Source: Eledone cirrhosa (Eukaryota). Taken from it: 64,000 bases of DNA. The stretch's first letter is position 1, and each line of letters starts with the position of its first letter. Below the pieces are notes generated by a model that made no database searches, was not told the origin of the DNA, and saw nothing but the letters and a program-made list of their open reading frames with translations. The position numbers and the translations under genes are program-made. The stretch spans positions 295,182,001-295,246,000 of the forward strand of contig OZ024741.1 in NCBI GenBank assembly GCA_964016885.1, in the 5' to 3' direction. Shown piece after piece: positions 1-64,000 of this stretch.

Positions 1-289
1 ATCTCTATCTGAATTATTATAGTCACAATGTTGTGGCTGATGCATCCCTTAGCCTTCTTCTGGTATCTGTCTTATTCAGTAATGTTCTCAGAATTTCAAA
101 CCAAACTCTTTATTTCAACCACAGATTGTTCTTATTTTGTTGAATATTTCTGGATAAACCAGACACAATTTTGGAGAGTCCAATAGTGGAACCATTGTGA
201 TTATAATAACCAACATGACACAAGTTTACAGAGTACAGTATGATTATAAAAACTAACATGAACACACAAGTTTGAATAAATCAGCTTAT

Positions 290-510
290 AATAATTATTT
301 CTACTTTAAGCACAAAGCCAGCAATCTGAAGGGGAGGGGGGGGGGCGATTAAATCGACTCCAGTATGTTACTGATGTTTTATTTTATCGACCCCGTAAGG
401 GTGAAAGACAAAACTAATCTCTGCGGGATTTGAACTTAGAACATAAAGGGCTGCAACTCTCTGCCATGAAGCATGGTGTCCGATGCTCTATCGATACTGC
501 CAATCCACTA
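290..510 (-). mobile_element. tRNA-derived SINE, family B (core GCCTTTCATCC..GGGGTCGATAAAAT)
   Basis: Minus strand has A-box-like TGGCAGTATCG and B-box AAGTTCAAATCCC, then the core TTTCACCCTTACGGGGTCGATAAAATAA. Homologous copies at about 10143-10255, 16130-16275 and 56350-56538, all minus. Confidence 0.75.
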
Positions 511-794
511 ATGATAATTCCTCATCTCAGTAATCCAGATCAAATTAATCAATATGTTTGGTATATCAATACTCCATGTTTATCAATATGTTTGGTATAT
601 CATTAGTCCATGTTTTTTAAAAGAAAGCATTATATTTTGACTGCTAAAAAACTAGGATAAATATTTGTTTCAGTTGTTTATTTATTTCTCACTTGTTGTT
701 AGTATCTAACAATTGGCACAAAGTTGGTATTATGAAGTAGATTGAAACAATGGATATTAAATTTGTGAATCTGGCTGGAAATACTCATTAACAG

Positions 795-950
795 ACATAG
801 CTTTATACTTAAGAAGTTCACTTTCAGACTATGTGGTTTGAGGTTTGCTCCTACCATGCAACACTTTAGACAAGTGTCTTCTCCTAAAGCCTCATCTATT
901 AAATTTCATTTAATGCCATGGCAGTAAAATTTGATAGACAGAAATTGTGT
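795..950 (+). mobile_element. Degenerate tRNA/CORE-type SINE, family C
   Basis: Head ..TTAAGAAGTTCACTT..TGTGGTTTGAGGTT, then ACAAGTGTCTTCT. Homologous to 12330-12482 (-), 55430-55550 (-) and 56075-56215 (+). Confidence 0.6.
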
Positions 951-1378
951 ATGTATGTTTTTGTTTTTCTCTATACGTTTCTTCACAACTTAGGTAGCAT
1001 ATGTTGGTTATGTCCTTCATAAACAATGTCCTGCAGCTTAGTGATTCTTTATAAGAAGATGAACAACTTGCTTAAAAAAAAATAAATTTGTTGGTATCAG
1101 AAAAGGTGCCCAGCTATGGAATACTGCCTCATAGTAATCTTGTCCAACCCATGCTAGCATGGAAAAAAGCTGTAAAAAATGATGGATGAGGAAATGATAT
1201 TGTTATTCTATACCTATTTTATATTTGATGTAATTTAATCATAAAATCTCCATATATATATGTGTGCTTGTGTGGGTGAGTGTGTGTATGTATGTGTCGG
1301 TGTAGATACCTCTTTCCATTTTTCTATTGGAGTCCTTCCTATGATATCATTTCATCATGATGTATACGTCTCGCAGGA

Positions 1379-1411
<33 letters not shown>

Positions 1412-2237
1412 GGTAGTTTAAAAATGTGATTAATCTCGTTACATTTATTTTTAACAAAAATCAACAATGAAGAAGATCTATGAACGAAAGAAATGAAATC
1501 AGATTGGTTGATTATAACAAATATTATCCATCATGAAATGTTGATAATTTAACAGTGTATAGAGGTGGTGGGGGGAGATGGAGGTGTGTATTTGTGTGTG
1601 CACATGTGTGTTTGTGTGCGACCATGTCCGTCCATCCATCCATAGCGTGTTGTGCATGCTACATCACTATGTAGTTTCAAATATTGATTTCACTTTTCCA
1701 GTTAATTATCCTCTTAATTTCCACATTATTCATCACAATAAGCCCAGTGCATTATGCATCTGTGTCGTTTTGAAACACAAAATAATATGTTGATAAAAAG
1801 AAATTAAATATATATATATAACATTAAAAGAAAGTAAACTAACTGAAGTGAATGAATTGGCTTTGGCAAAGAATGGTATTATGTGAATTTTGTTGAATAC
1901 AAAGTAATTCAGTGGGGTTTTTTTTTTAAATTTAATTTTCATCTTCTTTCTTAACATAGACACATTGATTGTCCAAAGATTGGCAGAAGAACCAATATCT
2001 GAAATTTCTTAAATTTCCGAATAATTATTCCAAGTCTGAATGTCTATCTCTATATTTATTTATTCATTATTTTGTTAGTTTTCCTGGCAATTTGATCCAG
2101 TTACCAATAATTATCTTCCTGCTCTACATTTTGTTTGTTTGTGTATCTTTTTTTATTTTTATATATCATTTAATGATTGTATTTGTAAAGCTTTAGTTGT
2201 CTGTATATATATATACATACATAAATACATACATGAC

Positions 2238-2279
2238 ATATATATATATGTGTGTGTGTCTGTCTGTCTGTCTATGTGC

Positions 2280-2347
<68 letters not shown>

Positions 2348-2455
2348 TAGACAGACAGACAGACACACACATATATTATATATATATATATATATGCACA
2401 TAGACAGACAGACAGACACACACACATATTATATATATATATATATATATATATA
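2238..2455. repeat. Compound (TA)n/(GTCT)n microsatellite with fold-back duplication
   Basis: TGTGTGTCTGTCTGTCTGTCTATGTGCA before the TA tract recurs as its reverse complement twice after it. Confidence 0.85.
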
Positions 2456-3269
2456 ATATGGTAGCGTGGAAGATGGACGTTAAACGATGATGATAATGAT
2501 ATTGATATATATACACATCATGTATGTATCTATCTATTAATATATCTATATGTGTGTGTGTATTGGATATTTTTGTACATTTCTTTTCTTGTGAGATTTA
2601 CCAAAATAACTTTGCAAAAATATCCTGGTGTGGTTCACAACTCCAATCATTTCTCCTATTCTCACATTGCCAGCCAGTACAATAATATACCAAGATTGGA
2701 ATCATTTTTTTTTTTTTTTTTACTTTTTCTCCTTTGTGATTAGTAATGTCCAGATATCTCTTCTCTTGTGCATCTTATGTATTTTGTGTCTTTCTCCCAA
2801 AGTACCGATACCCAAAGGTGTCAACAGAGAGAGAGAGAGAAACAGTCACTCTCATACACCTGGCTCAATTATATACAAAAACACACTGTTAATTGTATTA
2901 TCTTCATTCAACTTAATATCATCATCATAATAATAATAACAATTTCTTTCACTGGCAATAATATCCCAAGACATTGGGAACAACAGACAAAACCAACAGA
3001 GTGGTGATATACGTTGAGTAAAGGAAAGGGAAATCTATAAAGTAGGTATTACACTTGAAGTAATTGTAATAAATAGTCATGATATCAATACAAAACTATA
3101 ACAAATGTGAACTAGAAACAGTTCCCCAATAGGGAGCATTGTGTTTTAGAGTAATTCCAGGAAAAAAAAACTCCACCACAAAACTCTGGGTTACTCTGTT
3201 GTCTCACAGGCATTCAAAGGGCACTCTTCCAGTTTCTTTCCTTCTGCTTAGCAAAGCATAGTCAGAAGC

Positions 3270-3400
3270 CTTGTTAATCTCACCATGCTAACCCATCTTT
3301 ATAAAGCCTGTTAGAAGGTAGCATCTTCCTCATTACTCTCATCTTCCTCCTCATGATGAGGGCTTAGCCAGAGAAGGAGATTCCTGTCCTCCAACCTTTT
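3270..3400 (-). pseudogene. Possible L1/Tx1-type ORF2 C-terminal remnant
   Basis: Minus translation LIMRRKMRVMRKMLPSNRLY then, after a frameshift, RWVSMVRLTR; resembles the K.RVER...F..RW end of Tx1-like ORF2. Confidence 0.3.
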
Positions 3401-3461
3401 ATACATGCCTTACATGCTACTTCATCATAACTATCAAGCAAAGGATGGCTTGCCATGCTTC

Positions 3462-3530
3462 CCTTTTAAAGGAAGACTGCCTTGCCTCCCTTCTAAAGGA
3501 AGACTGCCTTGCCTCCCTTCTAAGAGAAGA
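3462..3530 (+). repeat. 27-bp tandem repeat, about 2.5 units
   Basis: CCCTTCTAAAGGAAGACTGCCTTGCCT repeated. Confidence 0.9.
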
Positions 3531-4559
3531 GAGCATAATGGCTTGACGATGGAAATTGTCTGAATTTGGTCATTACCATTTAACAACATCAAAATAATTC
3601 TAGTTGTCATTGGTTTGATACCACTAAAACTGAGATGGTAGTTTCAACAAATAGACTTCAAATCCTAAATTGCTCATCTATAAAAGACTGCTCTGTTGGG
3701 TACACTGAGAAAAGTGTTGTTTGTTTAAGGTTGTTGTTGAGTCTCGACAGACAAAAATTCCAATAATTATCATATTTACTGTGCAAACCATAATAATGAT
3801 AAGACAATCATTGGTATTATTAATTTGAAAAAATAAAATAACCAGAACTAGGAACTAAGGTAAAACTGGTTCATGAACCTGGCCCACTAGCAGATTCCCT
3901 ATACATAACAGTATACACACACTGGCACACACACTCACCAACACACATACACAGATACACATACACATAGTGAGACTCATGCATACATACTCATGAACAC
4001 ACAACCAACATATACACACAAGGTTAAGAATGGATTATCTGCATAGAAGATTTAGTTGTATTTCATGGCTAACTGGGTGTTAACTAAATAATAGCTCAAT
4101 AAAAGTAATTAATAAATTAATTGTATTTATCATTATGTCAGCATGGGTTAGACAGGTTGTTACAGTCAGGTTCAATCCTTATTCAGAGTTATTGTGCTCC
4201 TAAACAGCTTGCATGACTGTGTTTTACCTGTATCTCCCATTTTTAGCATAATTTCTACAGTTAGATGCCTTTACTAGCACCAACCACACGAGTGTAACGA
4301 GAGACCAGGAAGTCTGGAACAGGAACTTTGTGCATGCTTTACTTTCAATATATGAATGATTCAAGAAGACGATGAAGAAAAGAAAAGAAGTAAAATACCA
4401 TTTCAGGGGCAGTGGATTGGTAGGCATAGTAGAAATACAGATAGGATGACCGAGCAGTATTTGTTCTGGCTCTTTGCATTCTGCATTCAAATAACACTGT
4501 GATCTACCTGAGTGATAGACTTAGTCTGTTGCTTTGTTTAAGATCACCACTTGTCTCTA

Positions 4560-4795
4560 GGGTGCTTCTAGTGGCATCTACTATATTGCTAGCATTCAGG
4601 CCAGGTCTCTGGGTTAATAACACATTTCGCCCTTCCTCTCATCACTATTGAAGGCCTTCAAAAGGCTCTTGGCTTCTATCCTTCTCTCCCTGACTAAATA
4701 ATTATATATATATAATCACACATTCTTTCCTTCCTCTCATCACTCATGAAGGCCTTGAAAAGGCTCTTGGGTACTACCCATCTCTCAATGACTAT
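4560..4795 (+). mobile_element. Probable Penelope-like element 3' remnant: endonuclease C-terminus plus tandem ~70-bp repeat
   Basis: LVASTILLAFRPGLW is homologous to 13684 (LVESTLLQAFRLGLW) and 23650 (TESTLLQSFKPDL) and resembles the E.L.I...KP.L end of PLE GIY-YIG domains. It is followed by two copies of CCTTCCTCTCATCACT..TGAAGGCCTT.AAAAGGCTCTTGG. Confidence 0.4.
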
Positions 4796-5214
4796 ATGTG
4801 TGCTATTTGCTTTATTTCTGTTTACGTTTTACATACATACATAAATATATATATTAGGGTCAATATTTTTTGATTGTGAATAGATGTATAAACCAAGGTA
4901 GCATACGTGATGGAGAAATGGCAATTTATCTGAAGAGACTGCGTGAAGTGTGTGAGTGTGTGTGTGTATATATATATACATGTAAGGGTGTGATAAAGTG
5001 ATGAAGTTCATTTGATGAAAGATTGCTGAAATGAAAAGTCAGTTGTTGGAATCAAATAAATTTAAAAAAAAAACTTAACAATGTATTTGTAAGATTGTTT
5101 GATGTTTCACTTTAAATATATTACACACATAAACATAAAGTAAACTGTACACATAATTTAATCTCTTCTAGTAAAATATTTCTAAACACATGTGTGTATG
5201 TGTGTGTATATATT

Positions 5215-5450
5215 TCTCCAAAATGGCTGACTGACTACAAACGTGTTTTTGACTCAAGTTTTTTCCATTCTTTCCTTTTCTCACACTCTATCTTTCTATT
5301 TCATCTTTTATTCTTCATTCTATCTTCTGATGAAGGACTACTGTCCAAAACGTTAGGATTCTTTTCCTACTATATCAAGTGTTAAACTAATATATTTCCT
5401 CATTATACTGTGTTGTTTTCTTTGTTAGTTCTGTTTACTTTTTGCACATA
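5215..5450 (+). mobile_element. Hammerhead-bearing ~230-bp element, family H1 (PLE pseudo-LTR or retrozyme-like)
   Basis: ATCTT-CTGATGA-AGGAC-TACT-GTCC-AAAA-CGTT-AGGAT at 5322-5359 is a minimal type I hammerhead with G12 changed to A. The flanks match copies at 45715, 51140, 52175, 62742 and, more distantly, 13020. Confidence 0.7.
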
Positions 5451-6018
5451 TATATATGTGTGTGTTTGTGTGTCCATGAATGTGGGTTAAATCCATTTCT
5501 TTGGATGGATGCATGGTTATAGTTTAATTGATAGGGAGAGACCCTAGCAGAAGGAGATTCTGGGATAAGACCACTTATTAAGGAGAAAAAAAGGGCAGAA
5601 GGATTATCTCATCATTATTGTTTCTATGTCTGCCTTTCATGGTAACAAATGTTAGATGGGACATGCTGACATGAGTTGGATGTGGAGAGGGTGAAAGATG
5701 TGAGTAGTAGAGACTAAAGAAGTGGGGATTTACATAGTGATAAGAGAGGTTAGTTGGAGGGTGGGCTAAGGATTGAGCAAAGGACACAACATGTTATGAT
5801 GCTCACAGCAGCAGGTAAATTCTTCAATATGCATATTGCATGTATGTGTGTGTGTGTATATATATATATATACACACACACATATATATATTATACACAC
5901 ATATATAAATGTATGTATGAATGTTAATCAAACTTTCAAGAAGAAACAAAACTTCAATTAATTAATTTACAATTTATATAAAATCAACTTAATGCTGTTT
6001 TGTTAGGTTTTTATTTTG

Positions 6019-6138
6019 CCTTCTTCTTCTTCTTCTTCTTCTTCTTTTTCTTCTTCTTGTTTTTCTTCTTCTTCTTCCTTTTCTTCCTTTTTTTCTTTTC
6101 TTCCTTTTCTTCTTTTTTTCTTTTCTTCTTCTTCTTCC
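6019..6138. repeat. (TTC)n-rich polypyrimidine tract
   Basis: Directly visible. Confidence 0.95.
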
Positions 6139-7435
6139 AGATTTCTACAATTGTCAGCTACTTTTCTGTGTTCTGTTTCGCTGCTAATCACAAGTGAACA
6201 CCTCTTATATGCAATGCTAGCTTCTTCTACAAAGCTGAATTGCTTCAGCAAAACAGCATCGTCATCATCATCAGTGTGTATAAGAATGTCTACACAAGTT
6301 GTTGTCTTTTTGTATGAGGCAATCAGTCGGTTGTTTAAAACTGTGTGAAAGAATTAGAAAGATTTTGGATGAGAATTTCAGCAGATTTATTTCATTCCTT
6401 TAGCTGCCTTTTTCTCTTTTTCAAACTTGAAACTTGGTGATGAAAAGGAAAGTGAATCTATTGCTAATGATACTGCTGCTAAGACTTTCTGTTGCTGTAG
6501 TTACCAAAGATAGGAATAAAACTGTGAGCTGTTGTTACCATTTAAAGATATATACATGTCAACTCAGCAGGAAAAGTTGAAGTATGAATTATATGAATGC
6601 TTAAGACAGCTTACAACTGTGACATTGTAATTTCAATAGACACATGCACACATTCAGGTATATCTGTGCATGTGAACAGATGTATATATACACACACATA
6701 TGCATATACATATTTATTATATTATTGAGATTACTCTCTGTAGATGCTCTGAGTTTCACACATTCTCACATACACAAACATATATATATATATATACATA
6801 TGTGTGTGGACACATGCACACACACACACATATACAGAGAGAAATTAATACACACAATGTGTTTCTTTATATCTATAATTTATTAATTTCTATGAATATT
6901 AAAAAAGAAATCCAATTTCGTTTTCTATCCCCAAACTCTATTTAATAAAATGTATATTAAAATTAGTCATGGACACTTTATGATTCTTAAACTCATTAAT
7001 AAATATATATATTTATCTCTCACATATACACCTCCTCATTCATATACACATACTCTATCTGTCTCACCTCATCACTCTCTCTTTCTTTCCACCTGCTCAC
7101 TCACTCACTATCTCTCTTTCTCTCTCTCCTCACTCAGACGTACACACTTTCTTTCATACACATATGCACACACCCTTTGCTAATCCATTTTTCTGGTATT
7201 TGGCCTTTGGTTGTTTTAATTTTAACCGTTTATAATCTTTCTAACAATACCGTAGCTCATTAGATAATCCTTTATCTGCATATTGATCTCATGTCTGGTT
7301 AGTTAATGTGCAGTATTGTCCCAAGCTGCTGTCTCTCATTTACTGCAACCAGCAGCTGTAATCTGGTGTCTTTTGTTTATTTAATGTCAGTTTTCACTAT
7401 TGAAATAGTGCAATGTTTCATTCAGTAGTAAGAGA

Positions 7436-7525
7436 CCATTACCATCTACCAATGAGCACTAGCCATTACCATCTACCAGTGAGCACTAATCATTACCATC
7501 TACCAATGAGCATTAGTCCTCACCA
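7436..7525 (+). repeat. 27-bp tandem repeat, about 3 units
   Basis: CCATTACCATCTACCAATGAGCACTAG repeated. Confidence 0.9.
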
Positions 7526-8344
7526 TCATTCATTAGTAAGAGACAATCGCCATCTTTCATTATCATTACACTATATTAAGTTATACTTTTGAATTAATCA
7601 AATACATACTATTATCATTTTCTCCCTGATTTACGACTGTAGAGCTGGCCAGGGAAGTAGAACCTGGACTGAATGCTGCATTATCCAAAATTCAGAGTCC
7701 ACCAAGGTTGACCTCTCTTTATTCAATTCAACAAATATCAACCTGATTGACTATCCCATGGTTTTTATTCTTCTTTTTCCCCCCATTTATTCCTGGGATG
7801 GCTGTGAGAGCAGAGTCTTCAAACACTCCTTCCAGCAGGTCCTGTCATGGTGTTAATCTTAAACAACATATCCAATATTTTTCTTTGGCTGTGGCAGACA
7901 CCATAATACAATGTTTTAAATTCTCAATGGGTTGTGAATATGCCATCATCATCATCATTCCTTCTGTTGCGAGTTTTATACAATTTCTTGCCATATCATT
8001 ACCCATGACCTGGGGGCAAGAAGGGGTAAGCAGTTGTCTTCAGTCCCTTGTATAGGATGTACCTTAAAAGACCTCACCCACAGAAAGAAATGCATATTTT
8101 GATATTTTACATATATATCATTGTCATTTTAACATCTGCTTCCCCTGCGTTCATTGTTCAAAATACACATAATGACTTTGTAGCCTGTGTATATTTTTCA
8201 AAGATAATGAATAAGACCGATGCCTGCCACAAAAACTAAAGCCCTAAAAGCATTACCTTGATTAATCTACCACTAAAACACAGCATTGAGTTCTAATAAC
8301 ATTATTTGCCCCACCTTAAATAGGTGAATAAACTAGTATTAAAC

Positions 8345-8519
8345 TAGTTAGACCATTATTTAACAGAGTACTCAATACTTAGGATAGTAGAGTGTGACTA
8401 TATTAGAAAGAGTCGGGGGGGGGGGGGGCTTCCAACTGAACTCCTGCCATTTCAACAGCTAGTTCCAGTCTATAACTAACTGTTGAAATAGCAAGAGCTC
8501 ACCCGTCAGACCCCAACTC

Positions 8520-8530
<11 letters not shown>
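8345..8530. mobile_element. Fold-back element, family H2 (old copy)
   Basis: Imperfect palindrome 8399-8530 (TATATTAGAAAGAGT...ACTCTTTCTAATATA) with a left-only extension homologous to the reverse complement of 24320-24365. Confidence 0.65.
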
Positions 8531-8551
<21 letters not shown>

Positions 8552-9811
8552 GAAGTGTAGAGGTAGTAAAGGTATAATATCTAATTTAGTAATGTTAGAA
8601 GAAGCAGAAAGACGAGACAACACATCTGTGGACCAGAGGCTGGAGTGGGGTACACTGATCTGGCTTATATAAATGTTAGTATCATGATTTATGACTAAAA
8701 TTCAGATTTATATTCACAATTTACACTGAGAGTTTATATTCAGTTTTAACCTTGTAGACATTTTTCTCCACTTTAAACTGCTAGTCTCTAGTTTTTCATG
8801 AGTTATTGATCAATATTTTTCATTTCATCTTTTTTTTTATTTTATTCACTTATCTTCTTTCCTTTCTCAGTATTTTTACTGTTTCTCCTTCCCACTCTCC
8901 TTCTCTCTCTCTCAACAGAATTCTGTTTGCTTAACCCTATAACAATCAAACCAACCAGCCACTATGTATAGCTATTATAAACACACTGCTATTTGTTCAA
9001 ACAGCAGCCATACTGGGTTTTGCACACACATAACCTTTGTTATCATGTAAAAGTTCCCATTGAATTTTACATGGAATCACATTTTTCTTATTTTCATCAT
9101 CTGATCACATTGTATTTGATGCATATCTAACACTATATATCTTATGAAATCCAACAAGTTAAGGCAACACTGCTGTTGTAATTGTCCTTGTTTTCATGAT
9201 GCCAACAGAGCACAATAAGCAAACTTCTTGAGTTCTCTTAATCATCACAGTTAAACCCATTTTAGACAACTGCTTTCAGTAGTGTATGTATGCAGTCTGT
9301 ATATGAAGCTGTCTCTGATATATATTCTGTGGCCCAAGGTTTTGTATGTTTACCATTACTAATAAGTACATAAAATAATTCACTGAAATGTATCCCATCT
9401 GTTCGTAGATCATTACAGGTAGTCAATCTGAGAAACCAAGAAAAAATTGAGTGGAGAGCTCTTTTAAAAGATCTCAGGGGTATTCTAGTTACAGTTTCTT
9501 AATCCATTTGGAGGACAGTTAAATAGTTGTTGACTTTTTTTTAAATATAAAACACTTACAATATAGATTTTTTATATAAATGTGTGAAAAATGAATTTCG
9601 AAGCTACTAAAACTTTTGTTCTTTCTTGTAAACTAATTTGGAAAAAAACCTTCAAGAATTCTATGTTTATACACCCCCACCCCCACATCTCTCTCTCTCT
9701 CTATCTCTCTCTCTCTCTCTCTCTCTGTATATATATGTGTGTGTATGTATATATATATATATACATGTACATATATTTATACATGTGTGCACTTGGTGTG
9801 GCTGGGGGTGG

Positions 9812-9856
<45 letters not shown>

Positions 9857-10393
9857 AGATTAGATGAGATAGAATATATATAATATGTAAAGGACTCTAT
9901 GTAGTCCTGGTCTCTGACTTATGTTATCTGTTTCATGAAAGATTTTTTCTAATATCTCCAACTGAAAGGTAACGCCTGTTTATTAGAAGACTACAATTAT
10001 GCACAGTAGTTTAACTTACTAAGAAGTTATTTCCTGATGGTTAACGTAATGATTGGATTTCTGCTCATAATGAAACTTCTCTCTATAACCAGGTGATTTG
10101 GAATTGCTTCCTTGTTCTATTTCATTTCACAAAAGATCCAAATAATAATTCTTTCTACTTTTGGCATGAGGCCAGCAATTACCGGTGTTTTATTTTATCG
10201 ACCCCATAAGGATGAAAGGCAAAGTTAACCTTATTGGGAATTGAACTCAGAAGATACATTTAATGATGTTCAAATATAATGCACAAAAATATATGATCCA
10301 AGCAAGAGAAAAAAAAGGAAAGAAAAAAACAAACAAACAAAAGCAACCATCAATTCACCACCAAGTGCAACAATTGGTCGCATACCACACGGG

Positions 10394-10620
10394 TCAACAG
10401 AAAATTTTGAGGCAAGCCAACATGCTTTCAGCATTACTGCAGTTGATGGTGAGGCTAAGATGCTGAAGCAACCAGGCACCCTCATGGGCATCACCAGATA
10501 CCTCAGTAAGGTGAGCTGCTAATGATAAGAACTTCGCTGTCAACAGCCCAGCTCCACTAACTGTCTCGAATGTCATAGGCTGGGAAAAATAGTTATTTGA
10601 TAGTTCCCAGTATTTGGAAC
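10394..10620 (-). pseudogene. CRE-like non-LTR retrotransposon, C-terminus of the restriction-like endonuclease
   Basis: SKYWELSNNYFSQPMTFETVSGAG..FLSLAAHLTEVSGDAHEGAWLLQHLSLTINCSNAESML fits KY.EL..Y.F.P.A.ET.G..G...GD.RE..L.Q.LS....NA. Confidence 0.6.
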
Positions 10621-10730
10621 AAGATAAAATGTTTTGGTGGTAATAGAAAAGTTAGTTTTACTGAATTCCTCTAAATTCTAGATGAGATGCTGTTTTTCTT
10701 TTTGTTTTGTTTTATTTTTCCTCATAGTAT

Positions 10731-10780
10731 TACGAGGTCTGTCAAAAAAGTATCAAAACAGTATCCAACTTTCCTGTGGG
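10731..10780 (+). mobile_element. Mariner-type terminal inverted repeat, single end
   Basis: TACGAGGTCTGTCAAAAAAGTATC, a typical mariner end at a TA; no partner TIR seen. Confidence 0.4.
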
Positions 10781-11167
10781 AAGTAATGACATTGGGGAGA
10801 CAAAAGTGTGCAGAGTAGAGCTACATATCTTCATGTGCATATCTGGTTTTTGGCAAGCTTGCTGGACATAGCAGTTACTATCAGGTAGCCAGCATGTGAG
10901 GTGTTGTCCTACTTACTTGTCACATTTTCAATTCACCTGATACTTCCAAGGATCCTAAGTTCCTCAATACCATCTAACATTGCCAAGGCCTAAAAGCACA
11001 TCAAGTTTTGTTTTCTTTGATTACCAAGGTGTTGTGCAGCATGAATAAACACCAGATAATTATTCTATAGCTAGATGTCCTTCCAGATGCCAAACTTTGT
11101 TTTTAAGTATGGTGCTTTATTCCACTGACCATTACACCTCAGGCCACTGAGGGTATATTATTTATGC

Positions 11168-12116
11168 AGGGACATAAACAAACAAACATTGTTTTTCCAA
11201 GCAGTAGTAATATGAACACACACATACACACACATATATGGACACATATCTCATCATGGCTTGGCTTCGCGAACGAAGATTAGGAAGGTTGTCCACGTCG
11301 TCTGCAGGCACGCTCATGGCTGACAAGTCTGATGCAGGAAAGGCAGGTCCGTGAGCAGTATCCACAGATGAAGGTAACGTCAGGTGTGCTGTCAGAGGCG
11401 CTCGGGCCTTCCTTCTGCATCTCTTGTCTTTTTGTGCGTCTCTTCTGTCTTTCTCAAACTCGCTGACCGTTGAAGATCGTGTGGCGCCAGGCATCATGGT
11501 TCGCAGCCAGGTTTGACCAGCATTGGTGGTCAACATGACATGCAGTGAGAGACTTTTTGAGACAGTCTTTGTAGCATTTCTTCGGGGCTCCTGTCTCTCG
11601 GTGGCCAGTGGAGAGTTCGCCAAACAGGGCAATCTTAGGAAGGCGATGGTTCTCCATTCTGTAGACATGCCCTGCCCATCGGAGGTGGTACTTGGAGACA
11701 GATGTGACTGCGGTAGGTGACCCAGGTCTCCGAGCCATAGAGGAGAGTGGTGAGAACCATGGCCCTGTAGACGCTGATCCTTGTCTTGTTCTTCAGGTTT
11801 TTGTTGTGCCAAACACGTTTGTACAATCTGCCAAAGGAGCTATTTGCCTTAGAGAGTCTGTTGTCAATTTCTTTGTCGATCCTTGCATCGGATGATATGA
11901 TGCAGCCTAGGTATGTGGACTGCTGTGTTGATTTCAGTTCGGTATCGCAGATAGTGATGTAGGGTGGGCGGTATTCTTCTTGGGGGGCAGGCTGGTGAAG
12001 AACCTCCGTCTTCTTGAGGCTAACCTCCAGGCCAAAGGGACATAAACAAACAAACATTGTTTGTCCAAGCAGTAGTAATTTGAACACACACATACACACA
12101 CATATATGGACACATA
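11168..12116. repeat. 81-bp direct repeats (11168-11248 and 12036-12116), a long target-site duplication
   Basis: AGGGACATAAACAAACAAACATTG...GGACACATA on both sides of the LINE, 2 mismatches. Confidence 0.9.
11249..12036 (-). mobile_element. 5'-truncated RTE-clade LINE (AviRTE/BovB-like) with internal deletion
   Basis: [24 protein letters not shown], then LRWAGHVYRM..LPK and a C-terminal CxxC; short 3' UTR CTTCGTTCGCGAAGCCAAGCCATGATGA. Confidence 0.9.
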
Positions 12117-12329
12117 CCTATATATTTACATATATATATATTAAAAACAAACAGGCCAGCTGTATGATGTATGTGTGTGATGTGTGATGTTGCATGGTAG
12201 TGAGTCATGGGCAGTGAATACAGAGAGTATGCAAAAGATGAAGAGAAATGGAGCATGGATGAGCTGAGAGAAAAACTGGACATAAGAGGAATCATGTGTG
12301 TGTGTGCGTGTGCGTGCATGTGTGCGTTG

Positions 12330-12482
12330 CCAAGCTGTTTCCATGTATCAAATTCCATTGGCAATGCGTTGATTAGCCTGAGGCTATAGTAGAACAGACT
12401 TACTCAAAGTGTCACACATTGGGATCAGATTTATAACCATTGTTTCAAATTGAACTTCTTAACTACACAGCCATGCCTGCAC
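12330..12482 (-). mobile_element. tRNA/CORE-type SINE, family C
   Basis: Minus head GTGCAGGCATGGCTGTGTAGTTAAGAAGTT and body CTACTATAGCCTCAGG. Confidence 0.7.
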
Positions 12483-13019
12483 CGATGTTTTATCTTTTCA
12501 TTTCACTTACATTATTATTAATAGCTTTAAGGGAGGCATGAACATCACATAATCATACATGCCACTCTCTATTTATTCTATAAATTTAAAAGTATTGTGC
12601 CTTTGTAAGAAATCAATATTTCTTATAGCATAAGAGACGATTTTTTTTTTCACTTCCTCTCTAGATATCAATTTACATAATATTGAATTCTATATTATAT
12701 TTTGTTTTTTCTATGAAGTTATGTGAGATATCTTTTTAGATAAACTGGTTTTGATGTCTTTTCTTTACAATATCACTTCTGTTCTTCTTTGTTTGTTTGT
12801 TTTTGTCCATCCTCACCACACCCTATCGTTTTTTGCAACTTTTTTATGCAAACAAACCAATCATAAACCTGCTGTCTGTTTGGTCTGGTTACGGTTGAAC
12901 TCATTTACGTCACTGATCTCAGATAGTAATCTTTATTAACCACTCCCATAATAAAATATCTTTTTTCTACATGTGTGTCTTCTAGAAAATACTCAATTTA
13001 TATATATATATATATATAT

Positions 13020-13185
13020 AAACTGAGTGTTTTTTTTCTAACTTCTGATGTTCCAAACTCTCCATTTCCCAAAGAAGGACTTATGTCCGAAACGTCAAAC
13101 ATTCTTCTACTTCCTCTTAAGTGTGATACTAATAACACTTTTTGTTTTTGCATCTCTGTGTATGTCTTGTCATTTCTTGAACTAT
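13020..13185 (+). mobile_element. Diverged H1-like hammerhead element
   Basis: CCAAAGA-AGGAC-TTAT-GTCC-GAAA-CGTC at 13069-13096, then AAGTGTGATACTAAT as in H1; flanked by TA tracts. Confidence 0.55.
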
Positions 13186-14206
13186 ATATATGTGTATATG
13201 CAGGTGTTGATACAATCGATGAGTTACACAATGCACAAGCTATTTTCTGAGATATATACGCTAATTTTTATAAGTTTTCTCAATACAAATTCTCACAGGT
13301 TTTGACTAACACTTTGTGGAAAGGAGTGGCACCATCAATAAAATTAATACTAGTAATACAAAAATATCAAACCAATTCTCTATACTCCTTCCCTCTTTTA
13401 TATTAGGGACTTAATAACATGATCAGACATGACATACATGCTTACAGTGTATACAAGTGTAAGTTACACATATTTCATTGTAGAGAATACTTAATCAGCA
13501 GTTCAATTTAACACAGTGACAGTCAACTCAGTTAAAAATGAGTGTCAGTGGTGGCTGGGAGATTGAACTTGTAATGATCTCATGTGCCCTGAATTGCCTA
13601 ATACCAATGAAATGAAGATAAGCTCTTGATGAGCATCCATTCTTGGAATAGAGTTTAGCCATTAGCCCTAACATGCTTTTAGCTTAGTGGAATCTACTCT
13701 GTTACAAGCATTTAGACTGGGACTCTGGTCTGACGATATTTTCAGGGAAGTCCTAGAGCGGGTCATATACACCTCCCTCCTTCCTAAGGGTTTAACAGAA
13801 GATAATAGCAAATGTAGATTACGCAGATCAACACAGTACCTTGCATCAGGGTGCTTTTTGTGTATTTGTGTGTGTGCATATCTGCCTTGCATCAGAGTGC
13901 TGTTTGTGTGTGTATATGTATTTATTACTCATTTTTCTAAGCTGCCATTTAATCCTAGATGTTCACCCCATCTTTAACTTTTTCCAGACACTGTGTATCT
14001 AGTAATACGTTATCCAGTGACTTACTACTTTAAAATGCTAGGATAAGATTTGGGGATGTTGCATGACTTGCTATTTCTAGCAGGTGAAACAACCATAAGG
14101 AAGTTCTATTGTTAGCTCAAATCTTTGATGTTTACATACAAGGTCTCTCAAAGGTCACTATGTATTTTAGATGGAAATAAGTACACTGAAATACTATAGA
14201 ATATGA

Positions 14207-14475
14207 AGACATGTGGCCTAGTGGTATGGGTGTTGGACTTAAGATCATAATATCATGAGTTTCATTCTTGGGCTGGGTTGTGTGATGTTTCTTGAGCAAA
14301 ACACTTCATTTCCCGTTACTCCAGTATACAAACAAGTACCAGTAATATTTGGGGGTTTAACCATGTGATGGACTGGCATCCTATCCTGGGAGAAGTCTTG
14401 TATTCTCAGTCGCTTCACACTATGGAAACTGGAATAAGCCCCGGCCTGATGAGCCTCCTGGCTTGAGACAAACTT
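14207..14475 (+). mobile_element. tRNA-derived SINE with CORE-like segment and V/Meta-like conserved body
   Basis: A box TGGCCTAGTGG, then CTTGAGCAAAACACTT, then TGTGATGGACTGGCATCCTATCC..GTCGCTTCA..GGAAACTGG. A second partial copy lies at about 17895-18045. Confidence 0.6.
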
Positions 14476-14914
14476 TAGAAACTGAAATAAATGTGTGTGT
14501 GTATGAAGAGAGAAATAAGGGTAAATGAATCATTTTGGCTGAGTTATTTGGGCTACTACTAAGGGCAGTTGAAATACCAGAATTGTTGTGTATCTACTTA
14601 CTTTAGTGAGTGTAACAGAAACTAGATACTGCTCCTAATTCATAGTTGATTAACACATATTCCAGTTAGTGGCACTATTTGTTCCAATGTAAAACTTATC
14701 AGTCTGAGAGAGCAGGTATCTTGAAGCTAATCATTAAAAAAGTACCAGCATTGTAGATACAATATATTGTAAAAGATCTTACATACATACACATGGCGTA
14801 GTCATCACTGTTTGATTTATATATTTTTTTAATGTACATTTTCAAAGCAAGGTGGAAAGAAACATAATAAAATAACTAACTAAATAAATAAATAACTAGA
14901 TAGATAAAAGATCA

Positions 14915-15220
14915 ACCAACTATAAACAAAATCTTTGAGTACATGGAGGTTACAAAAAGATTCAACAACAGAACCTCCAAGCTGCTTTACAGCTTCCCTT
15001 GCTTTCCATTTTTTCTTTATCTTTTTTTATACTTATTTTGCCTCCAGTTGACCTTCCCTATTTAAATGTTTTTAATTTTATTTATATTTTTATATTCACT
15101 TATCTCTGTATATCTTGTTTTTTTTTGTTTCTCAACTGTAAGAAGTATTAGATACTTCTCCTAGCCTGCCATCACTTGCTAGCTCTATATGGACAATTAA
15201 ATTGATTAATGAAATAAATA
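14915..15220 (+). mobile_element. I-clade-like LINE 3' end (dispersed repeat)
   Basis: Homologous to 20133-20275 and 27088-27765; ORF end like TINKIFEYMEVTKRFNN; TAAA-rich tail. Confidence 0.5.
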
Positions 15221-17129
15221 GCTGGAGTTAGGAAGGTAAACAGAGAGAAAGCGAGAGAAAATGTTAAGATGGCACATTCAAAACTGAGACTTTGATGGCT
15301 CAATTTTTATCCTGAACAATCTCTTTTATCAAACTTTGCTTCACTGTCTTCTTCACTTGATGAGAAGTGAGTACATATTTTAGATGATTTCTTAGGAAAA
15401 TTATCAACAGAAGACATTCTCTCACTGTGTGTGGGATCTAGCAGTTTGTTAGACATATTAAACCACTACAAAGCTTTACCTGTGTTTCATGCTAAGGCAA
15501 GACTAGATGCTTAATATAGTTCTCTGACTTCTGAACTCTTGCTAATCTACTTTTACTTGCCATAATCTATCCAAGGATAAACTAAATATCCTCTACAAAA
15601 GAAATGTGACATTTATTATGAGGTGAGAGCAGGGCTAGAGTTATGGGTTGGGGACATGTTCTGGCCCTCCCTCTCATCAAACAGAGCCCTGCCTTCTTCA
15701 GAACATGCTGTGAAATGGTTGGAAGGGTATCCAGCCAAAGAAAGCTTGCCAAACAAGATATTAGGTGAGCCCTTTAGTCTTTGTATGTCCAACCCTTTCT
15801 AGCAGTAAAAGCAGATGTTAAATGATGATGATAATTTGTAATATAGTGTTACTTTTATTGCAAAACAGCATGATTTTATTGAGGAATCTAAAGAAAAACT
15901 GTACAGCTTCTTCAATAATCAGCATTAGCAATGTATCTTTAACTTTTTTTGTATTGTATGGTCCAGTAACTCCTGATGGAGTTGTCGGGGTACTGTAGTG
16001 GCATATGATGTTTCTTGGGTATTTTAAGCCTTGTGAGGCCTATCCCTCTCCAGGTCTGAATACAGAAGACTTCTTCCAGAAAAGGATAAAAAGTGAGTGA
16101 GAGGAAGTGAGAAAGAGATATAGAAGAAGAATTGGCCCCAGTACAAGACTGGTACTTTTTCTATCAATCTTAAATGGATGAAAGTTGACCTCAGTAGAGT
16201 TTGAACTTAGAGAGCCAGAACAAATACCACAAAGTATTCTATTCAACATTCTAACAACTCTGCCAATTCACCACCTCTTTAAGTATTATTAGTTCTTTAT
16301 TAAATTCCTTATTTTCCTTAGTAGATGTTTTTTTTTGTTCTTTTTTTGTTTTGTTTTTTCTACTTATCAAATCGTTTTAAGATTTCTTTTGTGTTTGCTT
16401 TTGTTTTAAACTATTTTTTTTATTTTTATTTTGTATTTATATTTTTCATTTATTTTTTCCTATTGTACCTGTTTTATTTTTGTTTTTTTTTGTTATGTGT
16501 AATGACTTTTCTTTACATTTTACAAAGCATGTGAATATTATTTTTATTATCATTCTTTTACACACATACACACACACATTTCAAGAGTTACCTTGGTAAC
16601 CAGAGCCTGCAAGTTATATGATTAAGCTAGTTCTTGCTTAAACTGGTTATTTAGTTAACCACACCATCAACAACTCAGGTTATCCATATGGAAGAAAAAG
16701 ATGATGATGATGATGATAAACTGATTGAGCATGTTGTGTGTGTATGTGATAGTGTGAATATCTGGGCTAATGTTATCCTCTCTCTCTCTTCATTATAGAC
16801 ATTATAGAGACAATTTTAGTTTTCACATTGATGTTTGTCAGCTTGTTAAGGCAGCAGCTACCATTGTTGATCTGACAGAATCATCATCACACCTGATACT
16901 ACAAACTGTTGTTGTTGTTGTCATTGCTGTTGTTTGAGCAGCAACCCCCACTGCTTGCTGAGAGAGCAAATCACTGGCTTTCATACTACTACTACCACCA
17001 CCACCAACACCACCCCACTACTACTACTACTACTATGATATGTAACAGGTAAAACTTCCAGTATCAGGAGATATTTTCTGGAGCTATAAGTATATGTTTC
17101 TCATAATCTGGGATTATTTCAGAATATGG

Positions 17130-17320
17130 GGTTAATAATATCATCATAGGGATTTTTACATTAATTTTTCTGTTTGTATGAGTTAGGTGACTTCTTACCA
17201 GCAGAAGGTCTTTCCAGCTGTTGGATTCCTTTGTCATTTCCTTTGTAAAATTCAGCCACCTGAGATCTGCTTTCATCACTTTCACCCATGTCTTCCTTGA
17301 GAACTTTACCAAATTCCTTT
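17130..17320 (-). pseudogene. Old RTE ORF C-terminus
   Basis: SRKTWVKVMKADLRWLNFTKEMT is the equivalent of the PRKTW..DL motif. Confidence 0.6.
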
Positions 17321-17388
17321 TCCTAATTATATCTAAACTGTGATAGAAATCAGTAATGCATAGCCTCATCAGTACTTGCCTAAGACTG

Positions 17389-17454
17389 CAGGGCCAGATT
17401 TAGACCTGTTGGGAGGACAATTGCCCCCTTTGTCTCCAATTAAATCTGGCCCTG
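17389..17454. mobile_element. 66-bp hAT-like MITE
   Basis: Perfect 14-bp TIRs CAGGGCCAGATTTA / TAAATCTGGCCCTG; flanking 8-mers TAAGACTG and AGTGACTG are a degenerate TSD. Confidence 0.55.
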
Positions 17455-18794
17455 AGTGACTGAATCACTAAGTAAATGTACAGGAATATAGAATTGTTTA
17501 GGTAAGAAAATAATTCAGGGATGTTATCTGCATAAGAAACAATAGGACATTTTGTGTCAATATATTTAATTTCTTTGTGCCAAATTTAAAAATCAATATT
17601 CTATTAGAAATGAGAGATCACAGCTCCAATGGCTGAATATCTCAGGAAAGAATTGTTGGACTGCTTCTGACAGGACCCACTGGAAGGAGTGTTTGAGAAC
17701 ACAACCCTCTCAGGAATAAGTGGACGAAGAAGAAGAATATTCTATTCTTTCATTTTTCTTTTTTGCAATTACTAGTTAGAACATTCTAGGGAAAATTGTG
17801 GGATGTTGGTATTATTAGGAATTTCATTTCATTCATAAAATTGTTGAGGCCAAAATAAACAGAAAATTCTCCCAAATTCTCTACTCATTTCATGGTTTCA
17901 TTTCATGTGCTCCAGTCCACACAGTTGGAAAAAAAATTAGTGCCAGTAGCAGCTGTTGGTTAGCCCTGCAATGGATTAGCTTCCCATCCAGGGAAATGCC
18001 TTGTTTTCTCAGTCACTTAACACCAATTAAACCAGAGTAAATTCCATGCTTCTATATTTATTCTGTATTAACTTTTTAATGCACTAGTACAAGCATGGAA
18101 ATACTAAAAGTAAACATAGTGAGGGACTGAAGGCTATCATGTTGGCAATCCAACAGAGACAATATAGAGTTTGTGAGGGCTCTACAGTCTGGCCCAGCAT
18201 GTGACAACATCTCTAGTGCTAGTGCCATGATAAAATATACCTAGTACACTCTGTAAAGTAGTTGGCAATTAAAGTTTGAGAGGGCTCTTAAGTCTGGCTT
18301 AGCATGTGACAACCTCTCTAGTGCCATGATAAAATGCACTCAGTACAATTTGTAATGTTGGTGCCATGTAAAATGCACCCATTACAACCTTTGATTGGAG
18401 TTAGGAAGGGCTGCCAGACATAGAAACCATGGAGCATATGAGAAAGATGAGATTGCTCTGACCTGCCTAGTATCCAGCTGTGACAACCCATACTAGAGTG
18501 CAAAGCAAATGTAAAATGTTGATGATTAATTTACATTCCATTTTTTTGTCCATGCAGGTAGCATCTGGATTAAGTGAATGAGCACTTCACTATTATACTA
18601 TAAAGTCTCTTTACTATATTGCAGGTATTTTATTACATTTTCCCAGAGTACTAATTAAGCTGATCCTGAGAAGATTTGAGTACAGAAGCATGTCAGCAAA
18701 GAAGTCATCATAAAATATAACATCCATACCATCTCTACCAAATCCTCTCTCCTAGTTATAGGAAATAGATCTAAACTGTGACAGACATTTCCAT

Positions 18795-18980
18795 GATTAC
18801 AATGGTGATAGTGATGATGGTGGTGGTGGTGGTGGTGGTGATGATGATGGTGGTGATGATGAGGATGACAGTGGTGGTAGTGATGATGGTGACAATGAGG
18901 ATGATGATGATGGTGGTGGTGGTGATGATGGTGATGGTGGTGACAATGAGGATGGTGATGATGGTGGTGGTGATGATAAT
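18795..18980. repeat. (GAT)/(GGT) trinucleotide repeat
   Basis: Directly visible; source of the poly-His ORF. Confidence 0.95.
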
Positions 18981-20287
18981 AATTCTCCAAGTAATTTCTA
19001 ATTAAGTGTCATTGTTGTGATTTATCTCAGGAAAATGTCATTATACTTTGCCTTCTATATTGATTTAATCAGGGATAATTATGTCACTTACATAAAGCCA
19101 TGAAACATGGACCAGATCTAATGGAATATGGAAGTAAGATCAGAATAATTTAAATCTTTGTAGGATTCCTTTACAGCTTGCCAAAGGTGACATAGTTATT
19201 TTAAAGGTCAGAGATTATATTACAATATATTTCATTTCAATTATAGATATAAGATAAAAAAAATAATGGGAGTAAAGGTTTTTGACTAGTGGGAAGGGAA
19301 CCAATTTATTGACATGTTATTTCAGGGCACAGCTATGTAGATGTAGGCTAAAATCATTGATAATTGTATTCTAATTAGTGAAATAAGGATGTTCAAGTAA
19401 TAAGTAATAATGGGATTCTGTGTCAGATATTGATTTTATTACTTACCTTGCTTCTCAGTGAGGAAGACATTGGTTTTTCTCTAAAAGAAGCCTGGAAAAT
19501 TTACCCTGCATCTTGGAGGCTGAAAATTATGTTCGGAAAAATGTTGTATGTATGTTAAATGTTTTGTTTCAAAATGTAGCAATTCAAAGGATACCAGGAG
19601 ATACACATTACCATGTTTCTAATATAAGACACTGCCTACGATTTTCAAATAATTTTGAAAATTATCAAGAATTTGAAGGGATTATTAATTTGGTGTTTGG
19701 AACATAACAGTTATGATGGAAGGATCTTAGATAAATATAAACACTTCAAAACAGTTTTATTTAACGAAAGAAAAGGTGGTTTCAAGCAGTTTCAATTTAT
19801 TTAAAATTTATGTCCATACCTACTAGTCCAACTGCTTACCATTTTTCGTCTGGCCAGGTTATCATACAAAATTAGTAAGTTTGGGGGGAAGAGACCATGT
19901 TATTGCAGGAGTAGAAGTGACCAAGAAAACATTTGATATATGAGTGGTGTTTCTTTGTTCTATTGTTTAGAATAACTACATATGTTATAGACAAATGATT
20001 TCCATTTTTTTCTCTACTAAGGAACACTTTTGTTTAAATGAATTTCTTCATTGGCCCACCGACTACAATCTCTCAAATGAGAAAAGCAGTCCAAAAAGAG
20101 AAATGCTTATAATTAGATATTTAATTTTTTTAGTTGCTTTACAGCTTTCCTTGCTTTCTATTTTTTTTTTCTTTTTTATGCTTATTTTGCTGCCCGACCC
20201 CCCATTGGCCTTCCCTATTTATGTTTTAAAATTTTGTATTTTTATTTTGGTTATTTTATTCACCTATCCCTATATATATATATGTCT

Positions 20288-20766
20288 TCATCATCATCAC
20301 TGTTTTATGTCAATGATTCCATGCTAGTATGGGTTTTACGGGTTGTCCTGTTGTGGGCAATGCCAGGTTAAGTGACCATGTCTTGCTCATACAGGCCTGA
20401 TTTTGACTTGGTTTCTACAGCTGGATGCCCTTCCTAACACTAACGTCATTTACAGTGAGTACTGGATGCTTTTTGTCATGACACCTAAACGACCACTTTA
20501 CAGTGGGAGGGGCATAGGGGCATATTGTCTATATGCTTCAGCTTCAGCTTGTGCCCATGGGAACTCGGGTCTTCTGTATTACTGCATACTGCCAGAGGTC
20601 TCGGTCCTGTGTCATCAGCTTTGAGAGGTGCAATTGGGCAAGGTCAGTTTTTATCACCTCATTCCAAGTCTTCTTGAGTCTCCCCACTCCAAGGCATCCA
20701 TTGACTTTTAGTGCTCTGCACCTTTTTATGCAACTGACATCCTTCATACGCATCACATGTCCATAC
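20288..20766 (-). mobile_element. RTE family B 3' fragment (type-2 tail)
   Basis: YGHVMRMKD..KKTWNEVIKTDL, a 3' UTR with TTAGGAAGGGCATCCAGCTGTAGAAA and a (GAT)n tail. Confidence 0.9.
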
Positions 20767-20810
20767 ATGTGTGGATGTATATTTATATACATATATATAT
20801 ATGAATATAT

Positions 20811-21203
20811 CATTTCATTTTCATTTCATTTCATTTTACGTCCGCTTTTTCCCTGCTTGCAAGGGTGGGACGGGAACTGATTCTGGCTTGATTTCTACAG
20901 CTGGATGCCCTTCCTAACACCAACCTCATTTACAGTGAGTGCTGGGTGCTTTTTTTTCTGTGGCACTTCCATGACCACTTTACAGTGTGGGCTGGGTGCT
21001 TTTTTGCCGTGGCACCTCCACAACCACTTTGCAGTTAAATGATAGGGACCCCAGTCCCTATCATCTCATTTCTACAGCTTAGTAAACTGGAGCAATGTGA
21101 AATAAAGTGTCTTGCTCAAGGAAACAACACATCACCCGGTCTGAGAATTGAACTCACAACCTTTCAATTGCAAGACCAATGCTCTTCTAACCACTAAGCC
21201 ATG
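20811..21203 (-). mobile_element. SINE family A: tRNA head, CORE-like body and RTE-B 3' end
   Basis: A box TGGCTTAGTGG, B box GAGTTCAATTC, CORE-like CCTTGAGCAAGACACTT..CCAGTTTACT.AGCTGTAGAAATG; the tail here is (AAATG)n. Confidence 0.9.
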
Positions 21204-21416
21204 TAAACTAACTTCTGGTAAATAAGCAAAGTTGATTCAGAGTAAATCTATTGTAACACTTTTGTCTAATAGTGCCTACGTTATACTTAGCCAATTCATT
21301 GATACTAGATAAAAGAAATTTGATTTCACAATGAAAAGGTGTGTGGGGGAGGTGAAAAACTTAAGTAGGGATGTGTATAAGCTTTAAAATAACAGTGGCT
21401 TTGGATCTTGCTAATT

Positions 21417-21453
<37 letters not shown>

Positions 21454-21454
21454 T

Positions 21455-21961
21455 GCGAACGGCAAAGCATAAATGAATTGAGAGAGACTGAGCATAAGAG
21501 GAATCAAATGGTGTGTGCAGGAGAGGCGGTTGCGTTGGTATGGACATGTGATGCGTATGAAGGATGACAGCTGCATAAAAAGGTGCAGAGCACTAGAAGT
21601 CGATGGAAACCGCGGAGTGGAGAGACCCAAGAAGACCTGGGATGAGGTGATAAAAGCCGACCTTATCCAATTACACCTCTCAAGAGCAATGACACATGAC
21701 CATGACCTCTGGCATCACACAGTAACACAGAAGACCCGACCCCACCACGGGTATAAGCTGAAGCATACAGACAATAGACCCCCACACCCTCCCACTGTAA
21801 AGTGGACGTGTAGGCGCCACGGGAAAAGCACCCAGCACTCACTGTAAATGAGGTTGGTGTTAGGAAGGGCATCCAGCTGTAGAAATAAAGCCAGAATCAG
21901 TTCCTGTCCCACCCTTGCAAGCAGGGAAAAGCAGACGTAAAATGATGATGATGATGATGAT
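21455..21961 (+). mobile_element. RTE family B 3' fragment (type-1 tail)
   Basis: QERRLRWYGHVMRM..PKKTWDEVIKADL; (GAT)n tail; inserted in (TA)n. Confidence 0.9.
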
Positions 21962-21999
21962 ATATATATATATATACATGCACACACACAATTTTTTTT

Positions 22000-22161
<162 letters not shown>

Positions 22162-22818
22162 AAAAAAAATTGGGTGTGTGTGCATATATATATATATATG
22201 TACACATACACGTATATGTGTACATGTATATGTACAATGATTCCCTTGTCCCCTGTAAACAATGAAAAATATCATTACAGGTGACATATCCTGAAAAGTT
22301 AAACAAAACAATATTCCCTTTTGCATCAAATTCATTTCTAGATGTCAGCACATCATAAAATATCATCTTTCCTACACACTTTCTTAATCTTTCTCTCTCT
22401 CACATATTCACTCACTGCCATCATTCAATTGTGTATTTATCATTTTTAGTGTGTGTGTGCATGTATATAAAATTCTTGAAATGTGTTTCTCAGATAAGAA
22501 TTATTTTCTATGATGCCATGTGCTTTTATGTGAAGCATCAGGTGTCCAGATATTCCTGTTTAGAAACAATCTCAACAAAATTCCATAACAACCTTATTCT
22601 AGCAACACAGCTGTAGTAGAATGGAGCCAATATTTATTTACTTAGTTTTATTACTATCACAAAGTAAAATGTCAAAATAATACTATTTACCAAGCAGCTG
22701 TCAAGATGTTTACAACATACATGCACACATTGAATTAGTAACTACATAGCATCTAACTGAGGTTAATACTTTGTTGGAACAAATTGGATAACAGGGCTAA
22801 ATATATTAAGGTAAATAG

Positions 22819-23210
22819 CAGGGCTGATGAACCTATGGCAGACTGCATGCCCAAGCTGGCACACAAAAACATTTGCATGCAGCAGATATATATTAGTGGT
22901 TAAAGCAGTGAGCTCACAATCATATATATATAATGAAAAAAAAGGGCAGATCTGGCTGTATAGGAAAGGAAAGGAATATAAATGCCATAAATGAGAAAAA
23001 AAGGAAGGAAAAACAAGGACTATTTGGTGACGGAAGAAAGAGAGGGAGTGGCGTGTGTGTGACAGGCTCTATGCCTAGGTCAGGGTGGTGTTTTGGCAGT
23101 GCCCCATGGACAAATCTGCAAAGGCATTTCCACGGACAATGTCCAGCAACACCTACAACAGCCACCCCACAAATGTGAGTAAAAGTTTTAAAAAAGGTTT
23201 GCCAGTCCTG
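22819..23210. mobile_element. hAT (Charlie-like) non-autonomous element
   Basis: TIRs CAGGGCTGATGAACCT and AGGTTTGCCAGTCCTG; 8-bp TSD GTAAATAG / GTATATAG (7/8). Confidence 0.7.
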
Positions 23211-23815
23211 GTATATAGTTTATAGGTTCATCTTATTTGGGTTTGAGTTGACCCACTGGAATCGACTGTCATGTTGTCAATTGTATACTATTTGCTATAA
23301 CCTGTTTATTTAGACTAATGTTATCACCTTGGTTGTTATAATCCCATTTCAGCTGCTCTATCTAATGCCTGCTTCAGAAGCGTATATAAATATGTGTGTA
23401 TGTATATAGACAAGGACACTCTATTCAAATATATATGAATGTAGACAAAGTGCTCTGGGAATGATAAAAAAAATCTTATTTTCCATGCTAGAGGAGTCAT
23501 CCACATTGTGAGGCAAGTCTGGCCAGTTGGCTGCACTATTATTTGCTCAAATATTCAGAAATACTGTAGCATTTATTTAATTAGGGTTTTCTACTAGTTT
23601 GGTATATCTCTTATCCAGTTTAACACCAACAACTGGTCCTTGAGTACCTTTAACAGAGTCTACTCTGTTGCAATCATTCAAGCCAGATCTCCAGATTGAA
23701 TATATCTTCCTTCCTTCCTCCCTTGAAATCAATCTCAGAGGTACTTGAAAATGGTCATTTCTAACCTTAACCCTAACATCTCCAAATAAATAGTAGATAC
23801 ACACACACACTCTTA

Positions 23816-23853
<38 letters not shown>

Positions 23854-23856
23854 CTG

Positions 23857-24135
23857 AATTCTCAGACCGGGCGATGTGTTATTTCCTTGAGCAAGGCACT
23901 TTATTTCACATTGATCCAGTTTACTCAGCTGTAGAAATGAGATGATAGGGACTGGGGTCCCTATCATTCCACTGCAAAGTGGTCGTGGAGGTGCCACGGC
24001 AAAAAAGCACCCAGCATTCACTGTAAATGAGGTTGGTGTTAGGAAGGGCATCCAGCTGTAGAAATCAAGCCAGAATCAGTTCCCGTCCCACCCTTGCAAC
24101 CAGGGAAAAGTGGACGTAAAACGAAATGATGATGA

Positions 24136-24139
<4 letters not shown>
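23857..24139 (+). mobile_element. SINE family A, 5'-truncated
   Basis: Same body as the 20811 and 35385 copies; (GAT)n tail running into (TA)n. Confidence 0.9.
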
Positions 24140-24185
<46 letters not shown>

Positions 24186-24190
<5 letters not shown>

Positions 24191-24388
24191 AAAATGTATG
24201 ACCCCGACGGCAGAGCTCAAGCCGTTTCAGCGGCTATTTCTGGACTCGTCCAGAGACTCATCCAGAAATAGCTGTCAAAACGGCTTGAGCTCTGCCGTCG
24301 GGGTCATATATTTTCCTATTACCCACTCTACTACCCTAAGTACTCTGGTGCGTTATGGTCCATCTGGTTCCTTACCACAACTCCTTCA
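24186..24388. mobile_element. Fold-back element, family H2, with the 3' half of a hammerhead
   Basis: Near-perfect palindrome 24186-24319. The left arm on the minus strand reads GAAA-CGGC-loop-GCCG-TC-GGGGTC (hammerhead stem III and GUC site); the right arm has AAAA. One-sided ~70-nt extension. Confidence 0.7.
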
Positions 24389-25134
24389 TTATATATATAT
24401 CCTAATGTAGTGTATACACTAAATATAGACTTCTGAAGTATAAGAACTTATTCAACTTAGGTTTATTTAGAAATTGTTTACAGATGGAAGAATCTCAATC
24501 ACTCTATAAACATAATCCTAATATATATATATGTGTGCATATATATACATGGGTATGTGTGTGTGTAATATTTCATAAGATTACATACCTTCCACATTTA
24601 ATCTTATCTTTTATTCGACTTATTTTGTAGCTCTGGTTTTATTTTATTTTCTCAATTTTTAATATCCTATTTGGTAAATTCCTTTGCTCTTGTTATTTTA
24701 TCTTTTGATGAGGTCTAGTTCAATTATAATCTACAGTAGTTGAGACACAACATGTAGCATTAAAAACATGTTTTTTACTGCTACTAGTTAACTCTTGACA
24801 TTAACCAGTTGCATCAAACAAATGAATATAAGTCAATGATTTAGACTTAAATTACGATTGCTCACTGATCTAGAAATAGCAACAAAATCTCTCCTGTATG
24901 ACTCACATGTTTACTATTTAAAATAAATAGAAGATACTTTTAGGCCTGAACCAAGACTTCATGATTGCAAAGTGAACTTCATAACCATTCAGCCATACTT
25001 ATGGTCTACTTTAGCACATATAAAATCTAGGATTCTAGGAATAACATGTATCATTTAAATCACTGTATCAACTAACTTCCAACTAATATATTTTTCCATC
25101 ACAACTTTAGCCTGTCAGCTTCAAATGTAAGTGT

Positions 25135-25490
25135 GTTCCCAGATATAATGCCCTTCCTGATCAAGGCAAGCAAATCACTAATCTAGGGCTCTATGTGCTG
25201 CAACACATTCTATGCCTCCGACTTTGTACAAATATGGGTACTACCGCTCATAATGCAGAGGAGAGGAAAATAGCTAATTACTGGGATTTGATTGGCTACT
25301 TCCTATTATGCCACTCCCTCATGAGACCTTTGATGTTCTTGGTTCCCAAATTGCTGTTTTCCTCCACAAAATGGGGAAAGAGTTCATCGTGGCAGAGGAA
25401 GGAGTCTTGTGAGGTGGAATGGCTGAGTGTAAGACACTAATTGTTCTCTGCAGCAATGCCTTTGCAGTTTTGTCTATGGTGTGCAGCTAA
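25135..25490 (+). pseudogene. CRE-like restriction-like endonuclease remnant
   Basis: Frameshifted PD..KSLI*..CCNTF, AHNAEERKIANYWDL, PLPHETFDVLG, EVEWL and SNAFAVL follow the CRE RPDG..WD.T..K..KY..ET.G..NA motif order. Confidence 0.5.
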
Positions 25491-26042
25491 AATATGCTGC
25501 CTAGTAAAATCTACCAGTCTCTTCCACCTTTCCCTTAATTTAGCTACTTAAGTTGGTTTTTATTATTATTCATTTTTCATAATGCGAACATTATATACAC
25601 CAAATGAAATTTGTTGAATAAATTTACGCAAGTTAAAATGAAAATATTTCAAAACAGGACATATCCTAAGTAGATGATAAACAGGAATGGTGCACCTCTA
25701 TCACATTGTAAGACCCCTGGATGTCAATCAATGTTAGTACTATCACCTGATAGAGACAGTTATTTCGTCAATATATATATATATAATATAATATAATATA
25801 TATATTAAAGAAATAACTGTCTCCATCAGGTGATTGTACAGTTTTCCAAGAGATTGTGATTTGAATGGACCTGTTTTTTTTCTCTCTCTGACTCCCTCTC
25901 TCTCTCTCATATATATATATACATACATACATGTATATATATATATGTATATATATATATATGTATATATACATGTGTGTGTATATATATATGTATATGT
26001 ATATATGTATATGTATATATATGTATGTACATATGTGTATAT

Positions 26043-26605
26043 GTATCTTGGCTCATATATCTCCTCCTCCAAAAAAGATTTTCTAACTAGGAAGAGTATG
26101 GCATGGTCAGCGTGCAATGACATGCACGCCATATGGACATCTCAACTTACCAACAAGCTAAAACTGGAAATATTCCAAGCAACCATTAAGCCCATATTAC
26201 TTTATGGATCCGAAACTTGGACACTAACATCACAACTTGAGAGGAGATTGGATGGCACATATACCCGCCTCTTAATGAGAGTGCAAAACCTATCCTGGAA
26301 ATGACATCCCACCATGTCTAAAATCTATGGCAAACTCCCTCGAGCCTCTGCCCTTCTAAAATCCCGGAGAGCTCAATTTGCTGGCCACTGTCACCGTGCC
26401 AGCAATGAAATCATATCCGCTCTCTTGCTCTGGAACCCTGACTCCAGCCTGACTAGGAGTAGGAAGCTGTCATTCCCTGATGTTATCTCTAGGGATACGG
26501 GAATCAGTAGACAGGACCTGGGGGCAGCGATGGGGGACAGGGAATTCTGGGGCATGAGAGTGAGATCCATCATCTCGACAGTAGTCAACGAATGCTGATG
26601 ATGAT
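26043..26605 (+). mobile_element. RTE-clade LINE 3' fragment, family C
   Basis: [33 protein letters not shown] with one in-frame stop; the ORF ends directly in (TGA)n; inserted in (TA/TG)n. Confidence 0.9.
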
Positions 26606-26617
26606 GTATATGTATAA

Positions 26618-26667
<50 letters not shown>

Positions 26668-26892
26668 ATGTGTATATATATGTGTATATGTGTATATATA
26701 TATATGTGTGTATATGTGTATATATATATGTGTGTATATGTGTATATATATGTGTGTATATGTGTATATATATGTGTGTATATATGTGTGTATATGTGTA
26801 TACATATATATATGTGTGTATATGTGTATATATATATATATGTGTATATGTGTATATATATATATGTGTATGTATATGTGTGTATATATATA

Positions 26893-26933
<41 letters not shown>

Positions 26934-27087
26934 GTGTATATATATATATACGTGTATATGTGTATATATATATATACGTGTATAAGTGTATATATATATA
27001 TGTGTGTATATGTATATATGTATACATATATATGTATCTACATATTTATGCATATATATATATGTTTGTGTGTGTGTGTGTCTGTCT

Positions 27088-27620
27088 GAGAGAGAGGACA
27101 TCTCGAAGCCAATCATTAAAAAACTACCAAGATTGGAGATACAATATATTGTGAAATATTTACCAACTATAAACAACATTTTTGAGTACATGAAGGTTAC
27201 AAAAATATTCAACAACAGAACCTCCAAGCTGCTTTACAGCTTCCCTTGCTTTCCATTGTTTTTATGCTTATTTTGCCTCCAATTGACCTTCCTTATTTAA
27301 ATATTTTAATTGATCTATTTTTTTAATACAAATTTTTATGTTTATATTCATTCTTTTATGTTACAAACATTTTTTCACACTCAGAGTTGCAGAAGCATGG
27401 AACAAACTACCTGCATCAGTTGTTAGCTGCGGAGACACTGCATCCTTTAAAACCTCCGTGCTTCCTGAGATTCGCCAACACATCTGATATCCCCCCCCCC
27501 TACATATATACGCACACATGTATTTCATGACTCATACACTGTCCATTTTCCTGACATTTGTATTATTCTATGTATACCTTTGATGAGTTGTAGTGCACCT
27601 GAGCACTGTACACAATAATT

Positions 27621-27652
<32 letters not shown>

Positions 27653-27765
27653 TAATTCTCTATATCTTGTTTTTTTGTTTCTCAACCATGAAAAGTAGTA
27701 GATACTTCTCCTAGCCTATCATGGCTTACCAGCTCTATATGGGCGTTTAAATGATTAAATAAATA
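27088..27765 (+). mobile_element. I-clade-like LINE 3' end interrupted by a CR1 fragment
   Basis: Matches 14915-15220 on both sides of 27352-27652. Confidence 0.55.
27352..27652 (+). mobile_element. CR1/L2-type LINE 3' fragment with (ATT)n tail
   Basis: FFTLRVAEAWNKLPASVVS...SFK is the CR1-type ORF2 C-terminus. Confidence 0.75.
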
Positions 27766-28059
27766 TATATAGATAGCTAGATAACTGTAAATGTGTAGAT
27801 AATATGCATGTTTTTGTAGTCATCGATTTCTTGTATTAGAAGAATCTTTACTAACAGTTATTGAAAACTTCTCAGTTCACATCTATATCGAAATCTATGT
27901 TTTATTCATCAATTATTATCAATAATCTATCTATCACTTCAAATCAGATCATAGATTAATCAGATTGTATTAGTTTTAGTCATTGTTAGTAGCTTAATTA
28001 ATTTGGCGAGACTAGCTATTGAACTAACTCTGCTACTTTCTTGCCTACTTAACATACCA

Positions 28060-28243
28060 ACCCACCTACCTACCTTCCTACCCACATACATACATACATA
28101 TGTACCTATCTATCTTCCTACATAGCTTTCTACCTACCTACCTTCCCACCTACCTGTATCTATCTATCTGCCTGTATGTCTATCTATCTATCTACCTACC
28201 TACCTAATTTCCTATCTGCCTACCTTCCTACCTACCTACCTAC

Positions 28244-28278
<35 letters not shown>

Positions 28279-28548
28279 CCTACATAGCTTTCTACCTACC
28301 TACCTTTCTACCTAACTATCTACCTTCCTACCCATCTTCCTATTTACCTACATCCTTACCTAGCTAACTTCCTACCTACCCATCTGCATATTTTACTTCT
28401 TCCTTTTCTTCTTCTTCCTTTTCTTCTTCTTCTTCTTCTTCTTCTTCTTCTTCTTCTTCTTCTTCTTCTTCCACGAAGCCCTGCTTTTGTTTCCATTCCT
28501 CAGTTATCCTTAGTGCTACATCAACCATATCAGCTATGTTGCTATCTT

Positions 28549-28599
<51 letters not shown>

Positions 28600-28600
28600 T
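28060..28600. repeat. Adjacent (CTAC/CTAT)n, (TTC)n and (CTA)n microsatellites
   Basis: Directly visible. Confidence 0.95.
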
Positions 28601-28949
28601 TGCTGCTGCTTGTGTTGGCTATCTTCTGGTTGAGCAAAGCTTCTCTTCCTCTCTCACACTACCTGCAATTTAACACTACACACACACAATGAAATTAACA
28701 CACATACACACGATGATGTCAACACACTCACATCCACATGATGGAATCAACATACATACACACATATTTAACTGTATATATGTGTGTGATTCTCTTATTT
28801 TTATGAAAACACTGTAAGTTCTTTGCTGCTATTAAAATCTTCCAACGGTGAATGCTGCTGGCTAGATTGCAGAATATACACACACACACACATACACACA
28901 TTTACATAGAATATATACATACATAGTTTATATATATACACACACATAG

Positions 28950-29001
<52 letters not shown>

Positions 29002-29097
29002 TACATTGTTTATATATATATATAAATATATATGTATATATATATATATATATATATACATACACACCCACATACATTGTTTATATATATATAAATA

Positions 29098-29162
<65 letters not shown>

Positions 29163-29308
29163 ACACCCACATATATTGTTTATATATATATAAATATATA
29201 TGTATATATATATATATATACATACACACCCACATACATTGTTTATATATATATAAATATATATGTATATATATATATATATATACATACACACCCACAT
29301 ACATTGTT

Positions 29309-29405
<97 letters not shown>

Positions 29406-29415
29406 ATATATATAC

Positions 29416-29464
<49 letters not shown>

Positions 29465-29465
29465 C

Positions 29466-29503
<38 letters not shown>

Positions 29504-29505
29504 AT

Positions 29506-29579
<74 letters not shown>

Positions 29580-29581
29580 AT

Positions 29582-29640
<59 letters not shown>

Positions 29641-29705
29641 CATACATACATACATATATACATACATATACATATCTTTATACATATCTTTATATATATA
29701 TATAT
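28950..29705. repeat. (TA)n-based minisatellite with repeated CACACCCACATACATTGTTT interruptions
   Basis: About five higher-order units at 28985-29330. Confidence 0.9.
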
Positions 29706-30291
29706 ATTCATCTCATGTCTATTTTTCAGGCTACATACACACACACACAGTTTATGCAGTTATTTAGTTAGAATGGAAATTGGACACTAGTTGGAACTCT
29801 ACAACTTTAGAGAGGAACATTCTATCAATAACCAAAGAACAAAACATATTTTATTTTAACATTGTTCCAAAAGAAATATTGCATGGTAGTAAAGTTACAA
29901 TTTACCATTTACCCCTATGCATACATAGCTACACACACACATATATATATATATGTAAATATATACTAAATAGAGAATGAATCGATACATACAAAATATC
30001 TATCTTTTAAACTTGTTATATATATATATTGTTACATCTAAAATATATCTTTTAAACTTATATATTTGTGTGTGTATATATTTATATGCGTGTGTGTATA
30101 TATTTATATGCGTGTGTGTATTTTTGCTGGTTTCACTCATTGGAGTGCCATCATGCTGGGACACCAGTTTGATTTAGGTGATCATATCAAACCCACTGTG
30201 ATTTTCATATCTGGTACATTTTATCAATCTCTGAATTATGGGGAGGGGGGCAGTCACAGACCCAAACTTAGGCATGAACAGACACACATAC

Positions 30292-30327
<36 letters not shown>

Positions 30328-30328
<1 letters not shown>

Positions 30329-30528
30329 AGTTATTCCGGGTTCAATCGGAGGTAAACACAGTAAGTAAGGTACTCAATACATAGCAGAGTATAAATGTTT
30401 TAATTTAGAAAAGCTTCTACAAGGCTAGAACTGTTTCATTCGTGAGAAATCATCAGGAAGCGCTTCCTGATGATTTCTCACGAATGAAGCAGTTCTAGTC
30501 CTGTAGACGCCTTTCTATATTAAAACAT
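30328..30528. mobile_element. Fold-back element, family H3, with two back-to-back type I hammerheads
   Basis: Palindrome centred at 30461/30462 plus a left-only ~65-nt extension; a related half copy lies at 51005-51090. Confidence 0.75.
30413..30461 (-). ncRNA. Type I hammerhead ribozyme motif (core intact, weak stem II)
   Basis: GCTTC-CTGATGA-TTTC-TCAC-GAAT-GAAA-CAG-TTCTAGCC-TTG-TA-GAAGC: stem I GCTTC/GAAGC, GUA cleavage triplet. Confidence 0.6.
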
Positions 30529-30672
30529 ATATATATATAAAATATATACACATATGCTATCGAAATGGTGTAGGCTTAACCATAGGACAAATCTCTTTAA
30601 TAATATCTATATGTTCCTTAAGTATAAAATACAGTTGAAAAATTGTCTTTCAGGTCTTAACTAGTAACATCT

Positions 30673-30737
<65 letters not shown>

Positions 30738-31856
30738 GGTGTAAAGCATGGTTGAAGGGACAAATAACAGCCTTGCAACTAATTTGGTTAAGAGAGATTT
30801 TTTTATAATTTTACAGCAGAAATAATCCAGGCAGTGCCTTGAATGAGCAAAGTAACTTACCTGTCTTTTATAATAAATTCTTAAAATACCTAGCAAAATG
30901 TTCCACCTGGTTGCAACTTCCTTAAACCATAAATAACTTTCTAAACATACATCATACAAAAGATTCAGGCACAGGACTGTATTAATAATATTGATAATAA
31001 TAATAATAATTATAATAATGTGTGTGAGTGAATGAATTAAATATAAACAGCTCTCTTTCATGATGTGTTCTACAAAATATTCCTGGAAATTTTACACACG
31101 GATTACACCTTAAATCATGCATAACTTTCTCAACACACACACCATACACATATACACAACATAAACAAACACACACAGCACATACATATCATGCACAATA
31201 CATAATTTGAATGCTGAAGAATGAAAAGAAGATAAACCATGAAGAATATTTGGCATTACCATCTGCTATGATTCTGGATCGGCAAAATGACTGCAACTCC
31301 ACAGTGGAAATGTTGATATATGTGTATCTTTCTGATAATTCTCTAAATAGCACCAGTGTAATAGATGTGTGTAAAGAAATATATAATTGATGCAGTATAT
31401 ATATATATACATACTATGTGTGTATCTAGGAATGTATGTGTGTATGCATGTGTGTGTATGTTTCAATATGTATGTTTATATATGTTTATTATCTATGTAT
31501 GTATTTATGTATATGCATGCATACATGTAAGTATGTAAATATGTATGTATGTATGTAATGTATGTGTGTGTGCATGTATTTGTGTGCATGCATGAATGAA
31601 AGTATGCACATATGTATGAATGAATGTATGTAATGAATATTTAACTATCAAGATTATTATATTTATGTAAAAAGTATAGACATCTGTGTCTTAATCATTA
31701 GATTAATAATATAAATAATAGACAAACATTATATTTCAATAACTAGTAGTACACTATTGATTAGTGATTTAACTCCTTCACCTTGTGGCTTCTTGAACAA
31801 GTTAGTAAATATTACATACATACACATGTACATGCTTACATATACCTATACTCACT

Positions 31857-31907
<51 letters not shown>

Positions 31908-32469
31908 GGGTGTGCATGTGTTTATAAAATCACTTTTAGATGGAGGCATTTATTTGAAAGTTTATACCATACTTCCAAACAATATTTTCGTATTTTACAA
32001 ATATTTCTATATATTTACCTTTATACTATGTTAGAATTATATTTTCTCAAAACTTCTTCATAATATATTTCTTTTGGTAAGGAAAAGAGGGAGGTGGAAT
32101 AAAGCAAAGCAATCAGGTATTTTCTCATTTTTTTTGGTGGGGAGTTTATATTTTTGTATTTTTTAAACTTCGCATTCAATAAAAGAAAAAGGTTCACCAG
32201 GAAATTGTTATTTTTTCTTTCTCAAACTCACATCAATTATTTTTTGACCATTTTTCAAGTTGGAATTAATTGGAATTATATTCAGGTAATCCATCAATTT
32301 GTTTTTAAAATGGACACAGGTTATTTTTCCTATACTTTCTCATTCTCATTCTCTCACTTATTTTTTTTCTATATTTCATTACCACATAAAAATTGCTATA
32401 CTCTGTGTTATAGACATACATGTGTGTTTGCATACATGTACATACGTGTGTGTGAGTCTTTGTGTATGC

Positions 32470-32508
<39 letters not shown>

Positions 32509-33564
32509 CATACATACACCCATAATATTGAAAGAGAAATGAGTTTCTGTAAGAATCTGTGATAGTAATGTATACCCAATTAAGATTAATCTGCATTTTT
32601 TCAAAAACATATATAAATATGTGCACAAACACACACACACACACACACATATATTTATATATATATAAACACATATACCCACATGCACACATACATTTAT
32701 GCACATGTATATGTATAAATTTTGGTGCTAGAGTGTACATAGTAATGCTGCTGTTATTGATGATGTTGTCATCATTGTCATTGTTGGTTGTTGTCGTTAG
32801 GCAATCAGACTTAGTGTTTTCCACAGGTTTTCACACACCAACAGCTGCTAATATATTGTTGACTAACTACAATGACAGTGACTGTAAGATGTGATCCCAA
32901 ATCACCAGCTATTCCCCCTCAGATATACTGTTACTACTCATGCCACTTCTGCTGAGTGTGATTCTGCCAGGAACCGCTGCCACTACCATTACCACCACAC
33001 CACCACCAACATCAACACAGTCACTACCGTCCCCATCACCACCACTACCACCAACACCATCGCTACCATCACCATCACCACCATCACTGCCAACCGCTGC
33101 TGTTGCTGCTGTTGTTGTGATATTTCCCCAACCAAAATATATACATCTTCGATCAGGTTTATTCTTCAACTTACCTCGACTGCTGGACTACCTGGGCCTC
33201 CAGAAAATACATGGGCCAGAATATTACGACGACACTTCGAGGTGGGTGCAAACTCTTCTCATGCACATGCACACACAGACACACATACACATACAAACAA
33301 GCCTATATACGTATATACATACATATACATGCATACATATGTACACACTCACTTAAACATCCATCTATTGAGTAAGAAGCTAATCTGCTGGTCAAACACT
33401 TCACATCAATAGATTTCTCTCAGTTTATTTCCCCTTCCCCTGCCTTTCCTCACCCTCCTTAAGACACGCACTCTCTCTCTCTCTCTCTCTCCTTGAATAA
33501 ATGTTATTTTTGTATTATCAGTGTCACTAATTGTGGAACATCTCCACCCCTATATTAACTGTTA

Positions 33565-33620
<56 letters not shown>

Positions 33621-33943
33621 TACAGCCTTCATTCCACCTTCACTTTACTCCACCATGACCACCACTATCAACATGAACCAGTACTGGAACACATTCATAC
33701 ATATTCTTGCCCACCCTTCCTTACTTTCTTTTTGTTTGTGATTTAACTGAACAGAATATTTTTTGAAAAGTTTTCCTTTCTGTAATTCTAGTTTCATTTT
33801 GGTTCAGTGTGTTGCTATTTATAGGAATTATATAAATATAATTCCTGTCAACATTATTTTCTCTGTCCAAATGTGTGTATATATGTATATGTGGCTGTGT
33901 GTGTGTGTATATATGTATATATGAATGTACGTGTGTATATATA

Positions 33944-33975
<32 letters not shown>

Positions 33976-34033
33976 CATACACATATATATATATAATAAT
34001 GGTAGTTAAGAACGGATTAAATCACAATAATTG

Positions 34034-34074
<41 letters not shown>

Positions 34075-34264
34075 AGTGGGTGAGGATATATATATATATA
34101 TATATGTATACGTGTGTGAGTGTGTTTTGGTGTGTGTGTGTGTGCATGGTGTTGACATATATATACACATATAGGATGTTTTCAAAAGTGCATCTCTCTT
34201 GTGTTCATAAGAATATGCATTTACAAATTGTTTACATTTATTTTTACATTTTTATATATATGTG

Positions 34265-34317
<53 letters not shown>

Positions 34318-34361
34318 ATATATATATATATCATCTCCATTTAATATCCCTCTAGCTTGGG

Positions 34362-34404
<43 letters not shown>

Positions 34405-34420
34405 TATGCATATATACATA

Positions 34421-34818
34421 CATCATCATCATCATCATCACCGTTTTACGTCCGTTCTTCCACGCTAGCATGGGTTAGACGGGTTGTCCTGTTGTGGGCA
34501 GTGTCCGGTCAGCTGGCGTTCTCTTGCTCATACGGGAACTGATTCTGGCTTGATTTCTACAGCCAGATGCCCTTCCTAACACCAACCTCATTTACAGTGA
34601 GTGCTGGGTACTTTTTTGCTGTGGTACCTGCACAACCACTTTGCAGAGGAATGATAGGGACTCTAGTCCTATCATCTCATTTCTACAGCTGAGTAAAATT
34701 GAGCAGTGTGAAATAAAGTGTCTTGCTCAAGGAAACAACACATCACCCGGTCTGAGAATTGAACTCACAAGCTTTCGATTGCAAGCCCAATGCTCTAACC
34801 ACTAAGCCATGTGCCTTC
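34421..34818 (-). mobile_element. SINE family A with type-2 tail
   Basis: Full tRNA head and CORE-like body; the 3' end is CCATGCTAGCGTGGAAGAACGGACGTAAAAC plus (GAT)n. Confidence 0.9.
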
Positions 34819-34899
34819 ATCTATATGTATACACACACACATTCATTCATTCAAACACACATTAACAACTAGAGAGTATCCTTCAATGGATGTTAATAT

Positions 34900-35228
34900 G
34901 CATGAACGACAAAGTATGGATGAGCTGAGAGAAAAGCTGGGTATGACAGGAAACAGATGTAGTATGCTGGAGAGGAGACTGCACTGATATGGACATGAGA
35001 TGTTTATGGATTATGGTCATTGGGTAAAGAAGAAATTCCAATGGCAGAAAGTTGCAATTGAGGGTGACCAAGAAAGACCTGGGTGACTGTTGGGAGAGCT
35101 TATCATAAGCTCACAGTGCAAATAGTGAATACCCATGTCAAGTGGAGGCAAGTTGTGCTAGATAGGACCTGTCTACCCTATGCAAACATGGAAAAACTAA
35201 AGTTAAATAATAATGATAATGATAATAC
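34900..35228 (+). pseudogene. Old degenerate RTE 3' fragment
   Basis: GATGAGCTGAGAGAAAAGCTGG, AAGAAAGACCTGGG, and an end CCTATGCAAACATGGAAAA followed by an (AAT/GAT) tail. Confidence 0.6.
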
Positions 35229-35384
35229 ATACAAACATATATATATGCACACACACATACATATATGATACACATACAATTAAACAGGTGTATATAAATG
35301 TATATATACATAAATATATATATATACAAATGCATGTATATATTTATATGTATATATGTAAACGTTTATGTATCTATATATGTA

Positions 35385-35728
35385 TCATCATCATCATCAT
35401 TTCATTTTACGTCCCATTTTTCCCTGCTTGCAAGGGTGGGACGGGAACTGATGCTGGCTTGATTTCTACAGCTGGATGCCCTTCCTAACACCAACCTCAT
35501 TTACAGTGAGTGCTGGGTGCTTTTTTGCCGTGGCACCTCCACGACCACTTTGCAGTGGTATGATATGGACCCCAGTCCCTATCATCTCATTTCTACAGCT
35601 GAGTAAACTGGAGCAATGTGAAATAAAGTGTCTTGCTCAAGGAAACAACACATCACCAGGTCTGAGAATTGAACTCACAACCTTTTGATTGCAAGGCCAA
35701 TGCTCTAACCACTAAGCCATGTGCCTCC
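35385..35728 (-). mobile_element. SINE family A, full length, type-1 tail
   Basis: Head GGAGGCACATGGCTTAGTGGTTAGAGCATTGG..GAGTTCAATTC. Confidence 0.9.
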
Positions 35729-35729
35729 A

Positions 35730-35891
35730 TGTATATGTATGGATATAAGTATATGCATATATATAGGCATGTATATGTGTATATATATATATATATGTGT
35801 GTGTATATGTATATATGTATATGTATATATATGTATATATATGTGTGTGTATATGTATATATATATGTGTGTGTATATTTATATATGTACA

Positions 35892-35966
<75 letters not shown>

Positions 35967-36349
35967 ATTTATATATGTACATGTATATGTATATATGTAT
36001 ATATATAAATATGTATATATATATATGTATATATATATTCATATTTGTATATATATGTATATCTATACATATATATTTATATTTGTATATATATATATAT
36101 TCATATTTGTATATATATATGTATATCTATACATATATATTTATATTTGTATATATATTCATATTTGTATATATATGTATATATATATACATATATATTT
36201 ATATGTATATATATGTGAATATATATGCATATATTTATTTATATATTTATATTTGTATATATATATATTCATATTTGTATATATATATATATTTATATTT
36301 GTAGATATATATATATTTATATTTATATTTGTAGATATATATTCATATT

Positions 36350-36384
<35 letters not shown>

Positions 36385-36761
36385 GTATATTTATATATGT
36401 ACATGTATATATGTATATATATAAATATGTATATATATATATATATGTATATATATATTCATATTTGTATATATATATGTATATCTATACATATATATTT
36501 ATATTTGTATATATATATATTCATATTTGTATATATATATGTATATCTATACATATATATTTATATTTGTATATATATTCATATTTGTATATATATGTAT
36601 ATATATATACATGTATATTTATATGTATATATATGTGAATATATATGCATATATTTATTTATATATTTATATTTGTATATATATATATTCATATTTGTAT
36701 ATATATATTTATATTTGTAGATATATATATATTTATATTTGTAGATATATATTCATATTTG

Positions 36762-36797
<36 letters not shown>

Positions 36798-36860
36798 ATT
36801 TGTAGATATATATTCATATTTGTATATATATATATGTATATACATATATATATATATATC
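35730..36860. repeat. Compound (TA)n array with an internal ~420-bp higher-order duplication
   Basis: The interruption pattern (GTACATG, ATCTATAC, GTGAAT, GTAGAT) at about 35960-36370 recurs at about 36380-36760. Confidence 0.8.
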
Positions 36861-37452
36861 TATCTAAGGCGGGTAAAATTCCCGAGATCCATGGACGAGT
36901 TCTCTCCAGCGGTCTCTGTCCCTCATTATCGCTGCCATGTCCTGCATCTCCAGCAGACCAGTGTCTGTCCTTAGGGCATCAACATACGTTAACCTTGGTC
37001 TTCCTCTTCTAGTGTGTCCATGGTAGAGAATGTTGAGAAGCCAGAGGGGATCACTAATGTAGGCGGGAAGCCGCTGGAATTGGTTGAGGACTTCCTGTAT
37101 TTTGAATCAAGGATTGGGAATACGGAGGATGATGTGGTTGAGAGGAAGAGCAAGGCCTGGGCGGCGTGCCACAGCTTGAGATCGGTGTGGAAGTCGGACC
37201 TACGTAGAGACCTTAAAATCCGCCTCTTCATTGCTGTAGTGGAGTCTGTGCTGCTGTATGGGTCTGAGACTTGGACACTGACCAAGAAACTCACTCAGAT
37301 GGTGGATGGGTGCTACACGAGAATGCTGAGGATGGCTCTGAACATTAATCAGTATACACTGAGGATGAAAAACTCAGAGCTGTATGGGAGCATCCCAAAA
37401 GTCAGCTCAAAAGTGACACAGAGGAGACTGAGGTTGGCTGGACATGCTCACC

Positions 37453-37455
<3 letters not shown>
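36860..37455. mobile_element. RTE-clade LINE with 5' inversion
   Basis: Minus 36860-37022 encodes [17 protein letters not shown]...EFYPP* then TAGA; plus 37020-37455 encodes the upstream part, [22 protein letters not shown]. Confidence 0.85.
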
Positions 37456-37518
<63 letters not shown>

Positions 37519-37676
37519 TATATATATACATTATATGTATATATATATACATTATATGTATATATATATACATTATATGTATATATATACATTATATATA
37601 TATATATACATTATATATATATATATATTATATATATATATATAAAAATATATATATTATATATATATATATATAT

Positions 37677-37707
<31 letters not shown>

Positions 37708-37848
37708 ATATATATATGTATGTATATATATATATATATATATTATGTATATATATATATATTATATATATATATATATTATATATATATATATATATAT
37801 ATGTGTGTATATATATATATATGTATGTATGTATATATATATATTATG

Positions 37849-37927
<79 letters not shown>

Positions 37928-38124
37928 GTATATATATATATATTATATGCATATGGTTATATATATATATTTGCATGTATATGTATATATATTTATGTAT
38001 CTGTATATGTATCTCTATATGCCTGTATATATTTATATATATACGTATATATTTATGTATATATATATCTACATGTATCTGTATATGTATATGCATGTAT
38101 ATATTTATATATGCATATATATAT

Positions 38125-38179
<55 letters not shown>

Positions 38180-38181
<2 letters not shown>

Positions 38182-38805
38182 GAGAGGGTGTTAAAGTTTG
38201 CTTGAAGCATTGTGAAATGTGTAAAATACGTAGTTTAGAAAGCCACAACAATGCAGAGGGAAATCTCGAGGTAGGAATTGAATGATAGATAGGAGAAACA
38301 GGAGAAAGTGAAAATTGAGAGAGACAAAGATGAAAACAAAACAAAGGTAGAAGGGTTACCGTAGTGGAGATTTAATCCCAATATTTCGGGCTCACGCCCA
38401 TCAACGGAGGAAAGTTCCAAAAGAGGGGGGAACAGGCTAAGCGGAGAAAATTGTGATGTCGTTAAGACAGGAATGCTGTTGTGCTAGAAAGGACCTGTCT
38501 ACCCTATGCAAACATGGAAAAACTAAAGTTAAATAATAATGATAATGATAATACGGCATTCCTGTCTTAACGACATCACAACTTTCTCCGCTTAGCCTGT
38601 TCCCCCCCCCCTTTTGGAACTTTCCCCCGTTGATGGGCGTGAGCCCGAAATATTGGGATTAAATCTCCACTACGGTAACCCTTCTACCTTTGTTTTGTTT
38701 TCATCTTTGTCTCTCTCAATTTTCACTTTCTCCTGTTTCTCCTATCTATCATTCACTTCCTACCTCGAGATTTCCCTCTGCATAGTTGTGGCTTTCTAAA
38801 CTACG

Positions 38806-38812
<7 letters not shown>
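38180..38812. mobile_element. Fold-back element, family H4: ~257-bp inverted arms, hammerhead-like fold, captured 77-bp spacer
   Basis: Arms 38222-38478 and 38554-38812 are nearly identical in inverted orientation; left-only ~40-nt extension; each arm has stem I-CCGTTGA-T-GGGC-GTGA-GCCC-GAAA-TATT-GGGA. Confidence 0.8.
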
Positions 38813-38851
<39 letters not shown>

Positions 38852-38876
38852 TATATATATATATATATATATATTT

Positions 38877-38958
<82 letters not shown>

Positions 38959-39045
38959 GTATATATATATATATATATATTATGTATATATATATATATA
39001 TTATGTATATATATATATATATAATATGTATATATATATATATGT

Positions 39046-39098
<53 letters not shown>

Positions 39099-39105
39099 AT
39101 ATATA

Positions 39106-39190
<85 letters not shown>

Positions 39191-39305
39191 ATATATATAT
39201 ATATATATGTGTGTATATATATATATATGTATGTGTGTATATATATATATATGTATGTGTATATATATATATATGTATATATGTATATGTATATATATAT
39301 ATGTA

Positions 39306-39447
<142 letters not shown>

Positions 39448-39454
39448 TATGTGT

Positions 39455-40029
39455 AAGACGACAGCTGTATAAAAAAGTGCAGGGCAATAAAAATAAACGG
39501 TAGCCACGGAGTAGGCAGACCAAGAAAAACCTGGGACGACTTGACATATTCCGACCTCACACACTTACACCTCTCCAAGACAATGTCACTGGACCGAGAG
39601 CTTTGGCGCTACACAGTAATAGAGAAAACCCGCCTTACCTAAGTACAAAGTGAAACCTTCTACAGTCAGTAGGCACCTTAACAAAATACACCCTGTCCCA
39701 CTACCCCATCCCATCCACACCACCCCTTCAATGTAAAGTTATGTTGGTGTCACAACATCCAGCCCGAAACAAATGAGGTCGTGTAGGTCTCACGACAAAA
39801 AAACACACAGTCCACGCTGTAATGTGGCCGTGTAGGCAACACGGTAAAAACCTCCCAGTTCCACACTGTAAATGTGGTTGGTGTTAGGAAGGGCATCCAG
39901 CCGTAAAAAACCTGTCAGACAGTCCTATGCGAGCAAGACAATCACTCTTGCCTCAAGTGGGAAAACCCCCGTCCAAACCCATGCAAGCGTGGAATATGGA
40001 CGTTAAACGATGATGATGATGATGATGAT
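39455..40029 (+). mobile_element. RTE family A 3' fragment
   Basis: [10 protein letters not shown] plus the family A 3' UTR ending GGACGTTAAACGATGATG. Confidence 0.9.
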
Positions 40030-40077
40030 ATATGTATATATATATATATATATATATTTATGTGTATATATATATAT

Positions 40078-41089
40078 CATCATCATCATCATCATCATCA
40101 CTGTTTTACGTCCGTTCTTCCACGCTAGCATGGGTTAGACGGGTTGTCCTGTTGTGGGCAGTGTCTGGTCGGCTGACCATGCCTTGCTCATACAGGAACT
40201 GATCTAGCTTGATTTCTACAGCTGGATGCCCTTCCTAACACCAACCTCATTTACAGTGAGTGCTGGGTGCTTTTTCGTGGCGCCTACACGTCCACTTTAC
40301 AGTGTGGGCTGGGTGCTTTTTTGCCGTGGCACCTCCACGACCACCTTGCGGTGGGGGGGGGGGCATATTGTTTATATGCTTCAGCATGTACCCATGGGAG
40401 GTCGGGTACCCTGTATTACTGCGTGACGCCAGAAGTCACGGTCGTGTGTCATTGACTTTGAGAGGTGTAGTTGGGTAAGGTCGGCTTTTATGACCTCATC
40501 CTAAGTCATCTTGGGTCTCCCCACTCCGCGGTTTCCATCAACTTCTAGTGCTCTGCACCTTTTTATGCAGCTGTCATCCTTCATACGCATCACATGTCCA
40601 TACCAGTGTAACCGCCTCTCCTGCACGCAGCATTTGATTCCTCTTATGCTCAGTCTCTCTCTCAATTCATTTATGCTTTGTCGTTCACGTATATTACTGT
40701 TACACATCCATCGGAGCATGCAGGCTTCGTTTCTCTCTAATCTACGTAAGTCTTCCACCTTCAGCGCCCAGGTCTCACTACCATGCAACATCGCTGTTCG
40801 GATACACGCATCATACAGTCTGCCTTTCATTCTGAGGGAGAAGCCTTTTGCAGCTAGCAGTGGTAGTAGTTCCCTAAACTTCTTCCATCCCGTTCTTACC
40901 CTAGTTATTGTACTTTCTGAGCACCCACCTCCGTTGCTAATTCGTGGTACTTGTTTCCTGTGGCTGTTTGCTTGCTGTTTCAGCACAGCTGCTGCATGTG
41001 AATCCTACATTCTTAATTAAGCTTCCTGAGATCCCGCTACATCTCTTGTGTACCCATTGTTTGCATTTGGGGCAAAGAATGGAGTTCCA
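40078..41089 (-). mobile_element. RTE family B, 5'-truncated, RT motif 7 deleted
   Basis: NSILCPKCKQWVHKRC, then ISNGGGCSES..LHGSETW..WYGHVMRM; a ~55-bp deletion near 40943 relative to the 48.3-kb copy. Confidence 0.9.
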
Positions 41090-41151
41090 TATATATATAT
41101 GTATATATATGTATATATATATATGTATATATATATGTATATATATGTATA

Positions 41152-41487
41152 TCATCATCATCATCATTTTACGTCCGCTTTTCCCTGCTTGCAAGGGTGG
41201 GACGGGAACTGATTCTGGCTTGATTTCTATAGCTGGATGCCCTTCCTAACACCAACCTCATTTACAGTGAGAGCTGGGTGCTTTTTTGCCGTGGCACCTA
41301 CACGTCCACTTTGCAGTGGAATGATAGGGACTCCAGTCCCTATCTTCTCATTTCTACAGCTGAGTAACCTGAAGCAATGTGAAATAAAGTGTCTTGCTCA
41401 AGGAAACAACACTTCACCCGGTCTGAGAATTGAACTCACAACCTTTCGATTGCAAAGCCCACTGCTCTAACTACTAAGCCATGTGCC
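41152..41487 (-). mobile_element. SINE family A, type-1 tail
   Basis: Same structure as the 35385 copy. Confidence 0.9.
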
Positions 41488-41493
41488 AACATA

Positions 41494-44918
<3,425 letters not shown>

Positions 44919-44982
44919 AATTTTAGTACAGCATACACGAAGCTGTAGTATACGGCCAAGCTAGCGTGTATATATATATATA

Positions 44983-45024
<42 letters not shown>

Positions 45025-45028
45025 AATA

Positions 45029-45622
45029 TCATCATCATCATCACCGTTTTACATCCGTTCTTCCACGCTAGCATGGGTTAGACGGGTTGTCTGGTTGGCT
45101 GACCTTGTCTTGCTCATATAGGAACTGATTCTGGCTTGATTTCTACAGCTGGATGCCCTTCCTAACACCAACCTCATTTACAGTGAGTGCTGGGTGCTTT
45201 TTTCCGTGGCGCCTACATGTCCACTTTACAGTGTGGGCTGGGTGCTTTTTTGCCGTGGCACCTCCACGACCACTTTGTAGTGAAAGGGTGTGGGGGAATA
45301 TTGTCTATATGCTTCAGCTTGTACCCATGGGAGGTCAGGTACTCAGTATTACTGTGTGATGCCAGAGGTAACGGTCGTGTGTCATCGCCTTTGAGAGGTG
45401 TAATTGGGTAAGGTCGGTTTTATCACCTCATCCCAGGTCTTTTTGGGTCTCCCCACTCCGTGGTCCCCATTGACTTCTAGTGCTCTGCACCTTTTTATGC
45501 AGCTGTCATCCTTCATACGCATCACATGTCCATACCAACGGAATCTCCTCTCCTGCACACACCATTTGATTCCTCTTATGCTCAGTCTCTCTCTCAATTC
45601 ATTTATGCTTTGCTATTCACGT
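45029..45622 (-). mobile_element. RTE family B 3' fragment
   Basis: RERLSIRGIKWCVQERRFRWYGHVMRM; type-2 tail. Confidence 0.9.
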
Positions 45623-45714
45623 ATGTAGCAATATGTATATATATGTATATATATGTATATATATTTCTATTTCTATATGTATATTTATATTTGTGCAAGA
45701 GATGTCAACATGGA

Positions 45715-45915
45715 TGGACCTGTTACTTTTATTAAAAGACATTGTTTCCAATTCCAACCTGCCCGTCCTCTCAATCTAAGTTATTTCTCATTCTGTCTTA
45801 TGATGACTAGCATCCTAAACGTTAAGACCCTCTCCCTGCTATATCAAGTGTTAACCTAATATATCCCTTCCATATACTGTACCGATTGTCTTGTTATTTT
45901 ATATTTACCTTTTAC
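45715..45915 (+). mobile_element. H1 hammerhead element (degenerate core)
   Basis: GTCTT-ATGATGA...TCC-TAAA-CGTT-AAGAC with perfect stem I, followed by TATATCAAGTGTTAA as in H1. Confidence 0.55.
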
Positions 45916-46088
45916 ATACATATGTATATATATATATATTTATATATATATAATATATAATATATATATATATATTATATATTTATTTATATATATATAT
46001 ATATATATAATATATATATATATATACACATATATATTTATACTTGTATATATATATATATATATGTATACACATATATATTTATACT

Positions 46089-46130
<42 letters not shown>

Positions 46131-46215
46131 TTTTTATACTTGTATGTATATAATATTAATATTTGTATATATATGTATATATATATATATATAAAATATA
46201 TAAATATAAAATTAA

Positions 46216-46260
<45 letters not shown>

Positions 46261-46345
46261 TATACAAATATTAATATATATATACATACAAGTATAAAAA
46301 TATATATATATATATATATATATGTTTATATTTGTATATATATTT

Positions 46346-46993
46346 ATAAGAGGGATCAGATATTGTTTACTCGAGAGAAGACTACGTTGGTATGGTCACG
46401 TGATGCGCATGAAAGACGACAGCTGTATAAAAAGTGCAGCGCAATAAAAATAGACGGTAGCCATGGAGTAGGCAGACCCAGTAAAACCTGGGACGACTTG
46501 ATAAATTCCGACCTCACACACTTACACCTCTCCAAGACAATGTCACTGGACCGAGATCTTTGGCGCTACACAGTAATACAGAAGACCCGCCTTGCCTAAG
46601 TACAAAGCGAAACCTACAGTCAGAAAGCACCTCTTAACAAAAATACACCCCGTCCCACTACCCTCACCCCATCCACACCACCCCTTATGATGTAAAGTTA
46701 TGTGGGTACCACAACATCCAGTCCAAAACAAATGAGGTCGTGTAGGTGTCATGACAAAAAACCACACAGTCCACGCCTTAATGTGGCCGTGTAGGTAACA
46801 CGGGAAAAACCTCCCAGTCCACACTGTAAACGTGGTTGGTGTTAGGAAGGGCATCCAGCCGTAGAAAACCCACCAGACAGTCCTTTACAGGCAAGATAAC
46901 CAATCTTGACTCAAGGGGGAAAATTCCCGTCCAAACCCATGCAAGCATGGAAGATGGACGTTAAACGATGATGATGATGATGATGATGATGAT
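46346..46993 (+). mobile_element. RTE family A 3' fragment
   Basis: [27 protein letters not shown] plus the family A 3' UTR and (GAT)n. Confidence 0.9.
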
Positions 46994-47254
46994 TTGTATA
47001 TGAATTTGTTTTGCAAGGTTTTGATATGGAATCGTGTGTCGAAACAATGTTTATCATTGATTGACCAGTGGTTAAATATACAGATATAAATATATATATA
47101 TAGTCTATCATATCTATATATATATATAGTCTATAAATTCTTTCGTTGCACATCTGCAACATCATCAGTGGTACAATTATGTTCCCTTCTATTGTATTGT
47201 AATGGCGTAGACACTCATTACAATGGCATAGAACCTCCCCCAGCATAACTATAA

Positions 47255-47305
<51 letters not shown>

Positions 47306-47325
47306 TATATTCATATTTGTATATA

Positions 47326-47711
47326 TCATCATTTCATCATCATTTCATTTTACGTCCGCTTTTTCCCTGCTTGCAAGGGTGGGACGGGAACTGATTCTGG
47401 CTTGATTTCTACAGCTGGATGCACTTCCTAACATCAACCTCATTTACAGTGAGTGCTGGGTGCTTTTTTGCCGTGGCACCTACACGTCCACTTTACAGTG
47501 TGGACTGGGTGCTTTTTTGCCGTGGCACCTCCACGACCACTTTGCAGTGGAATGATAGGGACCCTAGTCCTATCATCTCATTTCTACAACTGAGTAAACT
47601 GGAGCAATGTGAAATAAAGTGTCTTGCTCAAGGACACAACACATCACCCGGTCTGAGAATTGAACTCACAACCTTTCGATTGTAAGGCCAATGCTCTAAC
47701 CACTAAGCCAC
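47326..47711 (-). mobile_element. SINE family A, type-1 tail, two internal ~50-bp units
   Basis: Same structure as the 20811 copy. Confidence 0.9.
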
Positions 47712-47864
47712 ATATATAAATAAATCAACTAATACCTTAACATTTCACACAAAGTAAAACATTTCGTTTTAATCATTTTCTAACCCAGAAAAAAGAGAGA
47801 GAGAAACAAAAAAGGAAAAAAATATATTTTTCTTCCTAATAATCGTCTCTTTCTCCTTGTTTTC

Positions 47865-47912
<48 letters not shown>

Positions 47913-47942
47913 GCACACACACATATATATTTATATTTGTAT

Positions 47943-49143
47943 ATAGCTGAATCTATGGTAGAACTGGAGAAGAAATTTTAAACATGGAAGCAGGGACTAG
48001 AAAGAAAGGGTCTCAAAGACTAAGATCCTCGTAAGTAGACGAGAAAACAGAACCCAGATCCCCTCAGGGAAATGGCCTTGTTCAGTATGTAGGTAGGAAC
48101 TCCATTCTCTGCCCCAAATTAAAACAATGGCTACACAAGAAATGTTGTGGGATCTCAGGAAGCTTAACTAAGAATGTAGGCTTCACATGTAGCAGCTGCG
48201 CTGGGACAGCATGCGGCAAACAGCCACCGGAAAGAAGCACCACCAAACTCTGGGAGGGCTCTGTAAAAACAGTAGACAGCTTCTGCTACTTAGGTGACTG
48301 AATTAGCAGTGGAGGTGGGTGTTCGGAAAGTACAATAATGAGGGTAAGAATGGGATGGAAGAAGTTCAGGAGCTACTGCCACTGCCAGCTGCAAAAGGCT
48401 TTTCCCTCAAAATGAAAGGCAGACTGTATGATGTGTGTATACGAACAGCAATGTTACATGGTAGTGAGACCTGGGCGCTGTCTGTAGAAAACTTGTGTAG
48501 ATTAGAAAGAAACGAAGCCTGCATGCTCCAATGGATGTGTAATAGTAATATACGCAAACGACAAAGCATAAACGAATTGAGTGAGAGACTGAGCATAAGA
48601 GGAATCAAATGCTGTGTGCAGGGAGAGGCAGTCGCATTGGTATGGACATGTGATTCATATGAAGGATGACAGCTGCATTAGAAGTCGATGGAAGCTGTGG
48701 AGTGGGCAGACCCAAGAAGACCTGCGATGAGGTAATAAAAGCCGACCTTACCCATTGCACCTCCCAAAGGTGATGACACACGACCATGACCTCTGGCGTC
48801 ATACAGAAGACCCGACCCCCCACGGGTACAATCTGAAGCTGAAGCATATAGACAATATGCCTTCACACCCTCCCACTGCAAAGTGGTCATGGAGGTGCCT
48901 TGGCAAAAAAGCACCCAGCACTCACTGTAAAGTGGACATGTAGGCGCCATGGAAAAAAAGCACCCAGCACTCACTGTAAATGTGGTTGGTGTTAGGAAGG
49001 GCATCCAGCTGTAGAAATCAAGCCAGAATCTGTTCCTGTATGAGCAAGGCAAAGTCAGCCGACCAGACACTGCCGACAACAGGACAACTCGTTTAACCCA
49101 TGCTAGCATGAAAGAACGGACGTAAAACGGTGATGATGATGAT
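47943..49143 (+). mobile_element. RTE family B, 1.2 kb, degenerate
   Basis: AESMVELEKKF, GKWPCSVC, ISSGGGCSES, LHGSETW; type-2 tail. Confidence 0.9.
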
Positions 49144-49167
49144 ATATATATATTTATATATGTATAC

Positions 49168-49556
49168 ATTGTGGGCAGTGTCGGTTGGCTGACCATGCCT
49201 TGCTCATACGAGAACTGATTCTGGCTTGATTTCTACAGCTGGATGCCCTTCCTAACACCAACCTCATTTACAGTGAGTGCTGGGTGCTTTTTTCCATGGT
49301 GCCAACACGTCCACTTTACAGTTTGGGCTGGGTGCTTTTTTGCTGTGGCACCTCCACGACCACTTTGCAGTGGGAGGGTGTGGGAGCATATTGTCTATAA
49401 GCTTCAGCTTCGGCTTGTACCCGTGGGGGGTCGGGTCTTCTGTATTGCTGCGTGACGCCAGAGGTCACGATCCTGTGTCATCCATCACCTTTGAGAGTTG
49501 TAATTGGGTAAGGTCGGCTGTTATCACCTCATCCCAGGTCTTCTTGGGTCTACCCA
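49168..49556 (-). mobile_element. RTE family B 3' fragment lacking its extreme 3' end
   Basis: GRPKKTWDEVITADL; lies tail-to-tail with the preceding copy. Confidence 0.85.
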
Positions 49557-49576
49557 AAATATATATATCTGAATGC

Positions 49577-49616
<40 letters not shown>

Positions 49617-50041
49617 GAAAGGTATAGAAAGTATTGTAGCAAGAAGCCAACAGTATTCCATAATATATAAGTGACTGTAGCATCAAAATGGGAAAATAGT
49701 TAACGTAAGATGTGGGAAAAATAATTCAAACTCAATTCAAAAAGAATCAAGATATAGATTTATCCAACAGAATTTAGTGAAATCCAGGGAAAAATCAATA
49801 GAGCCTTAACTCATGATAAAATAAAGTTTAAAATACTCATCCTTCAATTTGGAACAAGTACACACAAATGCTCTGTATAATCTTGAAAAGACTATTTCAC
49901 GAAAACTTTCAGTGGAGATGGTCACGGTTGGAATTCGATCCTCAGCAGAGCTCAACACGATAGCCAAATTCTCACTGATTAATATGCTAAAAAGGGAATT
50001 TAAAAGCAGGTATATATATATATGTAAATATCTCTCTCTCC

Positions 50042-50078
<37 letters not shown>

Positions 50079-50085
<7 letters not shown>

Positions 50086-50674
50086 AAAATAAATTTAATT
50101 AAATTAAATTAAGGGAGTCATGTTCGAGACATGTGCCATATCCACTGTAGATTAAACTCAAAGATTCCAATGAATAGATCCGAGCATTTTATATCAACTA
50201 GAAATTGATTGACATATATATATATATTTAAAATAAACACATGAAACAATCACAGGGGATAATTTGTAAAGTGTGTAATCACGCACAGCTAGGTAGGTAA
50301 CTAATTAAAGTTTAACTAGAGCTTCAAATATTACCTTTTAAAAAATGATTAATCCTCCTTGTACATATTTCATTAAAGAAATATATTTCACCAATAATCC
50401 GTAAAGTCACAGTAGTCAAAAATCCGATCTTCAGCAAGGAGGAAGATATAACTATCTGTGTTTACACATCAAATGCAAATCTGCGAGTGACCCGTCGCAC
50501 GTGTTGCAATTCTAAAACTACTAACAACATACTAGCGTCCTCCCATTGGCGTGAATAGGGTGATTGACAGCTATAAATAGCAGCCGAGTCCTTTCAAATG
50601 ATTTAGCTCTACAATTAAGGAGCCGTTTATATATCCGAAATAAATTTAATTAAATTAAATTTAGGGAGTCATGT
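50079..50674. other. ~500-bp unexplained segment bounded by ~45-bp direct repeats
   Basis: TATCC(A/G)AAATAAATTTAATTAAATTAAATT(A/T)AGGGAGTCATGT at 50079-50123 and 50630-50674. Confidence 0.6.
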
Positions 50675-51095
50675 CCATGATATATATAGATATATATACA
50701 TATATACATTGTACTACTTAAATGTCAAACATTTAATTATGTATGTACTTTGTCCTATATAATTTCTCATACATTCTGCTTCGTTTTCATTTTATAATTA
50801 ACCCTAAATTTGTTTACAAAGAGAATTGACTCTTTATAAGTTATTGACTGAAGTGTGTGTGATAAAGATATGGAATAGTTACCTTTGACACTGAAAGTAA
50901 CCCTTATTCCATGCTACATATATACAAACATATATTGTGTCTAAGAATGGGAAATATCTAAGTGTATATATAAATATGATCTTACACACATATGTGTGTG
51001 TGTCGGGTTCATTCCGGGGGTAACCACATTAGGAGGATTTTTTTTTTATGAAACAGTTCTAGTCCTTTAGAAGCCAATTCTATTCTTAAATTATA

Positions 51096-51139
<44 letters not shown>

Positions 51140-51141
<2 letters not shown>

Positions 51142-51355
51142 AAAATCAAACAGAAATAACAAACGAAATGACATGGTTCAATGAAGGAAAATAAATTAGT
51201 TTTACACTTGATAGAGTACGGAAAGTGTGTTAATGTTTCAAACGTTAGTCCTTCATCAGGAAATAGAATTATAGCAAGATAGAGGAAAGTGGGCAATGGC
51301 AGAAGAAAAAAAAAATCTCAAAGAAAAAACAGGTCTATTCAAATGACCATCTCTT
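51140..51355 (-). mobile_element. H1 hammerhead element
   Basis: Minus CTGATGA-AGGAC-TAAC-GTTT-GAAA-CATT at about 51232-51259. Confidence 0.65.
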
Positions 51356-51442
51356 GTATATATATATTACACAGCTGAAGTATTTTGTATGTATACAGAT
51401 ATAAATTTATCATAGGCTTCGGTTGCTTAGCACACTACTTAA

Positions 51443-51750
51443 TCATCATCATCATCATCACTGTTTTACGTCCGTTCTTCCACGCTAGCATGGGTTAGAC
51501 GGGTTGTCCTGTTGTGGGCAGTGTCCGGTCGGCTGACTTTTTCTTGCTCATACGGGAACTGATTCTGGCTTGATTTCTACAGCTGGTTGCCCTTCCTAAC
51601 ACCAACCTCATTTACAGTGAGTGCTGGGTGCTTTTTTTCTGTGCTGCCTACACGTCCACTTTACAGTGTGGACTGGGTGCTTTTTTGCTGTGGCATGATA
51701 GGGACCCCAGCCCTATCATCTCATTTCTACACATGAGTAAACTGGAGCAA
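51443..51750 (-). mobile_element. SINE family A, partial, type-2 tail
   Basis: Type-2 RTE tail joined to the GATAGGGAC..CCTATCATC hairpin and the start of the CORE-like body. Confidence 0.8.
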
Positions 51751-52065
51751 TATCTTAACTACCAACATATGCACGTTAGTATGTCCATTTCAGTATAGGG
51801 AATATCAGCCACTTCATTATATATTTCCTTGTGGTTGTGTAGGAGAAATACATACCTTCTTTGAAATCCCAACTACGCATGAAAACCAGTTAAAAGTGTT
51901 TGTCATTATTTTATTTTACAGGGAAATACGTGTATTTCTCATGTTTACAAGTCTATAAATTAAAAATATGTAAATTTCTATATTTATCTATATAGTCATA
52001 GTCACGTCTATTCTCTCTCTATCTCTCTATCTCTCTCCTCTCTCTATCTCTCTCTTCTCTCTCTA

Positions 52066-52128
<63 letters not shown>

Positions 52129-52174
52129 CTATACATATATGTGTGCATGTATGTAATATATGATCACATCTATG

Positions 52175-52385
52175 TATGTGTGCAAAAAGTAAATGGAAAC
52201 AACAAAGCAAACAACACAGTGCAATGAAAAATCATATTAGTTTAACACTTGATATAGTAGGAAAAGAGTCTTTACATAGTGGCATGAGTCCTTCATCAGA
52301 AGATAGAATGAGAAATAAAAAATGAAATAGGAAGATATAGAATGAGAAGAGGAAAGAACAGAAACCATTTTTGTGTGTATTCATG
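52175..52385 (-). mobile_element. H1 hammerhead element (GAAA half decayed)
   Basis: Minus ATCTT-CTGATGA-AGGAC and CTACTATATCAAGTGTTAAACTAAT. Confidence 0.65.
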
Positions 52386-52419
52386 CAGCAATATATATAT
52401 ATATATAATTTTCACATCA

Positions 52420-52650
52420 TTGAGTGCTTTGTAACTGCTTTAAATAATGTGATATGGTTTTTCCCCAAAATGCATGATGGTACATATGTCCACAGCCAGC
52501 TTGAGTTGCCAGTCTGTAATCCATTGCTGCATTGTGTCAAGGTCTGTTTGCTGGAAAGATTTATGGCATACAGGATCTGTCCTTTTCATTTCAAGGTACA
52601 GCTTGATGTCTTCTGTATATTTCATCACTGTGACATTCTTTAAGTTGGCA
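52420..52650 (-). pseudogene. CR1/L2-type RT fragment
   Basis: KYTEDIKLY..QTDLDTMQQWITDWQLKLAVDICTIMHFG corresponds to the YADD..LQ.DL..W..WQL.....KC region. Confidence 0.75.
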
Positions 52651-52654
52651 TCTA

Positions 52655-53850
52655 TATCATCATCATCATCGTTTAGTGTCTATTTTCCACGCTAGCATAG
52701 GTTAGATGGGTTTGTCCCATTAGAGGCAAGTTGGGTCAGGTGACCATATCCCGCTCATATAGGACTGTTTCTGGCTGGTTTTCTACGGTTAGGTGCCCTT
52801 CCTAACGCTAACCACATTTTGCTGAGTGCTTTTTGCCGTGTCTCCTGCGTGACCACTTTACAGTGTGGGCTGGATGTTTTGTGGTACCAACATAATATAT
52901 ATATATATATACATTTCTTTGTATATACATATACCATCATCATCATCACCATTTTATGTCTATTCTTCCACGATGACATAGGTTGGTCAGACAAATTGTC
53001 CTGTTGTGGGCAATATTAGGTCAGGTGACCATATCTTGCTCATAGAGAGCTGATTCTGACTTGGTGTCTACAGCTGGATGCCCTTCCTAATGCCAACCTC
53101 ATTTACAGTGAGTACTGTATACCTTTTGTCGTGGCGCCTACATGACCACTTTACAGTGTGGACTTAATGGAACGTGAGACCATACATAAACACACAGGTC
53201 ACTTGCCTGCCTGGAAGATCAGTGGCTCCACTTCTGTACTGACCTGGTCTATATGCACCCATCTAACCCTTGCTAGCCAGGAAAGCAGACGTTAAAATGA
53301 TGATGATGTATGTATATATATGCATATATCTGTGTGTGTGTAAATATATATATATATATATATATATTAATTAAAGGTTAATTAGTCTCTAATGGTCTCA
53401 ATGAGTGGATAAAATATATAGATAATATATTATTCTGAGAAGCAATATTACATATTAAATTTAAATGAGAAAAACTCTATTTATGGGAGTATAAGTCAGA
53501 CAGACAAAAAAAGATTATTGGTGATTCAATTATTGGTAATTCCAATAAATTTCTTCTGCAAATGAAACCATGGTAGGGAAATCTTTATATAAGCTAGAAC
53601 AACTAAAATATCATTTTTGTCTGTCTGACTCCTATAAATAGAGTTTTTCTCACTTAAATTCAATATGTTATATATATATATTAATGTTATATATATATAT
53701 ATATCATCATCATCACCGTTTTTTTCCATGCTAGCATGGGTTAGACAAATTGTGTTGTTGTGGGCAATGCTAGGTCAGGTGAACATGTCTTGCACATACA
53801 GAACTGATTTTGGCTTGGTATCTACAGCTAGATGTCCTTCCTATCACCAA
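52655..53850. mobile_element. Cluster of old RTE-type 3' UTR stubs
   Basis: Minus stubs at 52655, 52935 and 53703 with a GCCCTTCCTAA-type core and (CAT)n, plus a plus-strand stub ending GACGTTAAAATGATGATG at about 53308. Confidence 0.7.
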
Positions 53851-53883
53851 CAATATACATATATATATCTGTATACATATACT

Positions 53884-54137
<254 letters not shown>

Positions 54138-56349
54138 TATATATGTGTGTATCTGTATACATTTATATGTGTGTGTATATATATATAATATGGGGCTTCC
54201 CATGTACAAACCACATTCTAGTCGGTTGGCTGTGATGCAGATAAAATGAAGCACTCAACAGCGTGTATAAATGGTACAAGCCGGAGCATTATAGAGTATT
54301 AAGTAGATTGAAAGCCATATGCAGTTGTATTCAGGTTTATTTTCTTCTTCATGATACATATTTCGCTGAGATTGATGGCTAGGTAGTTTTCTTCCTATCC
54401 AATCAACTAGCCTGAGTTTGTCAGATTGTATAAAAATCTTTAAACAATTTCACACAACTTAAAAAACTTTAAAATATGCAAAATATCAGGTTATGTTATT
54501 GTATTTTTGTATCTATTTTATTCCATTTCCATTCACTTCTTGTATGATCACAATTTAATTTATCCACTGTTTTTTTTTTTTCCTTTTTATTTACCTTGTA
54601 TCGTTTTATAATATATACATTGCTGGTTCACTTATTATATTGTACGTTTCTGGCCATACTTTAATTTACTTTAATTTAATTTAATTTATCTTTAATTTAA
54701 CTTTCTGTCATATTCTTATTTTAGCATTTAAATCAGCCGTATCCGGCCAGAATTTTCTGAGCTCTCTCTGTTCAAAGCGGCTGTAACTGGTCGCTTGTAC
54801 TGATGTTAAGGTATTGTTCTAAAAATAAATAATATCAAAATCTCATAGATTCAATATCATGTAAGATAATTATGTAAGGTAAAGCCTTTACTGTGAAAAT
54901 ATAATAGTATACATAGAATAATATAAATGCACCCTTTGCCAGCCTACACTATTTAATTATTTACAGCACTCAATAATCGCTTCATATTGATTAGACATTG
55001 TCTGCTTTTTGTCATGACACTAGTTCTACGAATATACAGAATGCATTTGGTGCTTTTGTCATGGCACCAACACTACCGCTCTACAGAGTGGGCCATGGTG
55101 TATTCTACCGTGACACCAGCATAACTTCATTACACTATTTGGGTATTCTTGGCTTAGCTGTGAGTCAGGGGTGGGTGGAGTAACATGAAACAAAATGTCT
55201 TGCTCAAGAATATAATGCATCACCCGGCGCAGCAATCAAACTTGGATCCTCATGATTGAGAATCCAATTTTCTAACCAGTAAGCTATTTACTGTGTGTAG
55301 TTGTGTGCGTTTGTTTATATCAGGAACACTGTTACTTTTAATTTTATCCTGAGGCAGAATTAGTGTTACACAGTGTGTGACAAATTTAACCCTCTTCAAT
55401 TACAGGTGCAATATATTTTACAGTATTCCATAGTTTCCACCTAGCCAATTTCATACACAAGGTTTGGATTGACCTGAGGCTATACTAAAAGCCACTTTAC
55501 CCTGGGGCTTCATGATTGTGAAGCAAACTTCTTAATTATTCGGCCATGCTTCTCTCCATATATGTATCATCATCATCATCAGAGGAGGAACATCACTACT
55601 GCTGCCAACACCACCACCACCACTATCATCAGCATCTAAATGTTACAATGGTACATTTTAGTTCCATAAATATTGATTTGACAAAAAGAAATCTAATAAA
55701 TAAATGCTAGGGTCAATGCAATTGAGTTTATCCCTTTACTTTTAAGGCAGCATGGCTAAAGTCTAATGACTGAAACTATTAAAATAAGCATAGCCATTAA
55801 TGAAATTGAGAAGAATTGCAAGAGAAAGACAGACACAGCAGCATATTTAATGGACTAAATGTTTATCAAAGTTCACTGATGCCATTACAGTTAAATGTTA
55901 TTTCTTTAATGAACTTCTTGAGGAGTTAAAATGAAGGTTAGCAGAATATTTATAGCTTGAAAGTTGACCAGTTATATTTAACTCTTGCAAAACACCAATA
56001 CCTTTTTTTTTTTTTTTTGCTACACTGTCACATTTCATTAGCAATATAAATATTTCTTTAAATTGTCTACCTGATATGACTGTCTAGTTAAGAAATTCAC
56101 ATTGTGACCATATGGTTTTGAGTTCAATTCCTTGGGCAAGTACCTTCTTCTATAACTTCAGACTGACCAATGACTTTGAAGTTAAATTTATGAATGAAAC
56201 TGTACAGAAAGCTGTCACATATATTTATGTATGTTTGTCTCTTTTTTCTCTCCCCCCCCCCCATCCCCCTCTCTCTCTTTCTCTCTTTCTTTATATATAT
56301 ATGTGTATATATATATAGGAAAAAGAAGTTGAAATGCAACTGGAGTCTA

Positions 56350-56538
56350 AATAATTGTTTCTACTTTTGGCACAAGGCCAGCAATTACACAGTGTATTAC
56401 TGGTACTTTATTTACCGACCCCATAAGGATGAAAGGCAAAGTTAACCTCAGCGGGATTTGAACTCAGAATGGCAAGGGCCGTAACTCTATGCGTCAAAGC
56501 ATGGCGTCCGACCCTCTACGATACTGCCAATCGACTGC
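56350..56538 (-). mobile_element. SINE family B
   Basis: Minus TGGCAGTATCGTAGAGGG, B box GAGTTCAAATCCC, core TTTGCCTTTCATCCTTATGGGGTCGGTAAAT. Confidence 0.8.
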
Positions 56539-56574
56539 AAAATCCAATGTGTATTTGTCCGTCATGCACAAGAG

Positions 56575-57079
56575 ATGACTGAGGAAGGAAGGGGTGATGA
56601 CAAACTACAGAAAGCAGCATCTATGTGTATACATGTATAGTATAGCAAATTGGCTATACACATTGGCTGTTATGATTACATGAGTGTTTGTGTATATGTG
56701 TGTTTGTGTGAAATATATTTATATATTTTTGTGTTTGTGTGTGTTTATTTAGAAAGATACATATACAATATCATTACAAACACACACATCTACACAAACA
56801 GACACACTTGGAAAAAATAATTATTACATACACACACATCTTTGATGACTGAGGAAGGAGGGGTGAGAAACTATAGAAGTCCAGCATTCTAAGATTTGTC
56901 ACACTTGTGTGTGTATATGTGTAGCGAATTGGCTACACACATTGGCTGTGTGTTTGTGTTTTTATCACTTGTGTGAGTGAGTGTGAAGGAACCAACACCA
57001 ACCAACAAACATCACTTTTTTATATAATCTATAGATATTACAATTAGCTGTCATTTTTGACAGCACAGGGCCAGCTAGT
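56575..57079. mobile_element. Diverged tandem duplication next to Helitron-like termini
   Basis: GATGACTGAGGAAGGA..AATTGGCTA.ACACATTGGCTGT occurs twice about 270 bp apart; hairpin GCTGTC/GACAGC lies 10 nt before CTAG-T at 57075-57079. Confidence 0.4.
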
Positions 57080-58991
57080 TTACAATAATTTATAACTTTA
57101 CCAATTCCACAAGTTCCATGATTTTCAAAAGTTAAGGGAGATGGAGAAATGTATGGCTATGCCAACATGTAGCTTGCATCTATATCTATATATATATGAG
57201 AGAGATGTAGTTGGGTAGATAGATTTCTGCCTATATATGTGTGTGTGTGTGCGTGTGTCATCGATTACTAACAACAACTGATATTTTTGTGAGGTCTGCA
57301 ACTTAATGATTCAACTGGTAAAGATTGGGGATATATATCTTACTTAAAAACAGGTAAGATTTGGCATTTAGAAAGCCATCAGACCAAAAAATATTATCAT
57401 GGAAGAGGCAGACATGAAATGATATCTCTTGTACCTTAAACATTATCTCATTTACTGTCTTTAATATTGTTATTATTTTGGATTATTTTCTATACAGAAC
57501 TTTCATACAATTTATTCAGGTAACAGATACTACTAACCACCAGAAAATAGATCTGTAACATACAGTTTGTGTAACTCTATCAACCAAAATATCTAATTAG
57601 TATCCAATGACTATTTGTATTTAGTTTACAGAGGAAAAAATTCACTTCCATCTGTTTGTGAAGTTTCTCCATCATAAACTTTTGTTTTTATATTTCTCAT
57701 TTACTACTACCACTTTACAAAATCACTTAATTGTCAATTATTTTGACTGGCTTTAATTATTAAGATGAAACATTACACTCTGTAAAGTTGTTAGCAATTG
57801 AATGGAAACAGTGCAGGGTAGAGAGGGTTCTTCTACTTTATTAAGGATATAATAATCTTTCTAATGCTGGTGCAATGATAAAACATATTTACCCATTACA
57901 CTCTATAAAGTGGTTGGTGTTTGGAAGGGCATCAAGCTGTAGAAACCATACCAAAATGACTCCTTTCACACACCATGCCTTCACTCCTATTTTAAGTGTC
58001 CATGTAGTCATGAGTAGGCATAGACGCCCTCTGGACCAACATAACCTCCTTCACCCAGTGGAACATTGAAGATATTACAGTTGGAGGAGGGGGGGGGGGG
58101 GGCTGCATCTATTTAATCCGAAAATGGAGGCAAAGTTTAATTGAAGGCCACCCTTATCCACCTTGTCACAAAGCATTGCCATAGGGCATATACAGCTTTA
58201 TATAAATTCAACAGTACTAACTGTTGGGTCACTGTGCCCTGGTGAATATTATCACTGTAGGGGGACAGACTTTGATCTATCCAACTCATGCCAGTGTAGA
58301 AAGTGTACATAAAATGATAATAACAATGATCATGATGAAGAATAAGGTTTAGAATAATTTCTTGCTCTCTAGTCAATCAGTTATGATCAACCACAAAGTA
58401 ACTTTCAACTATTTCATACATAAATATAATGGACCCTAACATTCTTTATATTCAATCTTTTTTCAGTACCATTCTGGTGAAAAAGAACCTTTCATAAACA
58501 TATTTTATATCTCCTAAAAGTAACTCCATTTCTTGTTTCAGATGAAATATTTTCTTTGATCTCTTCACTGTGATTATGACATCCCACTTATATAATAAAG
58601 AAAACACTTTTGTAAAATTTCCATATTGCCATTTGTCTCATAGTCCCTCATTCCTCTCTTACTCATCCCTCTCACAACTCTCTTGCTATTCCCTCTCTCA
58701 TCAACATGATCAAATCTACTCAATATTCTTGGCTCTACTTTTCTTACTCTAAACCATAGTTTTCTTTTTTCCCCACTTCAACACCACACTCCTCTCCTAT
58801 TCCAGGCAAATAATTTCTATTTTACATTAGAAAGTATTTAACTTGAATTTAATGGAATGAAATGGAATGGAAGACACTAAGTGTTCCAGTTCTGTGATCA
58901 ATGGAACAGCCTGCTTGTGAAATTAATAAGCAAGTGGCTGAGAATTCCACCTGTAAGTGACATATACATCAGTATGAGGGCACATCATATT

Positions 58992-59080
58992 AATGTATCA
59001 GGTAAAGTTTGTGAGGTTGCTTGGCTGTTTCAACACCTCAGCTTCACTGTCACCCATGATACTGCCACACAGATTTTAGA
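58992..59080 (+). pseudogene. CRE-like C-terminal remnant
   Basis: NVSGKVCEVAWLFQHLSFTV aligns with EVSGDAHEGAWLLQHLSLTI at 10.4 kb. Confidence 0.5.
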
Positions 59081-59294
59081 AGTTAACCCCATCATTCCTT
59101 GTTGTAGTGTGTAATTGAAGGAGTGTGCATGTCTTTCTTGTTTTCCTTCCTGATTCAACTTATTGATTGGTTTCTTTTGTTAATTAGGTTCTTAAGGAAC
59201 AAAAATATTTCTCAATGTCTTTTAAACTAGTTAACTATAGAAAATATGCCAGCTTCAGCATTTGGTAATCAGAAGAAGTGAGGTAGGTGTAAAA

Positions 59295-59620
59295 GTCAAA
59301 CTCCCTATCTTCAATTCAGTATTCAAGCCAACCTTTACTTATGGTCATGAATCTTGGGTAATGACCAAAAGAGTATGATCATGAATTCAAGCAGCCAAAA
59401 TTGAGTTCCTCCAAATGGTTTTTGGAGTAATTTTACTTGATAGAGTGCATAGCTCAAGATTAGAGATTTGGACCAGTTAGAGCCACTACTTCTCTGAATT
59501 GAGGGATCACAGCTCTGATACTATGGGCATGTGGTTAGAATGTTTCAGGAAAGAATCACTGGACAGATTTTACAGGCAAAACTACAATCCTCTCAGGATA
59601 AGTGGGCGAAGATGAAGAAC
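59295..59620 (+). pseudogene. Old Rex3/Expander-like RTE 3' fragment
   Basis: FNSVFKPTFTYGHESWVMT..LEPLLL..SQL*YYGHVVRM; 3' end GGATAAGTGGGCGAAGATG; related ends at about 17610-17737 (+) and 7770-7850 (-). Confidence 0.7.
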
Positions 59621-60075
59621 TATAGAGAAAGTGCTGGGCCTACTACATGGTCATTATCTTCATTTAAAAAGAGGAAAAAGTTTCATAGATAAACAGTTTC
59701 ATTAACTATCTTTCAATTTCTATGGTTTAACAGAATTTATAAATATGTTTTGGTAGATATTCTAGTGTAAAGTAATTTAAATGTTCATGATTGAATTTTA
59801 GAGATTTCTGCTGAGTAAATAGACAACACATTTGGTAGTTTAATTAAATGTATAAGTTACCATTTGCTTGCTTTGTTCCTCCATTATTTATTTAATTCTT
59901 CCAAATTGTTAAGAGTTAATATTAGGATGTTAGCATTTCTTCCATTCAGATGATGGGATGTCATTAACACATTAACAGCACCATAGACAGCTGTGTTCTA
60001 ATATCTTCTCTTTCATAGTTAAGAAATGTGGTAACAAGCTCTCACAGTATGAAAAAATAGCTGCCTGTCATCATA

Positions 60076-60106
<31 letters not shown>

Positions 60107-60195
60107 CACACACACATACACACATATATATATAAATGCTAGCAGGCAAAGCAGACATTAAAACGATAATTATGATGAGGATGGTATATATATAT

Positions 60196-61935
60196 CTAAA
60201 TGAGGAGAATAAATGGGAGAAAGACAGCCTCCCCCATATCGACCCAATAGAGGGACCAGCAGTGTTAGTCGAGGGGAGTATAATAAGTAAGGCAATCAAG
60301 GATATGAAGATGGGTAAGGCGGCTGGGCCTTCGGAAATAGTTGCTGAGATGCTGAAGGCATCTGGCACGGTGGGACACACCATGGTCACCCGCATAGTTA
60401 ACCAAGTCGTACAGAATGGGGTTGTTCCGAAGGACTGGCATAGCAGGATCATCGTTAACTGTTATAAGGGTAAAGGAGACGCCCTAGATAGGAGTAACTA
60501 TAGAGGCATTAAATTAATCGACCAGGTCATGAAGGTCACGGAAAAAGTAATAGCGCAACTAATCAGAGAGAGAATTGACCTAGATGAAATGCAGTTCGGG
60601 TTTGTGTCAGGCAAAAGTACCACAGACGCTCTTTTCATTGTACTACAACTAAAGGAGAAATACCTAGCTAAAGGTAAACCCCTCTACTTAGCTTTTGTCG
60701 ACTTGGAGAAAGCCTTCGACAGAGTCCCCCGCTCCATTATCTGGTGGGCTCTTAGAAAACTAGGCGTTGACGAATGGCTTGTGAGGGCTATACAAGCCAT
60801 GTATAAAGAAACAGTCAGCAAGGTTAGAATTAACAACGAATATAGTGAAGAGTTTAGCGTAAAAGTTGGCGTCCATCAGGGCTCTGTTCTCAGCCCCCTA
60901 CTATTTATTATTGCCCTTCAGGCTATAACAGAGGAGTTCAAGACCGGCTGCCCATGGGAACTCCTATACGCAGACGACCTGACACTAATAGCGGAATCAA
61001 TGGCCGAGCTAGAGAAGAAATTCCAAACATGGAAGCACGGCCTAGAGTCAAAAGGACTTAAAATTAACCTGGCTAAGACTAAAGTTCTAGTTTGTAGGAA
61101 AGAAAACAAGGCGGCGGTCCCTTCTGGGAAATGGTCGTGCTCAGTGTGTAGGAAAGGCGTAGGTAGAAACTCCATTTTATGTCCTAAATGCAAAGTATGG
61201 GTGCATAAAAGATGTAGTGGGATCACAGGTAAGCTAACTAAGAACATAGATTTTACATGTGGCCGGTGTTCTGGTGCAATAAGTAGCAGCAAGTGCCCAC
61301 AAAATACTATCTCTTTCAATTGCGCAGAGGGTTCTATAGAAATAGTGGACAGCTTCCGTTACCTGGGCGATAAAATCAGCAGTGGGTGAGGGTGCTCTGA
61401 AAGTACAGTAGCTAGAGTCAGAACTGGTTGGAAAAAGTTCAGAGAGCTTATACCACTATTAGCTGCTAAAGGGTTCTCCCTAAAAATGAAAGGCAGGTTG
61501 TACGATGCCTGCATACGAACAGCAATGTTGCATGGCAGTGAGACCTGGGCATTGTGTGCAGAGGATATACGCAGACTAGAGAGGAACGAAGCTTGCATGC
61601 TCCGCTGGATGTGTAACAGTAATATACGTGAACGGCAAAGCATAAACGAACTAAGGAAAAAATTAGAAATAAGAGGGATCAGATGTTGTTTACTCGAGAG
61701 AAGGCTACGTTGGTATGGACACGTGATGCGCATAAAAGTCGATAGCTGTATAACAAAGTGCAGGGCAATAAAGATAGACGGTAGTCACGGAATAGGCAGA
61801 CCTAGAAAAACCTGGGACGAGCTGATAAACTCCGACCTCACACACTTACACCTCTCCAAGACAATGTCACTGGACCGAGACCTTTGGCGGTACTCAGTAA
61901 CAGAGAAGACCCGCCTTGCCAGTAGGCATCTCTAA
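60196..61935 (+). pseudogene. RT ORF fragment with a single in-frame TGA at 61387-61389
   Basis: ORFs 60136-61389 and 61486-61935 are in the same frame; the linker reads *GCSESTVARVRTGWKKF. Confidence 0.9.
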
Positions 61936-62290
61936 CAAAATACACCCCGTCCCACCACCCCCACCCCATCCACACCACCCCGTTCTATGTAAAGTTATGT
62001 TGGTGCCGCGCCATTCAGGCCGAAACAAATGAGATCGTGTAGGTGTCACGACAAAAAAACACACAGTCCACGCTGTAATGTGGCCGTGTAGGCAACACGG
62101 TAAAAACCTCCCAGACCCACACTGTAAATGTGGTTGGTGTTAGGAAGGGCATCCAGCTGTAGAAAACCTGCCAGACAGTCCTATGCGAGCAAGACAATCA
62201 CTCTTGCCTCAAGTGGGACAACCCCCATCCAAACCCATGCAAGCGTGGAACACGGACGTTAAACGTTGATGATGATGATGATGATGATGA
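60196..62290 (+). mobile_element. RTE family A LINE, 2.1 kb, 5'-truncated
   Basis: Complete RT core with YADD, the PHD insert and the C-terminal domain; (GAT)n tail; nearly identical to the inverted copy at 41547-43650. Confidence 0.97.
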
Positions 62291-62484
62291 TATATCATCA
62301 TAAAAAAAACAACAAACGGTCGGACTGTTTTCAATGAATATTTAACTCCGTTCCTACACCAGCCATGAGATACCACATCTATGATGGATGATTTGCATAA
62401 TGTCAAATGATTTAATTTATTGCAACATCATTTACTAACCAGAATCGCAGGTTCTACCCATTGGTAAACAACCTAACATAAATG

Positions 62485-62627
<143 letters not shown>

Positions 62628-62689
62628 CATATATATATGTATATTCAGGTACTCATTCAACTGAATGAGTTGGAGTGTAAAACCCAATG

Positions 62690-62741
<52 letters not shown>

Positions 62742-62965
62742 TTCCAAAAACGGCTGACTGAATATGCATTTTTTCTCAAAAGATTTTTTTCCGTTTTTTT
62801 CATCTTCTCACTTTCTGTCTTTCTATTTCATCTTTCATTTCTCATTCTATCTTCTGATGAAGGATTAGTGTTCAAAACATAAATACTGTTTTCCTACTAT
62901 ATCAAGCGTTAAACTAATATTGTACTGTGTTGTTTGCTTTGTTGGTTCCCTTTACTTTTTGCATA
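62742..62965 (+). mobile_element. H1 hammerhead element
   Basis: ATCTT-CTGATGA-AGGAT-TAGT-GTTC-AAAA at 62849-62877; collinear with 5215-5450. Confidence 0.7.
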
Positions 62966-63724
62966 TATATATATATTTACAGAAACCTCACTTGGGTATT
63001 CAGTAATTTCCAAGTGTCGGTCCAGGTATGTTATATATACAGATATGTGCATATATGTATGTATGTATATTTTTATATGTATATATATATGAGTGTGTGT
63101 GTGTGTGTGTATTTCCTTTTCTCACTAGTCAGTTCTTTCGTTGCTACAGATCATGCGGCTAAATTAGCGGTTGCTATTTTCAATTTGCAAAGCCCTTTAA
63201 ACTGTATGTTATTACTCTGAGGTTTATTCCTTGTCGAGTGCTTGGCTCCACTACTGAAGGCATTCGTTGGCTTGGCTGCTGATCGAACTTCGAATATGCT
63301 GTACTATTGTATATATATATATATATATACAAGTCTGTAACTCTTTAAACTTTACATACACACAATGAATTTCCTATCTCAGTCATGTTTATACAATAAA
63401 AAGTTTGTTTTCCAAAAACAAGGTCTTGGATTCTTACTCTATATTTGCTCCTGTAAATAGTTATTTCTCCAAAGCTATTCATAGATTTAATCTTGTATAT
63501 CATTTGTACATATATGCTGAACATGTATGTAATTATATCTTAGAAATAAATTATTAAAATATAATTTCTAAGTTTAATTACCCCTACATGCCAATAATCA
63601 ACATAAACTATAGGATTTCTCTTAAAAAAACCCATTAATTTATCAAAACCCAAATTTTCTAATTTGTATGATTGTTCATATATCTGGTCATCCTGATATA
63701 TATGGAAACCACAATCAGTCACTA

Positions 63725-63884
63725 ATAGCAGGGGGCGCAAGCTTTCCTATCCCGATGTCATCTTCAGAGATTCTGGTATTGAAACCCAGGATTTGGCAAC
63801 AGCAATGAACAACAGACCTATGTGGAAATCTATTGTTGAGTCGATTTCAGCTGAGGCCGCCGGATAATGATGATGATGATGATA
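63725..63884 (+). mobile_element. RTE family C-related 3' stub
   Basis: RGRKLSYPDVIFRDSGIETQDLATAM matches [24 protein letters not shown] at 26.5 kb; (GAT)n tail. Confidence 0.8.
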
Positions 63885-64000
63885 TGGCATACTACCAGCT
63901 CTGGACCCCTACAGTTTCACTAATATATATAAATAGGTGATGATGATGATTAAATATTGAAATCAGTGTATTTGAACCTTACATAATTCTATTGATTTCT

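Follow-up and report, generated by a model that had tools for sequence, protein, structure and literature searches.

Dispersed minimal hammerhead motifs in Eledone cirrhosa are very probably decayed pseudo-LTR ends of Penelope-like retrotransposons

Minimal hammerhead ribozymes (HHRs) in the pseudo-LTRs (pLTRs) of Penelope-like elements (PLEs) represent an established class (PMC4209133, PMC6765202, PMC7229834 and bioRxiv 10.64898/2026.07.22.740005; these and all further sources are cited for the accessible parts of their text). Cervera and de la Pena (2014; PMC4209133) described minimal HHRs in pLTRs, most of them single motifs of truncated PLEs. The motifs reported here resemble these metazoan PLE hammerheads in the short helix I, the additional base that separates position 9 from position 10.1, the G10.1-C11.1 pair and the palindromic 15.2-16.2 segment, as well as in the presence of several consensus families per genome and in the predominance of single dispersed motifs, with a few that flank a 3-kb ORF. 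They differ in helix II (4 bp, compared with 6-8 bp in the examples from Schistosoma and from Drosophila) and in number (~50,000 copies, compared with 2,000-9,000 per genome, where the detection methods also differ), and the host is not among the species named in the accessible text of that study.

The Neptune clade of PLEs with a C-terminal endonuclease (Craig et al. 2021, PMC8557442) combines an RT, a CX2-5CxxC linker, a GIY-YIG endonuclease (EN) with CCHH and a DKG motif with pLTR partial tandems, inverted copies and microsatellite targets, and all of these have counterparts in the elements described below. In Poseidon of Anolis carolinensis (PAc; Frangieh et al. 2024, PMC11167929), which likewise carries an HHR in the pLTR and inserts into AT-rich targets, the HHR is protein-assisted, and the fixed insertion end, as is also proposed here, is explained by an internal start of reverse transcription in a stem-loop downstream of the HHR. 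PAc differs in belonging to the Poseidon clade, in an HHR that overlaps the ORF start and in a reverse-transcription start 111-118 nt into the ORF; no ends falling at the cut site were seen in its RNA-seq data, as given in the accessible text. Metazoan non-LTR retrozymes (Cervera and de la Pena 2020, PMC7229834) share the type I hammerhead and the low-GC animal repeat, but are described as ORF-less tandem units of 150-450 bp with hammerheads of the canonical form, neither of which is true of the PLE family described here. Among the accessible main texts on hammerheads in octopus, cephalopods and molluscs and on Penelope or Neptune elements of Octopus, none was found to describe these motifs; the accessible main text of the O. 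vulgaris repeat annotation (PMC13282606) reports Penelope-like families with no mention of a hammerhead or ribozyme.

The window (i.e. the whole 64,000-nt stretch of contig OZ024741.1 that was analysed) contains all six dispersed copies listed in the initial annotation, on the strands given there, as shown by a BLAST search of positions 5100-5600 against the window and by alignment. Profiles built from genome copies returned exactly six window matches (88-117 bits) and none in the reversed window, and the core pattern with up to three mismatches matched four of the six copies against 0.00 expected. The six-copy alignment consists of a common block of ~150 nt and a longer, subfamily-specific 5' part, and each copy ends in a (TA)/(CA) run. 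Based on best alignment, the copies (designated by their initially annotated starts) were assigned to subfamilies A (45715), B (5215, 52175 and 62742), C (13020) and D (51140), with 80-89% identity to the majority sequence of their own subfamily.

All six are read as 5'-truncated pLTRs. Those of subfamily B occupy 5215..5444 (+; 201 of 226 positions identical to the B majority), 52183..52392 (-; alignment and profile) and 62745..62961 (+; core pattern and alignment). In the first of these, the hammerhead remnant (5323-5358, +) has lost core G12 by a CpG-type change, while the GAAA and stem II are broken in the second (~52269-52303, -) and G12, G16.2 and stem II pairs are lost from the third (62850-62885, +). 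The subfamily A copy at 45694..45914 (+) shares 87.8% identity over 237 nt with the pLTR of an RT-EN element (locus L110), and its remnant (~45796-45827, +) lacks C3, G12 and 4 nt of the core and stem II. The subfamily C copy at 13050..13186 (+; alignment and profile) has lost U4 and G5 from its remnant (13065-13100, +). The core letters are intact only in the subfamily D copy at 51140..51365 (-; alignment), in whose remnant (51228-51263, -) two G-U pairs weaken stem II and the helix III palindrome is broken. Damage was found in every copy, at core or stem positions: none of the six retains an intact motif, the core CUGANGA...GAAA is lacking in five, and all are predicted to be inactive relics.

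Other repeats were observed in the same window. A seventh hammerhead-like core, belonging to another family, lies at 47141-47168 (-) in a short segment flanked by (TA)n runs; it has a 6-bp stem II without the ACGU palindrome. Its relatives are common, and this 6-bp type accounted for 8 of 12 descriptor matches in a 400-kb sample, some as inverted pairs, with none in the reversed control. Long LINE frames with endonuclease and RT pieces, which we take to be RTE-type, extend over 41950-44960 (-) and 60136-61930 (+), and the window is dotted with numerous short 3' pieces of this LINE. A recurrent 48-49-bp tandem unit of another dispersed repeat adjoins LINE 3' ends (e.g. 20921-21035, 45177-45283, 47443-47549 and 48874-48986).

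The core proposed in the initial annotation was shown to be the genome-wide majority, being present exactly 5,454 times in the 3.0-Gb genome (2,746 plus 2,708 matches; control, 0). The search patterns behind this count and behind the 5,411 matches of family E (see below) included ACG(U), which was absent from the criteria of the other locus sets. In the majority sequences, the motif runs from UCUU through CUGAUGA, an unpaired A, a 4-bp stem II with a 4-nt loop, GAAAC GU and H17 = U to AAGA, and the minimal type I hammerhead with a palindromic ACGU helix III is seen as proposed. ACGU is followed by H17 = U in the majorities of A, B and D and by C in those of C and E, while N7 is free (U, A or G) in both majorities and exact matches. 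The two stems were present but required correction: stem I has 4 bp (UCUU/AAGA) in A and B, the proposed fifth R-Y pair being mismatched in the majorities and found, among window copies and family majorities, only in the 5215 copy, and stem II has 4 bp, with A9 and G10.1 separated by an unpaired A. As helix III lacks a loop, it could form only between two motifs, via ACGU.

The initial annotation had staked its reading on the CUGAUGA/GAAA core and on stem covariation; the core is found in the majorities, and the stems covary between subfamilies. Across 17 rows, 98.5% of stem II cells are paired, with an A-U to G-C change at one pair, and 63% of stem I cells are paired. Stem I is reduced to 2 bp in E and has a C-A mismatch at 2.1-1.1, next to the cut, in C; the same 2.1-1.1 pair shows a compensatory U-A/C-G change between families. 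The covariation score was 0.317, whereas shuffles gave 0.181 and slid structures no more than 0.18; this value for 17 hand-picked rows is not a probability, because the rows are related and were picked by core pattern.

Model-based searches and folding did not recover the motif. The Rfam hammerhead scan suggested initially gave no hammerhead in the window among 150 of 383 matches listed, all of them microsatellite noise, and intact copies matched none of the Rfam hammerhead models at E values up to 10, a result that presumably reflects a limit of these models for motifs lacking helix III. For a single intact copy, folding predicted two other hairpins instead, with a stem II probability of 0.04. 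Single-strand folding gave no support for a hammerhead monomer (z -0.27) and no unusual stability for the downstream 129 nt (z 0.38), and a PDB search returned no match. In another repeat family (L067 603, -; L068 8486, +), a type I hammerhead-like motif was noted that is closer to the canonical form, having a small helix III and a stem I of 4 bp.

The parent element was reached from the exact-core loci. In 27 of 30 such loci a (TA)/(CA) run lies at the same 3' point, whereas the 5' ends vary, and longer upstream DNA is common to three. A search with that upstream DNA returned 30 loci, seven of which have >1.4 kb of upstream sequence in common, and the upstream 10 kb encodes, in broken frames, a PLE protein with DKGG, YIDD, a C-x4-CxxC linker between RT and EN (parent protein P0001) and a GIY-YIG domain with an internal CxxC and two later histidines. 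Pfam comparison of this protein fell slightly short of the cut-offs for both RVT_1 (E 7.9e-7) and GIY-YIG (E 0.013), and the protein is 29% identical over 549 aa (E 2e-61) to a different PLE RT encoded in the same genome. The hammerhead lies ~530 nt downstream of the ORF stop; a coding role of its own frame was ruled out by this distance and by the stops that bound it.

The pLTR also recurs in front of the ORF, and the link to PLE pseudo-LTRs raised in the initial annotation is directly supported. A pLTR piece joined by a short (TA)n directly precedes the body in 18 of 20 loci that contain the body 5' end, and in 7 of the 20 same-strand hammerheads are found at both ends, 2.1-3.7 kb apart; 39 further full stretches yielded five more tandem junctions, and an inverted copy was seen at L012. 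Beyond subfamily A, same-strand PLE protein remnants were found upstream in 7/30 B loci, where those of the longer copies show ~70-74% DNA identity to A, in 2/27 D loci and in 1/28 C loci. As C has otherwise one opposite-strand match, its link to the ORF is thin. A tblastn search for PLE coding remnants inside the 64-kb window gave 0 matches, and no whole intact ORF of subfamily A was found, the longest being 687 aa among the matches listed at >=80% identity. By linker and EN motifs as set out in PMC8557442, the parent would be a Neptune-type PLE; this assignment is from motifs and not from a tree, and Nematis, which also carries a (reduced) linker, is possible, whereas the same motifs speak against Hydra, Naiad and Poseidon.

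Additional PLEs were encountered in the course of this work. A search that started from GIY-YIG gave other PLE families and not the parent, and an opposite-strand copy at L074 was treated as chance. Loci L061-L074 contain several further PLE families with a C-terminal EN and open frames of 500-1,096 aa, with other hammerhead-like motifs 400-450 nt past the stop in L064 and L073. Introns are known from PLE pLTRs. In the L110 locus (840-830, -) and in homologous A copies, a pyrimidine tract with a terminal CAG lies ~190 nt ahead of the hammerhead and looks like a candidate 3' splice site. Finally, pLTRs of different subfamilies were observed 180-1,300 nt apart (L021 / L302, L078, L163 and L176), a pattern compatible with the (TA)n tails of older copies having served repeatedly as insertion sites.

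A sister family, designated E, was found by forcing a different base at 10.3, which gave 5,411 exact matches (control, 1). Its 10.3-11.3 pair is G-C instead of A-U in 28/30 loci, and its 2.1-1.1 pair is C-G instead of U-A in 22/30, while 2.2-1.2 is A-U in 15/30 and N7 is A in 15, G in 8 and U in 7 of the 30 loci. The layout is that of subfamily A, including the C-x4-CxxC linker, with a hammerhead spacing of 4.7 kb in 4/13 loci. Family E (L292-L333, e.g. L322 1868 and 6573) appears to be the younger sister, with a 4.7-kb unit, open frames of up to ~830 aa, a stem I of only 2 bp and an AAUAAA after the hammerhead.

Comparison of the tandem junctions revealed a motif ~22 nt past the cut site that is complementary to the first body bases after the pLTR. 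In A, the helix arms AAGCGUU/AACGCUU are both present in 15/17 junctions, about half with one substitution, and the same helix occurs in one B-type junction (L115); in E, the arms UGAGCGUG/CACGCUCA were found in 4/4 junctions and in three more. The predicted helix is 7-8 bp long, with pairing probabilities of 0.98-1.0 in E and 0.58-0.77 in A, and two flanking pairs are changed on both sides between A and E, which amounts to at most two events in one lineage split. The 39 further stretches provided no new variant beyond one outer mismatch. Insertions end within the helix loop, in E ~10 nt before the 3' arm, and the helix that encloses this fixed 3' end likely frames the start of reverse transcription, a role suggested by its position. 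The PAc start lies in an AC-rich stem-loop (PMC11167929), and the loop end of family E is AC-rich too; unlike that of PAc, the helix predicted here closes a loop of ~70-80 nt that includes a short (TA)n.

Distribution of 5' ends was examined by hand for 99 distinct loci (100 of 142 matches listed), counting ends within 30 nt around the cut site that abut (TA)n in one phase. Among these listed ends, 21 fit the predicted cut and 16 a comparable TA site 15 nt upstream, which is no significant excess (21 vs 16 of 99 listed, p 0.51); the remainder fall at other T sites (16, 11, 10 and 7), early (11) or are unclear (7). In the subset of listed ends that is free of microhomology, where the element ends on T and the flank starts with T, 8 of ~15 lie at the cut among six possible sites (p about 0.001, post hoc and hand-counted), so that an excess at the predicted cut site is suggestive only. 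Most copies run through the cut site, which implies that the main template is uncut or re-ligated RNA, and the PAc data point the same way. We consider it possible, if rather doubtful, that both observations have a joint cause, in which the covarying helix frames an internal start, cDNA stops at the cut site show cleavage in vivo and read-through derives from re-ligated circles or uncut tandems; if true, this would provide evidence, on the scale of a whole genome, that PLE hammerheads are active in vivo, something that was not found for PAc.

These ends bear on the question of whether the copies might instead be a non-autonomous, SINE-like pLTR derivative of ~220 nt with defined ends, transcribed and mobilised in trans by PLE protein. 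Many A and B copies do begin within a few bases of a point ~100-110 nt before the core (for B, in a set chosen to match the whole query, the starts of many nearly coincide), long copies are far fewer than solo ones, and non-autonomous PLE derivatives such as Chlamys/MRC1 have been described (PMC8557442). However, 5' ends are spread along the element, solo copies stop at the pLTR end without the downstream arm of the predicted reverse-transcription-start helix, and long same-strand PLE remnants occur in A, B and D. We judge such a derivative improbable overall, and most plausible for subfamilies B to D. The chance that the copies are non-LTR retrozymes, i.e. short tandem hammerhead repeats yielding circular RNAs, is slight: the type I hammerhead, the low GC content and the animal host agree with it, and retrozymes have been argued to derive from pLTRs (bioRxiv 10.64898/2026.07.22.740005), yet each of 30 loci has one exact core per 3 kb with no head-to-tail 150-450-bp units, and paired hammerheads lie 2.1-4.7 kb apart and flank an ORF. 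The search for tandem copies proposed initially accordingly did not bear out a retrozyme, as it returned, for the loci analysed, no short tandem HHR repeats and only partial tandems of 2.1-3.7 kb with an RT-EN body.

The decay of inserted copies was assessed from non-CpG changes in the core, compared with the downstream flank. The rates were similar in A (6/280 vs 56/2214; 0.021/0.025, p 0.84), C (23/278 vs 185/2293; 0.083/0.081, p 0.91) and D (16/269 vs 159/2271; 0.059/0.070, p 0.61); in B the core rate was lower than that of the flank (9/290 vs 150/2390; 0.031 vs 0.063, p 0.03), a comparison that is biased because the set was chosen by likeness to a window copy. Of these sets, only A was chosen regardless of the hammerhead, and core-less loci were dropped (2 A, 1 C and 2 D). 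Between majorities, by contrast, 27-35 of 36 hammerhead positions are identical, compared with 23-42 of ~52 upstream; for A and B, 35/36 motif positions are identical, compared with 33/53 in the upstream flank. Flank-rate decay of the copies, together with motif likeness between the majorities, points to selection on transposing masters and not on inserted copies. It is barely credible that the host has exapted the dispersed copies as active ribozymes, e.g. for the cleavage of intronic RNA: the genome holds thousands of intact cores and the full descriptor is still matched by 17/28 A copies, but by only 2/29 B, 1/28 C and 8/27 D copies and none of the six in the window, decay in A, C and D proceeds at the flank rate, and solo motifs are without a dimer partner.

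Abundance was estimated from 40 evenly placed 10-kb stretches, which contained seven copies (six over 30 bits; reversed control, 0). This corresponds to ~52,000 genome-wide copies of these subfamilies (95% range 21,000-108,000), or ~1 per 57 kb (95% range 28-140 kb), and the initial figure of one per 10 kb does not hold beyond the window. With six copies in its 64 kb, compared with seven in the 400-kb sample, the window is ~6x denser than the genome sample (p 0.005, for a window that had been flagged for its density). The further suggestion of an independent, free-standing non-coding family is not upheld, as the copies are 3' pLTRs of PLEs.

The evidence is best explained, and we hold this with high confidence, by the six copies being 5'-truncated 3' pLTRs of Neptune-type PLEs, inserted into (TA)n runs and subsequently decayed; they were likely dead on arrival. 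By this account, a partial-tandem (pLTR-ORF-pLTR) locus would be transcribed, and the element protein would nick AT-rich DNA. Reverse transcription would start inside the RNA, ~90-100 nt past the predicted cut, in the loop of the 7-8-bp helix that is predicted to link the pLTR with the beginning of the following unit, and most cDNAs would halt after 100-300 nt, giving solo pLTRs such as those in the window. The hammerhead, with a 4-bp stem I, a 4-bp stem II, a bulged A, an ACGU helix III and a putative cut after GUU or GUC, would, by analogy with described PLEs, serve to trim the transcript, acting solely within the parent RNA, in dimeric form and probably helped by protein; solo copies would have no role of their own.

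The motif is real and was correctly read in its essentials; its class, the PLE pLTR minimal hammerhead, is already known, and the families described here are a further member. For annotation of this genome, tens of thousands of apparent ribozymes are to be regarded as decayed retrotransposon ends and not as a new RNA family. With many young copies, several subfamilies distinguished by compensatory changes, and 5' ends that can be read as a record, these elements bear on the in vivo role of PLE hammerheads. The predicted insertion-end helix offers a concrete hypothesis for the start of reverse transcription in the Neptune clade, and the 5'-end record bears on in vivo cutting and on the circular-template model.

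Follow-up and report, generated by a model that had tools for sequence, protein, structure and literature searches.

We describe an insertion of a Penelope-like element (PLE) in Eledone cirrhosa in which two inverted element ends enclose a 77-nt spacer that appears, on sequence comparison, to be a copy of DNA about 3 kb away, of local and not of independent origin. The insertion lies in the window, by which we mean the whole 64,000-nt stretch of contig OZ024741.1 that was analysed, and has the inverted-pLTR form, with one arm carrying a 40-nt tail, the other lacking it, and both sitting in a (TA)n array. Its left side begins with a TA-rich microsatellite array (37456..38181; 726 nt, 92% AT), the left part of the target site, followed by the tail (38184..38223, minus strand), which is the 3'-most element end and matches the 3' end of family copy L081. 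This extension is present on the left arm and absent from the right arm, and in tandem copies it holds the first codons of the ORF, which starts inside the tail in copy L127. The left arm (38224..38480, minus strand) is the 3' pLTR region of a PLE, 5'-truncated about 298 nt from the tail end, and bears most of the private changes. The spacer (38478..38554, plus strand) is a direct-orientation copy of 35152-35228, and beyond it the right arm (38553..38810, plus strand) is an inverted, tail-less 3' pLTR region whose end corresponds to position 41 from the tail end. A second TA-rich microsatellite array (38811..39450; 640 nt, 95% AT) forms the right part of the target site. The donor has GTT in common with the left arm (38478..38480, plus strand) and AC in common with the right arm (38553..38554, plus strand), so that, with these 3 nt and 2 nt of microhomology set aside, 72 of the 77 nt are net non-element DNA between the arms (38481-38552). 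With 96.9% complementarity between 38222-38479 and 38553-38812 over 260 columns (6 mismatches and one 2-nt gap), a 76/77 spacer match and TA arrays on both sides, the original prediction of inverted arms enclosing a 77-bp local copy in TA was borne out. The 631-nt stretch of the insertion is predicted to fold at -310 kcal/mol. Five differences, comprising three G>A and one C>T in the left arm and the spacer mismatch, crowd at 38407-38489, within about 85 nt of the left junction, in numbers too small for interpretation.

The local origin of the spacer rests on its matches inside and outside the window. Within the window, 38478-38554 is identical to 35152-35228 at 76 of the 77 positions (E 1e-33), and in a search of the 3.0-Gb genome, in which 40 of 85 candidates were scored, the same place was the best non-self match (99%, E 6e-30), just as had been expected, and the second-best match reached 82% only. 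The chance of the best match falling within 3.3 kb is about 2e-6. Thus, the earlier claim of local copying in place of independent insertion is upheld. Genome-wide, no arm-spacer-arm unit was found at other loci, the spacer being joined to the arms at the window locus only. The donor (35152..35228, plus strand) consists of the 3' end of a decayed LINE-like repeat with its simple-repeat tail, lies 2,954 nt beyond the tailed end of the insertion and is contained in a decayed LINE-like 3' fragment (34860..35228, plus strand; paralogues at 66-74% over 34890-35245). The source had been named as the tail of a decayed LINE, and this stands insofar as the donor comprises the 3' end of a dispersed, decayed repeat together with its ATG/TAA-type tail (paralogues at 66-82%); the more specific label of RTE-type LINE is one that we presume, from its translation. 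The lone mismatch is at 38489, where the spacer has A and the donor T. As A is also found at this site in 10/12 aligned paralogues of the donor repeat, the donor likely mutated after it had been copied into the spacer, which in turn makes misassembly less favoured. The differences between spacer and donor (1/77) and between the arms (5/247; family median 0.5%, 90th percentile 2.1%) are compatible with a single age.

The arms represent the 3' end of a Penelope-like element that is young and high in copy number, with a reverse transcriptase (RT) and, at the C terminus, a GIY-YIG endonuclease (EN). A genome search with the arm returned 1852 first-look candidates, many of them copies at 97-98%, and the tail-less arm end adjoins TA at at least 326 exact-pattern places in the genome. 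The window copy consists of noncoding 3' ends only, and the coding evidence comes from other copies of the family: one ORF of L081 matches the Pfam domains RVT_1 (E 7e-11) and GIY-YIG (E 1e-4), RT first and endonuclease second, and two other copies have open frames of 832 and 877 codons. Together with the pLTR and tail structure, the L081 domains confirm the PLE-like identity that had been proposed for the arms. With the motif definitions for EN+ PLEs taken from PMC8557442, inspection of the translations by eye found VVY..CDKC..YIG with downstream histidines, SDKG, GPKF and CCHH. The linker before the EN reads C-x4-C-x6-C; its cysteines are present, but it differs from the literal CX2-5CxxC, which Neptune and Nematis have and Penelope and Poseidon lack. 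The unit is about 3.43 kb long and is found in partial tandems, in which the ORF has its start within the upstream unit's final 40 nt. A hammerhead core (CTGANGA..GAAA) was not found on either strand of one tandem copy, and no Rfam hammerhead matched inside the pLTR at E<=1; according to PMC8557442, a hammerhead is not universal in PLEs, Naiads being without one. Separately, a sub-threshold match to Rfam hammerhead HH9 was seen at L127:6151-6221 (minus strand; 28.5 bits, E 0.0017). A PDB search yielded weak RT matches only, and the Atlas unnamed eukaryotic HTH/GIY-YIG clusters. PLEs have been described as forming inverted-pLTR insertions with a one-sided tail of 30-40 nt (PMC8557442, PMC3846280), and for one PLE it was found in vitro that both target strands are cut and extended, with RT starting at two sites that bound the tail (PMC11167929). 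How tandem and inverted PLE ends form is called an open question in PMC8557442, and PMC13282606 contributes background on Penelope counts and nothing on junctions.

Local capture recurs in this family, with a frequency of about 1%. When fold-backs at the same spot as the window's, with arms 12-160 nt apart, were sought by pattern, 32 matches were obtained at 30 places. With 80 letters displayed per side, a long foreign spacer was seen in the window copy only, the arms at the remaining places being separated by sequence of the element, by repeats of its ends or by short fillers of AT. A catalogue of 188 tail-less ends was then divided into 127 two-armed records, with one insertion counted from both ends, 54 solo records and 7 truncated at the limit of the retrieved sequence. 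A flank-derived spacer occurs in 1/127 two-armed records, namely the window's own, ascertained case, and in 0/126 of the others. The spacer is absent from the other family copies in both the fold-back search and the catalogue and, as predicted, is not a fixed part of the family. The further suggestion that other copies might hold pieces of their own neighbourhoods found no support among the other two-armed records and one positive case in the solo record L143. The tail-less 5' end of this copy runs into an inverted duplicate of its own flank of about 180-200 nt (98% over about 180 nt), in which L143:4401-4609 is the inverted copy of a donor at L143:4825-5030, 0.2-0.6 kb into the flank, followed by microsatellite. 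The best genome match of the inverted piece is local, unique sequence included. With the window and L143, local captures number two among 181 resolved records, and these are too few for a rule on distance or strand. Since solo records were mostly searched in their own flank, distant donors could be missed: 22 adjoin TA directly and 32 do not, and of the latter, which have at least 14 nt before the TA run, 5 were searched genome-wide and the rest in 3-10 kb of their own flank.

Junctions of the short two-armed records hold other additions as well. Among the 78 such records, 17 besides the window's have extra junction pieces of at least 13 nt, 15 of which are element-derived and 2 unassigned, and a comparison of these pieces with their own flanks found no match longer than 12 nt. 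The 15 element-derived pieces show that re-priming took place repeatedly at the joints. Three hot-spot junctions (G000:C11:21104829-21104910, L090 and L097) carry the arm's final 17-25 nt re-iterated head to tail 2-3 times, a pattern reminiscent of repeat addition through realignment.

Several candidate captures were rejected. The fillers of L025, L114 and L159 proved to be the element's own 5' region, and at L099 and L176 the arm is joined to other repeat families of high copy number, the best match not being local. The junction DNA of L171 (30 nt) and L220 (104 nt) is single-copy, and these are therefore flank joins and not copies. For L160 and L178 the match is to the end of another repeat family, which leaves them ambiguous; L160:3585-3666 has an 18-nt inverted flank copy across (TA)23 at its 5' junction, for which a snap-back and a tiny second insertion are not distinguishable. 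In the joins of L099 (5537-5771) and L176 (4787-4994), the arm stands head to head with an arm from another repeat family, itself high-copy and TA-flanked; this is either a chimera of two families or a target deletion that reached into an adjacent element. The partner in L099 belongs to a hairpin family with arms of 235 and 172 nt and a 63-nt one-sided extension, and is probably another PLE. L202 and L206 show two tail-less ends close by in place of a tailed and tail-less pair. Elsewhere in the window, oppositely oriented copies of a young LINE (41548-43577 and 60290-62291) lie 17 kb apart at 97-98% identity and encode an RT followed by a PHD finger, with an APE domain at 43680-44960. Further self-inverted repeats at 48703-49556, 39777-40342, 30390-30533, 24186-24319 and 25737-25839 are likely further fold-back repeat families.

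The family also bears on how the two arms arise. In 68/78 short two-armed records the tail is on the opposite arm. At eight polymorphic sites both arms carry the same subfamily allele in 448/452 comparisons (0.50-0.77 expected per site if independent), and 44 rare variants are common to both arms in the 78 records. The 5' ends of the arms lie within 5 nt of each other in 19/78 records, against 7.2 expected (maximum of 18 in 5000 permutations). A hot spot at positions 280-299 accounts for the ends of 31/78 tail-less arms; outside it, 10/52 pairs of ends still fall within 5 nt, against 1.9 expected. Both window arms end at 295-298, i.e. at the family hot spot. The hot spot as a transcription start was not supported, since the ends of upstream pLTRs in tandem copies range over 14-608 nt, with one near 300. 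The tail-less arm stands alone in 54/188 records and always starts at position 41, and thus looks like a primed cDNA in its own right. The concordance of alleles and the symmetric arm ends suggest that both arms may be copied from one RNA, each primed separately. Fold-back of one cDNA, or later homogenisation of the arms, would also give the allele concordance.

How the flank DNA came between the arms is best explained, in our view, by microhomology-primed copying of exposed flank DNA that bridged the two cDNA ends during sealing of the insertion, with host break repair as the likeliest agent, a reading that we hold with about even confidence. According to this model, the GIY-YIG nuclease would cut both strands of the (TA)n array, and both 3' ends would prime reverse transcription on one RNA from start sites 40 nt apart, the two cDNAs stopping near position 297, a hot spot in the family. 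The left end would then be resected, baring the top strand out to about 3.3 kb. The right cDNA end could anneal to the donor by 2 nt, gain about 75 nt and be released, after which the extended end would pair with the left cDNA end by 3 nt, giving a direct 'cross-junction' templated insertion. The bridging polymerase might be Pol theta-like or another. If the right-arm end was primed, the template would be the top strand of the left flank, exposed by 5' resection, and L143 likewise would use the exposed strand of its own end; as the polarity of synthesis cannot be read from sequence, this strand argument is permissive only. The position of the donor in the left flank, its direct orientation and the microhomologies of 2-3 nt are in line with theta-mediated templated insertions, whose microhomologies peak at 2-3 nt and which include a cross-junction class (PMC11541566). 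However, theta-mediated templates usually lie no more than about 20 bp from the break and give inserts of <25 bp (PMC11541566, PMC12426944), and the window insert, with 72 nt copied over 2.95-3.3 kb, greatly exceeds both the typical distance and the typical length. L143 falls into the class of resected-end fold-backs (inverted duplications) described for L1, where such events occur at breaks (bioRxiv 2024.12.14.628481, PMC10191854).

A possible alternative, to which we give tentative credence, is that the PLE RT ran off the 5' end of the RNA, jumped onto nearby nascent RNA or ssDNA, copied about 75 nt and then joined the other arm. Both arms stop at the hot spot, where re-iterated element ends are common, and the extent of the copied stretch, from the point at which the two arms give out to 2 nt beyond the LINE tail, suits such a jump. 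Copying from the right arm would begin at the LINE tail and run 5'-ward on the sense strand, as from RNA, but this start can also reflect microhomology with an AT-rich repeat. The insert length and distance beyond those typical of theta-mediated insertions also favour a jump, and there are precedents in one L1 insertion with co-inserted nearby pre-mRNA (PMC10191854) and in R2, where priming by cDNA ends takes place on nearby DNA or on additional RNAs (PMC11371274). Against it, a Pfam scan of 27 of the 204 window ORFs found no host exon and so gives no indication of a transcript running across the donor; for L143, fold-back of the target end suffices, RT not being needed; and an L1 study favours end-joining over template switching for local inversions (bioRxiv 2024.12.14.628481). 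The original prediction had the RT jump onto a nearby template. Its local template stood, whereas the role of RT is not established and host end-joining fits at least as well because of the 2-3-nt microhomologies, the resection-exposed strand and the flank fold-back of L143. The picture of an RT that jumped and came back is probably wrong, as the spacer looks like a bridge between two cDNA ends. We also regard as rather doubtful the general proposition that a Penelope-like RT, an enzyme related to telomerase, itself bridges cDNA ends by jumping, sometimes onto nascent RNA or ssDNA kilobases away, and so packages host DNA between pLTRs at insertion, with arms from both strands primed on one RNA at two start sites.

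It is unlikely that the insertion began as a near-perfect palindrome whose centre broke later and was mended by templated insertion from DNA close by. Palindromes are known to undergo repair after breakage at the centre, many copies are perfect or near-perfect palindromes at the same spot, the predicted folding of the 631-nt stretch would suit it, and the five differences cluster near the left junction. Yet neither arm is shorter than the hot spot, the ages of arm and spacer are compatible, and none of the other 126 two-armed records has a flank-derived spacer, many being more palindromic. An assembly error, by which a local read fragment was misplaced into a hard palindrome between TA arrays, is very improbable. 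No contig of runs X1-X4 covers 38424-38489 or crosses either junction, and one X1 contig runs unbroken through the donor, reading 34915-35250 without differences; but these runs may come from other individuals and may be without the insertion, and holes in their contigs prove nothing. Moreover, the one base by which the spacer differs from the donor is in the paralogue state, the junction microhomologies sit at the family hot spot, and the arms differ from each other at 7 places. Independent insertion of a short LINE tail from elsewhere into the palindrome centre is already largely refuted, for while the spacer is exactly a LINE-like 3' end with its tail, the best other copy reaches 82% against 99% locally, there is no target-site duplication, and a best match this near would scarcely arise by chance.

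The inverted-pLTR form of the element is already documented, as is, in Adineta Penelopes, the capture of host DNA between pLTRs (PMC3846280). What is new here is a PLE junction with a mapped local donor, together with junction statistics across a family; in the open-access literature, supplements aside, we found no PLE junction traced to a neighbouring donor. The proposed sequence-capturing route for PLEs would be a rare one, and both PLE capture and local copying by L1 and R2 have been published. As an accident at about the 1% level with L1 and R2 precedents, the locus is of value as a mechanistic footprint and not as a new system. The family offers hundreds of young junctions that bear on the origin of tandem and inverted PLE ends, and its rare captures whose local donor is mapped illustrate the way in which host DNA may come between pLTRs. 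If bridging by the RT were true, gene capture framed by pLTRs, as known from rotifers, would have a mapped first step in this locus.

Compared with known systems, the insertion is closest in form to the inverted-pLTR insertions of EN-containing PLEs (PMC8557442, PMC3846280, PMC11167929), with the same inverted 5'-truncated copy at the 5' end, one-sided tail of 30-40 nt, palindromic junctions, (TA)n targets, partial tandems and RT with C-terminal GIY-YIG. It differs in that the DNA at its junction includes non-element sequence with a donor mapped 3 kb off and in that no hammerhead motif was found in the family. The Penelopes of Adineta vaga likewise frame unrelated host sequence by pLTRs, and template jumps were proposed there (PMC3846280); in the accessible text their spacers measure 0.9-1.5 kb or are whole genes, with no neighbouring donor mapped, whereas the window spacer is 72 nt, single-copy and local and shows no sign of further mobilisation. 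Theta-mediated cross-junction insertions (PMC11541566, PMC12426944) have the same direct template in the retained flank and the same 2-3-nt priming and resolving microhomologies, but typically span 20 bp to the template and <25 bp of insert, in contrast to 3 kb and 72 nt here. In L1 (PMC10191854; bioRxiv 2024.12.14.628481), fold-back inverted flank duplications of 52-220 bp resemble L143, one co-insertion of sequence from the vicinity is described, and local rearrangements accompany <1% of insertions; the window piece, unlike these, bridges two overlapping PLE 3'-end arms in direct orientation and is germ-line fixed in the assembly. Finally, at the snap-back and extra-template 5' junctions of R2 (PRINT; PMC11371274), the cDNA 3' end likewise primes extra synthesis, with cDNA or nearby DNA as template, before the join, in a different class of element and from one primed strand, whereas the window insertion has two arms.
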